The translations under genes and the position numbers were made by a program. Positions 1 to 64,000 of a stretch of DNA of 64,000 nucleotides are shown one piece after another. The stretch is from Escherichia phage ECML-183-2. Below the pieces are notes generated by a model, which saw only the letters and a list, made by a program, of their open reading frames with translations, was not told the DNA's origin and made no database searches. The stretch's first letter is position 1, and the number at the start of each line of letters is the position of its first letter. The stretch is from sequence record OL631481.1. One strand, given 5' to 3'.

Positions 1-1
1 A

Positions 2-100
2 TTAGAAGGTTTCTACCGGACTAATGGTGTTGAGGAACATGATATTTTAAACTTAAAAGGTTTTTGTGAAATAGTGGAGGATTTAAATGGCAGCAATTAA
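2..100 (+). CDS. 3' end of an unidentified upstream gene (partial at window edge)
   Basis: Frame open from window start to TAA at 98-100, overlapping nrdB start; too short to identify. Confidence 0.25.
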   Translation, partial: LEGFYRTNGVEEHDILNLKGFCEIVEDLNGSN

Positions 101-1175
101 TTTACATAACGAAGTTTACAAAACAGGAAAATATCCAGTATTTTTAGGGGAACAATTAGGGATTTTTGATTCTGTTAACGTAACTTATCCAGAAATGCAT
201 AAACTCTACAAACTTCAAAAAGCACAAGATTGGGATGAGAATGAAGTTAATCTGGATCAGACACGTAAAGATTTCGTAGCTTGTTCTAAAAACAACTATG
301 ATGTTATGATTAAAAACTTATCGTTCCAATGGGAAAATGATTCTCTTGCAAAATCAATCATCACTTTGTTCTCTCCATTCTTGAGTAACAATGAAGCCTG
401 TGCTATGATGATGAAGCAGAGTGAAATGGAAGTTCTCCATGCGTTAACGTATTCTGAAATAATCCGTCAATGTACTCCAGATCCAATTGAAGTCATCAAT
501 CAGATTATGATTAATGATAAAATTTTCAATCGTATGGGTATCATTGCTGATATCATGGGTCAGTTGGAAGAAGCTGGTCATAAGTATGCTCTAGGATTGA
601 TTGAAGCTAACGATGAACTTCGCTTGCTGATTCTTAAAGGGATGGTAGCCCTGATTGGATTAGAAGGTATTCAGTTTATATCTTCCTTCTCTGCTACTTT
701 TGCTATGGCAGAACAACAACTGTTTGTTGGGGCTTGTAAACTGATCCAGAAAATTATGCTAGATGAAATCTTGCATGTTAAGATGGACTATGCTGTAATT
801 GATGCATTGATGCATGACCCAATTTGGCGTAAAATTTACGAAGATAATATTGAAGAGTTGACTTTGATCCTCGACACTGTTGTTGAACAAGAGGAACAGT
901 GGTGTGACTACCTGTTTAGTGAAGGTCGTTTTATTGTAGGTCTTAACGCCGAATTGTCTAAACAGTGGGTTTATTTCAATGCTGCTCCTATTTATCGTCG
1001 ATTGAAAATGAAAGCCAAGTTTAAAGCACCTAAACATAGTCCTTTAGCTTGGATGGAAAAATGGTTGAATCCTGATTTGATTCAGTCAGCAGCCCAAGAG
1101 ATTCAGTTAACTAATTACAAATTGAATTCAGCTAACAAAGATCTCTCTGATGATGAGGAGCTTGACTTCGAATGA
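87..1175 (+). CDS. nrdB: ribonucleotide reductase class Ia small (beta) subunit
   Basis: 362 aa; diiron/tyrosyl-radical motifs align with E. coli NrdB (EVLHALTYSEIIRQ, DEILH, QEEQWCDYLF); GGAGG RBS. Confidence 0.9.
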   Translation: MAAINLHNEVYKTGKYPVFLGEQLGIFDSVNVTYPEMHKLYKLQKAQDWDENEVNLDQTRKDFVACSKNNYDVMIKNLSFQWENDSLAKSIITLFSPFLSNNEACAMMMKQSEMEVLHALTYSEIIRQCTPDPIEVINQIMINDKIFNRMGIIADIMGQLEEAGHKYALGLIEANDELRLLILKGMVALIGLEGIQFISSFSATFAMAEQQLFVGACKLIQKIMLDEILHVKMDYAVIDALMHDPIWRKIYEDNIEELTLILDTVVEQEEQWCDYLFSEGRFIVGLNAELSKQWVYFNAAPIYRRLKMKAKFKAPKHSPLAWMEKWLNPDLIQSAAQEIQLTNYKLNSANKDLSDDEELDFE

Positions 1176-1381
1176 TTTTGAAATGTGTTGGTATAATCGA
1201 CACATTCAAAGACGTTTTTGATAAAGGGGCTTCTTATGAAGCCTCTGAAATGAAGAATGGTTTTTGTGATGTATTCGGTAAACGCCTGAAGAAAAATGGC
1301 GATCCTTGGCTAGGAGTTATGTCTTGTGGTCATATTATTGTAAATGGTGTTGCCAAATTTGAAATAATTAAGGAGGAATAG
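1172..1381 (+). CDS. hypothetical protein (69 aa)
   Basis: ATGA overlap with nrdB stop; same-strand compact packing. Confidence 0.45.
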   Translation: MILKCVGIIDTFKDVFDKGASYEASEMKNGFCDVFGKRLKKNGDPWLGVMSCGHIIVNGVAKFEIIKEE

Positions 1382-1533
1382 TGGCTGAAAAACTTATTTT
1401 TTGTCCTGTGTGCGGTGGGACGGGACAGATGGAAGTGGAAATTATGGTAACATTTCCTTGCCTGAATTGTCATGGTGAGGGACGAGTAGTAGTCTTTGAA
1501 AAAGAAGGGTTGGAGGTAGAAGATGGAGAGTGA
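1381..1533 (+). CDS. small zinc-ribbon protein (50 aa, GTG start)
   Basis: Not in ORF track (<60 aa); CPVC..CLNC pairs; AGGAGG just upstream; coordinates hand-derived. Confidence 0.35.
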   Translation: MAEKLIFCPVCGGTGQMEVEIMVTFPCLNCHGEGRVVVFEKEGLEVEDGE

Positions 1534-1687
1534 AAAAGAGTATGTTCGCATTCCACGAGAATTAACAGATCACATTGCAGAAGCAATAGCTTTCGAAGCT
1601 AGATGTTGTGGAGGCATTGCTTACGATATTTATGAAGCAATTATTAAAGCTGCTCAAGAAGAGGAGGAGATGAAAAATGGGTATTGA
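1523..1687 (+). CDS. hypothetical small protein (54 aa)
   Basis: Not in ORF track; GGAGG RBS 6 nt upstream of ATG; fills gap before next gene. Confidence 0.3.
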   Translation: MESEKEYVRIPRELTDHIAEAIAFEARCCGGIAYDIYEAIIKAAQEEEEMKNGY

Positions 1688-2003
1688 TATCGAATGGCGT
1701 ATGTTACAGGGTGCACCTTTTAATAAGTGGGAAGAGGCTGTAGGAGAAGATCCTAGAATTGAAGAAGAATTTGATGGAGATTTTAACTGGTTCTTACAAG
1801 AAGGTCTTGACTTAAGTCGAATCTCTCCTTTCTACGATGCTGATGAGTCTTATTGCATATATGGTATTTATTTAGAAGGCGGAGAAGGAAGCGTAGCTGT
1901 AGATCTTGAGCAAGTAAATGAGAATGCAAAAGAAGCCTATGCAGAGCTACTTGAAAAATATAACATTAAAACGGAAACTATTATTTCTCAACATGTCTGG
2001 TAA
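1677..2003 (+). CDS. hypothetical protein (108 aa)
   Basis: ORF track; RBS GAGGAGGAG upstream; acidic protein. Confidence 0.5.
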   Translation: MGIDIEWRMLQGAPFNKWEEAVGEDPRIEEEFDGDFNWFLQEGLDLSRISPFYDADESYCIYGIYLEGGEGSVAVDLEQVNENAKEAYAELLEKYNIKTETIISQHVW

Positions 2004-2012
2004 GGAGAGAAA

Positions 2013-2579
2013 ATGAAAGTAGAAAAAACAAAAATTGAAGGTGCGGTAATTATCAAACCAGACGTTTATAAAGATGACCGTGGTTTCTTTTTAGAAACAT
2101 ATAATGAACAAAAATACGAAGATATCATTGGTAGACAAACTTTCGTTCAAGATAACATGTCTAAATCAAACTTCGGTGTTTTGCGAGGAATGCACTTTCA
2201 AACAAATAATCCGCAAGGTAAGCTTGTTCGTTGTGTAAGTGGTGAAGTATTGGATTTCGCTGTAGACTTACGTAAAGATAGTCCTACTTACGGTGCTTGG
2301 GACGGTGTTGTTCTTCGTGCACGACACCATACGCAGTTTTGGCTTCCACCTGGTTTGGCACATGGTTTTATAGTTTTGAGTATGGATGCTATCTTTGAAT
2401 ACAAATGCACAACTCCATACGACCCTTCTAGTGAAGAAAGTTTACGTTGGGATGATCCTGATATAGGGATCGATTGGGGCTTCGATATGATTTTTGATGA
2501 AGGTTTTAAACCTATCCTATCAACAAAAGATGCAATGGCTAAATCTTTTCAACAGTTACGTAGCGAGGGTGTATGCTAA
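2013..2579 (+). CDS. rmlC: dTDP-4-dehydrorhamnose 3,5-epimerase
   Basis: 188 aa; RmlC cupin signatures (DDRGFF.E, VLRGMHFQ, KLVRCV.GEV.DFAVDLRKDSPTYG, PPGLAHGF). Confidence 0.9.
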   Translation: MKVEKTKIEGAVIIKPDVYKDDRGFFLETYNEQKYEDIIGRQTFVQDNMSKSNFGVLRGMHFQTNNPQGKLVRCVSGEVLDFAVDLRKDSPTYGAWDGVVLRARHHTQFWLPPGLAHGFIVLSMDAIFEYKCTTPYDPSSEESLRWDDPDIGIDWGFDMIFDEGFKPILSTKDAMAKSFQQLRSEGVC

Positions 2580-3415
2580 CATATCTGGTATTGGGTGGTA
2601 ATGGACAACTGGGACAAGCTTTACGTAAAGTTGCCCCTGCAAATGTATCTTTAATTTATCCTAAAGAACGTGTAGATATTACAAATTTTGAAGCTGTGCG
2701 AAACGCTATTGTTGAAGATTATGTAGATGGTGTTATTAATTGCGCCGCTTATACGGCTGTAGATAAAGCCGAACAAGATTTTGCTACTGCTTTGGCTGTT
2801 AATGCTTATGGCCCTGCAAATATTGCGGCAGTGTGCAGCAAACTTAAAATTGATTTTGTGCATATTTCCACAGACTATATTTTTAATTATTCTCATCCTA
2901 TTTTTGAAGACACTGCACCTAACCCAATAAACAATTATGGGTATACGAAAGAACTTGGTGAAAAAATGGTGCGAGGAGTTAACCCAAATGCATATATTAT
3001 TCGAACAGCCTCGGTATATAGCGAATTTGGAAATAACTTTCTAAAAACCATGTTGTCTCGCTATAATGATGGACAACGTGATTTTATTATTGTTGCTGAT
3101 CAGTTCTCTTGTCCAACATATGCTCCAGATTTAGCAGAAGCTATTTTTGAAGTATTAAAAACAGGTTGGTCAAGGTCTGTTAAGACTTACCATTTTGCAG
3201 GAAGCCATCTTATTTCTTGGGCGGAGTTTGCGGAAAAGATCTTGACACAGATGCCAGAACCTGTTAAGATATCGGCGGTATCAGCTTCAACCTATAATGC
3301 TCCAGCAGCACGTCCGGTGAAGTCACAACTAATAACCAGTCACTATCTTACAAAATCAGATTTAAATAAAGGTATTGAACAGTCTTTAGCAGTATTACTT
3401 AATAAGGAGAGGTAA
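2573..3415 (+). CDS. rmlD: dTDP-4-dehydrorhamnose reductase
   Basis: 280 aa; N-terminal Rossmann GGNGQLG, STDYIF, catalytic YGYTK; overlaps rmlC stop. Confidence 0.9.
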   Translation: MLTYLVLGGNGQLGQALRKVAPANVSLIYPKERVDITNFEAVRNAIVEDYVDGVINCAAYTAVDKAEQDFATALAVNAYGPANIAAVCSKLKIDFVHISTDYIFNYSHPIFEDTAPNPINNYGYTKELGEKMVRGVNPNAYIIRTASVYSEFGNNFLKTMLSRYNDGQRDFIIVADQFSCPTYAPDLAEAIFEVLKTGWSRSVKTYHFAGSHLISWAEFAEKILTQMPEPVKISAVSASTYNAPAARPVKSQLITSHYLTKSDLNKGIEQSLAVLLNKER

Positions 3416-3675
3416 TGGAATTTGTAATTTTTGGTAAACCTAACTGTCAATTTTGCGAAATGTCAAAACAACTATTAACCATGCGCAATAAACAGTTTGA
3501 ATATTTAAGTCTTGATCAAGACTATGATTTAGAATCAATGACTAAAACAGTTGTTGATCTTACCGGAGTTCCTCCACGCACATTTCCACAAATTCTGTCT
3601 GAAGTGAACGGGGAGGTAACATACGTAGGCGGTTTTACCGAACTGCGTGATCTCATGGCTCAAATTGCGGAGTAA
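3415..3675 (+). CDS. nrdC: glutaredoxin/thioredoxin (T4 NrdC-like)
   Basis: 86 aa; CQFC active site, C-terminal GGFTELRDL resembles T4 NrdC GGFDQLREY. Confidence 0.75.
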   Translation: MEFVIFGKPNCQFCEMSKQLLTMRNKQFEYLSLDQDYDLESMTKTVVDLTGVPPRTFPQILSEVNGEVTYVGGFTELRDLMAQIAE

Positions 3676-3680
3676 CAATT

Positions 3681-3830
3681 ATGAAAAGTAAACAGAAACG
3701 TAAGATCTTTTCTCGTGCTTTGGCAAATGAGCTGAAGTCCAACATAAAGAAAACGAAACCAAAACGTGAAACTTCTCCAGAACATCTGTTGTTTAATGAG
3801 TTGGATCACGGAGTAGGAGACGACGAATAG
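3681..3830 (+). CDS. small basic protein (49 aa)
   Basis: Not in ORF track; Lys/Arg-rich; coordinates hand-derived. Confidence 0.3.
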   Translation: MKSKQKRKIFSRALANELKSNIKKTKPKRETSPEHLLFNELDHGVGDDE

Positions 3831-3837
3831 GAAGTAA

Positions 3838-4338
3838 ATGGCTAAAGTAGTAGATGAGTTTGATATGCTACGAGTCGATGAAGGACTGAAGCTTACTGTT
3901 TATCAAGATCATCTTGGTTATTGGACAGTTGGCATAGGACACCTTCTGACTAAAATAAAAGATAAAGCAAAGGCTATTCAAATCTTAGATAATCTCCTTG
4001 GTCGTAAGACCAATGGAGTTATCACAGAAAAAGAAGCCCGTCAAATCTTTGCTGACGATGTTGCAAAAGTGAAGAGAGACATAAAAAACAGTGCTATCTT
4101 ATCACCAATCTATGATAAGGTGAGTGATACTCGTAAATTGGGAATAATCAACATGGTTTTCCAGTTGGGGTTAAAAGGTGCTGAAGGGTTTAAAAATAGC
4201 TTGACTTTAATCAGCAATGCATATTATACTCAAGCAGGTAAAAACATGCGTAAAAGCCGATGGTATAGCCAGACGCCAAACCGTGCTGAACGAGTAATTA
4301 AAGTTCTGACTTCTGGAACTTTAGATGCTTACAACTAA
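3838..4338 (+). CDS. e: T4-type lysozyme (endolysin, gene e homolog)
   Basis: 166 aa; colinear with T4 lysozyme (MLRVDEGLKLTVYQDHLGYWTVGIGHLLTK, KSRWYSQTPNRAERVI, GTLDAY); catalytic E/D/T conserved. Confidence 0.9.
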   Translation: MAKVVDEFDMLRVDEGLKLTVYQDHLGYWTVGIGHLLTKIKDKAKAIQILDNLLGRKTNGVITEKEARQIFADDVAKVKRDIKNSAILSPIYDKVSDTRKLGIINMVFQLGLKGAEGFKNSLTLISNAYYTQAGKNMRKSRWYSQTPNRAERVIKVLTSGTLDAYN

Positions 4339-4342
4339 TAAA

Positions 4343-4356
4343 GGGGCTTCGGCCCC
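4343..4356 (+). terminator. GC stem-loop GGGGC-TTCG-GCCCC between e and phoH (weak terminator or stabilising hairpin)
   Basis: Perfect 5-bp stem with TTCG loop; only short T tract after. Confidence 0.4.
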
Positions 4357-4375
4357 TTCTAAAAGGAGTGCTACT

Positions 4376-5134
4376 ATGGGAAATAAAACCGCAGCTAAAA
4401 CACAACGGCAGAAACTGGCTAATTCAGCAAAGATTGAAAGCCGTTATGCAGCAAAAGCGGTAGGTAATGACGATTACCGTTTAGATGAATTTATGCCTGA
4501 AGGGGACCAAAATAAGATTGTTCAAAGCATGATTTGGAATGATCTGACTGTTGTAAATGCTCCGGCAGGGACTGGTAAAACCTCTGTTGCTTTATGGAAA
4601 GCTTTGCAGATGCTTCGTTCAGGAGACTTCCGTAAACTACTTTTTATCAAGAACCCTACTGAAGTCGGAGATGACCAGATTGGTTTCTTGTCTGGGGATA
4701 AAACAGATAAACTAGCAGCACACTATGAATCTACAAAACGTATTTTCCAGCAATTCATGACAGCCAACAAATTGGAAAACGATATTGGATCAGGTAAGAT
4801 CGAATTGAATATTCCTAACTATTTGTTGGGGGCTACCCTGGATAATACAATCGTCATTATTGACGAAGCACAACTTATGTCAACAGAAACACTTAAACTT
4901 CTTATTGAACGTGCAGGTATTAATACGCATGTTATTGTATTAGGCGATGTTCGCCAGACATATGCAATTAAAAAACGTAGCAATGGTCTGCATCAAATTT
5001 TGGAACTTTTATATCCAGAAAATGAAGAAGGTGTTCGTGAGCCAATTGTAGATTTTATTGGATACGTTGAACTGACAACGGACGATAATAAACGTGGACG
5101 TTTGTCTAAACTGATTACTGAAGTGTTTATTTAA
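4376..5134 (+). CDS. phoH: PhoH-like ATPase
   Basis: Start moved to internal ATG with AAGGAG RBS; Walker A APAGTGKTS, Walker B VIIDEAQ. Confidence 0.85.
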   Translation: MGNKTAAKTQRQKLANSAKIESRYAAKAVGNDDYRLDEFMPEGDQNKIVQSMIWNDLTVVNAPAGTGKTSVALWKALQMLRSGDFRKLLFIKNPTEVGDDQIGFLSGDKTDKLAAHYESTKRIFQQFMTANKLENDIGSGKIELNIPNYLLGATLDNTIVIIDEAQLMSTETLKLLIERAGINTHVIVLGDVRQTYAIKKRSNGLHQILELLYPENEEGVREPIVDFIGYVELTTDDNKRGRLSKLITEVFI

Positions 5135-5169
5135 TAATGTGGCAGGGAAGCCATTTATAAGGAGGATTG

Positions 5170-5670
5170 ATGGGTGTAGCAACAATAGCTATCGGAAGAA
5201 GCGGTATAGATGAGTGCTATCAAACGGGACTCGTAAAACCTAACGAATTTCGTCAAATTTGTGTAAACCATATTGAAAAAGAGATTGCTCTTACTTTAGA
5301 GAATATGACCCTCCGAGATAAACTGGAAATGTTTAAATGTTGGTGTCTAGGAGAAGATTGGCTTTTAAACCATTTTCAAGAACTTTCTGATAGTAAAGAA
5401 AGCTTGTTTGATTGTATAATAGGAATAGCTGGCTCCGATCCTAGCCTTCTGCACATAACAGAAGAAGAGGCGAAGTTACTGTTCTTAAGTAATTTGTTTA
5501 ATAAGAAAGCACTGCTTGTTCGTGATTGCAGTGATCTTCTTAATAACCCGCTCGCAACGTCTGATCAAATTTTTGTTGACAAAGAGACACTACGTGCGAT
5601 AGAATACATCTGCAAATATGTGAATGGCGGGAAAGCGGTTCTTAAAACATTAACAGAGGAGGAAGAATAG
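5170..5670 (+). CDS. hypothetical protein (166 aa)
   Basis: ORF track (start at ATG after TTG); AAGGAGG RBS. Confidence 0.5.
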   Translation: MGVATIAIGRSGIDECYQTGLVKPNEFRQICVNHIEKEIALTLENMTLRDKLEMFKCWCLGEDWLLNHFQELSDSKESLFDCIIGIAGSDPSLLHITEEEAKLLFLSNLFNKKALLVRDCSDLLNNPLATSDQIFVDKETLRAIEYICKYVNGGKAVLKTLTEEEE

Positions 5671-6362
5671 TGACGACAATTATTGCAACCAAAAATAAGA
5701 TTTTGAGTGACGGTAAGGTAACTTTTGGTGGACGTGTAGATTCTATTAATTTCAAAAAGGTCCGAAAAATTGGAGATTACCTTGTAGGTGGTGCTGGTCG
5801 TCTGACCTCCGTGCTTTCTTTCTTTCAATGGTTTGAACAAAATCTACAGTGCGAAGCAGCACGTGATGCTGTCCCTGGTTTGATGATTCACTCTGATCCA
5901 GATAAAGAAGATGAAGAGTTTATTGCACTTGTTGTTCATCCAGACGGACGTATTTTCCTGCACGAAGGTAACAACCCAACACGTGCATATCCGATTGATG
6001 AAGAATATTATGCAGTAGGAAGTGGGTCAGACTTTGCTTTAGCTGCTCTTGATGCAGGGGCAACACCAGAACAGGCTATGGAAGTAGCTAAAAAGCGAGA
6101 TGCTTTTTCTGGTGGTGAAACATTTATTGAAGAACAAGACGAGATTATTGAATTAACAGATGATGATTTAGAAAACTTCTCCAAAGAAGAATTGATCAAT
6201 CTTTTGAAATTCGGTAATCCCTACGGTGAAGAAGAACCTCGTAACGTGGCAGGTAACGAGGCGGATACTGAAGAAAAATCTGTTGCAGAAAACAACTTGA
6301 CTTCTAAATCTGAAAATATTAATCTCGTAAATGTGGCGGATTTCGAAGGAACCGCTATTTAA
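5670..6362 (+). CDS. HslV/proteasome-beta-like Ntn peptidase with acidic C-terminal extension
   Basis: GTG start then TTI (N-terminal Thr after fMet), GGAGRLTS and GSGSDFALAA motifs resembling HslV. Confidence 0.55.
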   Translation: MTTIIATKNKILSDGKVTFGGRVDSINFKKVRKIGDYLVGGAGRLTSVLSFFQWFEQNLQCEAARDAVPGLMIHSDPDKEDEEFIALVVHPDGRIFLHEGNNPTRAYPIDEEYYAVGSGSDFALAALDAGATPEQAMEVAKKRDAFSGGETFIEEQDEIIELTDDDLENFSKEELINLLKFGNPYGEEEPRNVAGNEADTEEKSVAENNLTSKSENINLVNVADFEGTAI

Positions 6363-6367
6363 CAAAC

Positions 6368-6389
6368 TGCCCCTTCGGGGGCATTTCTT
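6368..6389 (+). terminator. rho-independent terminator
   Basis: TGCCCC-TTCG-GGGGCA hairpin followed by TTTCTT. Confidence 0.55.
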
Positions 6390-6407
6390 AAACATAGGAG
6401 ATTAATA

Positions 6408-6842
6408 ATGTTACAAGTTCCTGCTAAGTTTGTTGAAGGCGCTATCCACTCTTACCGTCAAACATGTAAGAGGGCAAGAAACTGTTTAGATGGTCTGGTG
6501 GCAAAAACCTATACTGTTGAAAAGAAGAAACGTTGGTTTGGCAAAGATGTTTACGAAGTTAATATTTTTGGTGAACATAAACTAAACCACGATACTCCTG
6601 AAAACATGTTAGAAATATTTCTAAGAGATGACAAAATATCTCCTATGGATTACCAACTTTTAAAATTTTATGATTCTTCTTTGGCTATTGATAAGTTTGT
6701 TGAAGATATTCTGTCTAGAAAAACAGATAAAAACACTTATCCTCTAGAGGCTGATCAAATAGGATTATTAAACGAGATTTCATCCTTTAAAGAGTTGGAT
6801 AATATTACAAAAGAGGAGATTTTAGATGGCATTAGATTATGA
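6408..6842 (+). CDS. hypothetical protein (144 aa)
   Basis: ORF track; RBS AGGAG. Confidence 0.5.
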   Translation: MLQVPAKFVEGAIHSYRQTCKRARNCLDGLVAKTYTVEKKKRWFGKDVYEVNIFGEHKLNHDTPENMLEIFLRDDKISPMDYQLLKFYDSSLAIDKFVEDILSRKTDKNTYPLEADQIGLLNEISSFKELDNITKEEILDGIRL

Positions 6843-7335
6843 TCGCCCAACGAGCGATTATTATCCGACACCGCAAAAAGCAATCAATAGTTTGTTTAGT
6901 GTTATAGATTTCAAAAATCTAAAGGAAGAAGGTTGGGTTTTTGCAGAACCTTGCAGAGGTGAAGCTGAAGCGATTTATCGCCATTTTCCTGAAGGTTCAG
7001 AATATTGCGAACTTGAAGAAGGTAAAGATTATTTTAGTCACGAATGGGAAAATCGTCCCGACATTATAATCACAAATCCTCCATTTAAGTTAGCAATGGA
7101 GTTCTTGGAAAAGAGCTTAAAAGAGGCGGATGTTTGTATTTATCTTCTTCGGTTGGGCTTCTTGGAGTCAAAGAAACGACGAGAGTTCCATCAAAAGAAT
7201 CCACCAACAAACCTTATAGTCCTTTCAGAACGGCCTTCGTTTGTTGCAGGTGGAACAGATAAGACAGCATACGCTTGGTATGTATACGACCCAAAGAATC
7301 GTTTGGGCCTCTCTCAACCATTTTATTTTGTTTAA
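6826..7335 (+). CDS. putative DNA N6-adenine methyltransferase (NPPF motif)
   Basis: 169 aa; DYYPTP and IIITNPPF catalytic-motif-like segments; family not verified. Confidence 0.45.
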   Translation: MALDYDRPTSDYYPTPQKAINSLFSVIDFKNLKEEGWVFAEPCRGEAEAIYRHFPEGSEYCELEEGKDYFSHEWENRPDIIITNPPFKLAMEFLEKSLKEADVCIYLLRLGFLESKKRREFHQKNPPTNLIVLSERPSFVAGGTDKTAYAWYVYDPKNRLGLSQPFYFV

Positions 7336-7347
7336 GGAGTGTGAACT

Positions 7348-7584
7348 ATGGGTAAACTAATTATGACAGTGGCTATTGATTTTGATGAAGTAGATGAAAG
7401 CCTCAACCTTTCACTTTCTACTGACGTAGATGGCGAAATGGATAATATTGAAGCAGCTACTGCTCTTTTCTTCAAAAAAGCCATTGAAGTTTATGCCGAA
7501 CATGCTGCAAATCAGGCAGTAGATTACGGTGGTATCGTGCGAGCTTTAGTTCACTCTACCGAGGGCAATGACTGGGAAGATTAA
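7348..7584 (+). CDS. hypothetical protein (78 aa)
   Basis: ORF track; RBS AAGGAG. Confidence 0.45.
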   Translation: MGKLIMTVAIDFDEVDESLNLSLSTDVDGEMDNIEAATALFFKKAIEVYAEHAANQAVDYGGIVRALVHSTEGNDWED

Positions 7585-7787
7585 TGGCTTACAATTATTA
7601 CTGCATTTATGCACATGAGAAGAAAAAAGGTGACACTGGGACTAACGTTTATGCGGAGTCCGAATCTCATGCAAAAGAGATTGGTGCTATCCTTTTATCA
7701 CGCTGGACTGGAAATAATTACAGTGCAGAAGATATGTTTGCAGAAGTGGATTCTAGTATCCAAGAAGGCAACATAACAACTACGTGA
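7584..7787 (+). CDS. hypothetical protein (67 aa)
   Basis: ORF track; ATG overlaps upstream stop. Confidence 0.4.
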   Translation: MAYNYYCIYAHEKKKGDTGTNVYAESESHAKEIGAILLSRWTGNNYSAEDMFAEVDSSIQEGNITTT

Positions 7788-7795
7788 TATACTTA

Positions 7796-7821
7796 TACTC
7801 CCTTTTCGGAGGGAGTATTTT
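7796..7821 (+). terminator. rho-independent terminator
   Basis: TACTCCC-loop-GGGAGTA hairpin followed by TTTT. Confidence 0.55.
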
Positions 7822-7832
7822 AAGGAGGGATT

Positions 7833-8027
7833 ATGCAGAGCGGAGAAGAACTTTTAGAGAAACAATTCTCAACGCGTCAACAAGCTTTAAGTTATATGGT
7901 TTTTCTAAGCAATCTTGATGTGAATGAGATACTTTTACGGCGCGAAGGTAATTTCTGGAGCGTTAAATATCATGCAACAAGGTCTGTAATCTACCTGGAA
8001 GAGGCGGAATTCTCTTTGGTAGAATGA
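7833..8027 (+). CDS. hypothetical protein (64 aa)
   Basis: ORF track; RBS AAGGAGGG. Confidence 0.45.
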   Translation: MQSGEELLEKQFSTRQQALSYMVFLSNLDVNEILLRREGNFWSVKYHATRSVIYLEEAEFSLVE

Positions 8028-8041
8028 TCCGAGGAGTAGTT

Positions 8042-8614
8042 ATGCGTTCAACTTTCACTGGCAAAATAAATGCTGGTTTGATTTTTACAGCAGTAAGCAT
8101 TCTTAGCAAAAAGTTTAAAGTTGTTAACTTACCTGTGTGTGTCGATTTCGATCATGTTTTTGATCCTTCGAACCCCACTCGTTGCATAGTAAGGAGCAAT
8201 GTTGAAAACCCAACAGAAAATCTTTTTTATGTAACAAAACCATCTCAAAGCATACTTAACCAGGTTGAGGCGAAATTGATACCTAACGGTAAATATTACT
8301 CCTTTTTACCTTGTAAGTCGGTTGAAGTAGAGAATAGCAATACTTTCGCTAATAACTTGTCTGTATTCGTTTTCTTTGTTTCACAGGAAGACGAAACAGA
8401 TGAAATGGTAGCAACAGTGAGATCACTTTATGACTCTTTAGGGGTTGTTTATAGTCAACAAGTGTGCGAAAATAATAAAGCCTGTGTAGATTTCATTATC
8501 AACGGTATTTGTGTTTGTAGAGTAGAATCTTTTTGGCTGCACGATACATATGTGACTGTAGCAGAGGTTATATCTGAACCAAGATTTAGTCATGCGGTTT
8601 CGTTAATAATTTGA
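8042..8614 (+). CDS. hypothetical protein (190 aa)
   Basis: ORF track; start moved to ATG with GAGGAG RBS. Confidence 0.5.
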   Translation: MRSTFTGKINAGLIFTAVSILSKKFKVVNLPVCVDFDHVFDPSNPTRCIVRSNVENPTENLFYVTKPSQSILNQVEAKLIPNGKYYSFLPCKSVEVENSNTFANNLSVFVFFVSQEDETDEMVATVRSLYDSLGVVYSQQVCENNKACVDFIINGICVCRVESFWLHDTYVTVAEVISEPRFSHAVSLII

Positions 8615-8624
8615 GGAGGAAGGA

Positions 8625-8954
8625 ATGGAAATTACTACAGAACAAGCCCTTATCGACGAGGGTCGTAAAATCTTAGAAAAGTATTTAGGGGAGATTCATA
8701 AAACCCCTGGCTATTTGGGTTGGAGAATTGTTGAAGCTGTAGATTTCCTTCCTCGTAACAGTAAAAACGTCGAAATGCGATCTCTTTTCTTATTAGTAAA
8801 GGTGGATGGGGATACGCCTTTTAAAGATGCCGCAGAACATATTGAAAAAGTTGAAGAGAAAGCTTATGCAGAATTTGCCGATCTTGTTTTAGAACAAGAG
8901 ATTGAAGGAAAGGTGAATATTTTTATTTTCTTAGATTTTGAGGAGGATAAGTGA
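8625..8954 (+). CDS. hypothetical protein (109 aa)
   Basis: ORF track; RBS GGAGGAAGG. Confidence 0.5.
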   Translation: MEITTEQALIDEGRKILEKYLGEIHKTPGYLGWRIVEAVDFLPRNSKNVEMRSLFLLVKVDGDTPFKDAAEHIEKVEEKAYAEFADLVLEQEIEGKVNIFIFLDFEEDK

Positions 8955-9694
8955 TCATACACAGAGAAATTACTGTTAAAAGCGATCAAGATCTTTTTAT
9001 AATTGGAGATCTACACGGTTGTTATAATTTGTATGAAAAAGGAAAGGCAAAGTTAGGTATCCGAGATACAGATGTGGTTGTATCTCTAGGAGATCTTACT
9101 GACCGTGGAAAGCAAAACTTTCGTTGTGTTTTAGAATTTACTCGTAAACACAATCGCTACGCTATTCGTGGCAATCATGAAGACATGATGATTAAAGGTA
9201 TGCTGGAAGGAGATCGTAGCTACTACGAGTGTTGGTATCAAAATGGAGGATATACGGTCTTTGAAGAATGTGGTGAAGAAGGAGCTACAGCCTTAGCAAT
9301 GATGACAGAAGATTTACCTGTTGTTCTCATTGTTAACTACAGAGGCATGAAACTTGCGTTTATTCATGGTGGGTATCCATCTTCTTTGGAATATCTCCCT
9401 GTAACAGATATTCCAGAATACATTTCGAAGATGACAAAAACACAGGAAAACCGTTTTGCTGAAGCACTTATGTGGGACAGAGATATGGTAGACTGTGCTA
9501 AAGAGGGAATGAAACTTCCTGTTGTGATGGGTGTGGATTATGTGTTTCATGGACACTCTTATGTAAAAACACCTATTATCAATGCGAATCGTGTTTATAT
9601 GGATACTGGATCTGTGTTCAATAATAACTTAACATTTGCTTATTTCGATATGGACGGTGGTCTTCAATTTTATTCAACTCTTGAGGAGGATTAA
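8951..9694 (+). CDS. Ser/Thr protein phosphatase (lambda-PPase-like metallophosphoesterase)
   Basis: GDLHGC, GDLTDRG, GNHE metal-binding motifs; GTG start with GAGGAGG RBS. Confidence 0.8.
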   Translation: MIIHREITVKSDQDLFIIGDLHGCYNLYEKGKAKLGIRDTDVVVSLGDLTDRGKQNFRCVLEFTRKHNRYAIRGNHEDMMIKGMLEGDRSYYECWYQNGGYTVFEECGEEGATALAMMTEDLPVVLIVNYRGMKLAFIHGGYPSSLEYLPVTDIPEYISKMTKTQENRFAEALMWDRDMVDCAKEGMKLPVVMGVDYVFHGHSYVKTPIINANRVYMDTGSVFNNNLTFAYFDMDGGLQFYSTLEED

Positions 9695-10002
9695 TGTATA
9701 AGATTACAATTATTCAAAGTGTAGGTAATATCCGTAAAGAAGTTATCTTAGAAACAGAAGATGTTAATCTTGTTCGTGAGATTGTTTTTAAGGAAGATAA
9801 CCTGCAAACTGTAGAATCGGATGCACCGAATCTTATGGTGGATCAAGAATATTCTGAACTTCGTCGTATTTTTGAAGAGATTCAGAAGAAAGAAACACAA
9901 CCTACCATAAAACCTTTTGGTCCTTATGATCCGAGCAATCCTAGCAGTCCTTGGATCATGAGAAATACGGAACCCTATACACCTTTTGAAATTACTTGTT
10001 GA
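9694..10002 (+). CDS. hypothetical protein (102 aa)
   Basis: ORF track; RBS GAGGAGG. Confidence 0.5.
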   Translation: MYKITIIQSVGNIRKEVILETEDVNLVREIVFKEDNLQTVESDAPNLMVDQEYSELRRIFEEIQKKETQPTIKPFGPYDPSNPSSPWIMRNTEPYTPFEITC

Positions 10003-10009
10003 GGTGATT

Positions 10010-10591
10010 ATGGCAGAACTGTTCTATACGGGAGTTGGAAGTAGAGACATATCTGAAGAAGAGTGGGCTTTGATGGTAGGCATAGGGAAATGGCTTTCAA
10101 ACCTTGGGTTTAAATTAAGGTCTGGGAAGGCAGAGGGTAGTGATTCTGCTTTTGAAACAGGTGTCCAAGAGTCTGAAAATCCTACTAACAAGGAGATTTA
10201 TGTTCCTTGGGAAAATTTCAAAGGTAATCAGATTCCAGGTGATGTTATTGTTCTTGCAAAACCAGATACAATGAACTATGCTATCTCTGTGCAATGGATC
10301 AAAGATGTTCACCCAGCTTATGAAAAGCTTAAGCAGGGTGCTAGAAAATTGCACCAACGTAATGTGCATCAAGTGTTAGGCAGAGATTTGGAGAATCCTG
10401 CTCCATCATGTTTCTTGTTGGCTTGTGCTAATACTGATAAACATGGAGATGCAAAAGGTGGAACAGCTACGGCTTGGAAGATAGCTAAAGCCAATAATGT
10501 TCCTTGTTTAAACATTCGTGGGAAAACAAAACAAGAGATTTACGATTTTCTACGACCTTTGGTAATGAGGGCAATAACAAGTGATTCCTAG
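10010..10591 (+). CDS. DprA/Smf-like Rossmann-fold (SLOG-type) protein
   Basis: GVGSRD ... LRSGKAEGSDSAFETG resembles DprA core; start moved to ATG after GAGG. Confidence 0.4.
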   Translation: MAELFYTGVGSRDISEEEWALMVGIGKWLSNLGFKLRSGKAEGSDSAFETGVQESENPTNKEIYVPWENFKGNQIPGDVIVLAKPDTMNYAISVQWIKDVHPAYEKLKQGARKLHQRNVHQVLGRDLENPAPSCFLLACANTDKHGDAKGGTATAWKIAKANNVPCLNIRGKTKQEIYDFLRPLVMRAITSDS

Positions 10592-11093
10592 ACGTAAACG
10601 TGGTGAACAAAGAACAAACTTGGCAGAAATCTTAGATTACAACATGGTTAATGATGTGACAAAAGAAATTCTCCCTGTTGTAGAAGATATTCTTCGTAGA
10701 GGGTTACGATTCTGCTCTGATCGGGTGCATTTCATGTGGACACATAAAAGTGACTCCGCTTTGAATTTCTATCCTTTGGACTATACTCTGAACAATACGG
10801 AGATGAAAGATATCAACAAATACTTAATGGGATATAAAGATATAACAGAAACTGTTCTTGGAGAATTGGCAGAAATCTTGGCTAACGATATCCTTAGAAA
10901 TATTAATAAGGCTCTTGACAGAAGCCCAGCAGGAGTAGTAGTATCTTTTGCTGTGCCAGATATGGTTAAATATGAGTCTACAATACCTAATAAAGCTTAT
11001 GCCTTTCTTCGGAGAGACGTTCGTGGAAATGTGTTGGAGATGGAGTCAAACTACAAGATTGAGGAGGTTTTATGGCAGAGTTCGGATCAGTAA
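10581..11093 (+). CDS. hypothetical protein (170 aa)
   Basis: ORF track; GTG start. Confidence 0.45.
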   Translation: MIPRRKRGEQRTNLAEILDYNMVNDVTKEILPVVEDILRRGLRFCSDRVHFMWTHKSDSALNFYPLDYTLNNTEMKDINKYLMGYKDITETVLGELAEILANDILRNINKALDRSPAGVVVSFAVPDMVKYESTIPNKAYAFLRRDVRGNVLEMESNYKIEEVLWQSSDQ

Positions 11094-11362
11094 CAAGTTT
11101 TGAAAGTAACTTCGTTACCGCTTGGGAAGCTTGGGATGAAATGGGTGTTGGGGAACTTTATTTTTACAATGTAACACTACGTCCAGAGTATGCTTACCTG
11201 GTACCAGAAGGAACAGTTCAAATTGGCATGTATTTGTCTTCTCAAGACGGTGTTGTTCAATTTGAGTTTTATTCTAACACAACGGACAACGAATTTACAT
11301 ACCGCGCATTTCATGTCAACATGTCTTTAGGAGAGGAGAAATTTTATGACGACCAAGTTTAA
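11072..11362 (+). CDS. hypothetical protein (96 aa)
   Basis: ORF track; RBS GAGGAGG. Confidence 0.45.
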   Translation: MAEFGSVTSFESNFVTAWEAWDEMGVGELYFYNVTLRPEYAYLVPEGTVQIGMYLSSQDGVVQFEFYSNTTDNEFTYRAFHVNMSLGEEKFYDDQV

Positions 11363-11543
11363 AACAGTAGAAGAAGCCGTAAAAGCAGCTTATGAGGCTT
11401 TAGCGGAAGCAGAGCAGTTAGCAGATGAGACTGGTAAAGGTTTCCGTTTCTCCCCTGAATATGGGATGGGTGGTTATTATGATCCAGAAGACGAAAATGA
11501 GAACACTGGAACAAATTGGCATCCATCTTCTTTAAGTTGTTAA
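11346..11543 (+). CDS. small acidic protein with C-terminal W-H-P-S-S-L-S-C tail (paralog 1 of 3)
   Basis: 65 aa; helical N-terminus; ends NWHPSSLSC. Confidence 0.5.
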   Translation: MTTKFKTVEEAVKAAYEALAEAEQLADETGKGFRFSPEYGMGGYYDPEDENENTGTNWHPSSLSC

Positions 11544-11554
11544 TAGGAGGTAAA

Positions 11555-11824
11555 GTGGGAATCGAAGATATCAAAGGTTATAAACCGCATACCGATGACA
11601 AAATTGGTAAAGTGAATGCTATTAAAGATGCTGAAGTTCGATTAGGATTAATCTTTGATGCTCTAATGTCTGAATTGTGGGCTGAACTGGACGATTGTGA
11701 AGATTTGGAAGAGTCTACCAATATATCCACCCGCCTTGACCAAATTTCAATAGCAAAGACTAAGTTGAAAGAAGCTTCTATGTGGGCCTGTCGTTCCGTT
11801 TTCCAACCAGAGGAGAAATACTAA
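11555..11824 (+). CDS. hypothetical protein (about 89 aa, GTG start)
   Basis: Track ORF trimmed to GTG preceded by TAGGAGGT RBS. Confidence 0.4.
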   Translation: MGIEDIKGYKPHTDDKIGKVNAIKDAEVRLGLIFDALMSELWAELDDCEDLEESTNISTRLDQISIAKTKLKEASMWACRSVFQPEEKY

Positions 11825-12042
11825 TGAGTTATCGTAATGTTGAAGAATTAACTGAAAAAGCCCAAGCTATTATGGCTTTAGTGGACGAACTTACAAAAGA
11901 AGCTGAAGATGCTGGTTTTGGTCTTAGTTTGGAAGATGACGCAATCTGTTTTGAAGATTGGCAATCCTCTTCTTGTTATGGTGAAGGTGATGATGGTTTC
12001 GTCGTTAATTCTCAAGGCGTTTGGCACAGTAGTAGCTGTTAA
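11824..12042 (+). CDS. small acidic protein with C-terminal W-H-S-S-S-C tail (paralog 2 of 3)
   Basis: 72 aa; ATG overlaps upstream TAA; internal WQSSSC and terminal GVWHSSSC. Confidence 0.5.
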   Translation: MSYRNVEELTEKAQAIMALVDELTKEAEDAGFGLSLEDDAICFEDWQSSSCYGEGDDGFVVNSQGVWHSSSC

Positions 12043-12051
12043 GGAGAGATT

Positions 12052-12324
12052 GTGGAGTCTGAAGGCGAACTGCTGATAAAAAAGAAAGTTAAAGAGATGG
12101 AACAAGCACAAAGAAAGTTTCGTAAGGAAATTGAAGAACTTTGTGAACAGTTTCAGGAACAAGCTTGGATAGGTGACTACGGTAACGGAGAAACTTATTA
12201 CCCTACAGGAACACCAGCCGCAGATCACTATATTGATTTCATTTGTGAAGATTATGGTGTAGAGTTGGATGAAAATGGTTTAACCACAAGAGGTGTTTGG
12301 ATCTCTTCTTCCTCAATGTGTTAG
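12052..12324 (+). CDS. small acidic protein with C-terminal W-I-S-S-S-S-M-C tail (paralog 3 of 3)
   Basis: 90 aa; GTG start after AAGGAGAG; ends GVWISSSSMC. Confidence 0.5.
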   Translation: MESEGELLIKKKVKEMEQAQRKFRKEIEELCEQFQEQAWIGDYGNGETYYPTGTPAADHYIDFICEDYGVELDENGLTTRGVWISSSSMC

Positions 12325-12333
12325 TAAATAATA

Positions 12334-12355
12334 ACCCGCTTCGGCGGGTTTTTTA
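12334..12355 (+). terminator. rho-independent terminator
   Basis: ACCCGC-TTCG-GCGGGT hairpin followed by TTTTTT. Confidence 0.75.
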
Positions 12356-12384
12356 TTGACAGGAATCTGGAAGCTTGATAAACT
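12356..12384 (+). promoter_or_regulatory. sigma70-type promoter
   Basis: TTGACA - 17 bp - TAAACT directly after the terminator, 30 bp upstream of next gene. Confidence 0.5.
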
Positions 12385-12414
12385 TAACCTATCAACCAAT
12401 AGAGGAGAAATATT

Positions 12415-13356
12415 ATGGTGTTAATTGGTAGCCGTGCATTACAAATTCATGCTATGGACATGGGAAAAGACTTGTATCGCCCTTGTGTAGATTTAGATTA
12501 CCTGTGTACAGAACAAGAGTGGGAAGAATTATCAAAAATGTTCTCTCAAGATGAGTTTGTTGAACTTGTAGAACGTAAAGGGAACAAGGGCCATGTCAAA
12601 ATGATAGCTGGTGCACATTTGGAATACGATATTGCTTCTCAAGGAGATAGCACAGAAGCTTTGATTAGTTATTGTGAAGATTCTGATGATGTTCGTCGAA
12701 CTTACGCTGGACACGTTGTTGCTCCTTTAGATGTGCTCTACCTTCTTAAAATGAGTCATCGTTTTAAAAAGGATAGTCCTCACTTCTTTAAAACTATGAA
12801 AGATATTCATTTCATGCGATCACTAGGCGCAAAGATCCCAGAAAATCTTAAGAGTGTTTACGAGTTGCGTGAGAAAGAAACATACACTTACTCTCATCCA
12901 AACTTAAACGTGAGAAGTAAAGATTTCTTTAAAGGTGATGAGGTTCCGTATGTTTATGATCATGATTCTATCCATGAAGCAATCGCGGTAATGGATGCTC
13001 CGGCATATAAATCTTATATGAAAGATGGAAGTGAAGTTATGACCAGCAAAGAAAAGTTTTTTGCTCAACCAAAACATGTGCGCCTGTTAGGTGTTTATGA
13101 AGAAGCGTGTGTTTTGGCTTTGGAACGTTCACAAATTCCTTTCGGTGGAGAGATCGGAGGTCCAACCCCTAAGCAAAGTTTTATAATGGCTTTATCTAAA
13201 GTCTGCACATCCATCACTAGTGGTTGGTTTAGGGAATATGCTTGGGAAAACTTTTATGTTGTTATTAAGCTATATGAAAACATGGGCGAAAACGACTATG
13301 TTGAACGTTTTAAAGCTAATCAACATGTAGTAAAGCCTTTTGAAGGAGGTTATTAA
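12415..13356 (+). CDS. hypothetical protein (313 aa), possible nucleotidyltransferase-like N-terminus
   Basis: N-terminal GS ... DLD segment loosely resembles pol-beta-type NTase motif but spacing atypical. Confidence 0.5.
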   Translation: MVLIGSRALQIHAMDMGKDLYRPCVDLDYLCTEQEWEELSKMFSQDEFVELVERKGNKGHVKMIAGAHLEYDIASQGDSTEALISYCEDSDDVRRTYAGHVVAPLDVLYLLKMSHRFKKDSPHFFKTMKDIHFMRSLGAKIPENLKSVYELREKETYTYSHPNLNVRSKDFFKGDEVPYVYDHDSIHEAIAVMDAPAYKSYMKDGSEVMTSKEKFFAQPKHVRLLGVYEEACVLALERSQIPFGGEIGGPTPKQSFIMALSKVCTSITSGWFREYAWENFYVVIKLYENMGENDYVERFKANQHVVKPFEGGY

Positions 13357-13357
13357 T

Positions 13358-13753
13358 ATGTGTGGATATCTTTCAGAAAGTTATTTCAAAGTGACGCATG
13401 AGGATTTAGAAAAAGCACGATTGAAACTGACAGCTATTATTGAATACTCTAATACTGTTGATCACAGATTAAAGACTACTAAAGTATCTGTTCCTTGTTG
13501 GTTAGGTTTACGGCATAAAATAATGTCTCAACATGACCATGTTGTTCGAGAGATGCATGGTTGGTGTTGGTTTCACGATGTGGCTCTGCATTTTGGTTAT
13601 ATTACAGAAGAAGAGCATAGATTCTGTGAACTAACATATCGTATTCCAACCCTTCACGATTTAGATTTGTGGAAGAAAGCAAACGAGATTTTTCTTACAG
13701 AAAGTGATTGGCGTAAAGTTATGGCTTGTCTTGAATGGAGGGGTAATGAGTAA
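13358..13753 (+). CDS. hypothetical protein (131 aa)
   Basis: Track ORF trimmed to ATG with GGAGG RBS. Confidence 0.45.
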   Translation: MCGYLSESYFKVTHEDLEKARLKLTAIIEYSNTVDHRLKTTKVSVPCWLGLRHKIMSQHDHVVREMHGWCWFHDVALHFGYITEEEHRFCELTYRIPTLHDLDLWKKANEIFLTESDWRKVMACLEWRGNE

Positions 13754-14429
13754 AACAGTTTTGTCTATGTTTGACGGATCTGGGATCATGGTGTTACGTT
13801 ATGCCGAAGCAGGTCACAAGTGTTTTTGTGTAAACGCTGATGAAGGGGATCACGGTAAATACGAGGTTAGGATGGAGCACCCAAACATAACCTATGTGAA
13901 TGCCTGGATAGATTCTACATTCAACCCTGAAGATCATGGGATACCTAAACCCGATATTATTTTTGGATTTCCACCTTGCACTATGTTAGCAGGTAGTGGT
14001 AGCAAACACGAACGCAGCACAGAGGAATTGGATGAAGCTTTAGCTAATATTCGTGTAGTGGAAGCTTTGGGTAACAAATATAATGTTCCTTGGATGATTG
14101 AGAACCCAGTAGGTAAACTTTCAACCTTATGGCGTAAACCCGATTTTTACTTTGATCCTTATGAGTATGGTGGGTATTTGTTTGAAGAGGAAGGAAGCTT
14201 TCATCCTAAAATGCCTACCCGTGATGGGTATACAAAGAAAACTTGTATTTGGCACGGCAATGGTTTTGTTCAACCAGTGAAGAAACCAGTAGATCATATA
14301 GGCTGCTTCTGGGGTTGGAAAAGCTTAGGCGGAGCTAGTGCAAAAACAAAACAACTTAGATCCCTAACCGCACGTGGTTTTGCTCGTGCCGTGTTTTTGT
14401 CTAACAATCTTCTAGATAAGGAGAAATAA
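13746..14429 (+). CDS. cytosine-C5 DNA methyltransferase-like protein (atypically short)
   Basis: Motif I-like FDGSG, motif IV-like FPPCT, motif VI-like ENPVG; only ~227 aa, no obvious target-recognition domain. Confidence 0.5.
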   Translation: MSKTVLSMFDGSGIMVLRYAEAGHKCFCVNADEGDHGKYEVRMEHPNITYVNAWIDSTFNPEDHGIPKPDIIFGFPPCTMLAGSGSKHERSTEELDEALANIRVVEALGNKYNVPWMIENPVGKLSTLWRKPDFYFDPYEYGGYLFEEEGSFHPKMPTRDGYTKKTCIWHGNGFVQPVKKPVDHIGCFWGWKSLGGASAKTKQLRSLTARGFARAVFLSNNLLDKEK

Positions 14430-15046
14430 TGTCAAATTCAAAACCAGTAGTTGCTTATCAAGTAGATCGTAATGATGGTGAAGGTAGTGTTGTAGTTTTT
14501 GATACACATGGTCTTGCAGCAAGACGCAAAGGTGCTTGTCTACTGGACATTGGTGGTGAAGATGAATACTGCACTGTACGTAGAGTAAAAGAATTTGATC
14601 AATATGCTGAAAAAGGTTTTGTACCCGTGAAAGCACTATTAGAAGCTGGATGGTGGATACCTAGTGCACATGATTATGATATTTTGGAAGATACAGATGA
14701 ATTCAACAGTGAAGATTTTGTTTTTTCTCTGGATGAAAAATGCGTTTGGAAGGACTGGGATGAAATGGAACGCCATGCTTATTTTATAAACGAAGCATTA
14801 GATCGTAAAACTTGGTTTGAGAATACAGTTAAAGCAGCGTATCCTCAATTTACTTTTACACAGTTTTGGGGTGGCCCACATCATATTACTCATACAGCAT
14901 ATTTCGAGTTCCCAGGCTCACGTTATAAAGGTACTGTTTATTGGGATTGGGACGAGGACAAAGAACCTTCTGCTCAAGACTTCCGTTGCTATGTTTGTCA
15001 AGGTGATCAAGAAGCCCTTGACAAATACCTACAAAGTCTGGTATAG
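14429..15046 (+). CDS. hypothetical protein (205 aa)
   Basis: ORF track; RBS AAGGAG. Confidence 0.5.
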   Translation: MSNSKPVVAYQVDRNDGEGSVVVFDTHGLAARRKGACLLDIGGEDEYCTVRRVKEFDQYAEKGFVPVKALLEAGWWIPSAHDYDILEDTDEFNSEDFVFSLDEKCVWKDWDEMERHAYFINEALDRKTWFENTVKAAYPQFTFTQFWGGPHHITHTAYFEFPGSRYKGTVYWDWDEDKEPSAQDFRCYVCQGDQEALDKYLQSLV

Positions 15047-15063
15047 TGCCAACATCTGAACAA

Positions 15064-15092
15064 AGCCTCCTGTTTCAGGGGGCTTTTCTTTT
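15064..15092 (+). terminator. probable rho-independent terminator
   Basis: AGCCTCC-loop-GGGGGCT imperfect hairpin followed by TTTCTTTT. Confidence 0.5.
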
Positions 15093-15104
15093 ATAGGAGG
15101 GAAT

Positions 15105-15584
15105 ATGTTTCAAGTAAATGTCAATGTGCATAATAGTTACTCTGATTGTGAAACGTGTGGCTATAATTCATCTAATGTTGTTCGTATTAGTGGCGATTTA
15201 GGAGAAGCTTCTTTTGGAGAAGAAGCAAGTTGCTTTAGTGGTATGGATGCAGAATGGAATGATATTGCACATTGGTTGGTGAGCAAACTAAAAGAAAAAG
15301 AGAAACCATTTCCTACTCTGCTTGATCGTTCTCTTGTGGAAGACGCAGGTAAAGCATATGCAGACTATGCGTATGCAGACGGTAAATATTTGGAAGATGA
15401 TAAGGCTAACCATTTGCTTTATGTTTACTATGAAGCTGAATCTGCCTACGATAATTATTACAGCATGTCTAACATCCTACGTCTGTTTGCAGAGTTTGAT
15501 ATTTATTTCGAAGTAGAATTTTCAGAAGATGATGTTTATGAATATGATTCTTATGATCCATTTGAGGAGGAAGAGGGTGAATGA
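15105..15584 (+). CDS. hypothetical acidic protein (159 aa)
   Basis: ORF track; RBS AGGAGGG; highly acidic C-terminus. Confidence 0.5.
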   Translation: MFQVNVNVHNSYSDCETCGYNSSNVVRISGDLGEASFGEEASCFSGMDAEWNDIAHWLVSKLKEKEKPFPTLLDRSLVEDAGKAYADYAYADGKYLEDDKANHLLYVYYEAESAYDNYYSMSNILRLFAEFDIYFEVEFSEDDVYEYDSYDPFEEEEGE

Positions 15585-16168
15585 TAGAACGAAAACCCTT
15601 ACCAGATAGAGACTACTTGTTATCAAGGTTTAGTGTGGAGAATGGTCGTCTTGTTTGGAAACCTAAACCTTCTACAACAAAAGAGAACAAAAGATGGAAT
15701 AGCAGATACGCAGGGAAGATTGCAGGGACTATTGATAAAGCTGGTTACTCTCATGTCAAAATAGACGGTATTGTATACTTGGAGCACAGAGTTTGTTTTA
15801 AAATGTACCATAATTACTGTCCAGATGTTATAGATCATGATGACGGCAATAAGCTTAATAATGCGGAAAGTAATTTATTGGATAGTAACTATTTATTAAA
15901 TAATAACAATAGACATGTGGATGGGTTAGAAGGTATTTATGAAAAGGATGGTGTTTTTCTTTGGGTTATAAACTACAACCAAGAAACTTTCTCTGTTTCA
16001 GGTTTCAAAACTAAAGAGGAAGCTACTGTAGCTAGAGCTTTAGCAAAACAAGAAATTTTGAAAGGATCTTATATCAAAAAAGAAAAGAAGCGTATAGATA
16101 ACACTTCAGGATTAAGTTGTGTGTTTGTGGCAACAAGAGAGAACATTCTTTTTCAAGTTTGTGTTTGA
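15581..16168 (+). CDS. HNH homing-endonuclease-like protein with AP2-type DNA-binding domain (possibly frameshifted)
   Basis: HNH_3-like YLEHRV...IDHDDGNKLNN; AP2-like VSGFKTKEEATVARALA; C-terminus appears to continue in +1 frame after T5 run at 16149-16153. Confidence 0.65.
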   Translation: MIERKPLPDRDYLLSRFSVENGRLVWKPKPSTTKENKRWNSRYAGKIAGTIDKAGYSHVKIDGIVYLEHRVCFKMYHNYCPDVIDHDDGNKLNNAESNLLDSNYLLNNNNRHVDGLEGIYEKDGVFLWVINYNQETFSVSGFKTKEEATVARALAKQEILKGSYIKKEKKRIDNTSGLSCVFVATRENILFQVCV

Positions 16169-16308
16169 CAAGACCACGTATTGCAAATATGGTTTCAACG
16201 ATCCAGAGAGATGTGCTATAGCTCTGGAGAAGCTAAGGTTGAAGGTGATGAAAGAAAAATATAAACCTGCAAATAAAAGCATTTGCGAAAAACATAAGGA
16301 GGAGATTT

Positions 16309-17124
16309 ATGCCGCGTAGAGTCATATTCATAACTGGCGCAGGACTATCTGTGGATAGCGGTATCCCAGCTTTTAGAACAGATACTTCTTCAGGGGAGGC
16401 GTTATGGTCTTCTTATAATCTTTCTGAAGTCTGTGACATTTTCAACTTCCGTGACGGTTATCAGCAAGAACAAGGTATTCTGGATGCTATGGGCGGTTTA
16501 GATGCGGAAGGATATAACCTCTACCGTAAAACTCACGACTTTTACAATAAACGTCGCGCGGAATTAGAGAAAGTTGACCCGAATCCGGCACATCTTCAGA
16601 TTGGGGAATGGTTCAAAAAACATGGTGCAGAAAAGATTATTAACATCACTACTAACGTTGATGACCTCCTTGAACGAGCAGGAGTAGATAGGGAAGAAGT
16701 GCTACATGTGCATGGTTTTCTTCCTGAAATTACTTTTCAAAGAAAAGCTGGACAACCTACAATTGTAAAAGATGTTGGTTATCAAGCCATAGATGTAGAT
16801 GACTACCATTATGTAAAACCTAATGTAATCTTCTTTGGGGAAGCTGCTCCACTTTACACAGATATGTATCATATTTTTGATACACTGACGGCTCAAGATA
16901 TGGTTATCGTTGTAGGCTGCTCTAACCAAGTAATCAACTTCAACTGGGAACTCTTCCCTGCCCTGAATATTGGGGTTAAGATGGTTGTAGTTAACCCAGG
17001 TTTGAATTTTGTAGAACAAACTCTCTACGAAGAACGTGGAGTGCTTGTCTACCGAGAGAAAGCAGGAACAGTCTTCAGTGATGAAGGCTTTATCAAAATG
17101 GTTGAAGACCATTTAAACAAATAA
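16309..17124 (+). CDS. Sir2-family (sirtuin-like) NAD+-dependent protein, no zinc-ribbon
   Basis: GAGLSVDSGIPAFR, TTNVDDLLERAG, HG, VIFFGE, VVGCS motifs; the CxxC..CxxC Zn module is absent. Confidence 0.8.
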   Translation: MPRRVIFITGAGLSVDSGIPAFRTDTSSGEALWSSYNLSEVCDIFNFRDGYQQEQGILDAMGGLDAEGYNLYRKTHDFYNKRRAELEKVDPNPAHLQIGEWFKKHGAEKIINITTNVDDLLERAGVDREEVLHVHGFLPEITFQRKAGQPTIVKDVGYQAIDVDDYHYVKPNVIFFGEAAPLYTDMYHIFDTLTAQDMVIVVGCSNQVINFNWELFPALNIGVKMVVVNPGLNFVEQTLYEERGVLVYREKAGTVFSDEGFIKMVEDHLNK

Positions 17125-17133
17125 ACCACTCAA

Positions 17134-17153
17134 GGGGCTTCGGCCCCTTTCTT
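17134..17153 (+). terminator. rho-independent terminator
   Basis: GGGGC-TTCG-GCCCC hairpin followed by TTTCTTATT. Confidence 0.7.
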
Positions 17154-17167
17154 ATTAGGAGAATAAA

Positions 17168-17440
17168 ATGACTGAAGAAATCCGTGATTACTACCTTGCA
17201 CATTACGTTTACTACTTTGCCAATGCTACACAAAAAGGGGAAGGTAATCTTTACTTGGCAACAGGACATGGAACAGGCGTTAGGAAATCCAATATTGATA
17301 ATGCCTTGGCTCAAGTGGCTGCGGGGCTAGAAGATAAACTTCAAACACCTGTAGTTGTAGTGATGCAAAATATAAGTTACCTAGCAAGTTGTACTGAAAC
17401 CGAATTTAACGCGTCTGAGACGCAATCTAACGAAGAATAA
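17168..17440 (+). CDS. hypothetical protein (90 aa)
   Basis: ORF track; RBS AGGAG. Confidence 0.5.
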   Translation: MTEEIRDYYLAHYVYYFANATQKGEGNLYLATGHGTGVRKSNIDNALAQVAAGLEDKLQTPVVVVMQNISYLASCTETEFNASETQSNEE

Positions 17441-17445
17441 AACAA

Positions 17446-17470
17446 AGGCACCCAAGTGGGTGCCTTTTCT
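17446..17470. terminator. bidirectional rho-independent terminator at the plus/minus block boundary
   Basis: AGGCACCC-loop-GGGTGCCT hairpin with T-runs on both strands. Confidence 0.7.
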
Positions 17471-17509
17471 ATTTTAGAGCGTCTCTGTTCGATTTAGGTG
17501 GGTTCTAGC

Positions 17510-17740
17510 TTACTTGTGTAGTGCTCTCTCGTATAACTCAATAATTAATTCATCTTCTACTGTAATACGCGCCATTTGATCCGTCTTAAGGATTGTTGGT
17601 TGGTAGTGGTGCATTTCACTATTGATACTACAATCCCATTCGTCATAACCTAAATACTCTCCTACATGGACCTTAACCATAAAGGGAAACGGGTTATCTA
17701 CCAAAAATGCCATACAACCTTCTTCGATTTTATTTAACAC
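17510..17740 (-). CDS. hypothetical protein (76 aa)
   Basis: ORF track; last gene of minus-strand block. Confidence 0.45.
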   Translation of the reverse strand: MLNKIEEGCMAFLVDNPFPFMVKVHVGEYLGYDEWDCSINSEMHHYQPTILKTDQMARITVEDELIIELYERALHK

Positions 17741-17764
17741 ACGACCTCCTATTGCTACAGATAT

Positions 17765-17786
17765 GAAAAAACCCGCCGAAGCGGGT
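17765..17786 (-). terminator. rho-independent terminator (minus strand)
   Basis: rc reads AACCCGC-TTCG-GCGGGTT + TTTTTT. Confidence 0.7.
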
Positions 17787-17831
17787 TCTATTGCTACGAT
17801 AGGATCACTATCCTATAGTATTGTTTCTGTG

Positions 17832-18113
17832 TCAAGCCTTAGCGTAGAAAAACTTCTCATATTCAGATTTTGTTACGATTGTGGGGCAATCTTTTGTTCC
17901 ATCCTCGATAACAGGGGCTTCTACCATTCTGGTGTTGAATAAGCAATAAGTTCCACGCATGTAAATACCCAGTTTTGTTTCTACGATGTGCTCTTTACTT
18001 ACGCTTGAAAACTTAATCTCACCATCGGAGTCTCTTATAGCAATAAGCGCATGTTCGGGCCAATCTTTTCCTTTTGCTCCTAAAGCATTATACAATTCTT
18101 GAACGAGTTCCAT
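17832..18113 (-). CDS. hypothetical protein (93 aa)
   Basis: ORF track. Confidence 0.5.
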   Translation of the reverse strand: MELVQELYNALGAKGKDWPEHALIAIRDSDGEIKFSSVSKEHIVETKLGIYMRGTYCLFNTRMVEAPVIEDGTKDCPTIVTKSEYEKFFYAKA

Positions 18114-18125
18114 ATGACCTCCTTA

Positions 18126-18326
18126 TTAAATAACAAATTTTTCTTCTTCTGGCTTATCATAATCTGGAGAATAAACATGTGCGGGATTAAAACCTTTAAA
18201 ATTTCCGCGACCTTTACGTGGACAGTTGAATGTGCGAGCTTGATGATCCCCAAAAGATTTCCCACAATGCATACATTTAAAATCAGTGCGTTTAGTCATG
18301 CCATATCTCCTTTTAAAAGGCTGCAC
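18126..18326 (-). CDS. small zinc-binding protein (66 aa)
   Basis: CMHCGK ... FNCPRKG cysteine pairs. Confidence 0.5.
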   Translation of the reverse strand: MQPFKRRYGMTKRTDFKCMHCGKSFGDHQARTFNCPRKGRGNFKGFNPAHVYSPDYDKPEEEKFVI

Positions 18327-18351
18327 CTGTTGAAGATGCAGCTTTGATAGA

Positions 18352-18453
18352 TTATTTAGATGAGTCTAAAATGTCTTTTACTTTTGCCGTGATAACGTCT
18401 TGATATTTGTTAATAAGATAGCCTACAACTACACCTACGATAAATGAAACCAT
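18352..18453 (-). CDS. small membrane protein (33 aa)
   Basis: Not in ORF track; AAGGAG RBS; single hydrophobic helix; coordinates hand-derived. Confidence 0.4.
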   Translation of the reverse strand: MVSFIVGVVVGYLINKYQDVITAKVKDILDSSK

Positions 18454-18462
18454 TATTTCTCC

Positions 18463-19071
18463 TTATTTAAGTGGTGAGAGAACAATCTCTCGGTTTTTTA
18501 AGAACCAAAGCACGTCATCTTGATCATAGTCTGATCCCTCTGTAGTAGAATTTTTGATAGAATCAAAAAACCAACGAGGTATACCAAAACAACTTCCAGA
18601 TGACTGCATGTCTTTCTGCGACATTTTAAATGTGATTGGAAAATCACAATTATCAATCTCTCGGATATCTGCTGAAGATAAGATTGTAACTTCAACCAGT
18701 TCGTCGTTAGATGTAGTATCGTTGTCTTCCTGAATAATGTCAAATGCTTTTTGCACATCTTTTGCATCTAATGTTAAACCTGTGGCTTTCTGAAAAGCCG
18801 AAACAAAAATTAGAGCTTCTTCAGAGCAAGGGGCTTCCAGCAAATGAGCCATAATAGGTGACAAGCAAATGTTAAGATCTTTGTCATACCAACGAACAAT
18901 CCACACAGGCGTTGCTCCGTTTTGTTTGTCACGAGCCAAAATTGTAACGTGCTGACCTTCTTCTGGTATATGATACAAACCAGAAAAACCAGGACCTGTA
19001 GTAGATTTTTTGACACGTGCTACGTGTCCAACTTCTAAAGGATCTTTACCATCCCAAATCTTCTCTTCCAT
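18463..19071 (-). CDS. hypothetical protein (202 aa)
   Basis: ORF track. Confidence 0.55.
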   Translation of the reverse strand: MEEKIWDGKDPLEVGHVARVKKSTTGPGFSGLYHIPEEGQHVTILARDKQNGATPVWIVRWYDKDLNICLSPIMAHLLEAPCSEEALIFVSAFQKATGLTLDAKDVQKAFDIIQEDNDTTSNDELVEVTILSSADIREIDNCDFPITFKMSQKDMQSSGSCFGIPRWFFDSIKNSTTEGSDYDQDDVLWFLKNREIVLSPLK

Positions 19072-19079
19072 ATAACCTC

Positions 19080-19343
19080 CTAAATAACATCTTTGAAATA
19101 GTGAATCACTTCAATATTATGGTACAAAGTGCTTCGCTCTTTTGTGTACTCTGTTTTAGTAACAAACACTTTTGCAATACCGTACTTATGTGCTGGTAGG
19201 TTTGGATTGGTTTGCATAATTTCTTTCACTACATTTATAGTTTCGTGCTCGGATTCCCAATAAGTGAAGTAACCCTCACTATCAACGATTAAAGACTCGT
19301 TTTCAAGATCTACAAAACAGAAAAATATTGACGGATGGCTCAT
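19080..19343 (-). CDS. hypothetical protein (87 aa)
   Basis: ORF track; ATGA overlap with upstream gene. Confidence 0.5.
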   Translation of the reverse strand: MSHPSIFFCFVDLENESLIVDSEGYFTYWESEHETINVVKEIMQTNPNLPAHKYGIAKVFVTKTEYTKERSTLYHNIEVIHYFKDVI

Positions 19344-19507
19344 TCTTTTTCTTCAACCTTCCTCAAAGCTTTTTGATCGAATATGGCGTGTTGCAATTCC
19401 CCGTTTTCATCGAACCAAGTTACTTTACAAGATTCACCATAACTTTCTATTACTGTCATTCGTTTGTTTGCACCTTTAAGGCAAACCACATCACCTACTT
19501 GCATCAT
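19340..19507 (-). CDS. DUF2158 (YodC-like) small protein (55 aa)
   Basis: Not in ORF track; GDVVCLKGANKRMTV ... CKVTWFDENGELQ resembles YodC family; ATGA overlaps both neighbours. Confidence 0.45.
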   Translation of the reverse strand: MMQVGDVVCLKGANKRMTVIESYGESCKVTWFDENGELQHAIFDQKALRKVEEKE

Positions 19508-19953
19508 GATTGAGTTCCTTTTTGTTTTTCAATAGCTGCACGAATTTCTGCTAAAGGTTCTGCTACCAAGTCTTCAACTTCTTGGATTTGTTCATTCATC
19601 ACATCACGAACCATTTGAATACGCTCTTCAAGGGAAACAGCAAGTTCATCTGCATAAGCCATATTAAGAACGTGGTAGAAATTTTCTTGTGCACTTAAAG
19701 CACCAGATAACAAATAATCCTGATCTTCCTCTGGTAAAAGCATGTGTTGCTCATATTCAGCAAAAGTGTTTTTGTTAATCTCAAGCAAAGCACCCATCAT
19801 AACATCATACTGATAATTTTTATGACCAGGATTGTTTAAAATAATATCTTCAAAGATATTAAGAAGAATCTTAGTAACAAAAGCATTGTTTTCGGCACCT
19901 TCCATCTGACGGATTACCGTGATTACTTCTTTTTCTTTAGCGTTTTGGCTCAT
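19504..19953 (-). CDS. hypothetical protein (149 aa)
   Basis: ORF track. Confidence 0.5.
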   Translation of the reverse strand: MSQNAKEKEVITVIRQMEGAENNAFVTKILLNIFEDIILNNPGHKNYQYDVMMGALLEINKNTFAEYEQHMLLPEEDQDYLLSGALSAQENFYHVLNMAYADELAVSLEERIQMVRDVMNEQIQEVEDLVAEPLAEIRAAIEKQKGTQS

Positions 19954-20143
19954 AGTGTTTCTCCTCTGATTCTATTTCGATATAGCCTGTGGTTTTGCAC
20001 GGGTTACACTCGTAAATTTGACCTACATCCGCCATAACATATCCTTCACCACCACAATAGGGGCAAGGCATAGGAGGACAAGGTATGGACGTAATGATTG
20101 TTACGACATTATCAATTTTCAACATTTTCGCCATTATTACCAT
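19937..20143 (-). CDS. small zinc-ribbon protein (68 aa)
   Basis: CPYCGGEG ... CNPCKTTG. Confidence 0.45.
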   Translation of the reverse strand: MVIMAKMLKIDNVVTIITSIPCPPMPCPYCGGEGYVMADVGQIYECNPCKTTGYIEIESEEKHYEPKR

Positions 20144-20385
20144 TCCGCTATTAACGTCAAACCAAGTGCATCGTTAAAACGCTCAACATTTGAGTATAGG
20201 TATGGAGGGGTTATTTGCTCTAAAATCTGTGCTGCTTCCACTTGGTGCTCTATGTTTTGAGAAGTTCGGGCATAAACTAAGACACCCATTTTATTCAAAA
20301 TAAAAACAGAATCAGACCCATCCAGCTTATCAACGGCTGCATACATTTTAGTCATATCTTCTCCTGGATTACCATTCAGCAACAA
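20137..20385 (-). CDS. hypothetical protein (82 aa)
   Basis: ORF track; C-terminus LIAEW. Confidence 0.45.
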   Translation of the reverse strand: MLLNGNPGEDMTKMYAAVDKLDGSDSVFILNKMGVLVYARTSQNIEHQVEAAQILEQITPPYLYSNVERFNDALGLTLIAEW

Positions 20386-20584
20386 GACTAGGATTCATAG
20401 CAAAAGCTTTGAAAGTTGTTATGTCATGACTAACATTAAAACTAACACCTTTTACTTTCTCTAATATTTGAACTTTCGTCTCTCCGTCCCACGGTAGGAT
20501 GATAACACCATCTTCTGTGATCAACCACCAATGGTTCTCTCCATCTCGTGAATCTTTTGCTTTGTATAGAAAATTGGAACTCAT
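20369..20584 (-). CDS. hypothetical protein (71 aa)
   Basis: ORF track; C-terminus LVAEW similar to neighbour. Confidence 0.45.
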   Translation of the reverse strand: MSSNFLYKAKDSRDGENHWWLITEDGVIILPWDGETKVQILEKVKGVSFNVSHDITTFKAFAMNPSLVAEW

Positions 20585-20786
20585 TCTTCCTCCTGTTCGG
20601 TATTATTCACCTGTGAGACACAATGTAACACAAGCTTTGTGAGTTTGTCAAGGATCTAATTACATTCTACACAAGAAGAGGGGTTAATAACTATAGGAAT
20701 AGTCTCACTATAGGTGCAATACTAGTTAAGAGTTAGATTGATAGGTAAGACTTATCTTAAACAGATAATTGATAGGTGAGTCACCA

Positions 20787-20815
20787 TTGACTTTTTCAAA
20801 AAAGTATGGTACCCT
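20787..20815 (+). promoter_or_regulatory. extended -10 promoter-like element (copy A of a repeated ~60-bp unit)
   Basis: TTGACT-N14-TGg-TACCCT followed by conserved GAGCGATAGCGAGTA at 20830-20844; near-identical copy at 55124-55181. Confidence 0.4.
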
Positions 20816-20945
20816 AAACATATGTTTACGAGCGATAGCGAGTAGTAGATTTCTATATAATAATGTTTCATGTTACTCACGACAGTGAGGTATGAAACGT
20901 AAGTTAAGGTAGATAAACTATGATCATCTATCTACCATCTATTAA

Positions 20946-21155
20946 TCAATATAGATCTAATGTTAGACTAACAGTTATCCAACAAACAATAGCAGTCCAT
21001 ATAACAAGTAATGATCTACAAACTACATCCCATTCAAATACATTGTATGTTAACCATTCTCCCATCACAACAGAAGAACCTAACCAACATCCAACAATAA
21101 CTATAATCCAATAAAAGAATCCTACAGTAGAGTATACAGCAAAAGCTTTTAACAT
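20946..21155 (-). CDS. small membrane protein (69 aa)
   Basis: GGAGG RBS; hydrophobic; overlaps start of next gene. Confidence 0.45.
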   Translation of the reverse strand: MLKAFAVYSTVGFFYWIIVIVGCWLGSSVVMGEWLTYNVFEWDVVCRSLLVIWTAIVCWITVSLTLDLY

Positions 21156-21568
21156 CTTTCCTCCAAAAGTTGTTCAACAGTTTGACGAGTATGATTGTCC
21201 CAGTAAACCTTAGTGAAGTCAAGAGTTCCTTGTTCGTTTCTCTTAGTTTCGAAGAAGTATCCGCCTTCTCTTTCTACTCTGTCTCTAATGTGCTCTATGA
21301 GGTGCTTTTTACAAGATGCTGATAAACAGTGGTCATATTCCCCACGAAGCAATGCTATAGCTGCAAGCCTGTTATCACCAACTTGAGATATTGTCCAAGA
21401 AAGCATACTACCTTTTATACCTAAAGGTGTTTGTCGAATGGAATATCCACCATGCCTACTGATAGAAATTATGGCAAGTGGTTCTCCTGTTAGGGATCTT
21501 CCTAATGCACCTTCTGTTGGACTTCCTTCAATAACACGTTTGAAAAAGGCTTTGATCTTACCTAACAT
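21149..21568 (-). CDS. hypothetical protein (139 aa)
   Basis: ORF track; no confident domain. Confidence 0.5.
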   Translation of the reverse strand: MLGKIKAFFKRVIEGSPTEGALGRSLTGEPLAIISISRHGGYSIRQTPLGIKGSMLSWTISQVGDNRLAAIALLRGEYDHCLSASCKKHLIEHIRDRVEREGGYFFETKRNEQGTLDFTKVYWDNHTRQTVEQLLEERC

Positions 21569-21712
21569 AAGTCCCCCTTAAAAATTTACTTGTTTAAAGT
21601 ATCTCTTACTTGTTCTGCTTGACGTTTAGTAATAAAAGTCCCAACCGAAACGTTAAACTCATTGACTACAGAGAACGATCCATCACGGTTCTCACGAATA
21701 TTAAACAATTTC

Positions 21713-22240
21713 TTACTCATTTCTACCTCCTTCAATGCTTTGTGCCGTACCATCCCAAGCCATTAGAATGTTTTCCAATAGTTCACGAGGCTCTTTAAAC
21801 CAAACTTCCATTTCATCAAGGATCTCGTCCGTGTCGTAAGTATAACCTGGAACACCAAGTTCACATTTCTTAAGATAGCTTTCTAACCAGCGGTGATAAT
21901 TCTTAACCCATTCATACTGTGCTACCTTTTCTTTTACCCAATCTACACGATCTTTATCATAATGTTGAGTGCCAAGGAAAAAACCATTGTGGAAACTTTC
22001 CTCACCGAAAGGATAAATTGGATCTAAACCATCTTCTTCAAATAACATTTTTAATCTGTTTGATGTAGATTTCTTAGTTTCTGAATTGTAGTTTGTGGTT
22101 ATAAGCCAATCTTCCAAACAACGACACAAACCTTGACGAGAATCCCAAGGAAAAACACAATCTCCGACAGGAGCTTGTTTCGCCCATTTCAACCAGCCTT
22201 TAAAAAAGTTATACAGTATGTAGTCTTCAGTGTAATACAT
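21713..22240 (-). CDS. member of a six-copy paralogous family (FY..WL..GAP ... CHLN ... WVK)
   Basis: Start moved to ATG with AAGGAGG RBS; shares N- and C-terminal family motifs. Confidence 0.5.
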   Translation of the reverse strand: MYYTEDYILYNFFKGWLKWAKQAPVGDCVFPWDSRQGLCRCLEDWLITTNYNSETKKSTSNRLKMLFEEDGLDPIYPFGEESFHNGFFLGTQHYDKDRVDWVKEKVAQYEWVKNYHRWLESYLKKCELGVPGYTYDTDEILDEMEVWFKEPRELLENILMAWDGTAQSIEGGRNE

Positions 22241-22291
22241 TATCTCCTCCTTTACGTATACAATAACACCCCGAAGAACGGGGTGCAACTG

Positions 22292-22903
22292 TTATTTAAT
22301 CTGTTTGAAAATTTCGTTTGGAACGGTACCGTTTAAAATACCTTCTACGATCTCTTGTGCAGATGTGTAAGAGAGTCCAAAAGAAGCTACGCCTAAAATT
22401 GCCTCCTTCAAAGGATCTGGCAGGGGTTCAAAATTACCTGCAACAAAGCCACCTGCACAAGCAGCGCCTTCATCATCCCAGAAAACAACTGCTACATCGT
22501 TACCATGCGAAGTTGTGCGATGTGCAATAACTTCAACTTCGGTGCCTTCTTTAGGAACAGAATAAGAACTGTCCCAAGAATATCTTTCCAAGTCAGGAAC
22601 AAAGATAACCTTTTCACCTACTGGCGGCAGTTCACAACGATAATACCAAGAATTTTTTTCGTTCATTGCTTTATTTTCCTCCACGTCTTCAAAAGTAACG
22701 ATCCAATCGTAGCCGTAAGAAAACGGATATTTTAGATCTAAAGAATAAGTTTGACCTAGATCGTCCTCAACAAGAACCATCCTGTCAAAGTTTGCGATGT
22801 TAGGATTATGTTTAATGACAGGGTATGTTTCCCCTACAGTAAATTGTCCTAAATGGTAAAGTTCATCTCTCCAAGTAATTTGGACATAAGTGCATTGAAT
22901 CAT
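22292..22903 (-). CDS. hypothetical protein (203 aa)
   Basis: ORF track. Confidence 0.5.
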   Translation of the reverse strand: MIQCTYVQITWRDELYHLGQFTVGETYPVIKHNPNIANFDRMVLVEDDLGQTYSLDLKYPFSYGYDWIVTFEDVEENKAMNEKNSWYYRCELPPVGEKVIFVPDLERYSWDSSYSVPKEGTEVEVIAHRTTSHGNDVAVVFWDDEGAACAGGFVAGNFEPLPDPLKEAILGVASFGLSYTSAQEIVEGILNGTVPNEIFKQIK

Positions 22904-22907
22904 AAAA

Positions 22908-23180
22908 TCACCCCCAAGAAATATTTATATATCTTACAATGTTTGCACTGTCTAAAGCCATGTTTGCACCACACCCACGCTCGCGCCAGTAACTAACAAT
23001 ACCTTCACAGATACTCTCTTGTATCTTCTTATCACTTGGCATTTCTAGTATAAGACTTGGGTTGTGGATGTTTATGTTATAATATCCTTCCTCTGCGGCT
23101 TGAGCTACCAATTTACTTACTTTTTCAAAGTACGGGGAATTAGTGGCATCTGCTATTGTTTTTAAGGTTTGTCTATCCAT
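22908..23180 (-). CDS. hypothetical protein (90 aa)
   Basis: ORF track. Confidence 0.5.
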   Translation of the reverse strand: MDRQTLKTIADATNSPYFEKVSKLVAQAAEEGYYNINIHNPSLILEMPSDKKIQESICEGIVSYWRERGCGANMALDSANIVRYINISWG

Positions 23181-23545
23181 TATTCTGCCTCATCATAGAA
23201 GAAATCCAACTCTTGTTCCAGTTGTTTAACTTGATCCTTAACCCACTGTACACGTTTTTCATTAAACATGCAACGTTTTTCCTTACACTCTTGCTCAAAA
23301 GATTTTGCTGTGTTAAACGGGAAAGTTGTATCTAAACCAGCATTTTCAAAACTGGCTAATTGCATACCATAAACAGAATATGCTAAAGAATGATCGGCTC
23401 GAAATTCATCACTTATATACATACGTAGACCTCGGCATAAGCCAACATCAGCGTAACCACTTTCTCTTGGAAAGAGACGGAGGTGTTCTAACCAATTATT
23501 ATAGAAATCTAAAAGAATCCTCTTACACTTCAAATCGATTGTCAT
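23180..23545 (-). CDS. member of six-copy paralogous family
   Basis: LLDFYNNWLEHL ... TFPFN ... RVQWVKDQV; start moved to ATG with AAGGAG RBS. Confidence 0.5.
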   Translation of the reverse strand: MTIDLKCKRILLDFYNNWLEHLRLFPRESGYADVGLCRGLRMYISDEFRADHSLAYSVYGMQLASFENAGLDTTFPFNTAKSFEQECKEKRCMFNEKRVQWVKDQVKQLEQELDFFYDEAE

Positions 23546-23945
23546 AAAAAGTTTCTCCTTCATCGAACAAGTTGGCAAGATTGTTCACGGCAATCTGGGT
23601 GGAAAGAAGACAACTGTTTGCAGACACATAAGCACGAGCTATTTTGTAAACATAGGCTTTCGTATTACAATTGTCTAGGATCGGAAGACTTTCGTCGATA
23701 GCATCTATAACACTAAACATCACATCTAAAACTTTAATTGTAAGTATTGTATCTATATCTTCGTAACCTTTTTCAATCCGACCTGAATAGAAAGCATAGT
23801 CCTCAACAGTTCGTCGTTTAAACTGGCGCATAAAATCGGAACCATCTGTAGTAGAATTGAACAAATTTTCAAAAAATACCTCCCATCCGGCAAAAAGGGC
23901 TGACAGCATGATTAAGTGATCTACAGATTCATTTTCTTGTTTCAT
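23523..23945 (-). CDS. hypothetical protein (140 aa)
   Basis: ORF track. Confidence 0.5.
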   Translation of the reverse strand: MKQENESVDHLIMLSALFAGWEVFFENLFNSTTDGSDFMRQFKRRTVEDYAFYSGRIEKGYEDIDTILTIKVLDVMFSVIDAIDESLPILDNCNTKAYVYKIARAYVSANSCLLSTQIAVNNLANLFDEGETFYDNRFEV

Positions 23946-23953
23946 ATCCTCTC

Positions 23954-24631
23954 CTATTTAATGTTCAATCTAGCACACAAGCGAGAAACAGTTTTAGCAT
24001 CCCACTTACCACCACGTGCTGTTGCGATTTTCTTACTATTGAATTTTTCAGCAATAGTTTTGTAAGGTGTATTTAAATCTCTAAGGATCTCCAAGCGTTC
24101 ACGAAATGTCTCTGCAAAAGCGTCTGCTTTAACAGAATTGTATTCCATTTTTCCTTTTCTACGTGCAGCGGCAGTTTTAGGATTAGCACTGCCTAACAAA
24201 ACACCTTTGCTTTTTGCTACAGCAAGACCCTTTTTAATACGATCAGCAATACCTCTAACTTCTTGTTCAGCCAGAACAGACAGAAGCTGTATAACCATTT
24301 TATCTGCGTCTGGCATGATGGCTATCTTAACATCGATCATTTCTAGAAGAGTTGCTACGGAGGCGTTGTTACGACCCAAGCGGTCAACTTTAGCTACCAA
24401 TAAAGTTGCTCCGGTAGCTTTACACATTTCAACCGCTTTAACCAGTTCCTTACGTTGCTTCCAATCGCCCTTACCAGAATAGTATTCAGAAAATTGACCA
24501 ATAACTTCAGCATCAGGCACAGAGTCTAAGAAGTAACGGATATCGTTCTCTTGGCTCTCCATACCATATTGTGCCTCACCTTTTTTCTGTTTAGAAAGAC
24601 GACTGTAAACAACAAACTTTTTCATAACCAC
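23954..24631 (-). CDS. serine recombinase (resolvase/invertase family)
   Basis: VVYSRLSK with nucleophile Ser, LLVAKVDRLGRN, LAEQEVRGIADRIKKGL, C-terminal RGGKW..TVSRL. Confidence 0.8.
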   Translation of the reverse strand: MVMKKFVVYSRLSKQKKGEAQYGMESQENDIRYFLDSVPDAEVIGQFSEYYSGKGDWKQRKELVKAVEMCKATGATLLVAKVDRLGRNNASVATLLEMIDVKIAIMPDADKMVIQLLSVLAEQEVRGIADRIKKGLAVAKSKGVLLGSANPKTAAARRKGKMEYNSVKADAFAETFRERLEILRDLNTPYKTIAEKFNSKKIATARGGKWDAKTVSRLCARLNIK

Positions 24632-24654
24632 TCCTAAACCATTGCTGTATTCTC

Positions 24655-24683
24655 ACTTTACAAAACGAATAAACACTTGTCAA
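24655..24683 (-). promoter_or_regulatory. sigma70-type promoter for the recombinase gene
   Basis: rc reads TTGACA - 17 bp - TAAAGT. Confidence 0.5.
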
Positions 24684-24695
24684 GGTATTTATTAT

Positions 24696-24908
24696 TTACA
24701 GCCATTCTACTTTTAAGCAGTATTCTTCGACATGTTGTTTACGCTTGTTTTTGTCTATGTAAGTGTATTCAACAAATGTCCCAAGATAATCCTTGTCCAC
24801 ATTGTGTTGGCTATTAATTGGACATTTAGTACGACAAACCCGTTGCCACTGACGAAGAATTACGGCTTTGTTTTTAGGATCAAAGGGATGAGGGTAATGT
24901 GCCTTCAT
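24696..24908 (-). CDS. hypothetical protein (70 aa)
   Basis: ORF track. Confidence 0.45.
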   Translation of the reverse strand: MKAHYPHPFDPKNKAVILRQWQRVCRTKCPINSQHNVDKDYLGTFVEYTYIDKNKRKQHVEEYCLKVEWL

Positions 24909-25232
24909 TCACGCCTCCTGTTTTAGTCGAAAAATATTTTGAATAACGAGAGATGTATAGTTATCACTTAGTCCCATAAGTTCTACTTCCAAGTTTCGAA
25001 TATCTTCCACCGTAGGAGGATATGTTGGTAAAAATGCTTGAGCATTGCCAGATCCAACCTCATTGCTGTAAGCAGTTGTAAAATTGTAAGATACAAAACA
25101 TGAAACACCTTTTTGTCGGTACCCGATTAATCGACGAATACACCAGATAAGAGCCAAACCTATGAGAACACCTCCTAAACCAGCTAACAAGAAGGATAAG
25201 TTCATAATAGCTTCGTTAACAACTGCTTGCAT
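24909..25232 (-). CDS. membrane-anchored protein (107 aa)
   Basis: N-terminal hydrophobic segment LSFLLAGLGGVLIGLALIW. Confidence 0.5.
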   Translation of the reverse strand: MQAVVNEAIMNLSFLLAGLGGVLIGLALIWCIRRLIGYRQKGVSCFVSYNFTTAYSNEVGSGNAQAFLPTYPPTVEDIRNLEVELMGLSDNYTSLVIQNIFRLKQEA

Positions 25233-25242
25233 TCTTTTCTCC

Positions 25243-25542
25243 TTAGTTATGTAAACCCAAATGTGCTACAACTTCTCTACGATAAGATAACTGCATAGCG
25301 ATTTTATAGCCAGGATGAAAACCATTTACATCAATGTCATCAAACCAAACCTCAAACGAACCGTGCTTAAGAGTCATTAAGTTGATATACCATTCGATAA
25401 TATAATGATCGTCAGCAATACCTTCGATGTAAAATTCTCGGCAACAGTGAGATAGGTCTTCACTTGTTTCACGTTTCCAGTCTTTGATAGCACCCTTCTC
25501 TTTGGCTTTATTCAGAATCTTGATCAGGTCTTCAACTTGCAT
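25243..25542 (-). CDS. hypothetical protein (99 aa)
   Basis: ORF track; sigma70 promoter upstream. Confidence 0.5.
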   Translation of the reverse strand: MQVEDLIKILNKAKEKGAIKDWKRETSEDLSHCCREFYIEGIADDHYIIEWYINLMTLKHGSFEVWFDDIDVNGFHPGYKIAMQLSYRREVVAHLGLHN

Positions 25543-25596
25543 GTTTCTCTCCTTTTGTGGTTAATCTTTATATTTTAAATATTGTACCGTCTTCTG

Positions 25597-26010
25597 TCAA
25601 ATAGCCTCTTTCTCTAAAACAACTCTTTGGATCACAACATCTTCAATGTTTGCCAAACAATGACCCAAAGTCAATCCTGCCTTGAAAGGTGCTTGTAGTT
25701 TGGATTCGGCTTCTACGCGAACAGAATGTTCCGCTCCGCACATGGTGTAATCTACACGGTAAACATTTAAACCTAAGAACATAGATTCTTCTTCTTCACA
25801 ACAAGGATTGAGTTCAGCCCATTCCCAAGCATCTCCTTCTAAAGCAAATGGAGTGTTGTAATTGAAGAAAGTGCAGCGCGGATATTCCCCGTTGAAAGAA
25901 TCTTTCAACAGGATATATTTCTTACCATTTGCATGGAAGAGTTCTCCTTTGATAACCTTACCTACAAGGATATCACTGTTAGTGGAACGGGTGCAAATAA
26001 ATTTTTTCAT
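25597..26010 (-). CDS. hypothetical protein (137 aa)
   Basis: ORF track; sigma70 promoter upstream. Confidence 0.5.
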   Translation of the reverse strand: MKKFICTRSTNSDILVGKVIKGELFHANGKKYILLKDSFNGEYPRCTFFNYNTPFALEGDAWEWAELNPCCEEEESMFLGLNVYRVDYTMCGAEHSVRVEAESKLQAPFKAGLTLGHCLANIEDVVIQRVVLEKEAI

Positions 26011-26064
26011 GATTTTCTCCTCTCTGTTTCGATGAGATGATTATGACAAAGACAGATCCTTCTG

Positions 26065-26391
26065 TCAACCAATTATTTCTTCTGCTACACGTTCTTTTAC
26101 CCAGTTCACACGATCCACATTCAAATGACAACGGCTTTTTTCCGCTTCTAAGGTGTACTTTCCAAAATTACTGTTGAAAGGCAACACCATAACCAAACCT
26201 TTGAGGTAGAACTGCTCATGCATTTCATCCAGTACAGGTTCGTATCGTTCGCTTTCTCCTATGTCGTAAAAATCATAGAGGTTCGTGCACAAACCTGTGC
26301 AACGGGTGAACGGTTCACCTTCAGGAGCACCAGCTTCCAACCATGCCAAATACGTGCGGTAAAATGTTAATAGTTCTTCGCTCATTTCCAC
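26065..26391 (-). CDS. member of six-copy paralogous family
   Basis: LLTFYRTYLAWLEAGAPEGEPF ... LPFN ... CHLNVDRVNWVKERVA. Confidence 0.5.
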   Translation of the reverse strand: MEMSEELLTFYRTYLAWLEAGAPEGEPFTRCTGLCTNLYDFYDIGESERYEPVLDEMHEQFYLKGLVMVLPFNSNFGKYTLEAEKSRCHLNVDRVNWVKERVAEEIIG

Positions 26392-26594
26392 TCTCCTTCG
26401 TGATAGTAAACCTCAAAAGAATAGTAAGTGAACATGCTCATTGTAACACCTGCCATTTCTGGATCAAAGGGGGTGTTGTTATACATGTCAACTACTGCCT
26501 GACCCGCTGCTTTGGCATGTGCTGCTGAATCACAGGCACAAACATCTTTCTCCCACGGAAACTTGCCATCATACTTAAGACGGACAATCCACAT
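26382..26594 (-). CDS. hypothetical protein (70 aa)
   Basis: ORF track. Confidence 0.45.
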   Translation of the reverse strand: MWIVRLKYDGKFPWEKDVCACDSAAHAKAAGQAVVDMYNNTPFDPEMAGVTMSMFTYYSFEVYYHEGEWK

Positions 26595-26596
26595 GC

Positions 26597-26824
26597 TTAT
26601 TCCTCCATCTCAAACCATTCAGGGAACACTTTATGGAAGACACGGGTTGTTTCCAAAAGGAATTCCAATTCTTTTTCCAGATCTGCGTTCCAATCGTGCA
26701 CTTTAACATTGATTGCCAATGCACTTGCACGGCGACTTAATTCTTGACAGATTGGATCACGCAGAACTATTGAGTCGTAAAACTGACAAACAGCTTCAAG
26801 TTCATACCAGTTATAATCCGACAT
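26597..26824 (-). CDS. hypothetical protein (75 aa)
   Basis: ORF track. Confidence 0.45.
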   Translation of the reverse strand: MSDYNWYELEAVCQFYDSIVLRDPICQELSRRASALAINVKVHDWNADLEKELEFLLETTRVFHKVFPEWFEMEE

Positions 26825-27150
26825 TATTCATCCTCCTCTGCAATACGATCTCTTACCCAATTAATTCTGTCCACGTTCAGGTGACAGGCATCTGCATCTG
26901 ACTCTAAGACATATGCATCGTAGTTCTCATTGAAAGGGAGTTCTTGATTCAACACTTTATGGTAAAACTGTGCGTGCATTTCATCTGACAAGGTTGTTAT
27001 AATGGGGTTGTAATTACCTCTGTGCACATAATCGAACAAGTTGGCACACAAACCACAATCCCGCCGAAAAGGTTTACCATCAGGAGCACCAACATCAATC
27101 CATGCTAGATAAATTTTATAAAACTCCATCAACCTTGCGCTTGTTTTCAT
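26824..27150 (-). CDS. member of six-copy paralogous family
   Basis: LMEFYKIYLAWIDVGAPDGKPF ... LPFN ... CHLNVDRINWVRDRIA; GAGGTGG RBS. Confidence 0.5.
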   Translation of the reverse strand: MKTSARLMEFYKIYLAWIDVGAPDGKPFRRDCGLCANLFDYVHRGNYNPIITTLSDEMHAQFYHKVLNQELPFNENYDAYVLESDADACHLNVDRINWVRDRIAEEDE

Positions 27151-27388
27151 TTAGCCACCTCGTTAGTTTTTCTTGCTCTTTGTTTGCGCGTTCTAAGCTT
27201 CTGAACTTTAAACAGAGGGAACGAGAATCCCTACCCATGCACAAGCTTTCATCTAAGCTGTGCTCCCCAACCAACCAAAGAGAGTATGTTTGAACATCTA
27301 ACCCATAGTTTCTGTCTTTCCATAATCTCACCCCAAGAACATCAAAAGGAGCTTCCGCGACTAAAGAAAGGAACCGATCTTTATTCAT
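27116..27388 (-). CDS. hypothetical protein (90 aa)
   Basis: ATG with AAGGTGG RBS and sigma70 promoter upstream; 35-nt overlap with next gene. Confidence 0.4.
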   Translation of the reverse strand: MNKDRFLSLVAEAPFDVLGVRLWKDRNYGLDVQTYSLWLVGEHSLDESLCMGRDSRSLCLKFRSLERANKEQEKLTRWLNENKRKVDGVL

Positions 27389-27450
27389 ATTACACCACCT
27401 TACTCACGTTGATAATGTATGTATACCATACATAAAATAAATGTCAAGGC

Positions 27451-27651
27451 TTATCGACACAGATAGTTGTAACGATCTGCTTTATCCTCTGCTTCAGCAA
27501 AGTCAGCAATCAAGGAAGTTTTAAGTTCTTCCAACTCTTTCACCCAAGAGTCGTAATCGTTCTGTGTTTCTCCAATAGTTTGGAGAAAACAATCGTCGTA
27601 GCCAATAGACATGGCTAACTCGATAATACGTTCCAGTTTTTCTTCCATCAC
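27451..27651 (-). CDS. hypothetical protein (66 aa)
   Basis: ORF track. Confidence 0.45.
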   Translation of the reverse strand: MMEEKLERIIELAMSIGYDDCFLQTIGETQNDYDSWVKELEELKTSLIADFAEAEDKADRYNYLCR

Positions 27652-28010
27652 TTCTCTCCTTCTACAGACTTCTGTTTAACATAGAAGTAAGCACCACGAG
27701 CAAGATACAAATCATGTTCAATATCGCTCACAGGAAAACCATTTGGATTTTTAAAACCATCTTCTACAGCCAAAATGAGAGATCGTAAACTGATAGCTAA
27801 CAACTCCATTTGATCTTGTAGTTTTCTATTTTCTGCGTAAAGGTTTTTGCATTTTTGTTCTGCATTTTTCCATTGTTCTAATGCATGATCATAGCGGTGC
27901 ATAAGAATAGCTTTTTCTTGTTCACGCTTAAAAGTTTCTTCACAAATGAAACCTGTGCCTAAACCAGTTTCTTCGTCTTTGACAAACACTTCAACAAAAT
28001 CTTTAGACAT
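27648..28010 (-). CDS. hypothetical protein (120 aa)
   Basis: Track ORF trimmed to ATG with AGGAG RBS just after upstream stop. Confidence 0.5.
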   Translation of the reverse strand: MSKDFVEVFVKDEETGLGTGFICEETFKREQEKAILMHRYDHALEQWKNAEQKCKNLYAENRKLQDQMELLAISLRSLILAVEDGFKNPNGFPVSDIEHDLYLARGAYFYVKQKSVEGEK

Positions 28011-28011
28011 A

Positions 28012-28275
28012 TTATCTCCTATTTGCTTTCGGATACTCCCAACCCTCTGGGAGATCTTCTTTACACATCCACTCAAAAGGCCAGCGACAATAACTGTGCC
28101 ACTTTCCATCGAGATACAAACAATCTTCATCTACTGGTCCACAAGGGTTGATAACTACAACACACCCTTTCGCTCGCCAATATTGAACTATTTCAGGGTA
28201 AAAACAAGAAACGTCGGTCCACTCCCAAATACGTTCATCATTCAGACGGTAGGCTGCTGGTAATGTTTCTTTCAT
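28012..28275 (-). CDS. hypothetical protein (87 aa)
   Basis: Track ORF (GTG) trimmed to first ATG. Confidence 0.45.
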   Translation of the reverse strand: MKETLPAAYRLNDERIWEWTDVSCFYPEIVQYWRAKGCVVVINPCGPVDEDCLYLDGKWHSYCRWPFEWMCKEDLPEGWEYPKANRR

Positions 28276-28279
28276 AGTA

Positions 28280-28516
28280 TTAAACCTGAGCCAAGGAGTC
28301 ACGCCAATTACGGCTATCTCCTTCTCCTAAATACCAGTAATCCGCAGCATTAAAAACTTGATAAGGAATACGCCACGCATAAGCGAAATCTGGAATCTCC
28401 GGTTTATGACTGTAACCATAACGCTCGCCACTCGAATCTGTTGCAATATAATTAACAAATTCAGGAACCTCTAAAATTTCACCTTGATACTCTACACGCT
28501 TGAAGCCATCTTCCAC
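28280..28516 (-). CDS. hypothetical protein, 3' part of a gene split by a homopolymer frameshift
   Basis: GTG-start ORF whose frame joins the upstream ORF if the G5 (plus C5) run at 28524-28528 were one base shorter. Confidence 0.4.
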   Translation of the reverse strand: MEDGFKRVEYQGEILEVPEFVNYIATDSSGERYGYSHKPEIPDFAYAWRIPYQVFNAADYWYLGEGDSRNWRDSLAQV

Positions 28517-28736
28517 TTGTTCCTCCCCCTTCTACCAGAAGGGCAAGAAGTTTGATGTGAGGGCAAGTGAAATCTTGTCCTGGATAACGTGAACGGATAT
28601 CAGTTAACAATGCGATCACAGCATCCGATAACTCTTTATAATCCTCATATCTTACAAATGTGCCTTCTGTCGGATCATCAGGACACAAACGCCAAACATC
28701 GTTGCAGTTTACAGCATAATGTCGCACTTTAGTCAT
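28479..28736 (-). CDS. hypothetical protein, 5' part of a gene split by a homopolymer frameshift
   Basis: Overlaps downstream ORF by 38 nt; improbable C-terminal tail after the G5 run. Confidence 0.4.
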   Translation of the reverse strand: MTKVRHYAVNCNDVWRLCPDDPTEGTFVRYEDYKELSDAVIALLTDIRSRYPGQDFTCPHIKLLALLVEGGGTSGRWLQACRVSR

Positions 28737-28745
28737 AAATACCCC

Positions 28746-29144
28746 TTATCGTTGCGTACAATCAGCTTCTAGAGTAAGAACATTCGTTATTGTTTTATCA
28801 TTTTTTAGAAATGCAAACCAAGCCAAAGTGTCTCGATACTCTGTGCGCATCATTACTACTTCAGTAGTGCCAATAAATTGTTGTGAACCGTACATAGCAC
28901 TACCATCTTTACTTTTTTCTCCTGTGTATTGCAGAATGCCACTCATCAAAGCACCGCCTGAATTTTTAAGGATAAAGGAGTTATCTTTATTAATGACAAC
29001 AGAAGCCATTTTCTTAGGACCAGAAATCACTTCACCTTTCAGATTTTTAACAACCACATCTGACACACACTCATAAACTTGAGACGCACTTGCTGTTCCA
29101 AGTGATGCAATGAGTAACAACAAACCTACGATGATCTTTTTCAT
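28746..29144 (-). CDS. secreted protein with signal peptide (132 aa)
   Basis: MKKIIVGLLLLIASLGTASA signal-peptide-like N-terminus. Confidence 0.55.
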   Translation of the reverse strand: MKKIIVGLLLLIASLGTASASQVYECVSDVVVKNLKGEVISGPKKMASVVINKDNSFILKNSGGALMSGILQYTGEKSKDGSAMYGSQQFIGTTEVVMMRTEYRDTLAWFAFLKNDKTITNVLTLEADCTQR

Positions 29145-29240
29145 ATAAACTCTCCTCTTTGTTTACCCGATGCGCCCCCTGTTGGGCGGAAAGGGTTGTA
29201 CGCAAAATTTTTAGCTCCAATCGTCGGGTGTCCCGACTCC

Positions 29241-29447
29241 TTACGCTTTTAATGTTTTAACAGAATGACAAGCTTTGCAAACAATAACCGGAACAAGTTC
29301 ATCTCCATTATCCGCATAAATCACTGTTTTCTTCATTCTGCCACCACATGAACAATACTCTGTATGATCCGCTGGAATATTAAATATTCCGTAATCACTT
29401 TCATACTGTTTCTTACATATGGACACTGCTTTCGTAAAACAAGACAT
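29241..29447 (-). CDS. small zinc-ribbon protein (68 aa)
   Basis: CSCGG ... CKACH. Confidence 0.45.
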   Translation of the reverse strand: MSCFTKAVSICKKQYESDYGIFNIPADHTEYCSCGGRMKKTVIYADNGDELVPVIVCKACHSVKTLKA

Positions 29448-29449
29448 GC

Positions 29450-29671
29450 CTACTCCGCAAGAACCTTCACTTCGTCAGAGAAGAATACGTAATCACAACC
29501 TTCCCAAACATCTTCTTCAAACCACTCCCATCCCTCGACTTTGGACATTTCTTCTATCGTAACAAAGAATGTTGTCATATCCTCACTAACAAGATGTGCT
29601 TCAACAACAAAAGGAATCTGAACATTCTCAAAACCAACATAACCCAATACATCACAAACTCTAATTTTCAT
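29450..29671 (-). CDS. hypothetical protein (73 aa), paralog of 33785..34015
   Basis: Shared WEW.E..W.G.DYVFF segment. Confidence 0.45.
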   Translation of the reverse strand: MKIRVCDVLGYVGFENVQIPFVVEAHLVSEDMTTFFVTIEEMSKVEGWEWFEEDVWEGCDYVFFSDEVKVLAE

Positions 29672-29672
29672 A

Positions 29673-29861
29673 TTATGCTCCTCTGTAGATTATGTTGGTG
29701 CGTTCACACTCTGCTACCAGCAAGCGATTAGCAATGTTATCCATAGGAACATCAATCTCTACACTCCAGGCATTGATACACACTTCTTCAATCTTTGCTC
29801 CCAACGTTTGTGCGATCAGAGCAACAGCCCCAGCATATTCAAGTTTAATCTCAATTACCAT
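29673..29861 (-). CDS. hypothetical protein (62 aa)
   Basis: Track ORF trimmed to internal ATG. Confidence 0.4.
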   Translation of the reverse strand: MVIEIKLEYAGAVALIAQTLGAKIEEVCINAWSVEIDVPMDNIANRLLVAECERTNIIYRGA

Positions 29862-29875
29862 TTTGCACCTCAAGG

Positions 29876-30106
29876 TTATTTGTCTTGCTTGTATCTTACA
29901 AGGCGATCACACTCCAGGTCAAGAAATTTCTCCGCATTTCGTTCATGTTTGAGCACAATACATTGTTCTTTCCAGTCTGTAGCTCTTTGCTGCGCTGCTC
30001 CTGGGTCAAAATCCCAAAGCCATGCCGCGAAAAGAACAACTACCCAAAGCCATACCGCGAAAAGAACAACTATAACAATTACTAAGAAACTAAACACTAT
30101 TGGCAT
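29876..30106 (-). CDS. small membrane protein with internal 10-aa duplication
   Basis: Hydrophobic core VVLFAVWLW VVVLFAAWLW encoded by a 2x30-bp tandem repeat. Confidence 0.45.
   Translation of the reverse strand: MPIVFSFLVIVIVVLFAVWLWVVVLFAAWLWDFDPGAAQQRATDWKEQCIVLKHERNAEKFLDLECDRLVRYKQDK
30003..30062. repeat. 2 x 30-bp in-frame tandem duplication
   Basis: cccaaagccat[g/a]ccgcgaaaagaacaacta repeated head-to-tail, 1 mismatch. Confidence 0.8.
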
Positions 30107-30411
30107 TGCACATCCTCCTGTGTAGCATGATCTTTTACCCATTTTATACGGGCAGCATTCAAATGCAATAGCCCGTTTCTTTGTGCAAAATCATATTTAA
30201 ACCAGTCTCCGTCATCAAACGGGTATTCTTCAGACAACCCTGCTTCTCGAAATTGCATTTGCATTTCATAATTTAGATCATCGTAACCACCAGTCCAAAG
30301 GTAGAGGCAACTGCACAAACCTTTATCGTGCCAGAAAGGATTATTATCTGGAGCACCAGCTAACAGCCAATTATGATAGGCTTGATAAAATTCTTTAAGT
30401 TCTTCTGACAT
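30097..30411 (-). CDS. member of six-copy paralogous family
   Basis: LKEFYQAYHNWLLAGAPDNNPF ... YPFD ... LHLNAARIKWVKDHA. Confidence 0.5.
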   Translation of the reverse strand: MSEELKEFYQAYHNWLLAGAPDNNPFWHDKGLCSCLYLWTGGYDDLNYEMQMQFREAGLSEEYPFDDGDWFKYDFAQRNGLLHLNAARIKWVKDHATQEDVQCQ

Positions 30412-30609
30412 TTAACCCCCTGTGTACAGTGTTGAAAGATACACAGCAAAAGCATTCTCGGCTGTTTTAACCTCCTCTTCAAGATCTTCACGCTCTGTTG
30501 GCGTTAGCGCATTTCGCACAGCAGCGTCTGCTTCTCGGATTTTTCTTACTAAACGTGAAACATCTTTCAGTTGTTGAAAAGTAGCCATAATCTTCCTCCT
30601 TTTAGTCAA
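30412..30609 (-). CDS. hypothetical protein (65 aa)
   Basis: ORF track. Confidence 0.45.
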   Translation of the reverse strand: MTKRRKIMATFQQLKDVSRLVRKIREADAAVRNALTPTEREDLEEEVKTAENAFAVYLSTLYTGG

Positions 30610-30835
30610 ACCAGTTGTATTCGGAAGGGTAACGAGCGTAGTTTGGCTTGTACCCCAGTCTTTTCATCTTAACAGACATACGAGTGAAGCCAAAGGTTGT
30701 TTTGCCCTTAGACATAAACTTCTTCCCACTCTTCATTGGCTTCTTAGGGTTTTTGATCGTCTGGTGTAACGCTCGCGCAAGCCACAGAGTGTATGCGCTC
30801 GGCACTTGATTAACTTTCATCTTGTTACCTTTCAT
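30602..30835 (-). CDS. small basic protein (77 aa)
   Basis: Track ORF trimmed to ATG with AAGGAGG RBS; Lys-rich. Confidence 0.45.
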   Translation of the reverse strand: MKGNKMKVNQVPSAYTLWLARALHQTIKNPKKPMKSGKKFMSKGKTTFGFTRMSVKMKRLGYKPNYARYPSEYNWFD

Positions 30836-30845
30836 CGAAACCTCC

Positions 30846-31055
30846 TTAGTGAACTTCGTGCCAAGTGCCAAACTCTTCTGCTGATACTTTAGGAACGGCA
30901 TGAGTTTCTCGATATTTGTTTAAAGCTTTCTCAATGGCTGTAGCAAAAACATCTTGTGATTTATAAGGCATATAATAAGAGCGTCCCATGTATGCCACTG
31001 CATCACGTAATTCTTCTGCTTGCTCTTGTGTAACTGTCAATGTGATAGTAACCAT
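30846..31055 (-). CDS. hypothetical protein (69 aa)
   Basis: Track ORF trimmed to internal ATG. Confidence 0.45.
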   Translation of the reverse strand: MVTITLTVTQEQAEELRDAVAYMGRSYYMPYKSQDVFATAIEKALNKYRETHAVPKVSAEEFGTWHEVH

Positions 31056-31354
31056 TATTTCACCTCCGACCAATCAATAGTGATCCACTCGTATGCCCCG
31101 TTCAGATCCATTTCTTTATAAACAATAAGCCCACGCTCACGAAGAATTGCTACTGCTTCATCCATCCACTTCACCTGATTGTAGATCGCCCCTGGGTGGG
31201 TAGGGGAATTATCTAGACCAAAATCAGATGGCGTGAAATTTCTTGAAGAGTTTCCCGCTCGTGCTTCAGCAAAACATGTCTCGATCACTTCTTCAACAGG
31301 GAAGTTGAAGGAAGCTTCTTTTGCAATACGGCGTAACTGTTCAGTCAGATTCAT
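31055..31354 (-). CDS. hypothetical protein (99 aa)
   Basis: ORF track. Confidence 0.5.
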   Translation of the reverse strand: MNLTEQLRRIAKEASFNFPVEEVIETCFAEARAGNSSRNFTPSDFGLDNSPTHPGAIYNQVKWMDEAVAILRERGLIVYKEMDLNGAYEWITIDWSEVK

Positions 31355-31381
31355 CTTATTCTCCTTTCGTTGTGTGAAACA

Positions 31382-31819
31382 TTACAGCAGATCTAATGCT
31401 TTCAACTCTTCTTTCAATGATTCAGGCAGGTCACATTCAATGTCAATCAGAGATAACAAGTGACCAACAATGCCTTCCAGATGTTGATACTCACTATAAC
31501 TTATAAATTCAGAATTGTAAACAGAAACATCCTTAGTTTCTTTCACAACTTCCCCCGCAGACACACACATAAAAAAGTTACGCTCTCCGCGAGCTAACAA
31601 TATCTCCCAACTCCTGAACGGATACTGTCCAGCTTCAATAATATCTCCGCTGTCCAATAAAGTCAATGAGCAAACAGACCCTGATTCACTAACATCTTCG
31701 ACGCGGAAACAAGACCCTTCAATCAAAGCTGCCATTTTGAAATTTTCATCAGAAATCATAGAGAAAGCTTCACATGCAGCTTTGCTTTTGAAACAGTAAA
31801 CAGCATTAACTTTGAACAT
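31382..31819 (-). CDS. hypothetical protein, MFK-family paralog 1 of 3
   Basis: N-terminus MFKVNAVYCFKS shared with two tandem neighbours. Confidence 0.5.
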   Translation of the reverse strand: MFKVNAVYCFKSKAACEAFSMISDENFKMAALIEGSCFRVEDVSESGSVCSLTLLDSGDIIEAGQYPFRSWEILLARGERNFFMCVSAGEVVKETKDVSVYNSEFISYSEYQHLEGIVGHLLSLIDIECDLPESLKEELKALDLL

Positions 31820-31828
31820 AATAGCTCC

Positions 31829-32614
31829 TTATTTTATTACCGCAGTAGGCTCAATACTAACAACACCAATACGCTCATAGATCTCAACAGTAGAAATTGG
31901 ATATTCTTCCTTCATCTTTTTTGCTTCCGTGGCGATCTCTTCATAAGAATGTGACACCAATTGGACATTCATGCCTTTAACAATAGCATAGTGTTTAAAA
32001 TTCGCTGCGGATTCCTCTTGTTTAGGCTCAACAACATCTTTAATATTTTTAAAATAAGGGTTATCGCTTTTGATTAGCAGTGCACAAGCTTCCTTGAACC
32101 AGCCTTCACCTGCTACATGATTTGTATTACATACAAGCCTACGGATTGCTGTTACATCTTGTCCAACCATCTTTGTGATCACGAAAGGATCATCGCCAAT
32201 AAGATCGGAAATTTTTCGGTTTACATTGTTTGTCGTTTGTCCTCCGTCAATATAATTGGCGAAAAGCTTACGATCTTGTTCACTTGCAAACTTATAGACA
32301 CCACCTTCTACAAAGACACAGCCTCCTGTAGGAGAATCTTCATAATCTTCAGGAGTATGTTCTTCAAAACGAGCATAATCCATACAACTTACAAGCTTAT
32401 AACCTTCAGGGAAAAGCCCAGAACCAGCTTCGATGATTTTATTTGTGTCTAATACCTTCACCTTAGATACAGAACCAAGAAAATCAACATCCAAAACTTT
32501 AAACTTGCTATCTTGAATGCAACCTACAAAGAAAGCGTTACCAATACTAGCTTTACCAAAATTCTTTTTGGTATCTTCCGATTTGAAATTATAAATAAAA
32601 CCTACTTTAAACAT
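31829..32614 (-). CDS. hypothetical protein, MFK-family paralog 2 of 3 (261 aa)
   Basis: N-terminus MFKVGFIYNFKSED. Confidence 0.5.
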   Translation of the reverse strand: MFKVGFIYNFKSEDTKKNFGKASIGNAFFVGCIQDSKFKVLDVDFLGSVSKVKVLDTNKIIEAGSGLFPEGYKLVSCMDYARFEEHTPEDYEDSPTGGCVFVEGGVYKFASEQDRKLFANYIDGGQTTNNVNRKISDLIGDDPFVITKMVGQDVTAIRRLVCNTNHVAGEGWFKEACALLIKSDNPYFKNIKDVVEPKQEESAANFKHYAIVKGMNVQLVSHSYEEIATEAKKMKEEYPISTVEIYERIGVVSIEPTAVIK

Positions 32615-32626
32615 AACATTCCCCTT

Positions 32627-33082
32627 TTAAACAAAAGATACGCCGATGGTAGCAACAACCATACGTTTATAAACTTCAACCTCTTCTGTAGGATTAGCCA
32701 TTTTATGCTCTGCTGCTTCTTTCAAAGCTTCTTCATAACTTTCAAATCCAGAAATACAGGTGTCATCAGTCATTACAACATACCACTCTTCTTTTGTTGT
32801 ATCAACAGGTTCTTCTTGGGGTTTTCCACGACCACCACGAACACCACCGTCAACAAAATAATCTATATGAGCAGAATTGATTATGTAACGATCCCCATCA
32901 CTAGCAGTGATAATACCGTCTCTCCCTATCACAACAATTGACAAGATATTACCATTTGCATCAGTGCTCAACACCTCGAAAAAATTCTCTCCAATGATAG
33001 CAGCAATACTGTTATCAAAGGTAGAATATAATCGCATATAGTCTTCATCCTGGAAACGGTAGACATGACCTTCTTTAAACAT
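32627..33082 (-). CDS. hypothetical protein, MFK-family paralog 3 of 3
   Basis: N-terminus MFKEGHVYRFQDED. Confidence 0.5.
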   Translation of the reverse strand: MFKEGHVYRFQDEDYMRLYSTFDNSIAAIIGENFFEVLSTDANGNILSIVVIGRDGIITASDGDRYIINSAHIDYFVDGGVRGGRGKPQEEPVDTTKEEWYVVMTDDTCISGFESYEEALKEAAEHKMANPTEEVEVYKRMVVATIGVSFV

Positions 33083-33536
33083 TGCTCTCTCCTCCTAGTT
33101 CATCATACCATTTCAAAGCGTCTTTTGGAAGCATACCAAAATCTTCTTTTAGTTCTTTTTCAATCTCTTCTTGCATTTCCATCAGCATTTTCAATTGACG
33201 AACTTTTTTGTGCATAGCCACATTTCTTTCATTAAGATTTGTCACTACATTATTTGCACGACTTGGTGGAAATGACAAAGGTTTCACGGGAAGATAATCT
33301 TCAATATTATCTAGTGCGTTACGAAAATTATGATCCAAGAAACGCACATCTACACGATTGTAATCGGCAGCTACAACAGTGAACACTTTAAACGGCACAT
33401 TGGATAAAGTATGTTGCACACAGACAGTACCCATATTACCTTCAATTTTACTGGTAACTTCCAGCAAACCTGTATGAGCACTAACATAATCGTGAACACA
33501 TTGCACATAAGCTGCCAGTATAGTGAATTGTCTCAT
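33075..33536 (-). CDS. hypothetical protein (153 aa)
   Basis: ORF track. Confidence 0.5.
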   Translation of the reverse strand: MRQFTILAAYVQCVHDYVSAHTGLLEVTSKIEGNMGTVCVQHTLSNVPFKVFTVVAADYNRVDVRFLDHNFRNALDNIEDYLPVKPLSFPPSRANNVVTNLNERNVAMHKKVRQLKMLMEMQEEIEKELKEDFGMLPKDALKWYDELGGESNV

Positions 33537-33781
33537 TTTCTACCTCCCCATAATGCTAACATTTTATTGAAAATGGAAACGCGTCGTGCGCGAGATGCCA
33601 TATCATAATTCATTCTTTCCGTCTCTGCAAGAAATTGATCTACGGTAATCAACGCTTCTGTCTTCTCTTTCAGAGTTTGCATATTCATCCATTCACATTC
33701 AGAGTACCAATTATCGAAATACAAACTATCAAGAAGATCCATTGCTGCTTCATTCTGTTGTGGTGTGATCATTGCACACAA
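33533..33781 (-). CDS. hypothetical protein (82 aa)
   Basis: ORF track. Confidence 0.45.
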   Translation of the reverse strand: MCAMITPQQNEAAMDLLDSLYFDNWYSECEWMNMQTLKEKTEALITVDQFLAETERMNYDMASRARRVSIFNKMLALWGGRK

Positions 33782-33784
33782 CCC

Positions 33785-34015
33785 TTAATAGACAATTTCA
33801 TATTCGTGAGGAAAGAAAACATAATCTTCCCCTTCTCGTGCATCTATCTCGTCCCAAAACCATTCCTGCACTTCCATCATCTTCGAGAATCGCACATGAG
33901 CAAGCCCACTGTATTCCACAGTAGCTTCCAACACAAGTGGAAATTTTGCATGGACAAGTCCTTTATAACCACCATCATTCTCAATACGAATTTTCATGCG
34001 TTTCATGTTATGCAT
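33785..34015 (-). CDS. hypothetical protein (76 aa), paralog of 29450..29671
   Basis: Shared EDYVFF segment. Confidence 0.45.
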   Translation of the reverse strand: MHNMKRMKIRIENDGGYKGLVHAKFPLVLEATVEYSGLAHVRFSKMMEVQEWFWDEIDAREGEDYVFFPHEYEIVY

Positions 34016-34217
34016 CCTTCAGACCCTTAATAAAGTAACGACCAACCGGATTCCCTCGGAAGTATTCGTTAATGAAATCGATAACACACGTTTCACTGCC
34101 TGTCACAACGGACGGCTTAAAGTTTTGGAATTCTACAGCTACACGGCTGGCTTTAGCCAGTGCTTGCACACGTGTAGGATCAGTCAAGAACATTGTGACA
34201 GTTTTCAAATTCTTCAT
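34008..34217 (-). CDS. hypothetical protein (69 aa)
   Basis: ORF track. Confidence 0.45.
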   Translation of the reverse strand: MKNLKTVTMFLTDPTRVQALAKASRVAVEFQNFKPSVVTGSETCVIDFINEYFRGNPVGRYFIKGLKDA

Positions 34218-34266
34218 TTCATCTCCTCATTGGCTATCTGTTATGTCGTCCATTATACAAACATCT

Positions 34267-34605
34267 TTATTCAATGCAAGCATTATTTGCATCTTCAATG
34301 CGATCTTTCACCCACTGAAGACGTAACTCGTTGGTATGACACGCTAAACCTATGCACTCTGAAAGGTAATCCATGCAATCTGCATTAAACGGGAAATTGT
34401 AATCTAGTCCTGCACCAATAAACTGGGATTTCATCTCTTGTTGTAGACGAGGTAACAGTTCATCAGGGTATGTTCCCTCTACATACTTAATCAAACATAT
34501 GCACAAACCACTCGTTGTGTGACCTTCTACCTCACCAGCAAGCCAAGCTTTGTAAAACTTCATTAGACGTAAACTACTTAACGGAACATTTTTACTCTCT
34601 TGCAT
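34267..34605 (-). CDS. member of six-copy paralogous family
   Basis: LMKFYKAWLAGEVEG ... NFPFN ... CHTNELRLQWVKDRIE; GAGGAG RBS. Confidence 0.5.
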   Translation of the reverse strand: MQESKNVPLSSLRLMKFYKAWLAGEVEGHTTSGLCICLIKYVEGTYPDELLPRLQQEMKSQFIGAGLDYNFPFNADCMDYLSECIGLACHTNELRLQWVKDRIEDANNACIE

Positions 34606-34944
34606 GACAATCTCCTCTCATCGTTAGCCATCTTTCATGGCAATCATCAATCACCAACATCATACGATCAATCTTAAGGAATTACAATCGAATTATCATA
34701 GGGGATTCCTATCAATTATCCCATATATACCGATTATTTTTGACACCCCATTCTTGTATAAAAAGTAACCCAAAATATCCACGGGGAGAGATTATTTCGA
34801 CACACCCTGTTTCATGGCAATCATGGCAAGAATATCTAATAGAATCAATATCATATGGCAAAAATCATGGCGCATACGTAAGAAGTGCTTAACGCGAATT
34901 TTCGGGCCGTCAGGTCCACGCAGCGACAATTCCCAAATATCATG

Positions 34945-34967
34945 CGAATGAGAATAATTATCATTCG
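34945..34967. promoter_or_regulatory. Fur-box-like palindrome
   Basis: cgaatgagaataattatcattcg; near-perfect dyad, ~13/15 match to TGATAATCATTATCA. Confidence 0.3.
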
Positions 34968-35126
34968 TATTCAATGACTTATGCAAGGCTCATGCCAACA
35001 TAGCGACAAGGTGGGCCACCTGATTATAAATCACACAAACACTTATTTATCAATGGTTTGGCAACTTCATCATATGACGGAACAATGTCAACTAATCCCG
35101 CTCATGACAGACGGACTATTATTTAT

Positions 35127-35145
35127 ATGAGAATGATTATTATTT
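35127..35145. promoter_or_regulatory. Fur-box-like site
   Basis: atgagaatgattattattt. Confidence 0.25.
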
Positions 35146-35379
35146 AAACGTTTATTAACATATAAACTAAAATAAATCAAGAATTTTCTGATTTTATTTA
35201 CGTTTAAGAGAAGGTGCTCAACATCCTACCGGATCGCCGTTGGCAATCCTCGGATATTTACGCCCCCATGATTAAGGTTTATCTCTTTTATAGCTCAACA
35301 TTCCCGCCTGTGGCGGTAACATTTCGCCCCCAAAATTATTGACTTTTATTCTATTATGTGCATAGTGTGCAATGTATCG

Positions 35380-35397
35380 GAATGATGATAATCATCC
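35380..35397. promoter_or_regulatory. Fur-box-like site
   Basis: gaatgatgataatcatcc; ~13/14 match to ATAATGATAATCAT. Confidence 0.3.
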
Positions 35398-36181
35398 TCC
35401 CATTGCCCCCATAATTATTGCCATGCTAATTGTTTCATTACGTAATTATTACAATGACTATTGTTATTGCGCTAATGTTATGATCTTGGTAATTACATAT
35501 AATGCTAATAATAAGCCAGCGCAATAAGTGTAAGCGTCATTACGCTTGCAATTATTGCAAGCTACGCAGTAACAAGAAATAACCATCACCGATGGTTATG
35601 ATTGTTGGGGTGTAGTTGGCTTATTATTAGCTCGCTATGTGTCCGGCATAGCGTGCTAATGATGACTCTGTGAATGATTCGTTTTGTAATGATTTCATTC
35701 AGGCACTATTTTGCTAATAGTTATTATTTTAATGGTTTCGTTTGTTATTGTTCGTTAGTTGGTTGTTTTGTCGTGTTATCGTTATTTTGCTTAGTATTTA
35801 TCATGGTTTGATTGTTTGTCGTTATCAATCATCTTGCTATTATTCCTTTGATTATGATTAGTTTGCTTATTGTTTTATGTTGTTTGTTGGTTAGTTGTTG
35901 CGAACTATTATCAACATTATAATTATGCGCTTATATTGCATAGATAATCATGGGTAGATGATAATGGTTATCATTGCACTAGAAAGGAGGTAAAAGGGTG
36001 TTTTTGATGGTTTGTTGTTGGTTGTTGATCGATTTTAACCGCTCTAAATAGCTCTCTAACAGCCTGTTGCCCTGGGATGTATGGTTATTCGTTTAATGGT
36101 CGATTAGCTCGATACCGTGATTTATTCAGTTTTGTTCTGTGTCGGTTTTTCATAGGCGAAAGCTATCAACATTGTTCGGGC

Positions 36182-36208
36182 AAAAAGAAAGGGCGCTTTG
36201 TGCGCCCT
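36182..36208 (-). terminator. rho-independent terminator closing the cassette array
   Basis: rc reads AGGGCGC-loop-GCGCCCT + TTTCTTTTT. Confidence 0.6.
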
Positions 36209-36223
36209 GGTATGAAATGTTAT

Positions 36224-36607
36224 TTACTGATAAGCTGGATCGTTTGTTATATCAATCCAATGAGATAAATTAATTTTATTTTTTGCTTTCATTTTCTCGA
36301 TCAAACGTTCGGCTAATGTCTCGGAACGAATATAAACGTTTTCGCTAAAATCTTGCCCCGTTTCTTCGTCGATCATCTCACGATATTCGATTTTTCCGAT
36401 AAACGCGTGATTCAGCGCATAAGTTTTACCCGTGTACCAGTTATGCAAATGGATCTCACATTTATAATCATCGCTATACCCTTCGGTTGTTCTAACTTCA
36501 ACCAGGTCGCCTTTAAACACTGATAAGCACCACATAGGATCACGGTCTACAGCGCCGTTAAAGTCTTTACCGTTTACAGTCGCTGCCAGGTTGATGATAT
36601 TGCTCAT
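36224..36607 (-). CDS. hypothetical protein (127 aa)
   Basis: Track ORF trimmed to ATG after promoter; N-terminal track extension runs through leader. Confidence 0.5.
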   Translation of the reverse strand: MSNIINLAATVNGKDFNGAVDRDPMWCLSVFKGDLVEVRTTEGYSDDYKCEIHLHNWYTGKTYALNHAFIGKIEYREMIDEETGQDFSENVYIRSETLAERLIEKMKAKNKINLSHWIDITNDPAYQ

Positions 36608-36653
36608 GGTGATTCCTCGTTTACCGTTTAAAATGATTTGCCCTACGTGATAA

Positions 36654-36682
36654 ATAATAATGCAAGCGTGATCCGGTGTCAA
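36654..36682 (-). promoter_or_regulatory. sigma70-type early promoter (first cassette of array)
   Basis: rc reads TTGACA - 17 bp - TATTAT. Confidence 0.5.
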
Positions 36683-36856
36683 TAGGTAAAATTGTAAAGA
36701 TTTGATAGTTTGTTCCTTTGATGTTTTGTTGTTTGATAGGCGTTAGTTATCAATATATAGCGGGGTCTTCCGGTGATTATCTTCCCCTGCTCCCAGGTGC
36801 CGCCCGTTCAATAAGTATAACAAAAAATAGGACTATTGCAAGCCCTATTTATTATC

Positions 36857-36991
36857 TTAAAACCAGGTGCCAACCGTTTCCAATAGGTCACTGACTACAA
36901 GGACAACACTGATCAGCACATGTTCAACCATGAAAGGGATAAGCGCCAGCGTTGCTACTACGATCCCCATTGTGATGATTACCTTTCTCAT
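36857..36991 (-). CDS. small membrane protein (44 aa)
   Basis: Not in ORF track; hydrophobic; no clear RBS; coordinates hand-derived. Confidence 0.3.
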   Translation of the reverse strand: MRKVIITMGIVVATLALIPFMVEHVLISVVLVVSDLLETVGTWF

Positions 36992-37278
36992 TGTTGGCGG
37001 TTTACGTAAGCTTTACCGTTTACGGTCATCGGTATGGCCTCAAGGTCTGGATCTTCCTTAAGGTCGCGTGCAAGCTCACCGCAGCGGATACCCTCGAATC
37101 CGTAGTACTCTGTTGTGCCGTCCTGGAAAGTTTTAGCGGCAAGGCATAGGCGATAATTAACGCCGATCCGGTTTATTGCGTTGATATCGGTTAGCGTGAT
37201 GGATTCTGGCAACTCATTAGCCAGTACAGGCGCGTTAATACCAACAACCAGGGCAACTACTGCGATCATCTTTTTCAT
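36988..37278 (-). CDS. secreted protein with signal peptide (96 aa)
   Basis: MKKMIAVVALVVGINAPVLA signal-peptide-like. Confidence 0.5.
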   Translation of the reverse strand: MKKMIAVVALVVGINAPVLANELPESITLTDINAINRIGVNYRLCLAAKTFQDGTTEYYGFEGIRCGELARDLKEDPDLEAIPMTVNGKAYVNRQQ

Positions 37279-37332
37279 GCGTCTATCCTCTTCCTATTGC
37301 GTTTAATGGGGCGTTACCGCCCCGCTTATGGT

Positions 37333-37569
37333 TTATTGATTGATGTTATGATGAAAGTTATTTTCTTCAATAGCTTTTAAAATAAAAGCCGTGATCGCTT
37401 TCGTGTCTACTTGTTCGAACGTATCAGAATAAGCCCAATAATAATCATCCCCTACTTTCGGCGGGTAAACCTGGACAAGGAGATCGCCACCTGGTTGATC
37501 TATAAGCTCAACATGTAAGCCGGATGATTCAGCGGTTTTAACGGCGTTTAATACTGTTGCAATACTCAT
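37333..37569 (-). CDS. hypothetical protein (78 aa)
   Basis: ORF track; GC hairpin 37307-37322 downstream. Confidence 0.5.
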   Translation of the reverse strand: MSIATVLNAVKTAESSGLHVELIDQPGGDLLVQVYPPKVGDDYYWAYSDTFEQVDTKAITAFILKAIEENNFHHNINQ

Positions 37570-37613
37570 AATCTTTTCCTTTCTGATGTGGGGCGTTGCC
37601 GCCCCTTTGTTGA

Positions 37614-37913
37614 TTAGATCGCTGTTTCCAGTAGTTCGGCTAACGTCTTACCGCCTGATAGTTGGTCTAACGTTTGCTCTTCTGGCAAGAAATTAGCTGA
37701 TATTAATCCGACTTGATTTCCTTTGTGCCAATTAGCTTGACGGATGATTCCATCCTTTAAAGATTTTACCGCCATTGTGCAACCGTCGCCAAATGATTCA
37801 TTTTTATGATCCATTACTTCATAAGCGCCCAGCTTGCTGCTGTTAGGCACCATTAACGCGAATACATCACCAACAACCAGCTTTTCTACGGTAACAATAG
37901 CGATAGTTTCCAT
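37614..37913 (-). CDS. hypothetical protein (99 aa)
   Basis: ORF track; GC hairpin 37590-37605 downstream. Confidence 0.5.
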   Translation of the reverse strand: METIAIVTVEKLVVGDVFALMVPNSSKLGAYEVMDHKNESFGDGCTMAVKSLKDGIIRQANWHKGNQVGLISANFLPEEQTLDQLSGGKTLAELLETAI

Positions 37914-37930
37914 TTTACTTTCCTCATTAT

Positions 37931-37986
37931 CGGCGGCACCATTGCCGCCCTACGCATTAAATATAAGTTATCTAAGAGATTAGATC
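37931..37986 (-). promoter_or_regulatory. PeSL-like cassette (early promoter + 5' stem-loop)
   Basis: rc: TTGATC-17-TATATT then GGCGGCA-ATGG-TGCCGCC hairpin. Confidence 0.5.
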
Positions 37987-37991
37987 AAGGA

Positions 37992-38183
37992 TTATTTTGT
38001 AAAGATTACAGCTTCATCAAAATTTTCAACATAGTAAGCAAGCTCTTCATTTGCTGCAACCATTCCTAAAAGTTGGCTATAAGATAAACCTTTGATCCCT
38101 TCCTCGTTGTTTAATGCTTCGATGATTTCATCAACGGGCGCAAAAAACATGTTATTCGATTCCAGGTAGGAGATGGTTTTCAT
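37992..38183 (-). CDS. hypothetical protein (63 aa)
   Basis: ORF track; own cassette upstream. Confidence 0.5.
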   Translation of the reverse strand: MKTISYLESNNMFFAPVDEIIEALNNEEGIKGLSYSQLLGMVAANEELAYYVENFDEAVIFTK

Positions 38184-38204
38184 AATGTTTACCTTTTTCG
38201 GGGA

Positions 38205-38260
38205 GCGGCACCATTGCCGCCCTACGTGGTAAATATTAGCACACTGGCGATCTGTGTCAA
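38205..38260 (-). promoter_or_regulatory. PeSL-like cassette
   Basis: rc: TTGACA-16-TAATAT then GCGGCA-ATGG-TGCCGC hairpin. Confidence 0.55.
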
Positions 38261-38266
38261 TACTTT

Positions 38267-38653
38267 TTATTCAATATAAATCAAATTATCTTCACCAATG
38301 TAAGCCGACACGTTCGGCATAAACTTAGCTGCATTGGTTAGGCGGTTCGCCGTGTTAGTGGTGTATATTTCAGGGCGATCCCAAAAGCCTACGCCGTGAC
38401 CGTTACGGGTAAAATGTAAATCATTCCCGATCTGGTTGGCTGTTGCGCCGTCGCTCATTGCCTCAGAGATAGCGGCAAGATTAGCATTAATAAAGGCTGT
38501 TACATCCTGGGCGATCCGTTGATGGGCTTGATCTGAAAAATCATAATCAGTCATGTCATCTATAAAATTACCTTCATGATCCCTTGCGGATTCAGCAAAA
38601 ATAAAGGCTTCTTTATAACCGTTGATGATTTCAATAATGATTTCTGTTTTCAT
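38267..38653 (-). CDS. hypothetical protein (128 aa)
   Basis: ORF track; conserved-looking GHGVGFWDR segment, family unknown. Confidence 0.5.
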   Translation of the reverse strand: MKTEIIIEIINGYKEAFIFAESARDHEGNFIDDMTDYDFSDQAHQRIAQDVTAFINANLAAISEAMSDGATANQIGNDLHFTRNGHGVGFWDRPEIYTTNTANRLTNAAKFMPNVSAYIGEDNLIYIE

Positions 38654-38874
38654 GCTGTACGCTCGACAATAATAATAGTTTGCGGGATCTCGTTTTCTAC
38701 TACTAACAAGGCTTTTTTCTGTGTGATAGATATTTTAACACGTTGTAAAGTAGCGGTGAAATCTTTCATTTCATTATGCGCGGACTTCGTGCAATGCCAG
38801 ATCTCAGGCTTACCAACTTGTAAGCCGCGTAAAAATTCCGTTTTGCCTGTTTTGTTCGTGATCATTTGTTTCAC
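38650..38874 (-). CDS. hypothetical protein (74 aa)
   Basis: ORF track. Confidence 0.45.
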   Translation of the reverse strand: MKQMITNKTGKTEFLRGLQVGKPEIWHCTKSAHNEMKDFTATLQRVKISITQKKALLVVENEIPQTIIIVERTA

Positions 38875-38875
38875 C

Positions 38876-38980
38876 TTAACCGATACCGTGGGAAGATAGG
38901 ATCATGTTAGCCATAGTTGCAACCACTCCAACCGATAACGCCAGGCCCACTATTACAACCGTGAAAATTTTCTCTAACAT
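38876..38980 (-). CDS. small membrane protein (34 aa)
   Basis: Track ORF trimmed to ATG with GAGGG RBS; upstream part is hairpin read-through. Confidence 0.45.
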   Translation of the reverse strand: MLEKIFTVVIVGLALSVGVVATMANMILSSHGIG

Positions 38981-38996
38981 GATTCTACCCTCATTA

Positions 38997-39059
38997 ATGG
39001 GCGTTGCACCATTGCCCCGCCCTACGTAATACACTTTACCAGATAACAAATTATTGTCA
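38997..39059 (-). promoter_or_regulatory. PeSL-like cassette
   Basis: rc: TTGACA-16-TAAAGT then GC hairpin. Confidence 0.5.
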
Positions 39060-39124
39060 AGGTTTATTTTACTTCCCAAACGGAAAATTCACTGCGTGGC
39101 GGGAAGTATTCCCCGCCTTATTAA

Positions 39125-39295
39125 TTACTCTTCATCGTCGCCGTTATAGTATTCAATGCCGTTTTCATCGGTTACGGTGATGTTAACGCCACCGATAGCA
39201 ACACGATCACGGGCAAACGTCATAGCTTCATTTAAATCTTCAGACCAAAAAATATTGTGACCTTTGCGCGATACATAAAACATAGTCGGGATCAT
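39125..39295 (-). CDS. hypothetical protein (56 aa)
   Basis: Track ORF trimmed to internal ATG; GC hairpin 39097-39116 downstream. Confidence 0.45.
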   Translation of the reverse strand: MIPTMFYVSRKGHNIFWSEDLNEAMTFARDRVAIGGVNITVTDENGIEYYNGDDEE

Positions 39296-39318
39296 GATTT
39301 GTTTCTCTTCTGTTGTGA

Positions 39319-39379
39319 GCGGTGGACCATTCCGCCGCCCTATGTGGTAAACTTTACTACGTTGTTTGCCTGTTGTCAA
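39319..39379 (-). promoter_or_regulatory. PeSL-like cassette
   Basis: rc: TTGACA-17-TAAAGT then GGCGG-loop-CCGCC hairpin. Confidence 0.5.
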
Positions 39380-39380
39380 A

Positions 39381-39665
39381 TTATTTTTTAATGTTTTGCC
39401 CTACAAAATTGATCACTTCCTTAAGCTGTCTCTCTGTCATGATCGTACCTGGTAACTCTTCTTTAATTTCTTCCGGTAAATAGATATTACCGCGCCAGGT
39501 TAACAAACAACCGTTTTGATCTTCGCAGATAGAATAAGAAAACATCCACTCGCAATCATTTTCAAGCTCCCAAAAACACAAAAAGTCTTCTTTCCCTAAG
39601 TTTTCAACGGTTAAACATAATCCGCGACGTGCTGCATAATTAGTCAGGCTTTTTGTGATTTTCAT
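39381..39665 (-). CDS. hypothetical protein (94 aa)
   Basis: Track ORF trimmed to internal ATG. Confidence 0.5.
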   Translation of the reverse strand: MKITKSLTNYAARRGLCLTVENLGKEDFLCFWELENDCEWMFSYSICEDQNGCLLTWRGNIYLPEEIKEELPGTIMTERQLKEVINFVGQNIKK

Positions 39666-39686
39666 GATTTTTCTCTCTTCTTGTGA

Positions 39687-39742
39687 GCGGCACCATTGCC
39701 GCCCTACAAGATACATATTATCAGACTAGGCGGACTTGTCAA
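39687..39742 (-). promoter_or_regulatory. PeSL-like cassette
   Basis: rc: TTGACA-16-TAATAT then GCGGCA-ATGG-TGCCGC hairpin. Confidence 0.55.
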
Positions 39743-39743
39743 A

Positions 39744-39854
39744 CTATTTTTTCTTTTTCTTTGCTTCCAACCGTCTAAGGTTACGGCTTGACTTATTTCG
39801 CAAGGCGCTTAGATCGTCGTACCCTTTCCATGCTTGCATATCTTTCGGATTCAT
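39744..39854 (-). CDS. small basic protein (36 aa)
   Basis: Not in ORF track; AAGGGG RBS; hand-derived coordinates. Confidence 0.3.
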   Translation of the reverse strand: MNPKDMQAWKGYDDLSALRNKSSRNLRRLEAKKKKK

Positions 39855-39863
39855 GTTATCCCC

Positions 39864-40025
39864 TTACTTGTTAGCCGGATCATATACCAGGACCGCGCCG
39901 CTTGCTTTCACGCTTTCCGCTTCATAGTTGCGCAGATCGTTTTCTGTAAGGTTGAGCGCGATCACTTCCTCGATCTCAACGTCAGCGGCAAGGGCGATCT
40001 CTTTGATAATGTCTGTTGTTTTCAT
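39864..40025 (-). CDS. small acidic protein (53 aa)
   Basis: Not in ORF track; AAGGTG RBS; hand-derived coordinates. Confidence 0.35.
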   Translation of the reverse strand: MKTTDIIKEIALAADVEIEEVIALNLTENDLRNYEAESVKASGAVLVYDPANK

Positions 40026-40035
40026 AGTACGCACC

Positions 40036-40155
40036 TTATAAGATGATTGATAAGATAGTGATAACGAAAGCGATTATACTGATGGCAAATGTCATCTTTT
40101 TACCTTCGGATACTGCCGGATTTTCTACCGTGTATTCTACTGTGTACTTGCTCAT
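40036..40155 (-). CDS. small membrane protein (39 aa)
   Basis: Not in ORF track; C-terminal hydrophobic helix; directly after cassette. Confidence 0.35.
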   Translation of the reverse strand: MSKYTVEYTVENPAVSEGKKMTFAISIIAFVITILSIIL

Positions 40156-40178
40156 CGTGTAATCCTCTCGTTTGCTTT

Positions 40179-40235
40179 GGGAACTATTCCCGCCGCCTTA
40201 TGAATTAAATATACACTATCTCAAAATGATTGCAA
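40179..40235 (-). promoter_or_regulatory. PeSL-like cassette
   Basis: rc: TTGCAA-16-TATATT then GGGAA-TAG-TTCCC hairpin. Confidence 0.5.
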
Positions 40236-40252
40236 GCCTTTTTCTAAATTAT

Positions 40253-40537
40253 TTATGCAGTAAACAAACCATCATTTACAACGGCGGCGATGATCTCCCG
40301 TGCCATTGATTCAGGGAAAGGGGCGCTATAGTCCTGGCTTGTCTCATCGGTATCAGTGATCCAATGATAAGCTAACGAGTAAAAGCCTTTACTAACTGTT
40401 TTCAGTGAGATGATGATCACTCGGTCAAGCTTATTGGTGAATGTTGCCGTTAATGTGTTACCCTCCTGCGTCATGTTGGACAAGTAAGCGGGATCATTAA
40501 TCAGGGAAAACATTAGCACGGTGTTAGCTTTACTCAT
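40253..40537 (-). CDS. hypothetical protein (94 aa)
   Basis: Track ORF trimmed to internal ATG; the track ATG lies inside the hairpin loop. Confidence 0.5.
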   Translation of the reverse strand: MSKANTVLMFSLINDPAYLSNMTQEGNTLTATFTNKLDRVIIISLKTVSKGFYSLAYHWITDTDETSQDYSAPFPESMAREIIAAVVNDGLFTA

Positions 40538-40557
40538 GATTGCATCCTCAAAGGGGC

Positions 40558-40612
40558 GCGGCACCATTGCCGCCCTACACGATAACTATAACACAATGTA
40601 AAACAGGATCAA
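40558..40612 (-). promoter_or_regulatory. PeSL-like cassette
   Basis: rc: TTGATC-16-TATAGT then GCGGCA-ATGG-TGCCGC hairpin. Confidence 0.5.
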
Positions 40613-40815
40613 CCTTTATTTTTCCACGGTGTCAGCTTGTTAATCATTGGTGATAAATAGCGTTTACCAACGTAAAACAGTACGCCAACTGATGCAACGG
40701 CGGCGATCTCATGTAAGGAGGAAGGTCGCGCGGTGTCATAATAGGTACCAATAATAGCAATAGCGGCTACTGCGGCAATGTCTGTAATAATTTTTTCTTG
40801 TTTTGCGGTGATCAT
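40609..40815 (-). CDS. small membrane protein (68 aa)
   Basis: Track ORF trimmed to internal ATG; two hydrophobic segments. Confidence 0.5.
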   Translation of the reverse strand: MITAKQEKIITDIAAVAAIAIIGTYYDTARPSSLHEIAAVASVGVLFYVGKRYLSPMINKLTPWKNKG

Positions 40816-40838
40816 AATATTTACCTTTTTGTATGGTG

Positions 40839-40895
40839 GGGGAACTATTCCCCGCCTGATGTAATACAGTTTAACAGGTCCGGTTATGGTGTCAA
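40839..40895 (-). promoter_or_regulatory. PeSL-like cassette
   Basis: rc: TTGACA-15-TAAACT then GGGGAA-TAG-TTCCCC hairpin. Confidence 0.5.
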
Positions 40896-40901
40896 CCACT
40901 T

Positions 40902-41087
40902 TTAAAGATATTTTATATTGATAACGTTTTCAGGTTTAACCTTGTTGTGATGTGCATCAACATAGATCAAACCATCGTCAGAAAAGCCCAGGATCACGCC
41001 CTGCGCAATAAAACCGTATTCGTCACGGTAACGCACGGCTATTTTTAACGTTGCGTTGTAGGCTGTTTTAAGCTCGTTTAAAGTCAT
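40902..41087 (-). CDS. hypothetical protein (61 aa)
   Basis: ORF track. Confidence 0.45.
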   Translation of the reverse strand: MTLNELKTAYNATLKIAVRYRDEYGFIAQGVILGFSDDGLIYVDAHHNKVKPENVINIKYL

Positions 41088-41108
41088 TTTTGTTTATCCT
41101 CTACATGT

Positions 41109-41136
41109 AAAAAGAAAGGGCGCTTGGTGCGCCCTT
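41109..41136 (-). terminator. rho-independent terminator inside the array
   Basis: rc reads AAGGGCGC-ACCAA-GCGCCCTT + TCTTTTT. Confidence 0.6.
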
Positions 41137-41142
41137 GTTATG

Positions 41143-41289
41143 TTAATCCTCTAAATCCATCCAATTATATTTGTCACTCTTCCCGCGCTTTGTTTTATTA
41201 CGCTTGTCGCCTTTTCGGATCACTTCCTCGTTCCAGGCCTTGCGGATCTTGGAAGATTGAATTTTTTCTGCGCGATTAGATGTATTCAT
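41143..41289 (-). CDS. small basic protein (48 aa)
   Basis: Not in ORF track; AAGAGGA RBS; Lys/Arg-rich. Confidence 0.4.
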   Translation of the reverse strand: MNTSNRAEKIQSSKIRKAWNEEVIRKGDKRNKTKRGKSDKYNWMDLED

Positions 41290-41309
41290 TTTGTTTCCTC
41301 TTTATATGA

Positions 41310-41362
41310 GCGGCACCATTGCCGCTATATTATTAATTTAAACTGTTTTGTAAAATTGTCAA
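41310..41362 (-). promoter_or_regulatory. PeSL-like cassette
   Basis: rc: TTGACA-16-TAAATT then GCGGCA-ATGG-TGCCGC hairpin. Confidence 0.5.
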
Positions 41363-41368
41363 GGTTTA

Positions 41369-41722
41369 TCATTGATAAGAGCAAGCAAGGATCACGCCTG
41401 CAATATAAAGCCAATAATTTTCCCTTTCTCGTTGGATTTTATCATCGCTGCTATTCTCTTTAATGTATCCCCAGGATGTTAACAGGCGATCAATTTCCCA
41501 ATATTCGAAAGCGATATTGATATCTGATGGCAAGCCTTGTAACCATGATGCAAGTGCTTTAACAATACTATAATTAAAACGTGATTGGTTATCAGGGTAC
41601 CAGTACTCGGAATTAAAACGGTGCATCAATTCCGCGATCTTCTCTTTTTCGGTTGTAATACCGTAATCATTAAAATCGATAGCGGCAAGGATGTACTCTT
41701 TAATTGCATTTTGTGCTTTCAT
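41369..41722 (-). CDS. hypothetical protein (117 aa)
   Basis: ORF track. Confidence 0.5.
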   Translation of the reverse strand: MKAQNAIKEYILAAIDFNDYGITTEKEKIAELMHRFNSEYWYPDNQSRFNYSIVKALASWLQGLPSDINIAFEYWEIDRLLTSWGYIKENSSDDKIQRERENYWLYIAGVILACSYQ

Positions 41723-41741
41723 GGTCTTTCTCTCTTTTTGA

Positions 41742-41798
41742 GCGGGAACTATTCCCGCCCTACGTGTAACAGTTTACTAAAAATTAAATCCGTGTCAA
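41742..41798 (-). promoter_or_regulatory. PeSL-like cassette
   Basis: rc: TTGACA-16-TAAACT then GCGGGAA-TAG-TTCCCGC hairpin. Confidence 0.55.
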
Positions 41799-41801
41799 GC
41801 T

Positions 41802-42023
41802 TTATTTTGTTACTACCATTTGGTACCCTGTTTCAATGTTAGTAAATACTGTTATCCCGTCCTGGCGTTCACTCATTAGCATACAAGGCGCTAACATCCT
41901 TTCTACTGCCTTGCACTCATTGTAAACGGCGGTTATGTCTCCTGCGGCCTTGTCTTCTGTGGTGAATGTATCGTTTACGTAAACCTGACCAGCGACAACG
42001 GCGACAATAGCGAAAGTGATCAT
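41802..42023 (-). CDS. hypothetical protein (73 aa), shares MITFA 5' end with next-upstream gene
   Basis: ORF track; first ~20 nt of CDS plus RBS duplicated at 42245-42270. Confidence 0.5.
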   Translation of the reverse strand: MITFAIVAVVAGQVYVNDTFTTEDKAAGDITAVYNECKAVERMLAPCMLMSERQDGITVFTNIETGYQMVVTK

Positions 42024-42054
42024 GATGTTTCCTTGTTAGTAGTGGTTTCTCTTC

Positions 42055-42095
42055 TCTATAGCGCCCATTGTAAGGCGCTATAACGAAAAGTCAAC
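42055..42095 (-). promoter_or_regulatory. variant cassette (promoter overlapping TATAGCGCC hairpin)
   Basis: rc: TTGACT-16-TACAAT with 9-bp-stem hairpin overlapping. Confidence 0.4.
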
Positions 42096-42097
42096 GA

Positions 42098-42265
42098 TTA
42101 TTTTTTAAGGCTTAAAGTACCTAACTTGTCAGCATGACGCAGACCAGGGAAGATCCATTTGCCTGATTCATCTTTCACCGGGGCTTTAAGCGTAGCGCCC
42201 AGGTTGGCGGCGTTAACTTTACGTGCAACGTTGCGAGCGGCTTCACGGGTAGCGAAAGTGATCAT
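42098..42265 (-). CDS. small protein (55 aa) starting MITFA
   Basis: Not in ORF track; hand-derived; same 5' end as 41802..42023. Confidence 0.4.
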   Translation of the reverse strand: MITFATREAARNVARKVNAANLGATLKAPVKDESGKWIFPGLRHADKLGTLSLKK

Positions 42266-42289
42266 GATATTTTCCTCTTCTCTTTGTTA

Positions 42290-42351
42290 GGCGGTGGACC
42301 ATTCCGCCGCCTTGATGTAATACAGTTTACTTTATTTTTGCAGTATTGCAA
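42290..42351 (-). promoter_or_regulatory. PeSL-like cassette
   Basis: rc: TTGCAA-16-TAAACT then GGCGG-loop-CCGCC hairpin. Confidence 0.5.
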
Positions 42352-42357
42352 GCGGTT

Positions 42358-42570
42358 TTATGAAATAATCGTCAAAGTAAAATTGTAATCACCTGATTGA
42401 TACAATACTTTATCACCGAACGTTCCAACACGTTTAACATTGCAATATATACCCATAACACTTTTTACATCTTTGATATTCTTCACGCCTGTAATATCTT
42501 TATTAAAATGATCGTGATCAGAAAATAAAACTTGTTTTGCATTTTTCAACAAGGTGCGGATATTAGCCAT
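42358..42570 (-). CDS. hypothetical protein (70 aa)
   Basis: ORF track. Confidence 0.5.
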   Translation of the reverse strand: MANIRTLLKNAKQVLFSDHDHFNKDITGVKNIKDVKSVMGIYCNVKRVGTFGDKVLYQSGDYNFTLTIIS

Positions 42571-42595
42571 CGTGATAATCTCTCTTCTGTTGTGA

Positions 42596-42651
42596 GCGGC
42601 ACTATTGCCGCCCTACGTAATACAGTTTACTCTTTTTCTTTCCCGTGTCAA
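42596..42651 (-). promoter_or_regulatory. PeSL-like cassette
   Basis: rc: TTGACA-16-TAAACT then GCGGCA-ATAG-TGCCGC hairpin. Confidence 0.55.
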
Positions 42652-42660
42652 CAATCTTTT

Positions 42661-42888
42661 TCAGATTAATTCATCCAGGCATAACAGGCGATCAACGTTG
42701 AGATCGGTTAGGCTGATGGTTGGCACCTGGTAGGATTCGATGTACTCGACGCTCGCATATTCTCCAAAATTAGCAATAGCCCACTTATTCAAGATCTCAC
42801 ATACATCATTAATCTTTTTGTTTGTTACAACTGCTACAACCTGGGAACTGCCAACGGTGCCGGATACACGAACAATATTGATAGCCAT
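42661..42888 (-). CDS. hypothetical protein (75 aa)
   Basis: ORF track. Confidence 0.5.
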   Translation of the reverse strand: MAINIVRVSGTVGSSQVVAVVTNKKINDVCEILNKWAIANFGEYASVEYIESYQVPTISLTDLNVDRLLCLDELI

Positions 42889-42911
42889 AATCTTTAATCT
42901 CTCTGTTGTTG

Positions 42912-42970
42912 GCGGGAAACCATTTCCCGCCCTATGTGATACATCTTACACTAATTTTAAACGTTGTCAA
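42912..42970 (-). promoter_or_regulatory. PeSL-like cassette
   Basis: rc: TTGACA-16-TAAGAT then GCGGGAAA-TGG-TTTCCCGC hairpin. Confidence 0.55.
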
Positions 42971-42980
42971 CTGTTTTTTA

Positions 42981-43220
42981 TTACATTCCAACCATCGCGG
43001 CACGGATCGCAGTAGTGCTATATTTGAAACCGTCTGGAGTTTTATCTTGTCCAGTTTGTTCCAGAAAAAGCATCATATCCCGCGCCGCATCATTACGATT
43101 AGCATTAGCGTTAATAAAATCCAAGGCCAACCGATACAATGATTCATCGTTATTAATCCAAAGGCTTACATTCCAATGAGTTTTGTTTTTGTGACCGTTG
43201 TACATTTTAGATTTAGCCAT
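42981..43220 (-). CDS. hypothetical protein (79 aa)
   Basis: ORF track. Confidence 0.5.
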   Translation of the reverse strand: MAKSKMYNGHKNKTHWNVSLWINNDESLYRLALDFINANANRNDAARDMMLFLEQTGQDKTPDGFKYSTTAIRAAMVGM

Positions 43221-43244
43221 GATTTTTCTCTCTTTTTCAGTGAG

Positions 43245-43303
43245 GCGGGAAGTGTTCCCGCTCTCTATGTAATACAGTTTACTCTTTTTATTCGTGCTGT
43301 CAA
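43245..43303 (-). promoter_or_regulatory. PeSL-like cassette
   Basis: rc: TTGACA-16-TAAACT then GCGGGAA-CACT-TCCCGC hairpin. Confidence 0.55.
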
Positions 43304-43309
43304 TGCTTT

Positions 43310-43675
43310 TTATAAATCTTTTTTACGTTTTACATCGCTTGCATGACTGTATACAGTGATCCCATTGTCACGGCAAAAACGGGAAAGATACGCGCCGCGT
43401 GAAAATTCCTTGCCCTCAAGGTTGATAACCTTGCTAAATTCTTCCAGGGCGACGGTATCAAAATGATCACCATAGCCATATTGAAACGGAACGTTAACCA
43501 CCTCGATCAGTTTACCGCCGATCTCAACGTCAACCAGTAAAGAAAAATATGTGTTACCGTAGGACTGTTGAAACCAGCGACGGGCACTAATATGCACCGC
43601 CTCAATGCTGGATAATTCAATTTTAGCCGTGTTAGCCAGGGTAGCATAAGCGGAAACATTGATATTAATAGCCAT
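43310..43675 (-). CDS. hypothetical protein (121 aa)
   Basis: ORF track. Confidence 0.5.
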   Translation of the reverse strand: MAININVSAYATLANTAKIELSSIEAVHISARRWFQQSYGNTYFSLLVDVEIGGKLIEVVNVPFQYGYGDHFDTVALEEFSKVINLEGKEFSRGAYLSRFCRDNGITVYSHASDVKRKKDL

Positions 43676-43701
43676 GGTGTCACTCTCTCTTTTTGGTTAG
43701 T

Positions 43702-43753
43702 GGGAAGTATTCCCGATAAAAGTTATTATGCTTATACTATCACTCATTGTCAA
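43702..43753 (-). promoter_or_regulatory. PeSL-like cassette
   Basis: rc: TTGACA-17-CATAAT then GGGAA-TAC-TTCCC hairpin. Confidence 0.5.
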
Positions 43754-43772
43754 TAGTATAAGACTAAAACTT

Positions 43773-43952
43773 TTAACGATAATCATTATAGGCTTTATTG
43801 ACCTGGCGAATGTAACATTCGAAAGCAAGATCAATGTATTCGTATTCACGCACATAATCACCATAGGTCACTACATACATTTTTAAAGTTTCCTCATAAG
43901 CCAGGAGGATCGAATCTAAACCTATAATCTCAGTTTTTGCAATGATAGCCAT
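43773..43952 (-). CDS. hypothetical small protein (59 aa)
   Basis: Not in ORF track; AAAAGG RBS; hand-derived coordinates. Confidence 0.4.
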   Translation of the reverse strand: MAIIAKTEIIGLDSILLAYEETLKMYVVTYGDYVREYEYIDLAFECYIRQVNKAYNDYR

Positions 43953-43974
43953 GATGTTAACCTTTTATTGTTGG

Positions 43975-44029
43975 CGGCACCATTGCCGCCCTACGTGATA
44001 AACTATACCAGAAGTTTAAACAGTGTCAA
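43975..44029 (-). promoter_or_regulatory. PeSL-like cassette
   Basis: rc: TTGACA-15-TATAGT then GCGGCA-ATGG-TGCCGC hairpin. Confidence 0.5.
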
Positions 44030-44035
44030 CCGTTT

Positions 44036-44398
44036 TTATTCGTAAATTTTACCGCTTTCGGCCCATACCATAACGCGGCGCATACTATCCCAAGTGTTTT
44101 GATCCAGGTTTAAGCCGTGCAACTCTTCGGTACTTCCCAGACCAGGTACCGCTTTGTTGTAAGTCGCATATAAGCGCCCTTGATACTCATACGCCAGAGT
44201 AAGATCCGTTTGAATCATCTTTTTAAGCATAGCATTAAGCATCATATTAGCGGCATGTTGATCACGTTTTAGCGGTAACATGTCAATAAGGGCGCGATAA
44301 GCTGAAACATGAATATCAACCGTTTCACGTGGTAAATTTTTCATATCATCGCGGAAGGACACCAGGTTTAACATGATAGTATTGATTTGCTTGCTCAT
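44036..44398 (-). CDS. hypothetical protein (120 aa)
   Basis: ORF track; AAGGG RBS. Confidence 0.5.
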   Translation of the reverse strand: MSKQINTIMLNLVSFRDDMKNLPRETVDIHVSAYRALIDMLPLKRDQHAANMMLNAMLKKMIQTDLTLAYEYQGRLYATYNKAVPGLGSTEELHGLNLDQNTWDSMRRVMVWAESGKIYE

Positions 44399-44419
44399 TG
44401 TGTTACCCTTTTTTGTTTT

Positions 44420-44480
44420 GGCGGGGAAGTATTCCGCCGCCCTATGTGATACATCTTATCAGATTAAAAAACGTTGTCAA
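44420..44480 (-). promoter_or_regulatory. PeSL-like cassette
   Basis: rc: TTGACA-16-TAAGAT then GGCGG-loop-CCGCC hairpin. Confidence 0.55.
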
Positions 44481-44488
44481 GAATATTT

Positions 44489-44584
44489 TTAGAAAATAAT
44501 AGCCGCTACTACAATCCAAAATGGAACGGCTAGAATGATAGCGTTAATCGTTCCAACCGTCAAGCTATTTTCTTTATTAATCAT
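44489..44584 (-). CDS. small membrane protein (31 aa)
   Basis: Not in ORF track; AAGAGG RBS; hydrophobic C-terminus. Confidence 0.35.
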   Translation of the reverse strand: MINKENSLTVGTINAIILAVPFWIVVAAIIF

Positions 44585-44613
44585 TGTAAGCCTCTTGCAT
44601 AATTTCACTATGA

Positions 44614-44670
44614 GCGGCACCATTGCCGCCCTACGTGGTAAATATTATGCCAGTGGCGGCGATATGTCAA
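44614..44670 (-). promoter_or_regulatory. PeSL-like cassette
   Basis: rc: TTGACA-17-TAATAT then GCGGCA-ATGG-TGCCGC hairpin. Confidence 0.55.
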
Positions 44671-45224
44671 AGACTATTTTCAAAGTTTTCTAGTGCGATC
44701 CTTTTTTCTTCCTCTGTCGGCTGATAATCAGGAAAAGCATCAACACACAACAACGGCGGGATCTCTTCGTACTCTTCCTCTTCCGTTGTCTCCTCGTCTT
44801 CCTCCTGGGCTATGGCTGCAATTTTGGCTAATTTTCTTTCAGCTTGAATCAATTTACCATCAAGTACGTTTTTTGCCATGTTGTAAGCGGTCCAGGTGAT
44901 GCGCTTACTTTCCAGTGCTTGATCAAGCGCCGCTATCTTGCTGGGGTATTCATCCAGGACACGAAAAGCCGGATCAACTTTGTACAAAGGATTATCTTTC
45001 GCGCCGTCGCTCGCATCTTCCGCACTGGATAAATCAGCGTTACCATTTGCCAGCCAGCCAGGGCGCACATAACGCGCTTTTACGTTGCCGTTACTACGTG
45101 CTAATCTGTTACCTATTTGCTCACCACTATATCCCGTGGATTCATCGATAAGATGATCGGGAATGATGCGCGGATCATCTGCTTCATGTTTTACCCAAGA
45201 CTGGATCACATATTCGCGGCCCAT
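44667..45224 (-). CDS. hypothetical protein (185 aa), acidic C-terminus
   Basis: Track ORF trimmed to ATG; no cassette of its own, coupled to upstream gene. Confidence 0.5.
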   Translation of the reverse strand: MGREYVIQSWVKHEADDPRIIPDHLIDESTGYSGEQIGNRLARSNGNVKARYVRPGWLANGNADLSSAEDASDGAKDNPLYKVDPAFRVLDEYPSKIAALDQALESKRITWTAYNMAKNVLDGKLIQAERKLAKIAAIAQEEDEETTEEEEYEEIPPLLCVDAFPDYQPTEEEKRIALENFENSL

Positions 45225-45225
45225 A

Positions 45226-45483
45226 TTAACCACCTTTTTTCAACAATTGGCATACTTTAAAAAGACTTGCTGAATCCTTGCAAGGGTAGAAAGATGTACG
45301 ATAATCACGTACGCCAACCTTGCGGATCTCGATGTTCTCGCATGTTGTTTGATCAAAGATATTTATTTCATCACGCCCCCTTATATAAACATAGTGGGGA
45401 TGTATTAACGCATATTTTGCTAATCTGTAAAAAGCGTTATCTTTGAACGCGATCACGTGACCTTTTAATTTGATGTAAAACAT
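45226..45483 (-). CDS. hypothetical protein (85 aa)
   Basis: ORF track. Confidence 0.5.
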   Translation of the reverse strand: MFYIKLKGHVIAFKDNAFYRLAKYALIHPHYVYIRGRDEINIFDQTTCENIEIRKVGVRDYRTSFYPCKDSASLFKVCQLLKKGG

Positions 45484-45501
45484 TCTACCACCTTACAAAT
45501 A

Positions 45502-45556
45502 GCGGGAACTATTCCCGCTTTATGTAACATATTAACAAATTATTCGTTAATGTCAA
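45502..45556 (-). promoter_or_regulatory. PeSL-like cassette
   Basis: rc: TTGACA-16-TAATAT then GCGGGAA-TAG-TTCCCGC hairpin. Confidence 0.55.
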
Positions 45557-45559
45557 ACC

Positions 45560-45832
45560 TTAAAGCAAAAACGCTACATCTTGCGCTTTTAGTGTAGTAT
45601 CAACCATTTTCGGGCTTTTATAATCAACAAAGCGCGCGGTTTTTTCAATAGCGAAACCGAGATAATCTTGTTTATTGAATTTACATTCTTTCTTAAATGT
45701 TTCCCGCGCCACGGTGATCGCTGCGTCCAGGGATAAACGCCCGTCAATGTTGATATTTGCGAAAGATCCGCCACCGCTCATAGGTTTACCAGTGGTGCCA
45801 GCTACGATCATTGTTGCGCTATATGATGCCAT
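45560..45832 (-). CDS. hypothetical protein (90 aa)
   Basis: Track ORF trimmed to internal ATG. Confidence 0.5.
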   Translation of the reverse strand: MASYSATMIVAGTTGKPMSGGGSFANINIDGRLSLDAAITVARETFKKECKFNKQDYLGFAIEKTARFVDYKSPKMVDTTLKAQDVAFLL

Positions 45833-45857
45833 GATTATAATCTCTCTTCTGTTGTGA

Positions 45858-45918
45858 GCGGCTGGACCATTCCGCCGCCCTATGTGATACATCTTATCAG
45901 GTTGTTGTTTGTTGTCAA
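45858..45918 (-). promoter_or_regulatory. PeSL-like cassette
   Basis: rc: TTGACA-16-TAAGAT then GGCGG-loop-CCGCC hairpin. Confidence 0.55.
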
Positions 45919-45924
45919 TACTTT

Positions 45925-46122
45925 TTATTCTATTCCTGCAATTTGATTAACGCGCTTGCATTTTGTAGCGTGCTGGTCTTCTGTAATGACTCCCATTTCT
46001 AACAGGGAATCAATGAAAGATAAAACCGTTTCATGATCATCCTGGGGATGACTGAACTCAGTAAAACCGTTTACCACGACGCTGATTTGTCCTGCTTTCG
46101 CTACTATGTGCAATGTTGCCAT
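45925..46122 (-). CDS. hypothetical protein (65 aa)
   Basis: Track ORF trimmed to internal ATG with GGAG RBS. Confidence 0.5.
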   Translation of the reverse strand: MATLHIVAKAGQISVVVNGFTEFSHPQDDHETVLSFIDSLLEMGVITEDQHATKCKRVNQIAGIE

Positions 46123-46143
46123 GATTTTAACTCCAAATAATGA

Positions 46144-46200
46144 GCGGCACCATTGCCGCCCTACGTGGTAAATATTATGCCGCCACCTGGCGAACGTCAA
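46144..46200 (-). promoter_or_regulatory. PeSL-like cassette (last/upstream-most of array)
   Basis: rc: TTGACG-17-TAATAT then GCGGCA-ATGG-TGCCGC hairpin 46144-46159. Confidence 0.55.
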
Positions 46201-46309
46201 TCACTTTTTCAATCTTTTTTATTTTCTTTTTGCTTGCTATATATAAAAGAAAGGGCTATCATCTTTCTACCGCGCCAACCAGGGCGCACATCAAAGAAAG
46301 GGCGATACC

Positions 46310-46576
46310 ATGACAAATACTACATTACACCTTATGCACTCATTGGGCTGGCAAGGCGGCACGGTGCACCAGGTAGCAAGCGCAACGGGCTTAAAGGTTG
46401 AAACAGTTCTCAACCTGGGCGATCATAAGGTGGAAGAAATAGATCATTTTGATACGTTCGCAAATGGTTATCTATGGGCTTGCAGTGGCGGCGGGGAAAG
46501 CAAGATACCACCAGGGGCGCGGGGCGATATGTATTTTTGGTTAGGTGTCCTATCCTGGCAAGAAAACAAAAAATAA
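46310..46576 (+). CDS. hypothetical protein (88 aa) in GC-rich island
   Basis: Only plus-strand ORF in the minus block; weak RBS; local composition unlike surrounding DNA. Confidence 0.3.
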   Translation: MTNTTLHLMHSLGWQGGTVHQVASATGLKVETVLNLGDHKVEEIDHFDTFANGYLWACSGGGESKIPPGARGDMYFWLGVLSWQENKK

Positions 46577-46578
46577 TC

Positions 46579-46607
46579 TTGACAAGCCCAGGGATCGGGC
46601 TTATACT
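46579..46607 (+). promoter_or_regulatory. sigma70-type promoter of unknown target
   Basis: TTGACA-17-TATACT; downstream ~100 nt GC-rich with long-range complementarity, no ORF. Confidence 0.4.
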
Positions 46608-46838
46608 GTTTTACATACAGAAGAGGAAGCGCCACCCCACGGCGTAAAGGCGGGGCTAACATACCAGGGGGGGCACTGGTTGGAAGGTTGATCGCCGGTA
46701 GGCTGGGCGCTATATATTTGTAAAGAAATGTAAAGATAAAATAATCGCTTGCTTTCCTGGCTGGATCTGTTATTCTTATTACATGGCGAGGGGACACGGG
46801 AGCGCGAGACAAACACCGCCCCTGCGCGTCATTCTCTA

Positions 46839-46858
46839 AATGAGAATGATTATCATTT
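46839..46858. promoter_or_regulatory. Fur-box-like site
   Basis: aatgagaatgattatcattt; ~15/17 match to TGATAATGATAATCATT. Confidence 0.3.
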
Positions 46859-46898
46859 ACCTTATCAAATAAGAATCAATCTCATTTATAAACCTAAA

Positions 46899-46919
46899 TG
46901 CGAATCATTATCATTTGCA
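46899..46919. promoter_or_regulatory. Fur-box-like palindrome
   Basis: tgcgaatcattatcatttgca; contains AATCATTATCA. Confidence 0.3.
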
Positions 46920-46967
46920 TTTCCATATGAGAACTCTTCTCATTCCCATCTGCATAAATTTTTGTAA

Positions 46968-47146
46968 ACTTTAAATTTTGCTTTTGTACTTTCATTTTTG
47001 TAAAAGCAAAAAAACTTTAAATACTGTGGGCGCGCAAAATTTTTAAAATTTTCCTTGACTTTTGAGTTTTGTTTTGTATCTAACATTTTAAGATAATTTT
47101 CCTAAACTTTAAATTTTGGTTTTCAACTTTCACTTTTGTAAATTCT
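46968..47146. repeat. AT-rich direct repeats (two ~40-bp units) with inverted AAACTTTAAA/TTTAAAGTTT elements
   Basis: aaactttaaattttgcttttgtactttcatttttgtaaa vs aaactttaaattttggttttcaactttcacttttgtaaa. Confidence 0.6.
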
Positions 47147-47303
47147 TAAAAAGTTTAAATAATTTGAGGGATTTTTGAGATAATAGGTAGTGGGAATTTG
47201 AGATAACCTTTAATCTTATTAGTAGACCTTCAGGAACCCACTCAGATCGAATCCTAGTGATGCAAACTGAAAAAGACAAGGGTTTGTATAGGACAAAATA
47301 ACA

Positions 47304-47328
47304 GGCTCTCTACGGTGCTGTAGGAGCC
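47304..47328. terminator. hairpin terminator downstream of NADAR gene
   Basis: GGCTC ... GAGCC stem with T-rich tracts on both strands. Confidence 0.45.
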
Positions 47329-47384
47329 TTATTTCTGTGCTACAAAGTGACACCTTTGTTCTAAAAATGAAAAAAGTTAAAATA

Positions 47385-47927
47385 TCACAAATATCGTCTT
47401 TGCGGTATTTTGTCTGGGAAAAGTATTTCGATCAGTTTGTTATGATATTTACCTAAAAGATTTTGCCCTTTCCAGTTGACCGGATTTAGCACCCCTGGTT
47501 CATACATTCCCATTCCAATACCGTAAACCTTATCGTAAGGACTTGCTTCAACAAACGTTTTGTATTGGTAAAGGTGTAAGTCTGCATACAAATCTGGATT
47601 CTGTACATATTTCAAGCATAAACCTCGCATAACAATACGCTCACGGTTCTCTTCCCATACGTTGTTATCAAAATCCGACACTGCCCTACCCATACGTTTG
47701 TAATAAGCTTGAATCTTCTCATCTTTCCGTATCAAACTATGAGTCAGAATAGCCTGTGCAGTGTTGTGATCATTAAAAAGCAAAGCTTTACGCCACATTA
47801 TGTATTGTTCGACACAATTAAATGTCTGATTGTAACCTGGTTCGGTTTCTGTAAAGGGTGCAATATACCAATTACTAAAAACATCTTTATGTGAAAAGAA
47901 GAATACATAATCATCAGTTATTCGCAT
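47385..47927 (-). CDS. NADAR-domain (YbiA-like) protein
   Basis: 180 aa; FSNWY, EQYIMWRKA, WEENRERIVMRGL..KY.QNP.L, VEASPYD, GQNLLGK colinear with E. coli YbiA. Confidence 0.75.
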   Translation of the reverse strand: MRITDDYVFFFSHKDVFSNWYIAPFTETEPGYNQTFNCVEQYIMWRKALLFNDHNTAQAILTHSLIRKDEKIQAYYKRMGRAVSDFDNNVWEENRERIVMRGLCLKYVQNPDLYADLHLYQYKTFVEASPYDKVYGIGMGMYEPGVLNPVNWKGQNLLGKYHNKLIEILFPDKIPQRRYL

Positions 47928-48138
47928 TTTTCATACTCTCCAAAATTTCACGTTGCCCTTGCTGATAGGCTTTCATCAGAACTACTTTAAGGTTTGTCTC
48001 CAAGAGGTCTTCATTGTAATTATACCGCTCCACAACATATGTCAATTCATCATAAAGATGAAGAACGGGGTAGAATACAGGGTTATCTGCTAAACGTGCC
48101 ATAGTTTCTCCTTTGTTAATCCATCCACCAGTAGCCAT
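47914..48138 (-). CDS. hypothetical protein (74 aa)
   Basis: ORF track. Confidence 0.45.
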   Translation of the reverse strand: MATGGWINKGETMARLADNPVFYPVLHLYDELTYVVERYNYNEDLLETNLKVVLMKAYQQGQREILESMKNANN

Positions 48139-48481
48139 AAACTGCGTCTGCGTCGATGAGTTTGTGTTTGTTGTTCCGCATGTAGTCTAAGATAAGTAGA
48201 CGTTTATTGTATCTGGAGAGATTATGACCCTCTTTTCCGCCATAGTCAAAATATTTTGCAAGATCTTTACACTCAAACAAAATCAGTTCGGGAGTTTCTT
48301 CACACTGGTCTGTCTGGTACACTTGACGAATGATCATGTATACATCGTCGTCTTCCGCTAAATGCTCTACTGGTCCACATCCAGCAGGAACAAATTCATA
48401 GTCCCATCTGATCAGATGTTTCTCTACTGCTTCAAAGAAGTCCATTCTTTCGTTGCGCATAATTTGAACGTCAACTAACAT
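48116..48481 (-). CDS. hypothetical protein (121 aa)
   Basis: ORF track. Confidence 0.45.
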   Translation of the reverse strand: MLVDVQIMRNERMDFFEAVEKHLIRWDYEFVPAGCGPVEHLAEDDDVYMIIRQVYQTDQCEETPELILFECKDLAKYFDYGGKEGHNLSRYNKRLLILDYMRNNKHKLIDADAVYGYWWMD

Positions 48482-49659
48482 GTTTCCTCCTGTAATGTTC
48501 CACCATAAAGTTTATAAATGTTTTGTATTGATGCCATGCAAGATAACTCCGCTGTCTCTGTGTAGCCATCTGGCATAGCATATTTGCTCACTGCTTCCGT
48601 GTGAAGGACACGCTTACAACGCTTTTCTGCATCTTTGCATTGCTTCACAGTAGGGAAGTGCCACACTTGGCCCTGTTTCATAGTAAACACATTACGACTA
48701 TTTTGTTCTTTGATACGGCGATTACTATTATTAGCAATACCAAACTTCAGTGCACAGATAATATCTTGCTCATCGTAAATATAATTAATGTAGGCTTGTT
48801 GTTGATTTTTGTTAGCACACTGCGGACAACCTTGTCCTATGTTTAAAAGGTTGTTTGCAGTTCCTTTTTGTTCCCCATGACTCTTACATACGTATTTAAA
48901 CTTACCTATAGAAGATGGTTTGGTAATCCATCCTATCCAAACATACCCTTTCTTTTCTATTTTCTTTCTTACTTTATACGTAATCTGTTCCGCTGTATAC
49001 CTATAAGATGCAGAGCAACGGCAGGGTAAGTGTCCATATTTAAGATTGCTACGCGTCATATAAAACTTACCATCACATAGTCCAGCTTTAACATATTCAT
49101 CATGAGAACAAACAGGACACTGAACCATCCATACTGGATCACACCCTTTACGTTCCCCCGTGTTGGTGAAAATAGTGCCTTCCTTAAACTTCCCTGTAGA
49201 AAAGAAATCTGCAATATGTTGATCGTCGGGTATTGTTTGTGACCTCCTTGTGTTCTCATACCTACATATAAGACAACCACTGCCATGTTTAAAACTATCA
49301 AAACTACATGTATTCCATTCATGACCATACCTACAACGTAGCATCATTTTCGTACGCGCACCTTTAAACGGTTCTACGATACCTATGATGGTAATCCCCT
49401 TAGCTTCCGCTATTGGTTTACATTCAGTAAGGTATGTTTTTAAATCTTTAATTTGACCTGCACACATAGGACAACCACTACCACGTTTAAAACTGTTAAT
49501 ACTTGTAGTATCCCATTTATAACCACAATGACACAACAAATCAAGTTTTGTATTAACCCCTTTCCATTCTCCCGTCCATCCTAAGATTTGGATTTGCTTA
49601 CTCTCTGCTATTGGTTGACACTCTTCTTTATATTGTTCCCATGATTTTGGTGCTGCCAT
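48475..49659 (-). CDS. T5orf172 (GIY-YIG-like) domain protein with four N-terminal CxxC zinc-ribbon repeats
   Basis: Repeated W..F..GSGCP.C units; C-terminal YINYIYDEQD..KFGIANN..RR ... GYTETAEL. Confidence 0.5.
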   Translation of the reverse strand: MAAPKSWEQYKEECQPIAESKQIQILGWTGEWKGVNTKLDLLCHCGYKWDTTSINSFKRGSGCPMCAGQIKDLKTYLTECKPIAEAKGITIIGIVEPFKGARTKMMLRCRYGHEWNTCSFDSFKHGSGCLICRYENTRRSQTIPDDQHIADFFSTGKFKEGTIFTNTGERKGCDPVWMVQCPVCSHDEYVKAGLCDGKFYMTRSNLKYGHLPCRCSASYRYTAEQITYKVRKKIEKKGYVWIGWITKPSSIGKFKYVCKSHGEQKGTANNLLNIGQGCPQCANKNQQQAYINYIYDEQDIICALKFGIANNSNRRIKEQNSRNVFTMKQGQVWHFPTVKQCKDAEKRCKRVLHTEAVSKYAMPDGYTETAELSCMASIQNIYKLYGGTLQEETC

Positions 49660-49693
49660 CTGTTGCTCCTCTTATTAATCTGATATCCATACA

Positions 49694-49716
49694 AGAGAAA
49701 ACCCGCCGAAGCGGGT
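49694..49716 (-). terminator. rho-independent terminator
   Basis: rc reads AACCCGC-TTCG-GCGGGTT + TTCTCTT. Confidence 0.6.
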
Positions 49717-49734
49717 TTAATAAATCTCAACTTA

Positions 49735-50874
49735 TTAGAACACGCTACCTAATGTGGTGGAACGTTGTGTTACAGGCTCCAGCACCACTCGCAGAGTGTT
49801 TCCTGGTGTAGTGCTCATCACCAGGATCTTACCACCTTCAATCAGATCACAAGTTAGACCATCAGCAGTTGCACATAGATCAATATGTGGATCACCATCT
49901 TCATCCAGGATAACATAACTGTTGGTTTCCATTGCTTCAACTTCATCATCTTTCAAGCTTTGCAGATAGATGTTCAGGGAACAAGCACCCGACAAAAACT
50001 TAGTAGGGGTGAAGTCGTGCCAGTTATTGATCCAATTCACCTTCAGAGTTTTGCCATTAGCTACGATAGAAGCCACATTCCATTTAGCATCATTGCCTAA
50101 AGAAATACCCATCATTTCAAGGCATTCTTTAAAAGTCATTTTTGGATAGAAATTCAATTCTTCTACAATGCCTTGAATAACATCGAAAGACAACTCTGTG
50201 CTAACATCCCATAAACGTTGGAAGTTATCTACGTGTTTTTTATTTACCAAGTTCTTATCCAAGTAATCTAACATAGTTTCACTAGACAGTTTATCGTAAT
50301 TGAAACTGTAATAGATACGACTAGGACGGTTTACAAAATATTCCGAGATATAGCCGCTATTTTTAGTGAGGATGTAAAGTTTATTTCCACTTCCTGTTCC
50401 ATCCAACAAGGTCAACAGTGCTTCCTGATCTTCTTTCTTAGCGTACACTTTATCAAATTCGTCAAATAAAACAACAGCACGATCTGTAATTTTACTCATA
50501 AATTCTAAGAATCCAGCATCTGTGTAAGGCTGTGTCACCAAAATGGTTGGAATACCTAAACCTTCTGTGGACATTAGGGACATGCTAATTAGTTTAGCCA
50601 ACATCGTCTTACCACTGCCTTTTGTCCCTGTCAGTAACACCCCAGTATTTTTACCTTCTTTACTACGACGAGCAAATGTTTTAATAACATGTGCGGCGCG
50701 ATCTTTAGTTTCCCCATAAAGAGTGTTCGGAAGAGAGAAACTTTCACCACGCACTAAAGAGTAGTTACCGTGCGGATCGCAGTTGACAACCCAAACTCCA
50801 GCAGGAAGTTTATTAGCTTCAACGCCATATTCCTTATTTACAACAGCTACATCTCCAAAAATAGTGTATTTCAT
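49735..50874 (-). CDS. AAA+ ATPase
   Basis: Walker A GTKGSGKT, Walker B VVLFDEFD; ~170-aa C-terminal domain of unknown function. Confidence 0.7.
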   Translation of the reverse strand: MKYTIFGDVAVVNKEYGVEANKLPAGVWVVNCDPHGNYSLVRGESFSLPNTLYGETKDRAAHVIKTFARRSKEGKNTGVLLTGTKGSGKTMLAKLISMSLMSTEGLGIPTILVTQPYTDAGFLEFMSKITDRAVVLFDEFDKVYAKKEDQEALLTLLDGTGSGNKLYILTKNSGYISEYFVNRPSRIYYSFNYDKLSSETMLDYLDKNLVNKKHVDNFQRLWDVSTELSFDVIQGIVEELNFYPKMTFKECLEMMGISLGNDAKWNVASIVANGKTLKVNWINNWHDFTPTKFLSGACSLNIYLQSLKDDEVEAMETNSYVILDEDGDPHIDLCATADGLTCDLIEGGKILVMSTTPGNTLRVVLEPVTQRSTTLGSVF

Positions 50875-51230
50875 TAGAACGTTTCTCCTTTTAAAATAAT
50901 TACTGTAAACTTTGCAGTTTTTTCACTCTTAATATTCTTGACTAATAAGTATTCTCCTCCAAGGGCATCTTTGTATTGTTTAATAGCTACTATTTCATTT
51001 TTGCAAGTAGCTATAATCGAATAAAAAGGACGTTCCGTGTTATCTTCTTTTCCTGTATATGCCTCAACATCTTTGCACTCTTCTAGAACACCATTCCCAG
51101 GTGTATAGTAAAACTTGTTGCCTGTGATCACAACATCTTTACCAATATCCGTTTTAACTGCTACAAATTTTTGAGCGTAAGTGGTGAAGCTTACGGTAGC
51201 CAGCAATGTGGCTAAGATTAATTTTTTCAT
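50874..51230 (-). CDS. secreted/lipoprotein-like protein
   Basis: Trimmed to ATG with AGGAGGG RBS; MKKLILATLLATVSFTTYA signal-peptide-like. Confidence 0.5.
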   Translation of the reverse strand: MKKLILATLLATVSFTTYAQKFVAVKTDIGKDVVITGNKFYYTPGNGVLEECKDVEAYTGKEDNTERPFYSIIATCKNEIVAIKQYKDALGGEYLLVKNIKSEKTAKFTVIILKGETF

Positions 51231-51241
51231 AAACTTCCCTC

Positions 51242-51406
51242 CTATTCCCACAACATACAAATCGCAGCGACAAACATATTAGCAATAGCCGCACCAAGAA
51301 CTATAAACATCGCCAGTTCAGAACAATATTCACCAACCAGAGGGGATACTATTGCACAAAGTAGTCCCAATGTCAAACACAAATTGATGATGAAGTTTAA
51401 AATCAT
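51242..51406 (-). CDS. small membrane protein (54 aa)
   Basis: Not in ORF track; AAGGAGAG RBS; two hydrophobic segments. Confidence 0.4.
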   Translation of the reverse strand: MILNFIINLCLTLGLLCAIVSPLVGEYCSELAMFIVLGAAIANMFVAAICMLWE

Positions 51407-51415
51407 ATTCTCTCC

Positions 51416-51580
51416 TTACAACCAACCCTTTGCCTGGTAGCCTTTAGAAAATCCATCTTCCCATTCTTCGAATTCCTTTTTGTGTGTCATTGGACAATAT
51501 GGATTTACTTTATTAAACATACCAAACTTGAACCCTGCGGTATACCCCTTCTTAAAAGCTATTGATTCTAAAGAGATCAT
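51416..51580 (-). CDS. hypothetical protein (54 aa)
   Basis: Track ORF trimmed to internal ATG with AGGAGA RBS. Confidence 0.4.
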   Translation of the reverse strand: MISLESIAFKKGYTAGFKFGMFNKVNPYCPMTHKKEFEEWEDGFSKGYQAKGWL

Positions 51581-51593
51581 ATTCTTTCTCCTC

Positions 51594-51845
51594 TTAGAAC
51601 TCGACAATTATTTTGTCTAAGTGTTCTGCTTCAACTTGGGATAATGTTAACACCTGCACCAAACCTCTGTCAATGCCTAATTTGATCACTTGCAAATAAT
51701 CGCCAAAAAGATCAGAGATTTCAATCTGGTGTTCAGTAACCACCACGACCTCGTTACCCTTGGTATACTCTCTCCAGATTCGTCCACACTTGTAAATGAA
51801 ATCTTTCTGGTCTTCACTGATCATCTTAGGCTTAACGCTTAACAT
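51594..51845 (-). CDS. hypothetical protein (83 aa)
   Basis: ORF track. Confidence 0.45.
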   Translation of the reverse strand: MLSVKPKMISEDQKDFIYKCGRIWREYTKGNEVVVVTEHQIEISDLFGDYLQVIKLGIDRGLVQVLTLSQVEAEHLDKIIVEF

Positions 51846-52183
51846 TACATACTCCCGTATTCTGGTTCAATATTATGTTTACGACAAATGGTATCCCAAC
51901 GTTCATTACCAAAACTTCTTCCATGTAGAGCGTTAAATGCGAAATGCTCTGCCAACCACAATACTACATCATCAGGATCTGTGTCAAGAGGAATTCTAAA
52001 CTCTCGATCATAACGCATACGCAGAATAAAATCCTTATCATCTTCAAGGAGATACATGTGACTTTTAGCCCGTGATGCCAAATCAAAGAAAGGAGGCTCG
52101 TCTTTCCAAACGTGACGCTCAACTTCAACACCATGATCAACTACCAGAGTAGCGATCACCTCTCTCATTTCTTTACTAAACAT
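51845..52183 (-). CDS. hypothetical protein (112 aa)
   Basis: Track ORF (TTG) trimmed to ATG with GGAGG RBS. Confidence 0.5.
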   Translation of the reverse strand: MFSKEMREVIATLVVDHGVEVERHVWKDEPPFFDLASRAKSHMYLLEDDKDFILRMRYDREFRIPLDTDPDDVVLWLAEHFAFNALHGRSFGNERWDTICRKHNIEPEYGSM

Positions 52184-52193
52184 ATTACCTCCA

Positions 52194-52370
52194 TTAACCA
52201 ATTAGTTCAACCGATTTGCAAATGTAGATCCAAACTGGAGTGAGCATAAGAGTTATACCGAATGCACAATTCCACTTAATTCCCATTTCCTCTATTAGAG
52301 ACATGATTAAGCCAACAGCACTAATAATCAGATAAATCCCTAAGAAAGCCATTGTGAAGAATTCAGACAT
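52194..52370 (-). CDS. small membrane protein (58 aa)
   Basis: Track ORF trimmed to ATG; hydrophobic. Confidence 0.45.
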   Translation of the reverse strand: MSEFFTMAFLGIYLIISAVGLIMSLIEEMGIKWNCAFGITLMLTPVWIYICKSVELIG

Positions 52371-52372
52371 AT

Positions 52373-52729
52373 TTAGCTCCAAAGATTATCAAAATAACTA
52401 GCGAATAAAAGACGGCCCTCTAACCGTGCCTTCCTTTGATCTTCAGCATACACGATTTCTGGATTACCACTATCAATAAAAGCATTCTCCATCTTTTCTA
52501 AAATATTTAACCACTCTCTTCTACCTGTCTCCTCTTCTTCATCTGTATACGGCGCACTTCTATTTGGATACAAAACACGCATCAGTTTAGTGGGGATCAT
52601 GACAAACGTGCTATTGTTTGTCTTCTCACGGAAGGCTTTAATTCCTGCATAGATTACCTTCCCCAAAGCTGCATCCAAATCCATCAGGTCACTTTCTTCT
52701 ATTTGAATTTCATCGTGTACAATTTTCAT
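52373..52729 (-). CDS. hypothetical protein (118 aa)
   Basis: ORF track. Confidence 0.5.
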   Translation of the reverse strand: MKIVHDEIQIEESDLMDLDAALGKVIYAGIKAFREKTNNSTFVMIPTKLMRVLYPNRSAPYTDEEEETGRREWLNILEKMENAFIDSGNPEIVYAEDQRKARLEGRLLFASYFDNLWS

Positions 52730-53013
52730 CGTGCCTTCTCCCGATCTGCATCTAATTTCAACAAGAAAGCTGTATACTCTTCCGAACCTTGGTGTAAAAA
52801 CATGTGATAAGAGCTTACCAGTTTCTTCGTTGTCGTATAACGTTCCATTTCCCCAACAACACCTCCACCTAGTGTGTAGAGCACAATACCTTCAACTCCA
52901 ACATGGGTTACTACTTCAACCAAATCTCTGTTATCCCAATAGTAGTTAGGTGACACAATAAGATCTCCCACTGCCAGTTTAATGTTTGCTACTTCGTCTT
53001 GTGAATAGTACAT
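52726..53013 (-). CDS. hypothetical protein (95 aa)
   Basis: ORF track. Confidence 0.5.
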   Translation of the reverse strand: MYYSQDEVANIKLAVGDLIVSPNYYWDNRDLVEVVTHVGVEGIVLYTLGGGVVGEMERYTTTKKLVSSYHMFLHQGSEEYTAFLLKLDADREKAR

Positions 53014-53025
53014 TTTGTTCTCCTC

Positions 53026-53319
53026 TCACATTAAGACACGTTTTGTATCGATGGGTGCATTATCAAACATGTTAAGAACATTGTCAAGCAGTTTTACTAA
53101 TTCATTTGTAATTTGTTCTTTTGAACGGGAGGAAGTGAGCACTTTGCTTTCACCAATGATATGCATAACTTTTATAGGGGCATCTAAAATAATGTTGTGT
53201 TGACGATCCTCTTCAAAAGAAGCCAACCATTTCTCATTGTTACCGTGCAAGGCTACAATCACACCAAAACCGTTAATTGTTTCAGAAATATTCTTAGTTG
53301 CTAAAGTAATGTTCATCAT
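53026..53319 (-). CDS. hypothetical protein (97 aa), first gene of minus block
   Basis: ORF track; divergent promoter region upstream. Confidence 0.5.
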   Translation of the reverse strand: MMNITLATKNISETINGFGVIVALHGNNEKWLASFEEDRQHNIILDAPIKVMHIIGESKVLTSSRSKEQITNELVKLLDNVLNMFDNAPIDTKRVLM

Positions 53320-53342
53320 CTACCTCTCTTGTTAATGTTCAT

Positions 53343-53370
53343 ACATGATACCTGAAAATAATTTCAGATC
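53343..53370 (-). promoter_or_regulatory. sigma70-type promoter (leftward)
   Basis: rc reads TTGATC-16-TATCAT. Confidence 0.4.
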
Positions 53371-53373
53371 AAG

Positions 53374-53401
53374 TATTGACATACTTTTTAATCTTGTTAA
53401 G
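53374..53401 (+). promoter_or_regulatory. sigma70-type promoter (rightward)
   Basis: TTGACA-16-TAAGAT about 30 bp upstream of 53434. Confidence 0.45.
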
Positions 53402-53433
53402 ATCAACTCCTACCAAACAAAAGGAGAAAACAA

Positions 53434-53877
53434 ATGCAAAACATCCAAAACATCAAACTGACTTGGCCCGAAGCTAAAGAAGCAATGAAGGAAGGTAGAC
53501 GTGTTGAGCACCGCCATTTTTGTGGTGGCGAATGGTTTGAGATGCGAGATGGTGTTATTCTCGACGAACAAGGTTATAACATGGAAACTTGGTTCAGAGG
53601 GGAAGCTTGGCAGGAAGAGGGTTGGTCTGTAATTGAAAAAGAAGACAGTAAGGAAGAAGGCGTGTTGTCTAATGTAGAACGCGAGATGAGGGAAACAAAG
53701 ATACCTGCTTTGGATTTTGTATACCTGGAAGAACTTGTGGCAGCATCTTTTGTAGCAGGAAACCTTTGGAATACACCTGTTAGCCGACTGGAGAACCAAA
53801 ATAACCCGTCTACTCGTAATCACAAGCTTTATAAGGGTAAAGGTCACAACAAATTAAAGAAAGGAAAGAAGAAATGA
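53434..53877 (+). CDS. DUF2829-like protein (Tad2-like candidate) with Lys-rich C-terminal tail
   Basis: N-terminal ~65 aa W.EAKEAMKEGRRV ... GEAWQEEGWSVIE resembles DUF2829 pattern; remainder unassigned. Confidence 0.4.
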   Translation: MQNIQNIKLTWPEAKEAMKEGRRVEHRHFCGGEWFEMRDGVILDEQGYNMETWFRGEAWQEEGWSVIEKEDSKEEGVLSNVEREMRETKIPALDFVYLEELVAASFVAGNLWNTPVSRLENQNNPSTRNHKLYKGKGHNKLKKGKKK

Positions 53878-54020
53878 TCTACAAAAACAAGTTCACTGGT
53901 TGTCTTCGTAAATTTATCGATAAGAAAGGGTATGTTTCTCTTGACAACGGGGCTACATGGATAGAGAATGGCGCTTCAGAACAATTGATTAAAGCTTTGC
54001 CTTACTACGAGGAGGTTTAA
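53874..54020 (+). CDS. hypothetical small protein (48 aa)
   Basis: Not in ORF track; ATGA overlap with upstream stop; hand-derived. Confidence 0.35.
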   Translation: MIYKNKFTGCLRKFIDKKGYVSLDNGATWIENGASEQLIKALPYYEEV

Positions 54021-54344
54021 ATGTCAAACAGTCTGTTTAGCGTGTCAATTGCACCACGTGTCAATATCCGTTGTCAGTTTGTTACTTTACCTGGTGTAAC
54101 GCATATCACATTAGAATACGATCCTCGCTCACGAGACAACCCAATCACAGGGAAAATTGATTGTGCTTATGGAGACTTTGTTATGGATCACCAAACCCTC
54201 TTATGCTGTGTGCAACGCTTACAGGCAGGATCTTTATACATCTTTAAGAAAACAGTGTTCCAAGAGATTGCTCAAGCAGTTGAAAGCGGTATGGAGACTC
54301 TTAACGTTATGATTGAAGCAGCCAACAAGAAGGAGGTTTTATGA
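54021..54344 (+). CDS. hypothetical protein (107 aa)
   Basis: ORF track; GAGGAGG RBS. Confidence 0.5.
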   Translation: MSNSLFSVSIAPRVNIRCQFVTLPGVTHITLEYDPRSRDNPITGKIDCAYGDFVMDHQTLLCCVQRLQAGSLYIFKKTVFQEIAQAVESGMETLNVMIEAANKKEVL

Positions 54345-54601
54345 CACTTTATCACGTAACTACAGAAGGCGACTGTGAAGGCCGCACTACAAAAGATTTG
54401 GGGTATGTTGAAGCAGATTCACCTGAACATGCTATCAAATACCTGCATTCCATCGGGAAGTATGCGGGTTATGAGTATACTATCTACGAGGTTGAAATTA
54501 TTAACCTTATACAAGTGGCAACTCCTATGGCAGAGTTGAAACATCTTAAGGCAAAAGTAAGACCTGGTATAGTGTCCGATTACAAAGGGGAAGTAAAGTG
54601 A
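54341..54601 (+). CDS. hypothetical protein (86 aa)
   Basis: ORF track; AAGGAGG RBS. Confidence 0.5.
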   Translation: MTLYHVTTEGDCEGRTTKDLGYVEADSPEHAIKYLHSIGKYAGYEYTIYEVEIINLIQVATPMAELKHLKAKVRPGIVSDYKGEVK

Positions 54602-54810
54602 GTGGATGGATTAAAGTATCTGGTACCGAGGATGTTCCTATCGGAGAGTGGCTTGTAATCATGGCAAACGGCAAGAAGGGATTCTGTGAAGTTAACAAAA
54701 CACGCAATGGCACGATAGCTGTTATCAATGGTCATTTTTATTTTGACTTGGCACCTGTGATCGCATACCATGCACTACCAACATATGAAGAGGAGATTAA
54801 CAATGGCTAA
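54598..54810 (+). CDS. hypothetical protein (70 aa)
   Basis: ORF track. Confidence 0.5.
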   Translation: MSGWIKVSGTEDVPIGEWLVIMANGKKGFCEVNKTRNGTIAVINGHFYFDLAPVIAYHALPTYEEEINNG

Positions 54811-55120
54811 CAAAGAACCACATGTATATACTGCACTGGTAAAGCACTTGAACAAAGAACGTAACAGGATCATTGCAGATTATCGTAAATTTAAACGTAG
54901 TAGTCTAAATCGTAAATACATGCCACATGCAGCTTTTGACGCTACACGTGCAGTATTTCGTGCAAAGATTGCGGAAATGGATAATCTGCTTAAGCTTGCA
55001 CGATTATCTATTCATGCATCCAAAGTAACAGGAGTCACTCACTTCTTTGACTTCGATACTAAAGCACTATATGCACCAGAAGCAGGTGAACAATTGATTT
55101 ATCTACTTACCAAAAAATAA
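54803..55120 (+). CDS. hypothetical protein (105 aa)
   Basis: Track ORF trimmed to ATG overlapping upstream stop. Confidence 0.5.
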   Translation: MANKEPHVYTALVKHLNKERNRIIADYRKFKRSSLNRKYMPHAAFDATRAVFRAKIAEMDNLLKLARLSIHASKVTGVTHFFDFDTKALYAPEAGEQLIYLLTKK

Positions 55121-55123
55121 GTG

Positions 55124-55152
55124 TTGACTTTTTTCAAAAAATATGCTACCCT
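55124..55152 (+). promoter_or_regulatory. extended -10 promoter-like element (copy B of repeated unit)
   Basis: TTGACT-N14-TGc-TACCCT then GAGCGATAGCGAGTA at 55167-55181; long structured leader before 55297. Confidence 0.45.
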
Positions 55153-55296
55153 AACCCCGAAGGGTCGAGCGATAGCGAGTATAGATTATGTAATAGATTA
55201 ATCTCTATCGTTAGATGTTCGAAGAACAGAGATTTAAGTACTTGTTCTTATCGGTAGATGATCGTAAGATCAAGAACAATAATAGGAGAGTGTGTT

Positions 55297-55494
55297 ATGT
55301 TAGTCAGTGAAATACTACCTGACTCTAATGGTAATCAGATCACTGTTGATTGGTTTCCTGGTACTGGTACACTAGATCTAACTGCTGAATGGTCTGGTGA
55401 TATTTATGGAGAAGGTGTATTATCATTGTCTACAGAACAAATGATCATCCTTCGTGACTTCTTAATTAGTTTAGATCTAGGAGAAAACAAATGA
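55297..55494 (+). CDS. hypothetical protein (65 aa)
   Basis: Track ORF trimmed to ATG with AGGAGAG RBS. Confidence 0.45.
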   Translation: MLVSEILPDSNGNQITVDWFPGTGTLDLTAEWSGDIYGEGVLSLSTEQMIILRDFLISLDLGENK

Positions 55495-55760
55495 GTAAAA
55501 CTTCTGTTGAGTTTATCGAGAAATCCCCTGTTCCAAAGTTATACCGTTTATCTGAAATTGAACCTATGTCTGTTTTCTACTATTACATTGCAGAAGTAGA
55601 TGAACAAGAACGGGAATACTATTTGGCTACAGATACAGGTGCAGTGTGCTTAACAGGTTCTCGTGCAGGAGAATACATTGTGAATAGTCGTTTTAATGAA
55701 GCAGACTCCTGTTGGGCTAAGGTTGAAACTAAGATTGTCATCAACATCACCAATCATTAA
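55491..55760 (+). CDS. hypothetical protein (89 aa)
   Basis: ORF track. Confidence 0.5.
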   Translation: MSKTSVEFIEKSPVPKLYRLSEIEPMSVFYYYIAEVDEQEREYYLATDTGAVCLTGSRAGEYIVNSRFNEADSCWAKVETKIVINITNH

Positions 55761-55842
55761 GACTAATCTGACAAAGAGTTACTTGACATGTGCAAAGCTC
55801 TTTGTGTAGAATAAAGATTCACTTACTAAGGAGATTTTATAA

Positions 55843-56040
55843 ATGGCTACAAAGAAACAGAAAATGAAATGTCTTACTCTCACTGAACTGGGTCAAGCTT
55901 CCAACTGCGTTACTGTTGGTAAGATTTATTCTACAGTTCTTGATAAAGACAACAACAGTTTTACTTTCAAAGATGATAACGGAAACCCTCAAGTTGGAAT
56001 CTACCCTTCCTGTGCTTTTGGTACTTGGGAAAAAGTTTAA
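55843..56040 (+). CDS. hypothetical protein (65 aa)
   Basis: ORF track; AAGGAG RBS. Confidence 0.45.
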   Translation: MATKKQKMKCLTLTELGQASNCVTVGKIYSTVLDKDNNSFTFKDDNGNPQVGIYPSCAFGTWEKV

Positions 56041-56058
56041 TTAACTGATCGGAGGGAG

Positions 56059-56233
56059 TATGCAAGACAAGAAAAACAATGTTCGTTATGCTTTGTACGG
56101 ACGTATGGGCGTAGACTGTGAATGGAGACTTCTGTTACAGCGTATTCCCTCTTATCAAGAAGCTATGACGAAGCGAGAACATTATAAGAAGACGTGGAGA
56201 CACGTTGTTTGCAAACATTACGAGGAGGCATGA
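56059..56233 (+). CDS. hypothetical small protein (57 aa)
   Basis: Not in ORF track; GGAGGGAG RBS; stop overlaps next start. Confidence 0.35.
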
Positions 56234-56541
56234 TGAGCACATTATCAACAGCAGTCAAGTTCCACCAGGATTATGAAGAAGCTGTCAAAGATGCTGACAA
56301 TCCTTCCTCATTAGTGTTTGAGGATCGTACAGGTTTGAAGTGGGTTAAATCTTTCGATGAGATCTATTTCTGGTATCCGCAGGGAGCCACAAGCGATAGT
56401 TCTCTGTATAGCTACGAACTGGAATACCGTGGCCCTGTAGACGAAGATGAAAACTTTATCATGTATTTCGTAAATAATGGTTGCGGTGAAACGTTTAATG
56501 TTGTATTCTCTAAAGCAGATGAGTCTGACGAGGAGGTGTAA
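56230..56541 (+). CDS. hypothetical protein (103 aa), tandem paralog 1
   Basis: Trimmed to ATG with GAGGAGG RBS; shares FIMYFVNNGCGETFNVVF with next gene. Confidence 0.5.
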   Translation: MMSTLSTAVKFHQDYEEAVKDADNPSSLVFEDRTGLKWVKSFDEIYFWYPQGATSDSSLYSYELEYRGPVDEDENFIMYFVNNGCGETFNVVFSKADESDEEV

Positions 56542-56846
56542 TGTTGTATAATCCGACTTTAAGCTTGGCAGTTGCAGCCCACATGCTGTACAATGATTCT
56601 GTGAAGGATGAGTTGTCGCCTGTGAGTTTAGCTTTCTATCTGATAGACAGGGATTGGATGTTCTCTGGTGAGGATGAAATCTACTACGTAAATTCACGAG
56701 GTTTTATTGAAAGTTTTGAACTTGAACATCGCGCACCAACAGCAGAAGATGATCGTTTTATTATGTTCTGTGTAAATGATGGTTACGGAGAGGTATATGA
56801 CGTAGTATTCTTCAAAAACCGACAGAAGACTGAAGAGGAATTCTAA
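56541..56846 (+). CDS. hypothetical protein (101 aa), tandem paralog 2
   Basis: FIMFCVNDGYGEVYDVVF matches upstream gene. Confidence 0.5.
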   Translation: MLYNPTLSLAVAAHMLYNDSVKDELSPVSLAFYLIDRDWMFSGEDEIYYVNSRGFIESFELEHRAPTAEDDRFIMFCVNDGYGEVYDVVFFKNRQKTEEEF

Positions 56847-57209
56847 ATGAAAAGGCTACTTTGTGTCCTGATGTTGATGATTGCCACCAATGCTACAGCC
56901 GCCCGTGATGGTTTCAAGATTGGGGTGGAAGGTAGCCAATTCTTCACTTGGTATGGTGGTGAAGCTGTCTACCAGGTGGATGATAAAAAGTATAACTGCA
57001 AGTTTGATCGTATAGATCGTGGAGTGGATAATTGGGGTGACGCTTACAAAGCCACAGGTTTCTATTGCACAAAAGATTTATATATTACAGTCAAAGAACC
57101 ACAAGACAATAGAAAGGTGTTGTTCATTGTGGTAAACCCTGCTAAATTTGAAGAACGTAAAGCTTACTATGCAGATATGTTCATTGAATACAAAAAGGAG
57201 GAAAAATGA
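56847..57209 (+). CDS. secreted protein with signal peptide (120 aa)
   Basis: MKRLLCVLMLMIATNATAA signal-peptide-like. Confidence 0.5.
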   Translation: MKRLLCVLMLMIATNATAARDGFKIGVEGSQFFTWYGGEAVYQVDDKKYNCKFDRIDRGVDNWGDAYKATGFYCTKDLYITVKEPQDNRKVLFIVVNPAKFEERKAYYADMFIEYKKEEK

Positions 57210-57568
57210 GAGAAACAATCGTAGATGTTGTTATTAATGGTCAACGTTATGTGCCTGTTGTAGAGAAAGCTGAACCAGACGCTTTAGATGTTGTTTTTGA
57301 AGACGATGATCTTGGAACTGTTACTGTGCGTGAATATTTCAGACGACTGCTCTCTACACTTTGGGAAGAAGAAGATAGTTTCAGTGGTAAACGTCCATTC
57401 GGTAACTCTTGCTGGCAGTTTGATTTGATTATCGGTTTGATCGATGCTGGTTATCTGGAGGGTAAAGTTTATCGTGATGAAGATGGTGGTATAGAAGATA
57501 CCGACTATGATCGTGAAGAAGCAGATAAACTCATCCAAGGTCTGATCGCACGTATGTGTTTAGGTTAA
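57206..57568 (+). CDS. hypothetical protein (120 aa)
   Basis: ORF track; AAGGAGG RBS. Confidence 0.5.
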   Translation: MRETIVDVVINGQRYVPVVEKAEPDALDVVFEDDDLGTVTVREYFRRLLSTLWEEEDSFSGKRPFGNSCWQFDLIIGLIDAGYLEGKVYRDEDGGIEDTDYDREEADKLIQGLIARMCLG

Positions 57569-57569
57569 T

Positions 57570-57938
57570 ATGAAGGTATTAAACTTTTACCATTTAGGCA
57601 AAACAATCCCAGAAGGTGCTGTTTATATTGGTAGAGCTATGCCTCACATGGGGCTAAAAGCCTCCAAGTTCGCAAATCCTTTTAAGTTAAAAGAGGATGA
57701 ACCACGAGGATCAACTATACAAAGGTATAAAGAGTGGTTGTGGGAGCAAATTCGTTGTGGTAAGATCACTCTTGAAGATTTATTAGAGTTAGAAGGGAAA
57801 GATTTAGTTTGCTTCTGCTCACCTCAACCTTGTCATGGAGATGTATTGGTAGCAGCCGTAGCTTGGGCTAGAAAAGAGTGGGACAAAAGGCATCCTACTT
57901 ATGTAGACAATTATTGGATTTGGGAGGAGAATTTTTGA
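57570..57938 (+). CDS. DUF4326-like protein
   Basis: VYIGR ... SKFANPF ... LVCFCSPQPCHGDVL pattern typical of DUF4326. Confidence 0.5.
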   Translation: MKVLNFYHLGKTIPEGAVYIGRAMPHMGLKASKFANPFKLKEDEPRGSTIQRYKEWLWEQIRCGKITLEDLLELEGKDLVCFCSPQPCHGDVLVAAVAWARKEWDKRHPTYVDNYWIWEENF

Positions 57939-58288
57939 AAAATATTATTGATGTAGATGTGTTTGGTATCACAACACTACAAGACAAACAAGCAACATTG
58001 TATTATCATAAAAAAGAGGACCAAGCTTACATCTACATCGGGGCAGAAAAGTTTGGTGTCGGAGATATGGTTTTAAATGTTGAAGGAGATCTTCCTTTAG
58101 AACAAAAGTTGAAAGTTTTTCGTTTCACAGGAGATGTTAAACTAGACGGCGTTATCGCAATCCTACAAGAAGACCATTATTATATGGTAACTTTCGTTAC
58201 TCCTGCTTTCTCTGGCCTTAATGGAGAAGACGCTCTTAATGATGTTATTATCTTAAAGATTGGTAATGCTCTAAACGATGTAAACTAA
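57935..58288 (+). CDS. hypothetical protein (about 117 aa, TTG start)
   Basis: Track ORF trimmed to TTG with GGAGGA RBS; TTGA overlap with upstream stop. Confidence 0.4.
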   Translation: MKNIIDVDVFGITTLQDKQATLYYHKKEDQAYIYIGAEKFGVGDMVLNVEGDLPLEQKLKVFRFTGDVKLDGVIAILQEDHYYMVTFVTPAFSGLNGEDALNDVIILKIGNALNDVN

Positions 58289-58301
58289 AGGGGGAGTGAG
58301 T

Positions 58302-58811
58302 ATGTTCTTTGATGCAAATTCTCTTTTTGTATCTACAGCAGGGCAGTCTGCTGTTAATGCAGAATTTGAGGAAAGAGAAGAATGGATTGATAATCACAAC
58401 TACGATCCAGGTAATTTAAACTGGTGCAGTTTGGATGTTGGTAATCTTAGTCGAGATAATGCACTTAGAGCATACTACTCTGTATATACTGTTGACAATC
58501 TTTATCAATACTACGTGTTTCGTAGTCTTATTGTTAATCTTAATTTAGCTGGACGTTTAAAGAACAATAAGGCATTCACATTGGGACATTATATTCCCTT
58601 CCGTAAAGGGGGTGTGCATTTTCCATGTAATTGGATCATTCAAACACGAAAAGAAAACAGTTTAGCAGGAGACACCATGCCAAGATTTAAAGATAAGTGG
58701 ACATGGGAAAAACAAATGGGATACATTAATGCACATTTGCCACCTAATCTAAAAGAACCTTACGCCAGCAGAGCTAAGGAAATGATGAGGATTGTCAAGA
58801 GTTTTTATTAA
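58302..58811 (+). CDS. hypothetical protein with HNH-nuclease-like motif
   Basis: GHYIPFRKGG ... N ... ENS segment resembles an HNH core; low certainty. Confidence 0.4.
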   Translation: MFFDANSLFVSTAGQSAVNAEFEEREEWIDNHNYDPGNLNWCSLDVGNLSRDNALRAYYSVYTVDNLYQYYVFRSLIVNLNLAGRLKNNKAFTLGHYIPFRKGGVHFPCNWIIQTRKENSLAGDTMPRFKDKWTWEKQMGYINAHLPPNLKEPYASRAKEMMRIVKSFY

Positions 58812-58825
58812 GAGAGGAGAAATAC

Positions 58826-60418
58826 GTGTCTACACAATTGAGTTTTACACCTACCGATGAACAATACGCTATTGAAAGTGGGTATCAAGAAAATCGTTTC
58901 GTTACAATTCAAGCTAAATCTGGATCAGGTAAAACGTCAACACTGTATATGTTGGCTAATGGCACAAATGATAGTATTCTATACTTGGCGTTTAACAAAA
59001 GTATGGCAGAGGAAGCTCGACGTAAAATGCCGCCTAATGTTATGTGCCGAACGCTACATTCAATCTGTTACCAGCGTCTTCCACAAAACCTTCGACACAA
59101 ATTGTCTCGTCCAGAAGGTCAATATGTTAACGTAGCTGGAACTGGTAGTGAGATTGCCAAAAAATTCAAGATTCAGAATTTGATTGATAAGAATGGTAAA
59201 GTGCTACTGACTCGTGCAATGATCGGGTTAATGGTAAAACAAACTTTAGCTAAATATGAGTTTTCTGACGATGAACATATTGGACATAAACATTTTCCTA
59301 AAGTGCATATGTCAGATCTTAAACGTAAGAACATCAACGAACAAAAACTTATTAATGAAGTTGTTAAATATGCGAAGCAACTTTGGCGTGAGCGTATTGA
59401 TCCTAAATCAGAAACCATTATGACTCATGACACCTATGTGAAACTCTTTGAATTGAGTAAAGAAGATTTAGGATACGATATTATTTTTGGAGATGAATTC
59501 CAGGATGTTAACCCTGCATTCCTGTCTATCCTTCGCAATGCTAAATCGGCTAAACGTATTGTTGTTGTGGGTGATGAATTTCAGAGTATTTATCAGTTCC
59601 GTGGAAGCCAGAACATGATGAAGCAAACGGCTACATATGGGGTTGAGTTGCCTCTGACAGCTTGTTTTCGCTTTGGTCCTAAAGTTGCGGACATTGCCAA
59701 TGCGATCCTTTCTGATCGCTCACCTCTGAAGCATCCGCTGGTAGGCAAAGGTTATGATACTGTCACTGGAAGTTTTCATTCTGATGTGGTAGATTATAGT
59801 AAACCTTACACCATTATTTTCCGTAAGAATTTGACCCTGTTGCTCGAAGCTATGGATCGAATCGCTAACGGAGAAGAGATTATTATTAACGTAGATACCA
59901 AAGATTTCATTTCTATGGTTGATAGTGTTAATGCTTTACGTAGAGGTGATTTGGACAAAGTTAAGCATGAGACAGTTCTACCTTACACTTCTTGGGAAGA
60001 ATTTGTAGAGTGTGCAGAATCAGATCCTGATGCAAAACGACTTTTAAACATTGTTGTTTCTGGTAAAGCTAATAATATTGCATACACTTTACGTATGCAC
60101 CGTAACTCTCCAACGGCTAAAGTTACTTTAACTACGGCCCATAAATCAAAAGGTTTGGAGTGGGATCAGGTTATTGTTGCAAATGACTTTCCTTCTAATT
60201 ATGATAAGAAGGGTGAGTGGGTAGGTCTTGAAGAATCAGAACGAAATCTTCTGTATGTTGCACATACACGTTGTATTAAATGTCTACAATGGAACCGGAC
60301 TGTTCAAGAGATTCTAGACATGCATCGTTTAGGTAAGAGCACGGCTCCTGTATCCGAAGAAGATAAACTTATAGCTGCCCTTGCTCGTAAGATTAATCAA
60401 ATCAGAGAGGATCGTTAA
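58826..60418 (+). CDS. UvrD/Rep-like superfamily 1 DNA helicase
   Basis: 530 aa; Walker A AKSGSGKTS, motif II FGDEFQDV, motif III VVGDEFQSIYQFRGS, motif V TAHKSKGLEWD, motif VI YVAHTR. Confidence 0.8.
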   Translation: MSTQLSFTPTDEQYAIESGYQENRFVTIQAKSGSGKTSTLYMLANGTNDSILYLAFNKSMAEEARRKMPPNVMCRTLHSICYQRLPQNLRHKLSRPEGQYVNVAGTGSEIAKKFKIQNLIDKNGKVLLTRAMIGLMVKQTLAKYEFSDDEHIGHKHFPKVHMSDLKRKNINEQKLINEVVKYAKQLWRERIDPKSETIMTHDTYVKLFELSKEDLGYDIIFGDEFQDVNPAFLSILRNAKSAKRIVVVGDEFQSIYQFRGSQNMMKQTATYGVELPLTACFRFGPKVADIANAILSDRSPLKHPLVGKGYDTVTGSFHSDVVDYSKPYTIIFRKNLTLLLEAMDRIANGEEIIINVDTKDFISMVDSVNALRRGDLDKVKHETVLPYTSWEEFVECAESDPDAKRLLNIVVSGKANNIAYTLRMHRNSPTAKVTLTTAHKSKGLEWDQVIVANDFPSNYDKKGEWVGLEESERNLLYVAHTRCIKCLQWNRTVQEILDMHRLGKSTAPVSEEDKLIAALARKINQIREDR

Positions 60419-60670
60419 ATGGCAGGGTATCACATAACAGACATTAAGAAACAACCTTATGGCAGCATAGAAAAGATTAAAGAGGAAGTAGAAGAACTTT
60501 TTGATGCTGTTGAACAGGATTGCAAAATAATGCAACTTGTTGAATTATCAGATATTATAGGGGCTGTTGAAGGAGTTTTAGAACAACAGTTCCCAGATAT
60601 GACTTTACAAGATTTAATCATTATGTCCGGCATTACTAAACGCGCTTTCCGCACAGGAGGAAGATCATGA
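60419..60670 (+). CDS. hypothetical protein (83 aa), possibly MazG-like all-alpha NTP pyrophosphohydrolase
   Basis: EEVEELFDAV ... ELSDIIGAVEGVL pattern; weak. Confidence 0.4.
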   Translation: MAGYHITDIKKQPYGSIEKIKEEVEELFDAVEQDCKIMQLVELSDIIGAVEGVLEQQFPDMTLQDLIIMSGITKRAFRTGGRS

Positions 60671-61221
60671 ACGTAGCTGTTATTGCTCAAGCTATTGATT
60701 ACTACGGGCGATTTGCGGAGATGTTGGAAGTCCCTTATCTTGTAGATGCGGATATCCTTGCATATACATTACCAGAAGGTAAAGAGGATCGCCCCTTGGG
60801 GCATCCTAATGGTAAGTTCTACGTAGCCAGTGCAGAGCAGTCTTTCCTCCAGATGGAGAAAGATGGGTTTGAATTTTCAACAGATCATCCTTATATGGCT
60901 CTAACACCTTGCTACCGAACAGAAGAAGAGTTGGATGATGCTCATTTTAACATTTTCTTAAAGTTGGAAATTATTGAGTTTTATCCAGGAGCGTCCGTCA
61001 AAGAATATGCCGAAACTATGCGCTATTTCTTTTGGACGTATTACAAAGTTCAAACTCAAATCATAGAGACAGATATTGGTCTTGACGTGGAAGATATGTA
61101 TGGGTTAGAATTAGGTTCGTTTGGGATGAGAACTTCTCCACAAGGTCATCCATATTTATACGCCACTGGTATCGCAGAGCCTAGGGCATCTATTGCAATA
61201 AAACGAGGAGGGTTATTATGA
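60667..61221 (+). CDS. hypothetical protein (184 aa)
   Basis: ORF track; CYRTEEELDDAHFNIFLKLE and GLELGSFGMR loosely resemble class II aaRS motifs 2/3, unverified. Confidence 0.5.
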   Translation: MNVAVIAQAIDYYGRFAEMLEVPYLVDADILAYTLPEGKEDRPLGHPNGKFYVASAEQSFLQMEKDGFEFSTDHPYMALTPCYRTEEELDDAHFNIFLKLEIIEFYPGASVKEYAETMRYFFWTYYKVQTQIIETDIGLDVEDMYGLELGSFGMRTSPQGHPYLYATGIAEPRASIAIKRGGLL

Positions 61222-62579
61222 ATGTATATGCACATAAGCAAGATTTGGTAACAGCGGCAAACAATCGGGGCTTGTTCGATAGGCTTTGCAAAGCTATTGA
61301 GATTGCATATGGTTGGACTAAAGAGACAGATCCTAAACTTACAGGACAATATGCTCTTTTACACGGTTGCACAAATTTTCCATACATCTGTCACACAGTC
61401 GGGACCGATGAATTTTCTGGAGAGCCGACAATAGGAGATAATGAACTACGTTTTACAGGAGATGCAATGCTAGATTTAATTTTTAAGAAAACTAAAATGC
61501 TAAAAATTGAAGATGTTTACACAGACACTAGTAACCTTTCTGAAGAAGAAATTGGAGAAATGATTACTACTTTCAATAATACAACAGGGAAGAGTTTTTG
61601 GACTAAAAGCGATGCTTCCCGTCTTAAACGAGTAGACCCTGCTATTCCAGAAGACGGTAAGAAGTATCGAAAAGTTATCTTTTACGATAAAATGGCAGGT
61701 CTGGATGCTCTACATCTTGAGTGTGGAAGCCTTGTGCCTCCGGCTGTTAGAGAACATGAATTTGCAGTTGAGGTTGAAGCACAGGAGTTTAAAGATATGT
61801 TTTATACTAAGCATGTAAGAAAAGTGGAAGATGTGGAACAACAAAAAGAGACTTTTGAACCAGAAGACACAGAGCCTACCTATATTCCTAATACAGGTGT
61901 TATGCCTTCAGAAGATTTCGTGCAGGTTCGCTTCAACAACGGTAAAACAGAGGTTGCTAAGGGGACAGTATTCAACTGGAGTGTTGACAATAATCACGAT
62001 CTGGAAGAATGGGCGATTAAAGAATACTTCATTCTCCCGCGCACGGCAAAATACAACTATCATAATGGTGGACACCGCCCTTGTGGTGGTCACGTAGAAG
62101 TTCTCTTCCGTGACGGAACTACGGATAGTGGATCGGCTACGCATTTCACTTGGGGTCATCATGAACAGGATCGGGATATTGTTGGTTGGCTTCCAACTAA
62201 CAACCCTAAACCACGTTACCGCAAGCGTCGTCAGAAGCCGCCAGTAGGTAAGAAGAGTGTCGTTCGTGTCCTCTACACTACACAACAGACCTACACATTT
62301 AAAAATGTGGTAGACGTGCAAGTGACTGAGGAGCGAGTTTATATCCAATATGATCGTGAAGTTACAGAGGGTATCAAAGAATCGGTTACTACCGAAATTG
62401 AAAATAAGCTTGTTATGGCGATCATTGTGGAAGAAAGTAAAGTAGAGAACGGTAAAGCCTACACTGTTCGTGATAGCTTCTTGCGTAATATCGATGGAAC
62501 TTGGGATTATAATGGACATGATGGGACCGCTGTAAAGAACGGTAAGATTATGGGAAGACAATTCCTCTCCAAACGATAA
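61218..62579 (+). CDS. hypothetical protein (453 aa)
   Basis: ORF track; no confident motif. Confidence 0.5.
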   Translation: MNVYAHKQDLVTAANNRGLFDRLCKAIEIAYGWTKETDPKLTGQYALLHGCTNFPYICHTVGTDEFSGEPTIGDNELRFTGDAMLDLIFKKTKMLKIEDVYTDTSNLSEEEIGEMITTFNNTTGKSFWTKSDASRLKRVDPAIPEDGKKYRKVIFYDKMAGLDALHLECGSLVPPAVREHEFAVEVEAQEFKDMFYTKHVRKVEDVEQQKETFEPEDTEPTYIPNTGVMPSEDFVQVRFNNGKTEVAKGTVFNWSVDNNHDLEEWAIKEYFILPRTAKYNYHNGGHRPCGGHVEVLFRDGTTDSGSATHFTWGHHEQDRDIVGWLPTNNPKPRYRKRRQKPPVGKKSVVRVLYTTQQTYTFKNVVDVQVTEERVYIQYDREVTEGIKESVTTEIENKLVMAIIVEESKVENGKAYTVRDSFLRNIDGTWDYNGHDGTAVKNGKIMGRQFLSKR

Positions 62580-62680
62580 AACTTAAAGGCGCACTTTGCG
62601 CCTTTTTTTGATTTTACTCAAAGCTTTTTTCGGTTGGAAGAGGTAGAATAATAGTTCTACTCACAAAATAAGGATTAATA

Positions 62681-64000
62681 ATGAAAGATTTGTACCAAGA
62701 TGTTTTTTCTTTTTTAGATCGTACTTCAGAAACATACACTAGAGAGAATGCAAACAAACCTTCCCACCTCGTTAACACGCATAGGGATCTCTTGGCGGGG
62801 ATTTTAAGCAAACATATGGCAATGACACAGATACTGCCAAAAAACTTGTCAGAGTGGCATACAGAAGGTTTTGGACATATTCACGACTTGGATTATCTAC
62901 TCTCTCCTCTTACAAACTGTTGTCTTGTTAATTATCAAGATATGTTAGAGAATGGTTTTAAGATCGGAGCCGCACAGATAGAAAAACCAAAATCTATTGG
63001 GGTAGCTACCACAGTACTAACTCAAATTATCCAAGCTGTTGCCTCCAGTCAGTATGGAGGTCAGACGTGTGCGCACATTGATAAAGGTCTTAGTCCTTAT
63101 GTTGAAGCTAGTTTCCTTAAAAACATGGAGATAACCAAACGTCGCTACGGTTGTTATGCAAGGAAAGAAGCCCTAGAAATGACCGAACAAGATGTATATG
63201 ATGCTATGCAAACTCTCTTGTATCAGGTTAATACTTTAATGAGTGTTAATGGACAATCTCCTTTTATTACAATCAGTATGGGTCTGGATACCTCTGTTTT
63301 TGGCAGAATGATCACAGCTAACTATCTTAAAGTGCATAGTAACGGTCTAGGCAAAGATCATGTAACACCTGTATTCCCTAAAGTTATTTTCTTTTTACAA
63401 GAAGGTGTTAACATGAAACCTAGTGATCCTAATTATGACCTTAAGCAACAAGCTTTGGCATGTTGTGCTGATCGTATTTATCCAGATTTTATTTCTGTTC
63501 CTTTGAACAAAGAAGTTACGGGATCAGCAGATGGTACTGTTACGAGTATGGGTTGTCGTTCCTTTTTGTCGTACTATGCCACCGAACAAGGAGAAAAATA
63601 TGATGGACGATTCAACCTTGGAGTAGTTTCTATCAATTTACCTCTGATGGCTGCGGAAGCGAGAAGTAAAGGAGAATCTTTCACCGACCTCCTTAATAAA
63701 CATATGGAGATAGCCTACGATGCTCACATGTTACGTGTAAACCGTATTAGGCATACCAAAGCATCTGAAAACCCTATTCTTTTCATGGAAGGGGCTTTAG
63801 CGCGTTTAAATGCCAATGATGAAATTGGTGTTTTGTTTGAAGGTGGTTATGCTTCTATTAGTATTGGTTATGTAGGTCTTGCCGAAGCTTTGGAAATCCT
63901 TTATCCAGAAGAAAAAGATAAAAAGGAACTTGGTAAAAGCATTCTGCAACATATGAAAGATGTGTGTGCTGTGTTTAAAGAACGATCTAATTTGGCGTTT
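62681..64000 (+). CDS. nrdD: anaerobic ribonucleotide reductase class III large subunit (5' partial, runs off window)
   Basis: Open frame from ATG 62681 to window end (440 codons, no stop); colinear with T4 NrdD (RDLLAGI, HIHDLDY, NCCLV, PKSIGVAT, MGCRSFLS). Confidence 0.85.
   Translation, partial: MKDLYQDVFSFLDRTSETYTRENANKPSHLVNTHRDLLAGILSKHMAMTQILPKNLSEWHTEGFGHIHDLDYLLSPLTNCCLVNYQDMLENGFKIGAAQIEKPKSIGVATTVLTQIIQAVASSQYGGQTCAHIDKGLSPYVEASFLKNMEITKRRYGCYARKEALEMTEQDVYDAMQTLLYQVNTLMSVNGQSPFITISMGLDTSVFGRMITANYLKVHSNGLGKDHVTPVFPKVIFFLQEGVNMKPSDPNYDLKQQALACCADRIYPDFISVPLNKEVTGSADGTVTSMGCRSFLSYYATEQGEKYDGRFNLGVVSINLPLMAAEARSKGESFTDLLNKHMEIAYDAHMLRVNRIRHTKASENPILFMEGALARLNANDEIGVLFEGGYASISIGYVGLAEALEILYPEEKDKKELGKSILQHMKDVCAVFKERSNLAF

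Follow-up and report, generated by a model that had tools for sequence, protein, structure and literature searches.

We show that three small genes of Escherichia phage ECML-183-2 (OL631481.1) encode proteins with a shared Trp-Ser-Cys tail at the extreme C-terminus, and that the family to which these proteins belong travels through phage genomes together with the gene for a predicted nucleotidyltransferase. The tail family and this enzyme are probably functionally coupled, whichever mechanism joins them. The original prediction, made from the window alone (the whole stretch of phage DNA that was analysed, 64,000 nucleotides in length), had proposed that the tail is a functional element. This proposal is upheld by the analyses presented here: the ending is not attributable to chance and it is conserved throughout the family.

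Over 10500-13500, the sequence shares 98-99% identity with E. coli myoviruses of the phAPEC8 type, which have genomes of about 150 kb (Phapecoctavirus, Stephanstirmvirinae), and all genes matching the tail-gene region are annotated as hypothetical in the phAPEC8-like records. Translation and a six-frame scan reproduced the predicted ORF sizes of 65, 72 and 90 aa, the exact C-terminal motifs and the internal WQSSSC. The description of three tandem genes requires amendment. The genes exist within 11346-12324 but those for tail proteins A and B are separated by a fourth gene, whose product is 78% identical to the anti-CBASS sponge Vs.4 of T4 and whose stop codon is overlapped by the ATG of tail gene B (Table 1). 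A GGAG/GAGG Shine-Dalgarno sequence lies 6-9 nt 5' of each of the three tail genes, and the GTG start of tail gene C is supported by homologues with an ATG at the same position. All three tail proteins are strongly acidic, with a pI of 4.0-4.4 and a net charge of -8 to -13.

Table 1. Positions of the tail genes and neighbouring features in the window.
Feature	Position	Strand	Description
Tail protein A	11346..11543	+	65 aa; C-terminus TNWHPSSLSC; YGMGGYY motif; phrog_899, E 1.2e-12
Acb2 (T4 Vs.4-type) cyclic-nucleotide sponge homologue, outside the tail family	11555..11824	+	89 aa; GTG start; PF24729 Acb2_Tad1_hairpin, E 1.2e-19
Tail protein B	11824..12042	+	72 aa; internal WQSSSC (11959-11976) and terminal WHSSSC (12022-12039; GVWHSSSC); phrog_899, E 7e-6
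Tail protein C	12052..12324	+	90 aa; GTG start; C-terminus GVWISSSSMC (WISSSSMC, 12298-12321); DYGNGETYYP motif; phrog_899, E 5.1e-14
Terminator-like hairpin with T-run, followed by a sigma-70-like promoter	12333-12350 (hairpin); 12356-12384 (promoter)	+	Promoter TTGACA, 17 nt, TAAACT; consensus scan only
Partner enzyme, predicted Pol-beta-fold nucleotidyltransferase	12415..13356	+	313 aa; DUF7277 and DUF7275; helical C-terminal lobe

When all six frames of the complete 64 kb were scanned, the terminal motif occurred in tail ORFs A, B and C only. The chance expectation from 300 first-order Markov shuffles was 0.02 motif-ended ORFs of at least 50 aa per window, with a maximum of 1. An upstream 170-aa protein ending in WQSSDQ was considered as a decayed member and rejected as a chance resemblance, as its homologues do not have that ending.

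All three tail proteins match the HMM of phrog_899, a PHROG family without an assigned function, over profile positions from about 148 to 218-221 of 221. Pairwise BLAST comparisons among A, B and C were weak, ranging from an E value of 0.013 to no match. Despite this divergence, the common match to one profile indicates, at the level of sequence, that the three proteins are true paralogues. When 1.84 billion representative proteins were searched exhaustively with an HMM, 205 clusters were recovered at E <=1e-3, and we compiled statistics on the tail for the 150 listed representatives of these clusters, which share no more than 50% mutual identity. The original prediction staked its case on finding the motif in related phages, and the motif is kept in about 95% of these listed representatives: 143/150 have a C-terminal Cys and 140/150 end in W-x-[S/A/P]-S-S-x-x-C. 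Of the listed members, 142 have a Trp shortly before the terminal Cys. In this set the Trp is at position -7 in 140, and a Ser occupies position -4 in 140 and position -3 in 141 (counted from the Trp, Ser is present at W+3 in 142 and at W+4 in 140), giving a consensus of [G]-x-W-x-[S 94 / A 28 / P 20]-S-S-x-x-C-COOH. All three proteins of the window have an ending of the form W-x-[S/A/P]-S-S-x(0-2)-C, with tail protein B representing a double-motif subfamily in which the Trp-to-Cys spacing is 5. The tail is also retained in the homologues of tail protein A, at 71-97% identity. A natural variant, W-x-P-S-G-L-x-C, keeps the Ser at -4 and loses the Ser at -3.

Outside the tail, listed family members have a median length of 87 aa and a median net charge of -8. 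Most members of the family carry a YG-x-G-x-x-YY motif in mid-protein, and D, E, S, Y and W are often abundant just before the tail. The terminal Cys is the sole Cys in 85/142 listed members; the other 57 have a second Cys, often inside a recurring W-x-x-S-S-C-Y-G-E motif, and a second W-x-S-S motif is present inside the protein in 27/142. The 72-aa double-motif type forms a distinct group found at 11/32 loci, and its occurrence in both Phapecoctavirus and Tevenvirinae indicates an old and maintained paralogue type. The 90-aa type was detected by tblastn in 415 phage records. Members are present in RB69, JS98 and Aeromonas phage 31, and every copy is annotated as hypothetical. Searches of tail proteins A, B and C against Pfam, NCBIfam and PADLOC gave nothing above threshold, and no Pfam domains, hence no domain fusions, were found in the longer family members of 130-213 aa. 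Matches to TPR, Snapin, prefoldin, a class IV lanthipeptide model (E 0.05) and ZorB were below threshold and are dismissed as chance. We also set aside the annotation 'inhibitor of prohead protease' on a homologue in ESCO10, an implausible record in which ORFs of 60-100 aa are named helicase, Hoc and so on.

An AlphaFold model of tail protein C describes a folded mini-domain (pLDDT 93), with a long helix at residues 4-34, strands at 38-40 and 47-50 around the YG-x-G motif, a third strand at 82-85 that contains Trp83 and a terminal turn at 86-89. A family member is thus predicted to consist of an N-terminal helix packed on a three-stranded sheet, with the Trp anchoring the last strand and the Ser-Ser-x-x-Cys-COOH turn on display. 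As the Trp and the first Ser fall within a predicted beta-strand, the motif may have, in part, a structural role only. No PDB chain matched the fold of the tail-protein model, and searches of PDB sequences with the tail-family profile gave no match to solved chains, including that of MenA1.

The original prediction saw no obvious modifying enzyme nearby. This view is overturned by the gene that starts 90 bp 3' of tail gene C, whose product is a predicted Pol-beta nucleotidyltransferase encoded beside tail genes in nearly every sampled locus. Its Pfam matches are DUF7277, DUF7275 and a weak CLCA match at E values of up to 1, and the closest solved structures are those of the toxins MenT1, TglT and MenT4. 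Among 37 homologues with 51-81% identity, G5-S6, D26-x-D28, E70 and K112 are invariant and R116 is nearly so. The conserved GS, DxD and E correspond, on sequence grounds, to the Pol-beta nucleotidyltransferase signature. The hG[GS], [DE]x[DE] and third-carboxylate motifs, together with the predicted Pol-beta nucleotidyltransferase fold, are those of MenAT/AbiE toxins, and the invariant residues combined with the modelled fold make it look catalytically competent. There was no Pfam match to the DUF1814/AbiEii models, no PADLOC (AbiE) hit and no match in sequence searches of the PDB with the enzyme profile. At least 2,209 homologues of the enzyme exist, all of them unnamed, and tblastn placed the enzyme in 734 phage records.

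Linkage between the two gene families was counted in sampled loci and was examined from both sides. On the enzyme side, all 23 viral contigs that encode an enzyme of 43-77% identity, two of which are jumbo phages of about 355 kb, contain at least one tail ORF. The tail gene is directly upstream and on the same strand in 20 of these contigs, and in three others (L007-L009) the sole tail gene lies on the opposite strand at a distance of 6 kb. Tail genes also accompany the enzyme in 5/5 GenBank phages with a homologue of at least 40% identity: Pseudomonas Otagovirus PPSC2 has five upstream of the enzyme, the Acinetobacter Twarogvirinae DLP2, Acj61 and AB1I1M-1 have two each, and Stenotrophomonas Menderavirus Ps15 has two downstream. 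Only nine enzyme loci were found among 185,579 species-level genomes of bacteria and archaea, all on MAG contigs, and a tail gene lies upstream of the enzyme in eight of these, the exception (L071) having no tail gene. On the tail side, where loci were retrieved with an alignment of the 90-aa subfamily, the enzyme lies 0.1-2.1 kb downstream in 33/33 informative loci. The same was found for five divergent representatives chosen regardless of context (P0062, P0128, P0061, P0093 and P0104), with the enzyme following within 0-1.3 kb in every case. At two loci (L069 and L087), the stop codon of the tail gene overlaps the start codon of the enzyme gene. Between one and five tail paralogues accompany a single enzyme gene. 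In the negative controls, tail genes were absent from Gordonia, Streptomyces, Vibrio K406 and Vibrio V07 phages, in which the homologue matches the DUF7275 portion only, and from DSS3_PM1, in which the homologue is 27% identical; the 16 kb of T4 that were examined (the vs-to-gene-5 region) contain neither tail genes nor the enzyme.

This association spans at least five lineages, including Straboviridae, Stephanstirmvirinae, Otagovirus, Menderavirus and jumbo phages as well as unclassified metagenomic phages, and the adjacency persists through altered gene order and differing neighbours. As the T4-like loci from E. coli are related to each other, it is mainly the other lineages and the metagenomic contigs that provide independent support for linkage. 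The association holds from both sides, across lineages and through changes in gene order and neighbourhood, and it is for these reasons that we regard the two families as probably coupled in function. Inherited synteny alone is hard to accept as an explanation for an adjacency that is kept where the rest of the island differs.

We infer a physical interaction between tail and enzyme, a covalent modification and a biological role for the tail proteins. Our best explanation is that the tail is a peptide acceptor modified by the adjacent nucleotidyltransferase, a specific model that we advance tentatively. The invariant tail would be the element recognized by the enzyme, and the most likely mode would be nucleotidylylation or phosphorylation of the invariant Ser at position -4. 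The divergent bodies of the one to five paralogues would then allow different functions to be controlled by one enzyme. Pol-beta nucleotidyltransferases with protein hydroxyls as their targets are already known, among them GlnE, GlnD, DrrA and the MNT antitoxin. As in these systems, including HEPN-MNT, an enzyme of the nucleotidyltransferase fold is genetically paired with a protein offering a potential acceptor hydroxyl. Those enzymes, however, act on a Tyr or Thr of one defined partner, whereas the candidate acceptor in the phage proteins is a Ser pair in a shared terminal tag; the phage tail proteins also differ from HEPN-MNT in having no HEPN Rx4-6H motif. A short invariant C-terminal motif on divergent proteins served by one enzyme family is likewise known from ThiS/MoaD-GG with E1-like adenylyltransferases, LPXTG/sortase and PEP-CTERM/exosortase. 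The phage system differs from these in motif, fold and enzyme class, and its proteins have no transmembrane segment or export signal.

Several observations count against the acceptor model. Known MenT-fold enzymes modify the 3' ends of tRNA and not proteins (PMC10435456). In ECML-183-2, the tail genes are parted from the enzyme gene by the putative terminator hairpin and promoter, which follow tail gene C. Enzyme loci without tail genes (L071 and DSS3_PM1), or with a distant one (L007-L009), and the placement of the Trp and first Ser in a beta-strand also weigh against it. The requirement for Cys as the very last residue is explained by none of the models.

The same gene arrangement could reflect an antitoxin-like role, in which a MenT/AbiEii-type nucleotidyltransferase is a toxin or causes host shut-off, probably by acting on tRNA, and is bound by the acidic proteins, with the tail serving as a pseudo-substrate plug that blocks an electropositive active site. 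The closest known arrangement is MenAT1 of M. tuberculosis, which also pairs a MenT-fold enzyme with a small partner encoded upstream: MenT1 is blocked by the 68-aa helical MenA1, whose gene is just upstream (PMC10435456). The tail proteins resemble MenA1 in being small, very acidic, encoded upstream and helical at the start. They differ from it in showing no similarity of sequence or fold, in numbering one to five paralogues per enzyme and in carrying the invariant W-x-S-S-S-x-x-C tail that MenA1 does not have, and homology to known antitoxins (MenA1, AbiEi/COG5340) was not detected. The phage enzyme, moreover, has a DUF7275 lobe and no DUF1814 or PADLOC AbiE match, and the tail module occurs in the genomes of lytic phages rather than in bacterial chromosomes; unlike toxin-antitoxin systems, it is nearly absent from bacteria (the nine MAG loci). 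Simple neutralization would have no need of up to five diverged paralogues or of a paralogue type shared between phage families. We therefore consider a plug rather unlikely and favour the acceptor model over it because several paralogue types accompany one enzyme gene, because the double-motif type persists in Phapecoctavirus and Tevenvirinae, because the motif is duplicated within some proteins (the 27 listed members noted above) and because the tail is invariant while the bodies have diverged beyond recognition by BLAST. Equally unlikely, in our estimation, is that the tail proteins are independent counter-defence or host-takeover proteins (ligand sponges or binders of host proteins), with the tail as a structural or a ligand- or metal-binding element and the enzyme as a mere neighbour in the island or pathway. 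This is consistent with the content of the accessory island, where Acb2, a DprA/LOG-like (SLOG) gene and a SIR2-family gene are also found, and with the NAD-salvage genes carried there by other phages. A nucleotide pocket could be formed by the Trp and the Ser hydroxyls, and the second Cys of 57/142 listed members could belong to a metal or disulfide site, but the 85 listed members with the terminal Cys only argue against such a site, and tail and enzyme genes stay together even where the surrounding island and the gene order have changed. Sponges of the Acb2/Tad1/Tad2 type share with the tail proteins their acidic character, their size (about 90 aa for the Acb2 type) and their island, and an Acb2 gene lies inside the array. 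The tail proteins nevertheless have no similarity to the Acb2/Tad1 family, the PF24729 hairpin being matched by the 11555-11824 product and by none of A, B and C, and the sponges have neither an obligate enzyme neighbour nor a terminal Cys motif. Acb2 itself was rejected as a functional partner, as its adjacency is specific to Phapecoctavirus and in T4-like phages it is 5-8 kb away or absent from the sampled locus.

The comparison with precursors of post-translationally modified peptides that accompanied the original prediction fares less well. In a RiPP-type pathway, lanthionine- or AviCys-like chemistry would join a dehydrated Ser to the C-terminal Cys, with removal of a leader. The tails are Ser/Cys-rich, the products are small and several substrate genes accompany one enzyme, as in some lanthipeptide/AviCys and other RiPP clusters, and the Ser at -3 from the C-terminal Cys has the ring spacing of AviCys in epidermin-type peptides. 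Conservation is, however, the reverse of that in RiPPs, with a conserved 'core' and a variable 'leader'; tail protein C is predicted to be folded, with its Trp in a beta-strand; the natural variant W-x-P-S-G-L-x-C loses the very Ser at -3; and the proteins are cytoplasmic products of lytic phages with no export route. Unlike lanthipeptide loci, the tail locus has no recognizable RiPP enzyme, leader processing or export machinery: no LanB/C/M/KC/L/D, YcaO or radical-SAM enzyme, peptidase or exporter was present among the Pfam matches of the neighbours (five genes have matches, none of them related to RiPPs, and several neighbours have none, so that an enzyme of unfamiliar sequence might be among them), and no RiPP enzyme, exporter or adjacent peptidase occurs in 43 kb of annotation from a near-identical phage. 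A RiPP precursor is accordingly the most improbable of the readings. The broader idea that the tail is recognized or modified by a dedicated enzyme does fit the data, and only its classical RiPP form is abandoned. Scarcely more probable is the suggestion that the tail is a C-terminal degradation or localization tag that a host system, for instance a protease adaptor, would recognize. The motif is exactly at the C-terminus, and a gene for an HslV-like peptidase lies about 5.7 kb upstream in the annotation of a related phage. Known bacterial C-terminal degrons are non-polar, with ssrA ending in LAA, whereas the tails end in a polar Ser-x-x-Cys and do not resemble an ssrA-like degron. The motif is kept in contigs associated with Proteobacteria, Bacteroidota, Cyanobacteria and Saccharibacteria, groups between which host adaptors differ, and its consistent partner is a phage enzyme rather than a host factor.

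Literature searches on phrog_899, DUF7275, DUF7277, PF23940 and PF23942, or on phage nucleotidyltransferases, C-terminal Cys and AMPylation, found nothing relevant, which together with the linkage data suggests that the tail family and the nucleotidyltransferase form an undescribed two-part phage system. The family is large, with its 205 clusters at 50% identity, and is present in hundreds of sequenced phages, including much-studied ones. The tail array sits in accessory islands with known counter-defence genes such as Acb2, and these neighbours suggest counter-defence or host takeover as the role. The two-gene unit offers exact residues for mutation, namely the tail Trp, the Ser at -4, the Ser at -3 and the terminal Cys, and G5, S6, D26, D28 and E70 of the enzyme. 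More speculatively than the acceptor model itself, virulent phages of many lineages might carry a previously unrecognized tag-and-enzyme system, in which a MenT-fold nucleotidyltransferase nucleotidylylates or phosphorylates the tag Ser on several small acidic effectors, switching them on or off or loading them. Should the tail proteins instead turn out to be inhibitors, they would form part of a phage-borne module that resembles toxin-antitoxin systems and centres on a conserved peptide plug without precedent. Modification of the tag by the enzyme, if it does occur, would add a new post-translational modification to phage biology and extend the MenT/AbiEii fold to a new use.

Variant tails occur in some members of the phrog_899 family. 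On one metagenomic contig (L083), three of the four tandem members carry the variant W-x-P-S-G-L-x-C, in which only the Ser four residues before the terminal Cys is retained, and the predicted nucleotidyltransferase gene follows this array directly. At L080, L081 and L084, members either keep W-S-S-S without the terminal Cys (...WSSSYE or ...WSSSNE) or extend beyond an internal W-D-S-S-M-Q-C, and these look like decayed representatives of the family. The ...LWQSSDQ end of the phrog_8569 protein was rejected as a chance resemblance because it is not conserved in homologues.

Features of the window and of the comparison loci (L numbers; other phages or metagenomic contigs, with coordinates internal to each locus)
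Feature	Position	Strand	Remark
HslV-family peptidase	window about 5670-6362	+	phAPEC8_ev052 annotation
Calcineurin-like Ser/Thr phosphatase	window 8951-9694	+	PF00149, E 3e-13
DprA/LOG-like gene (SLOG-type, GxGSR motif)	window 10010-10591	+	recurrent neighbour
phrog_8569 protein, 170 aa	window 10581-11093	+	C-terminus ...LWQSSDQ
Acb2 (anti-CBASS sponge) homologue	window 11555-11824	+	78% identical to T4 Vs.4
SIR2-family protein, phage-encoded	window 16309-17124	+	PF02146, E 3e-21
SIR2, Vibrio phage V07	L067 8741-9445		34% identical
Four tandem family members, metagenomic contig	L083 125-1353
Decayed-looking family members	L080 4114-4287; L081 3883-4068; L084 2259-2492
DprA/LOG-like (SLOG-type) gene	L062 4200-4703; L080 3048-3644
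DprA/LOG-like (SLOG-type) gene	L007 about 14960-15505	-
NAD-salvage genes	L080 6178-8887; L081 5827-8466; L066 2270-5223; L062 99-2672
60-120 aa ORFs, phage ESCO10 (OM386655.1)	L001 3591-6067

Several other genes lie around the array. The phosphatase and, going by the phAPEC8_ev052 annotation, the peptidase lie upstream within the gene block that holds the tail genes. The array itself is interrupted by the Acb2 homologue, whereas in T4-like phages Acb2 is 5-8 kb from the array. The SIR2-family gene is 3 kb downstream of the nucleotidyltransferase; in V07 its counterpart lies 2 kb from a homologue matching only the DUF7275 portion of that enzyme. In ESCO10, GenBank names short ORFs Hoc, inhibitor of prohead protease, helicase, UvsY and baseplate wedge, product names which look wrong.

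The DprA/LOG-like gene recurs 1-7 kb from the nucleotidyltransferase in Phapecoctavirus, in T4-like phages of Aeromonas and Acinetobacter, and in the Stenotrophomonas phage Ps15, and at L007-L009 the sole tail gene adjoins it rather than the enzyme. This gene may be a third component, or may merely occupy the same island. In Acinetobacter, Vibrio and Stenotrophomonas phages, the enzyme homologue lies 0.5-3 kb from paired NAD-salvage genes, encoding either ribose-phosphate pyrophosphokinase and nicotinamide phosphoribosyltransferase (NAMPT) or NadR and NAMPT, a proximity that hints at a connection to NAD- or nucleotide-based defence.

Follow-up and report, generated by a model that had tools for sequence, protein, structure and literature searches.

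Phage-encoded sirtuins that lack the structural zinc site have already been described in the literature, where the KVP40-type homologue was read as a deacetylase (Skliros et al. 2016, PMC5107563). A phage-specific sirtuin clade has also been published, and a Tpt1-like role in RNA repair was predicted for it (Iyer et al. 2022, PMC9503650). Two incompatible predictions, host-protein deacetylase and Tpt1-like RNA-repair enzyme, are therefore in print for the same clade. If the former is true, the clade shows in what way large virulent phages reshape acylation of their host's proteins; if the latter is true, nucleic-acid repair has co-opted the sirtuin fold. Our literature search found no biochemical data or published assay for any member of the clade.

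Other NAD+-using enzymes provide useful points of comparison. In class M sirtuins (SirTM), QG in place of HG marks a non-deacylase class that is linked to macrodomains (PMC4518038). Tpt1 uses NAD+ for an ADP-ribosyl transfer followed by transesterification, a two-step chemistry (PMC11417386). The SIR2 NADases of antiphage defence (ThsA, DSR1/2, SIR2-HerA, SPARSA, Avs5 and KomC) have a Rossmann-type core with catalytic Asn and His and no Cys4 site.

We analysed a sirtuin gene, here called sir2, in a 64,000-nucleotide stretch of Escherichia phage ECML-183-2 (OL631481.1), referred to below as the window. The Sir2-like open reading frame originally predicted at 16309-17124 was borne out by matches to Pfam SIR2 (PF02146; E = 3.2e-21, 76.5 bits, profile positions 1-178 of 180), which cleared the curated gathering threshold of 24 bits, and to PHROG 2162 (E = 1.2e-95). 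Its product is 100% identical to gp193 of Escherichia phage nepoznato (Phapecoctavirus), a protein annotated as "Sir2-like". The features of the locus are as follows.

15581..16319, + strand: HNH homing-endonuclease gene inserted directly upstream of sir2 (phrog_99, E = 4.7e-32)
16296..16302, + strand: Shine-Dalgarno sequence AAGGAGG, 6 nt before the sir2 ATG, read from the sequence
16309..17124, + strand: sir2, encoding a canonical-type (PF02146) sirtuin of the phage-specific clade PHROG 2162 (271 aa, ATG start)
16336..16377, + strand: Rossmann NAD-binding and cofactor-binding loop, residues 10-23, GAGLSVDSGIPAFR (G10, A11, G12, F22 and R23 invariant)
16432..16434, + strand: C42, at an acyl-pocket position aligned with CobB Ala76 (invariant in the close family)
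16543..16557, + strand: Y79-N-K-R82-R83, the class III Y-x-x-R pair (alignment and conservation)
16648..16662, + strand: T114-T115-N116-V117-D118, a variant of TQNxD with Asn and Asp retained and Gln replaced by Thr
16711..16716, + strand: H135-G136, the catalytic histidine motif (His in 141/141 cluster representatives)
16717..16815, + strand: cysteine-free counterpart of the zinc ribbon, residues 137-169 (predicted β-strands, conserved D-V/I-G-Y motif)
16825..16842, + strand: VIFFGE, residues 173-178, the FGE substrate-cleft loop (alignment and conservation)
16915..16923, + strand: G203-C204-S205, a variant of the GTS NAD-binding motif (alignment and conservation)
17132..17149, + strand: terminator-like GC hairpin and T-run, 8 nt after the sir2 stop codon (consensus scan only)
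17444..17467, no strand assigned: bidirectional terminator-like hairpin where the + strand block meets a converging - strand block (consensus scan)

Sequence and structure comparisons both placed the sir2 product with E. coli CobB and the class III sirtuins (SIRT5, Sir2-Af1 and PfSir2A). A phmmer search of the PDB returned only canonical sirtuins (Af2, CobB, SIRT5, Af1 and Sir2Tm). The AF2 model (pLDDT 90.6, pTM 0.88) has a two-lobed fold, consisting of a Rossmann domain and a small domain made up of a helical module and a β-ribbon. Its best Foldseek match was E. coli CobB (1s5p; E = 1.9e-16, target-normalised TM 0.85), and the top 50 matches were canonical deacylases throughout, with no defence SIR2 proteins among the closest structural neighbours. 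The best NCBIfam matches were all models named 'NAD-dependent protein deacylase/CobB'. However, the product scored below their cut-offs, with 84.3 bits against 320 for NF040867 (prot_deacyl_CobB) and 98.4 bits against 243 for NF001753, the best subfamily model. The GAGxS...FR, N-x-D, HG and FGE motifs, the Y-x-x-R pair and the two-lobed fold are shared with CobB and the class III enzymes; in contrast, identity to these enzymes is only about 25%, the zinc cysteines are absent, and the protein is very acidic.

The link to NADase-type Sir2 domains, which had been drawn from the missing zinc module, was not supported. The SIR2_2 profile (PF13289) scored 12.2 bits against the sir2 product, under its cut-off of 24.5, and the only PADLOC model to match, PDC-S65, did so without significance (E = 0.038 over 40 residues). 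The product shares the Rossmann-type core, the catalytic Asn and His and the lack of a Cys4 site with the defence enzymes. Unlike them, it is a single domain without a sensor or partner domain, and it has kept both the peptide cleft and the small domain of canonical sirtuins. A fused or adjacent partner (SLOG, HerA, APAZ-pAgo, STAND or DSR C-terminal domain) was found neither in sir2 nor in the neighbouring open reading frames. In the choice between deacetylase and NADase Sir2, profile placement thus fell on the CobB side; it is this clustering, and not activity on NAD+, that speaks against the original prediction. Membership of SirTM was also considered and rejected: SirTM proteins have QG, a retained zinc domain and an operon-linked macrodomain, whereas in sir2 HG is invariant, the protein is zinc-free, and no macrodomain was found in the 18 neighbouring open reading frames scanned.

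We examined residue conservation in 141 representatives of clusters at 50% identity and in 119 close full-length relatives. The claim that all NAD-binding sirtuin motifs are present held for the catalytic residues, as H135, N116 and D118 align with the CobB and Af2 motifs and are conserved in 141, 141 and 136 of the 141 representatives, respectively. It did not hold for the Gln of TQNxD, which is replaced by T115 (invariant in the close family), or for GTS, which reads GCS. F22, R23 and Y79 are retained in 128, 136 and 132 representatives. The segment F78-Y79-N-K-R82-R83 aligns with FYNARR of E. coli CobB, and the close family shows no variation in the Y79/R82 pair or in R83. Relative to CobB, the VYP of the peptide-binding loop has become VIN, so that the Pro of VxP is an Asn, and Ala76 is replaced by C42, a Cys in 112/141 representatives. 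The A76 position is named in engineered CobB PDB entries in the Foldseek list. These active-site changes (Gln to Thr, GTS to GCS, Pro to Asn and Ala to Cys42), along with the loss of zinc, hint at a changed substrate. The sir2 product has a pI of 4.9 and a net charge of about -15; the pI values of all 119 close relatives fall within 4.6-6.05.

The zinc-ribbon module, originally described as missing, has lost only its ligands. No CxxC motif is present in the sir2 product or in any of the 119 relatives, and no column of the ribbon region in these relatives contains Cys beyond sporadic cases. Residues 137-169 of sir2 contain no cysteines, and no conserved His or Cys substitutes. The ribbon of about 35 residues (136-173) keeps its usual length and is predicted as a three-stranded β-sheet with pLDDT block means of 93-95, which indicates in the model that the module itself is retained. 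Loss of the cysteines goes with a non-Gln residue at the TQNxD position: where Gln is present, 71 representatives have the cysteines and 11 do not, and where it is absent the numbers are 17 and 42. Both the zinc-free ribbon and TTNVD are common to sir2 and the phage clade PHROG 2162/VOG1363 (rV5, phAPEC8, T5-like and KVP40-like phages), and neither the family nor its zinc-free state is new to the literature. The nearest zinc-containing relatives come from metagenomic contigs no longer than 127 kb.

The sir2 family was detected in 992 of 50,697 phage records. The clade is common, and includes T5-like, rV5-like and phAPEC8-like phages of phage therapy and model collections. Identity of the sir2 product was 42-68% to homologues of rV5-like, T5-like and other 145-153 kb phages (47% to the rV5-like phage FV3, 50-56% to T5-like phages), 34-37% to those of KVP40-like Vibrio phages and 28-37% to those of jumbo phages, all of which belong to PHROG 2162. 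The gene is under purifying selection, with pN of 0.15-0.33 and pS of 0.66-0.85, although synonymous sites are saturated in all pairs but one, which limits exact dN/dS. We are therefore highly confident that sir2 is real, selectively maintained and predicted to be active, and that it belongs to a clade of canonical sirtuins specific to phages and derived from CobB/SIRT5-like (class III) enzymes, in which the four structural zinc cysteines are gone but the ribbon, the helical module and all of the catalytic machinery remain. It is highly improbable, in contrast, that the protein is a catalytically dead remnant or a purely structural or decoy protein, made inactive by destabilisation of its small domain after the loss of zinc. 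Sirtuins are generally held to depend on the structural zinc for stability, a concern raised in PMC5107563, and the conserved Gln of TQNxD is lost. However, the breadth of the family, the strength of purifying selection, the retention of catalytic residues across the 141 clusters and the confidently predicted fold of the ribbon all argue against inactivation.

In some relatives of ECML-183-2, the homologous gene is found among RNA-repair genes. About 15 loci of rV5-like and 145-153 kb phages have sir2 inside an RNA end-healing and sealing cassette. In FV3, RNA_lig_T4_1, cREC_REC, Sir2 and MazG-like follow one another, accompanied by a divergent AAA_33 kinase and a calcineurin phosphoesterase, and a tRNA cluster is located 5 kb away. 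The arrangement phosphoesterase, Rnl1, cREC, kinase, Sir2, DNA ligase and MazG recurs in about 15 IMG/VR loci, and in the T5-like phage Seafire Sir2 is followed by HAD_SAK_2 (an 'RNA repair' phosphatase). The window differs from these relatives in this respect. A tblastn search of the window with FV3 Rnl1, cREC, MazG, kinase, phosphoesterase and Sir2 matched only Sir2, no HAD_SAK or 2H/Nudix/PIN genes were found there, and ARAGORN and Rfam returned 0 tRNAs and 0 matches. In the near-identical genome of nepoznato, the Rnl1/PNK/cREC cassette and a 9-tRNA cluster are kept, with 27-32 kb between the cassette and sir2 downstream of it. The sole addition made by the copy in the window is that in Phapecoctavirus sir2 is uncoupled from the RNA-repair cassette, at a distance of about 27 kb, with an HNH gene inserted upstream.

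The analyses above show family placement, fold, residue conservation, selection and genomic context. For the substrate and physiological role, which we infer, our best guess is that the sir2 product is an NAD+-dependent deacylase, with a probability of roughly 0.4. NAD+ would be held in the Rossmann cleft via G10-A11-G12, S205 and N229, where N116 and D118 would position the nicotinamide-ribosyl bond and destabilise it. The carbonyl oxygen of an acyl-lysine would then attack C1' with release of nicotinamide, and H135 would activate a ribose hydroxyl to resolve the intermediate, yielding free lysine and O-acyl-ADP-ribose. On the evidence of the conserved Y79/R82 pair, the enzyme may prefer acyl groups with a negative charge (such as succinyl or malonyl), as CobB and SIRT5 do, and the very acidic surface of the protein suggests basic protein substrates. 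The + strand block that holds sir2 probably comprises early or middle genes, judging from its DNA-metabolism content; the enzyme would accordingly alter how host or phage proteins are acylated in the course of infection. Deacylation of host proteins, one of two roles originally suggested, is in our view the leading idea. Retention of HG counts for it, as does the acidity of the family (pI 4.6-6.05), which is unlike that of a typical RNA-binding enzyme. Also counted on this side were two observations on other phages, the lack of Tpt1/KptA in cassette phages without Sir2 and the largely Rnl1-free T5-like carriers; on the other side were the family-specific changes around the active site, the RNA-repair neighbourhoods of relatives and the wide margins by which the NCBIfam CobB equivalog cut-offs were missed.

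The published alternative to deacylation is that sirtuins of this clade use NAD+ to transfer ADP-ribose to RNA 2'-phosphates, as sirtuin-fold analogues of Tpt1/KptA, and mend tRNAs cut by host anticodon nucleases together with the phage Rnl1 ligase, PNK-like kinase, cREC domain and phosphoesterase (Iyer et al. 2022). It was predicted for exactly the clade of sir2, namely rV5, Mydo, SP15/T5-like and jumbo phages (PMC9503650 section 3.7.3), the neighbourhoods are reproduced in FV3, the IMG/VR loci and Seafire, and the persistence of cassette and tRNA cluster in nepoznato and the active-site substitutions, which suggest a substrate change, fit it. The two-step chemistry of Tpt1 (PMC11417386) parallels that of sirtuins, although the ART-like fold of Tpt1/KptA is unrelated to the Rossmann sirtuin fold and the functional analogy is a proposal (PMC9503650). 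Several observations are at odds with this prediction. In the lineage of sir2 the cassette is about 27-32 kb away, the window itself has no tRNA genes or homologues of Rnl1, cREC, kinase or MazG, and the family is uniformly acidic. The synteny in rV5-like and 145-kb phages may be simply inherited, and among Salmonella phage records 289 have a Sir2 of this clade and only 15 have Rnl1, as most T5-like carriers lack the ligase. T4-type Rnl1 pathways seal 2'-OH/3'-OH ends and do without a 2'-phosphotransferase. No Tpt1/KptA (PF01885) was found in the Sir2 slot of Sir2-less phages with the same cassette (phiPsa397, K8 and Athena), and our literature search turned up no sirtuin with RNA as its substrate. 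We therefore regard a role in RNA repair as somewhat unlikely. Its more specific form, in which sir2 is not a protein deacylase, NAD+ and His135 strip 2'-phosphates from broken tRNA ends in trans with the cassette about 27 kb away, and the clade changes (Gln to Thr, zinc loss, Cys42 and VxP to VIN) are adaptations, would make this the first such sirtuin; proposed computationally by Iyer et al. 2022, it seems to us rather doubtful.

The other role originally suggested was manipulation of the NAD+ pool. As an NAD+ glycohydrolase, a protein ADP-ribosyltransferase or an enzyme acting on NAD-derived immune signals, the sir2 product could alter the host NAD+ pool or disable host defence. The Asn/His catalytic pair is also used by defence SIR2 NADases, and the conserved residues of sir2 and its loss of the zinc site are compatible with such an activity. 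In the Sir2-less phages, the Rnl1 cassette that adjoins sir2 elsewhere is flanked by Prs-like, Macro, NadV-like and Nudix genes, the first three in the region of the Sir2 slot, which suggests an NAD/ADPr-themed island, and in the window a DprA-like/SLOG open reading frame and a calcineurin phosphoesterase, which accompany sir2 in two other lineages, are located 5-7 kb upstream. However, a NADase would not need the peptide cleft that sir2 has kept (FGE loop, ribbon, helical module, F22 and Y79/R82), and nepoznato has no annotated NAD+ salvage genes to offset a self-inflicted loss of NAD+. Together with the profile results, the retained HG and the lack of a macrodomain or sensor partner in the scanned neighbourhood, this makes a conflict with host NAD+ metabolism quite unlikely, and deacylation remains our preferred reading.

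The local arrangement of sir2 agreed in part with the original description of a gene adjoining an HNH endonuclease and a recombinase block. The HNH gene is immediately upstream, and the 'recombinase' corresponds only to the PHROG-labelled 'DprA-like' open reading frame 5.7 kb upstream. The order in the block is an MTase-like gene, phrog_8514 and phrog_9509, sir2 and phrog_15991, so that just one gene follows sir2 in a long + strand block. Its neighbours phrog_8514, a DUF7277+DUF7275 protein and the MTase-like open reading frame gave no informative Pfam or PDB sequence matches. The 3' end of the HNH gene overlaps the start of sir2 by 11 nt, and sir2 has its own strong ribosome-binding site (AAGGAGG). 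Compared with its counterpart in phage nepoznato, the HNH gene has lost 2 bp near 16136, which shifts its reading frame. At the far end of the block, phAPEC8 has an annotated terminator at the place equivalent to the 17444..17467 hairpin.

The sir2 gene (16309-17124) is already annotated and described, and what the original prediction observed in it is largely correct. Over the 3 kb around it, the window is 98.2% identical to Escherichia phage nepoznato (Phapecoctavirus, Stephanstirmvirinae), whose gp193, annotated "Sir2-like protein", is 100% identical to the sir2 product. The features of this region are:

8024-8614, ORF labelled 'histidyl tRNA synthetase' (phrog_4806), near the phosphoesterase gene
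8951-9694, + strand, calcineurin-like phosphoesterase, annotated NinI-like
9986-10591, 'DprA-like' ORF, adjoining the phosphoesterase gene
12415-13356, + strand, DUF7277 (N-terminal) and DUF7275 protein, 313 aa (E = 2.5e-75)
13704-14429, + strand, C5-methyltransferase-like ORF, 241 aa, with FDGSG and GFPPC motifs
14429-15046, + strand, phrog_8514 protein of unknown function
15581-16319, + strand, HNH homing-endonuclease gene, directly upstream of sir2
6 nt before the sir2 ATG, + strand, ribosome-binding site AAGGAGG, from the sequence
16309-17124, + strand, sir2, 271 aa, from the ORF call
17132-17149, terminator-like hairpin, 8 nt past the sir2 stop codon
17444-17467, bidirectional hairpin at the junction of the long + strand block with the converging - strand block

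The GC-skew sign flips where these two blocks meet. In comparisons of sir2 with homologues, pN (0.15-0.33) was far below pS (0.66-0.85, with synonymous sites saturated), and dN/dS was 0.14 for the sole computable pair. Together with the ribosome-binding site and the exact nepoznato match, this indicates that sir2 is real and under purifying selection.

The product matches Pfam SIR2 (PF02146; 76.5 bits against a cut-off of 24) and PHROG 2162 "Sir2" (E = 1.2e-95). Alignment to E. coli CobB and Sir2-Af2 located the sirtuin motifs at G10-A11-G12...F22-R23, N116-V-D118, H135-G136, F176-G177-E178, G203-x-S205 and N229. The expectation that all NAD-binding motifs would be present therefore holds for the core motifs but not throughout, as TQNxD has an invariant Thr in place of its Gln (TTNVD), GTS has become GCS and the VxP loop reads VIN. 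The predicted loss of CxxC..CxxC was borne out: neither the product nor any of the 119 full-length relatives has a CxxC. The zinc module itself is not missing, however: residues 137-169 keep normal length, and three β-strands are predicted there by AlphaFold2 (whole model pLDDT 90.6, pTM 0.88). Y79 and R82 form the class III hallmark Y-x-x-R, aligned to CobB FYNARR, and are invariant in the close family. A modest new point is that the close family has an invariant cysteine, C42, aligned with CobB Ala76, an acyl-pocket position that is mutated in engineered CobB variants.

A search of 1.84 billion cluster representatives identified 2105 relatives, and 992 of 50,697 deposited phage genome records carry one. 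The carriers fall into phAPEC8-like, rV5-like, T5-like and KVP40-like (Vibrio) groups, with other 145-153 kb phages of Klebsiella and Cronobacter and some jumbo phages besides. The closest clusters have TTNVD and no cysteines, and the remoter ones TQNVD and four cysteines. Among 141 full-length representatives (clusters at 50% identity), the zinc cysteines are kept by 71 and absent from 11 with Gln at TQNxD, and kept by 17 and absent from 42 with another residue, usually Thr. This is a second modest new point: across the clade, zinc-cysteine loss goes with loss of this Gln, an association that is descriptive only because the counts ignore phylogeny. A D-[IV]-G-Y motif in the ribbon is common to many zinc-free and zinc-containing members and does not occur in CobB.

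The original prediction leaned towards an NADase-type Sir2. Judged by clustering, the measure it had itself proposed, the product groups with CobB-type enzymes, so that this leaning is not supported. Foldseek gave E. coli CobB as best match (E = 1.9e-16, target-normalised TM 0.85), with Af1, Af2 and SIRT5 next, and the defence enzymes ranked below the deacylases (PsSIR2 13.8, KomC 12.4, HerA-Sir2 12.3, ThsA 11.5, FAM118B 9.7, Avs5 9.3). The best NCBIfam models were all CobB/deacylase, with scores far under their equivalog cut-offs, the defence-type profile SIR2_2 reached 12.2 bits against a cut-off of 24.5, and a PADLOC search of the product gave no significant match. Every placement test thus puts it among the canonical deacylases, and we regard it, with a probability of about 0.9, as a canonical-type, CobB-derived, zinc-free phage sirtuin. 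SirTM, the ADP-ribosylating sirtuin class, is defined by QG (PMC4518038); since the product retains HG, membership of this class was ruled out.

A KVP40-type homologue has been modelled on CobB, with the zinc ligands noted as absent, T5 and other phages named as carriers and deacetylation of host enzymes proposed (Skliros et al. 2016, PMC5107563). The clade has also been predicted to act like KptA/Tpt1 on RNA 2'-phosphates (Iyer et al. 2022, PMC9503650), on the basis of gene neighbourhoods of three kinds: 2H, Nudix, cREC and PIN in jumbo phages; a T4-like RNA ligase with cREC, kinase and MazG in rV5/Mydo; and a HAD 'Swiss-army-knife' phosphatase in SP15. Literature searches on the clade turned up no member that had been studied biochemically.

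Two of the three published neighbourhoods were reproduced. The rV5-like phage FV3 has the order RNA_lig_T4_1, cREC_REC, Sir2, MazG-like, with a divergent AAA_33 kinase and calcineurin phosphoesterase alongside and a tRNA cluster 5 kb off, and about 15 of 57 IMG/VR loci, these from 137-153 kb phages, show the order phosphoesterase, Rnl1, cREC, kinase, Sir2, DNA ligase, MazG. In T5-like Salmonella phage Seafire, the gene after sir2 encodes a HAD_SAK_2 protein. This phosphatase, gp117 (7129-7668 of the compared locus; Pfam E = 4.4e-19), bears the RefSeq/PHROG label 'Sir2 (NAD-dependent deacetylase)', probably transferred from the adjoining true sir2 gene.

No RNA-repair partner or tRNA gene was present in the window. 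Nepoznato does have the cassette, along with a 9-tRNA cluster, at 27-32 kb upstream of sir2, and there the slot between the kinase and DNA ligase genes is occupied by three small ORFs. Sir2 is thus uncoupled from the RNA-repair cassette in Phapecoctavirus, the last of the only three points, all modest, that are new from the window. The conserved phAPEC8-like order is instead phrog_4806, calcineurin phosphoesterase, DprA-like, phrog_8569, DUF7277+DUF7275, phrog_16551, methyltransferase-like, phrog_8514, phrog_9509, Sir2, phrog_15991. The methyltransferase-like gene (strong phrog_757 match; Pfam DNA_methylase merely E = 0.21) and phrog_8514 travel with sir2 in these phages and again in another lineage (L052, L053); locus L056 also carries the methyltransferase-like gene. 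In phAPEC8-like phages and L053 the DUF7277+DUF7275 gene keeps its place 3 kb upstream of sir2; its product had no match among PDB sequences, and the N-terminus of that product (GSRAL...DLDY) looks like a minimal nucleotidyltransferase motif. The phosphoesterase also matches the phosphoesterase part of phrog_8238, labelled 'RNA ligase' in PHROG (E = 1.4e-10). Labels in the phosphoesterase, DprA-like and phrog_4806 group look doubtful.

What the enzyme does can be stated less firmly than what it is. Protein deacylation is our tentative reading, at somewhat under even odds: the neighbours in sequence and in fold are all deacylases, and the peptide cleft elements and Y-x-x-R pair are retained. 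The product is also very acidic (pI 4.9, net charge about -15), as are all 119 close relatives (pI 4.6-6.05), which is atypical for an RNA enzyme and weighs against a role as an RNA 2'-phosphotransferase in RNA repair. That role is possible though rather unlikely. Linkage with RNA end-processing genes repeats in independent contexts, clade-specific substitutions flank the NAD-ribose and substrate sites, and sirtuin and Tpt1 chemistry are formally parallel (PMC11417386). However, where phages carry this Rnl1 cassette but no Sir2, no Tpt1/KptA was found in the place of Sir2, and T5-like carriers are mostly without Rnl1 (289 Salmonella phage records have this Sir2 and 15 have Rnl1). Moreover, Rnl1-type pathways such as T4 Pnkp/Rnl1 join 2'-OH/3'-OH ends and require no 2'-phosphotransferase.

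A role as an NADase, an ADP-ribosyltransferase or a counter-defence protein is improbable. H135 and N116 are invariant across all 141 representatives, and we consider an inactive protein very improbable indeed. The interest is less in the locus itself than in how a phage enzyme that is so very widespread may act biochemically.

The Sir2-less Pseudomonas phages phiPsa397 and K8 and Vibrio phage Athena share the Rnl1/AAA_33 kinase/phosphoesterase cassette. Directly after it are genes annotated 'ribose-phosphate pyrophosphokinase' and 'nicotinamide phosphoribosyltransferase', with a Macro domain in Athena; this pair resembles NARP1, a published gene pair for NAD+ reconstitution. Large virulent phages thus seem repeatedly to group their RNA-repair genes with NAD+/ADP-ribose genes.

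The HNH endonuclease gene reported beside sir2 is real but frameshifted. Compared with nepoznato gp194, intact at 246 aa, it has lost 2 bp (AG) near 16136, which leaves two ORFs, one of 195 aa that retains an intact HNH motif and one of 66 aa in the +1 frame. Most Phapecoctavirus relatives lack the gene, which is a mobile insertion; the frameshift reflects either decay of this element or a sequencing error. The recombinase-containing block also placed there amounts to the PHROG-labelled DprA-like ORF, 5.7 kb away.

At about 33.6-35.3 kb, a stretch of about 1.7 kb with no annotated CDS in nepoznato contains short overlapping ORFs only, and gave no Rfam match or tandem repeat. It lies within a very long series of small hypothetical ORFs (about 17500-53000, - strand; nepoznato gp104-gp191), in whose nepoznato annotation VOG7392 occurs five times and VOG6032 and VOG7198 both occur twice, a pattern suggestive of small families of paralogues.

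Follow-up and report, generated by a model that had tools for sequence, protein, structure and literature searches.

The 20.8-kb unit of this phage is best explained, at a probability that we put at roughly 0.55, as a self-contained gene encoding a structured non-coding RNA (~120 nt), which would be transcribed from a cassette of promoter plus 5' hairpin that would also serve the gene at 55.3 kb and the tRNA side of the genome. Absent from annotations and from the RNA database, the unit is, as far as its sequence tells, an unlisted phage small RNA gene with a sigma-70 promoter. Phapecoctavirus-type phages are commonly isolated with a view to treating infections by pathogenic E. coli and Klebsiella; to our knowledge, nothing has been established about transcription control in this phage group. 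Even if the RNA proved to be a mere stable by-product, its recognition would be a useful correction of the annotation.

The window, a stretch of 64,000 nucleotides from Escherichia phage ECML-183-2 (OL631481.1), belongs to Phapecoctavirus, subfamily Stephanstirmvirinae, and represents a phAPEC8-like myovirus of E. coli. The 3-kb stretch around the 20.8-kb copy (copy A) has matches at ~98% identity in about 60 E. coli phages of this kind, and the 55-kb region is matched at 99.7% by Dompiswa phage TSP7_1, the closest relative. Copy A lies within a 360-bp gap (window 20585–20945) that, according to annotated relatives, separates two minus-strand genes; inside this gap, the records of some relatives annotate a 39-aa CDS and a minus-strand terminator. 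The immediate surroundings are as follows:

20369–20584, minus strand: conserved neighbour gene, 71 aa, orthologue of phi92 gp024 (37% identity, E 9e-12)
20622–20651, minus strand: predicted promoter TTGACA-18-TACATT for the gene at 20369–20584, divergent from copy A and called by the window scan
20946–21155, minus strand: convergent ORF, 69 aa, ending 10 nt past hairpin 2 (described below)

The right-hand 69-aa ORF, considered as the possible small hydrophobic toxin of a type I toxin-antitoxin pair with an overlapping antisense RNA, looks hydrophobic by eye, shows no homology to the corresponding phi92 neighbour and is not a conserved gene. Pfam returned no family for six neighbouring proteins, including the products of 20369–20584, 20946–21155 and 55297–55494, and the window holds no tRNA genes. 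In the phiWec190 clade, the stretch bearing the minus-strand promoter at 20622–20651 is missing.

The initial annotation had described a promoter-plus-leader unit repeated at 20.8 and 55.1 kb, and both copies (A and B) are indeed found there, with a similarity far above chance:

20787–20792, plus strand: -35 element TTGACT of copy A, 17 nt from the -10
20807–20815, plus strand: predicted extended -10 TGgTACCCT of copy A (TG 20807–20808, TACCCT 20810–20815)
55124–55152, plus strand: predicted promoter of copy B, TTGACT-17-TGcTACCCT (TTGACT 55124–55129, TG 55144–55145, TACCCT 55147–55152)
55166–55179, plus strand: hairpin core of copy B, CGAGCGATAGCGAG, 13 nt past TACCCT and without a lower stem
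55159–55296, plus strand: predicted leader of copy B, ~138 nt from the putative start site, ahead of the 65-aa gene 55297–55494; MFE -35 kcal/mol, z -2.57

Copy A reads TACCCTAA, 12 nt, then GAGCGATAGCGAGTA at 20830–20844, with its hairpin core CGAGCGATAGCGAG at 20829–20842, again 13 nt past TACCCT; in copy B, GAGCGATAGCGAGTA occupies 55167–55181. The structured leader of ~140 nt that had been proposed behind the 55.1-kb copy agrees with the ~138 nt between the putative start and the ATG at 55297. The TAGATT word that had been included in the unit is common to both window copies, but not to the family as a whole. Within the window, the best non-self match of copy A is copy B (66 nt, 80.3% identity, E ~1e-9), at 51.1 bits against a median best non-self score of 22.6 bits for 300 random 69-mers; three of these 300 queries scored at least as high as A against B, and presumably they fall in the window's other real repeat families. 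Aligning the two copies, which had been suggested as a check, therefore places them, with 66 nt at 80% identity, above chance for the DNA of this window. The pattern CGAGC-N(3–6)-GCGAG occurs exactly twice in the window against an expectation of 0.04, and none of 100 shuffles reached two occurrences. The exact 15-mer alone is not significant, as 16 of 100 shuffles gave at least two matches when three mismatches were allowed.

The complete TSP7_1 genome contains exactly three copies, namely the two window copies and one at 147.4 kb (copy C). The latter reads TTGACT-17-TGcTACCCTA-12-CGAGCGCAGCGAG and lies outside the window, in a divergent region, where it precedes two small ORFs and tRNA genes. 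The repetition noted earlier thus holds for both window copies, but the number per genome is three, with the third copy heading the tRNA cluster. The DNA that follows copy C is very A+T-rich.

The geometry of these sites fits a sigma-70 extended -10 promoter of the form TTGACT-17-TGnTACCCTA. In both window copies the -35 element TTGACT has five of the six positions of TTGACA, the spacer measures 17 nt, and a TG (as TGg or TGc) stands one base upstream of the -10; this TG is invariant in the aligned family. The -10 element TACCCT keeps T1, A2 and T6 only, i.e. three of the six positions of TATAAT. Because a simple promoter scan needs four of six in the -10, promoters of the copy A and B type are missed by it. 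Across 14 aligned members from phages and islands, the TT.A of the -35, TG.TACCCTA, CGAGCG and AGCGAG are invariant, and just a T-run and an A-run are kept in the spacer. These alignments define a class of promoters whose -10, TGnTACCCTA, is both unusual and invariant, and we offer no explanation for its strictly invariant CCC. Promoter activity and both ends of the RNA are predictions from the sequence; our literature searches found no transcriptome for these phages. We envision that host RNA polymerase with sigma-70 would start at about 20822 from TTGACT, 17 nt and TGgTACCCT, and that promoter and 5' hairpin together would form a cassette used three times, driving the copy A RNA, the leader ahead of the 55.3-kb gene and the unit reading into the tRNA cluster.

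The conserved GAGCGATAGCGAG that follows the promoter is the upper part of a predicted hairpin with a covarying lower stem:

20826–20845, plus strand: 5' hairpin; lower stem U.G, U-A, A-U, then C:G, tandem G.A/A.G, G:C, C:G and the loop GAUA

The top of this hairpin (C:G, tandem G.A/A.G, G:C, C:G, loop GNA or GNNA) is invariant, and RNAalifold, applied to the A-type copies, pairs the bases on both sides of the motif. For the covariation test, 14 instances were anchored on the motif and scored for a defined structure, in which four lower pairs lead to the G.A/A.G internal loop (2x2), then to one G:C and one C:G pair and a loop of 3–4 bases. Over the 14 instances, 83.7% of the lower-stem cells were paired, compared with 26–44% when the partners were slid, and the covariation score of the lower stem was 0.377 against 0.159 +/- 0.042 in shuffles, a score reached by none of 500. 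Three of the lower-stem pairs show A-U, U-A, C-G, G.U and U.G types. G.U and U.G pairs in a covarying stem argue for RNA over duplex DNA, and here they are compatible only with the strand transcribed from the predicted promoter. The first base of the loop is G and the last is A in every instance (GAA, GCA, GAUA, GUAA, GAAA, GGGA). Given a start 7 nt past the -10, the hairpin would lie 4–6 nt from the 5' end of the transcript. ViennaRNA reproduced it in five of six copies tested, at -4 to -7 kcal/mol, and with such modest energies we dropped the idea of an exceptionally stable hairpin. Copy B has the core and lacks the lower stem. A kink-turn was also considered, and the G.A/A.G pairs were found to form a symmetric 2x2 internal loop with no three-base bulge. 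An upper part without variation would suggest that the hairpin is recognised specifically and is not kept for stability alone. Most likely, the hairpin would act at the RNA level, either as an element protecting the 5' end or as a tag read by a protein.

Downstream of this hairpin, copy A is followed by two further predicted hairpins:

20822–20945, plus strand: predicted non-coding RNA of ~120 nt, with its start set 7 nt past the -10 and its end likewise predicted
20865–20898, plus strand: hairpin 1 from folding, with outer stem GTTTCAT...ATGAAAC and inner stem CTCAC/GTGAG
20908–20936, plus strand: hairpin 2, GGTAGATA...TATCTACC, probable 3' end of the RNA, in common with the convergent gene

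The transcript would thus run through the 5' hairpin (20826–20845), placed 4–5 nt in from its 5' end, and hairpin 1 (20865–20898) and end at or near hairpin 2 (20908–20936), just before the stop codon of the convergent gene; unless there is read-through, the predicted RNA stops 10 nt short of that codon. The plus strand folds at an MFE of -32.5 kcal/mol (z -2.97) and the minus strand at -27.8 kcal/mol (z -2.08), so that the plus strand folds slightly better. In the record of phage ASO2A, another group annotated hairpin 2 with TransTermHP as a minus-strand rho-independent terminator. Hairpin 2 has no U-run and was not called by the window terminator scan, so transcription may continue into the convergent gene. 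As neither hairpin 1 nor hairpin 2 includes a G.U pair, the minus strand would fold into them just as readily, and their role could instead be to terminate the minus-strand operon. The only plus-strand ORF past copy A (20920–21114, 64 aa) is antisense to a gene annotated in relatives, and its phiWec190 counterpart has just 22 aa, which bears out the earlier observation that the 20.8-kb copy points rightward in a leftward block without a credible plus-strand ORF. ORFs on both strands vary between lineages in frame, start and length, and none is conserved.

A pattern scan of IMG/VR, together with blastn against GenBank phages, revealed A-, B- and C-type copies in further lineages: the phiWec190/PsgM04F clade, Citrobacter phage Tr1, Justusliebigvirus (phi92, PD06) and a Klebsiella phage lineage (FKP3, KP2025, phi1_175008 and one environmental contig). 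The A-type copy is kept in five Stephanstirmvirinae lineages, i.e. Phapecoctavirus, the phiWec190 clade, Tr1, the Klebsiella phages and Justusliebigvirus. In all five it sits between minus-strand genes and opposes them, with 85–135 nt to the stop codon of the convergent gene, and its left neighbour is orthologous in Phapecoctavirus and phi92. Among eight Phapecoctavirus genomes, the 155 nt from the -35 through hairpin 2 contain just four variable sites, all of which we place in the spacer, loops or linker, whereas many changes fall in the preceding 100 nt of the same alignment. The phiWec190 clade is alignable only from the TTGATAGG repeats onward, and as we read that alignment, two pairs of the outer stem of hairpin 1 have changed on both sides in this clade. 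Since five lineages keep the orientation and the transcribed part is nearly invariant while the upstream DNA varies, a small RNA is the best reading of copy A, and of the antisense or small RNA that the initial annotation had proposed, the sequence comparison favours the latter. Synteny, conservation, folding and the shifting ORFs together fit a non-coding RNA gene of ~120 nt. This RNA may well be regulatory, although that is our guess.

Rfam gave no match in the whole window at the gathering score and, for 20700–21000 at E up to 10, just a chance snoRNA match (E 1.2) and no C4. RNAduplex of the predicted RNA against both window strands returned trivial antisense matches only, with no convincing trans target, and searches of the literature, made with taxon names and with sequence strings, turned up no account of a promoter-hairpin-RNA unit of this kind.

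To delimit the family, the pattern TACCCTA-N(8–20)-CGAGCG-N(0–3)-AGCGAG was scanned in IMG/VR and in one genome per species (596 Gb). For this gapped 19-base pattern, about 225 chance matches are expected in the 596 Gb of genomes, and about 15–20 in IMG/VR, which we take to comprise ~45 Gb. Of the 120 genome matches listed, 80 lie inside long ORFs. A widespread motif was therefore rejected: by chance rate and placement within ORFs, most matches are noise or belong to an unrelated, abundant hairpin repeat. Many intergenic matches represent this separate repeat, TGTCAT-stem-GAGCG-N-AGCGAG-stem-ATC, which is found in unrelated phyla and for which Rfam has no family. Its core is identical to that of the phage hairpin (variable lower stem, C:G, tandem G.A/A.G, G:C, C:G, GNA or GNNA loop), but it differs from the phage unit in its flanks, in the lack of a promoter and in its high copy number, and the common core may be convergent. 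A set of environmental viral contigs (L010 and others) carries two divergent TACCCTAT-C7-AACGAGCGAAGCGAG copies between a block of small genes and a 496-aa ORF, presumably a terminase. These sites have no TTGAC -35 and a context like that of a phage-polymerase type promoter; we set them aside as coincidental or convergent.

Among the matches listed, the full unit occurs only in Stephanstirmvirinae contigs and at six island-type loci, which carry the -35, TGc, TACCCTA and the hairpin: Citrobacter sp. OP27, a Scandinavium MAG, two Buttiauxella MAGs, one further MAG and an IMG/VR contig (L035). At five of the six (the further MAG being the exception), the unit starts ~10 nt past the stop codon of a tyrosine integrase, identified by Pfam (PF00589) at the Citrobacter locus and by the conserved 3' end of the upstream ORF at the others. 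On L035, an ORF-free stretch of ~740 nt separates the unit from a further, perfect TTGACA-17-TATAAT promoter, past which lie two unassigned ORFs and genes for an endonuclease VII-like protein, a DUF5906/primase-like protein and an HTH protein; this gene run also includes a resolvase and an Eco29kI restriction-modification pair. With regard to a phage satellite of the P4 or PICI kind, a PF00589 integrase and a DUF5906/primase-like protein are present, and no structural genes were seen within the 8–13 kb covered. There are no tRNA genes beside the island integrases, and by tblastn the island ORFs have no homologous protein in the phage.

The likeness between copy A and the islands extends beyond the 5' hairpin. 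Past it, ATAATAATGTTTCATGTTACTCACGACAGTGAG-GTATG of copy A aligns to ATAGTGATCTTTCATGTTAGTCATGAAAGAGGGAGTATG of the predicted island RNA with z values of 6–10, a score reached by none of 300 shuffles, and this match ranks first among 1768 windows drawn from the island loci. The B-type leaders mostly show no such match. Hairpin 1 of the phage is homologous to the UUUCAUG...CAUGAAA hairpin of the island RNA, which would be ~157 nt long and, as folded, shows several hairpins, a few compensatory changes and fixed G.U pairs. Rfam has no match in the island RNA region, and no copy of the island RNA turned up among 5,426 complete E. coli genomes, PLSDB plasmids and the phage collection. We would guess that integrase-carrying islands in related bacteria employ this RNA family too. 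The RNA might even be a regulator shared in a conflict between virulent Stephanstirmvirinae phages and integrase-primase islands of Enterobacteriaceae, in which the island copies the unit to sense or exploit infection, or the phage mimics a control RNA of the island to silence it. We consider this speculative and unlikely; it would parallel the P4 CI and P1 C4 immunity RNAs or a phage-encoded pseudo-ToxI. That islands carry the unit offers a concrete starting point for tests of RNA-based cross-talk of virulent phages with mobile islands.

Several alternative explanations of copy A were weighed. Only the head-on transcription might matter, with polymerase collision or antisense pairing across the 20.6–20.9-kb gap limiting the gp024-like gene and those that follow it. 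In each of the five lineages copy A faces the operon upstream of it, one and the same conserved gene always has the unit immediately upstream, its hairpins might work on either strand, and the phi92 gp023–gp024 gap of ~207 nt implies that minus-strand transcripts reaching gp024 probably cross the unit. However, the transcribed 120 nt are conserved beyond the need of a mere promoter, the island unit has no convergent gene and points in the same direction as the genes that follow, and the downstream gene of the window (20369–20584) has a predicted promoter of its own; we see this explanation, the main rival, as a minority one that still carries some weight. It is quite improbable, in our view, that the unit acts as DNA, i.e. 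as a regulator binding site or an origin of transcription-primed replication. This would suit three copies per genome, the very A+T-rich DNA after copy C, the short palindromes centred on the predicted start in many copies, and an island unit placed between integrase and primase-like operon beside repeated segments. Yet the G.U and U.G pairs in the covarying lower stem favour RNA, the start-site palindromes are absent from copy C, and nothing else marks an origin.

As with lambda nut boxB or HK022 put, the hairpin could also serve in the nascent RNA to load an antitermination factor of the phage, so that polymerase from the three promoters would pass terminators, and the islands would copy this site to be switched on at infection. 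The site lies directly past the promoter in three units per genome and is a short G+C stem with a G...A loop, its upper part is as invariant as a specific binder would require, and islands with an integrase and a primase-like gene fit an infection sensor. This proposal strikes us as improbable: inspection by eye revealed no boxA-like word, past copy B no plus-strand terminator was called by the scan, the L035 ORFs are preceded by a perfect consensus promoter of their own, 740 nt from the unit, and read-through at copy A would yield antisense RNA only. Least credible of all is that the conservation stems from a small minus-strand protein gene, phAPEC8_0059 (39 aa) and similar short CDSs. Short ORFs are annotated across the unit in phAPEC8, ASO2A, phi1_175008 and PsgM04F, and open frames exist in four lineages. 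However, the frame over the motif encodes S-L-S-L in Phapecoctavirus versus P-R-Y-R-S in the Klebsiella and phi92 lineages, the starts differ (+71, +57, +12), Tr1 has no such ORF, and in phiWec190 the phAPEC8_0059 frame reads ATG CAA TAA. No ribosome-binding site was found by inspection, and the motif shows the same invariance in copies B and C as well as in the islands, none of which could encode an ORF of this kind. The short CDSs annotated across the unit are probably not genes.

The predicted non-coding RNA and its cassette recall several known systems. In phage T5, PN25, P25 and P26 are strong early sigma-70 promoters with a conserved transcript start. Like them, the predicted promoters described here are of the sigma-70 type and repeated in the genome, with similarity reaching into the first 20–30 transcribed bases; unlike them, they have an invariant TGnTACCCTA and a hairpin with a covarying stem, and one copy has no gene behind it. 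Stem-loops at the 5' terminus, as in the ompA leader, shield RNA from decay that depends on the 5' end, and the phage hairpin likewise lies within a few bases of the predicted end. Whereas hairpins of the ompA type need no fixed sequence, 12 bases are invariant here across phage genera and islands, which again points to specific recognition. With lambda nut boxB and HK022 put, the unit shares a short hairpin just past the promoter, a purine-type G...A loop and several units per phage. It differs from these in having no boxA, a tandem G.A internal loop, tri- or tetraloops in place of a pentaloop, and no terminators found past copy B; for the phage studied here, we know of no N-like factor. The P1/P7 C4 and P4 CI RNAs resemble the predicted RNA as small, structured, ORF-less RNAs past a promoter, common to phages and a primase-carrying integrative satellite, but for the phage region and the island no Rfam match to C4 (E up to 10) was obtained, no complementary target was found in the window, and the phage here is virulent. 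Finally, the stable RNAs C and D of T4, encoded beside its tRNA cluster, offer a precedent for small RNAs in a large virulent coliphage. In the phage studied here, the promoter class of the predicted RNA would also serve the tRNA cluster, but there is no sequence relation to the T4 RNAs and the RNA gene lies ~40 kb from the tRNA genes.

Upstream of copy A, the initial annotation had pointed to a putative operator at 20737–20782, formed by two direct repeats and a palindrome. The repeats are present and conserved:

20737–20746, plus strand: direct repeat 1, ATTGATAGGT, near position -85 relative to the predicted start, unchanged across 11 genomes, the phiWec190 clade among them
20768–20777, plus strand: direct repeat 2, ATTGATAGGT, 31 bp after repeat 1, reading ATTGATAGGG in the phiWec190 clade

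Repeat 2 falls at about -54 from the putative start, and both repeats are upstream of the -35. Such positions are not where a blocking operator would sit. The TTATCT/AGATAA palindrome, present in the window, is broken in ukendt, nepoznato and the phiWec190 clade. The operator assignment consequently has partial support only, from the conserved TTGATAGG repeats and not from the palindrome or the position. Genome-wide, TTGATAGG is not enriched (10 found versus ~6 expected). A TTGATAG/CTATCAA word occurs upstream of the A copy in all five lineages, with varying orientation and distance. On this thin evidence, the repeats may be binding sites for a regulator that acts either on copy A or on the divergent promoter (20651–20622). 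Elsewhere in the window, many early promoters at 37.9–46.2 kb share the plan of a promoter followed by a hairpin, each with its own class-specific hairpin.

The hairpin core of the phage unit (copies A, B and C), with its C:G pair and tandem G.A/A.G pairs, is also found in environmental viral contigs and in bacterial genomes. A 45-nt unit, ATTAGAATGAATCTATACCCTATCCCCCCCAACGAGCGAAGCGAG, occurs as a divergent pair at 2024-2161 of the IMG/VR contig L010, and a similar arrangement is present in about 25 further IMG/VR contigs (L011, L012, L018, L020 and others). The 45-nt unit looks like a promoter of the phage-polymerase type, followed by the hairpin core as in copies A, B and C. The paired units are flanked on one side by a block of small genes and on the other by a large 496-aa ORF and then an 800-aa ORF; our guess is that these two encode terminase and portal.

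A very abundant bacterial repeat, (C)TGTCAT-stem-GAGCG-N-AGCGAG-stem-ATC(T), occurs in MAGs from many phyla. Its lower stem covaries, and its tandem G.A hairpin core is identical to that of the phage unit. Many of the matches come from a single Planctomycetaceae MAG, and comparison of the repeat with Rfam found no family for it. The loci are as follows.

TGTCAT-type repeat: L077, L081, L086, L089, L101, L104, L107, L112
TGTCAT-type repeat, continued: L125, L131, L146, L160, L167, L177, L179

Within the window, a second class of putative promoter-hairpin unit and several other repeated elements can be distinguished.

37907-46172, minus strand: repeated intergenic unit of the second class, at least 11 copies
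46957-47166: two 72-nt direct repeats, AATTTTTGTAAACTTTAAATTTTG..., 82% identical and 138 nt apart
21925, 26088, 26844 and 30126: repeats of 40-44 nt, families D8 and D10, within minus-strand coding DNA
12388, 34708 and 36733: TTGATAGG adjoining its inverted partner (examples TTGATAGGTTAAGTTTATCAA and TTGATAGGAATCCCCTATGA)

Read along the minus strand, the intergenic units comprise TTGACA and TAATAT with a spacer of 16-17 nt between them and, about 7 nt further on, a conserved hairpin of the form GCGGCA-ATGG-TGCCGC, or a variant of it, followed by a ribosome site and ATG. This layout looks like that of an early promoter class, each copy of which would carry its own fixed 5' hairpin. The 72-nt repeats, which we read as placed where gene orientation switches, may represent divergent promoters or an origin. 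The D8 and D10 repeats suggest a small paralogous gene family in the 22-30 kb block. The TTGATAGG words with their inverted partners are candidate palindromic binding sites, and could have a factor in common with the direct repeats upstream of copy A.

Two further regions lie outside the window, one in the IMG/VR contig L035 and the other in the Dompiswa phage TSP7_1, the closest relative.

L035 10392-13165: resolvase and Eco29kI-type restriction enzyme with C5 cytosine methylase, in an island with a related RNA
TSP7_1 147.45-147.69 kb (L008 47450-47690): ORF-free stretch of about 270 nt after copy C

The resolvase and the restriction enzyme with its methylase are defence cargo of the L035 island. 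In the TSP7_1 stretch, 3' of copy C, the word GTACT recurs, and one run, TTAATAATTATTAAATATTAATAATAAATAATTATTAG, is very rich in A+T.

Sequence of copy A or B also appears in three contigs, L069, L108 and L165, assigned to bacterial assemblies: the Proteobacteria MAG OH_PFB_59 and Lysobacteraceae JHOS43, the latter with contigs of 453 and 495 bp. Over the stretch compared, this sequence differs little or not at all from that of the window, and the contigs are probably phage DNA binned among bacterial genomes. Several phage records named for Campylobacter, Acinetobacter, Pseudomonas or Klebsiella have 98-99% identity to this E. coli phage group, and their host labels look doubtful; Campylobacter phage B15 is one example, Acinetobacter phage ABPW7 another.
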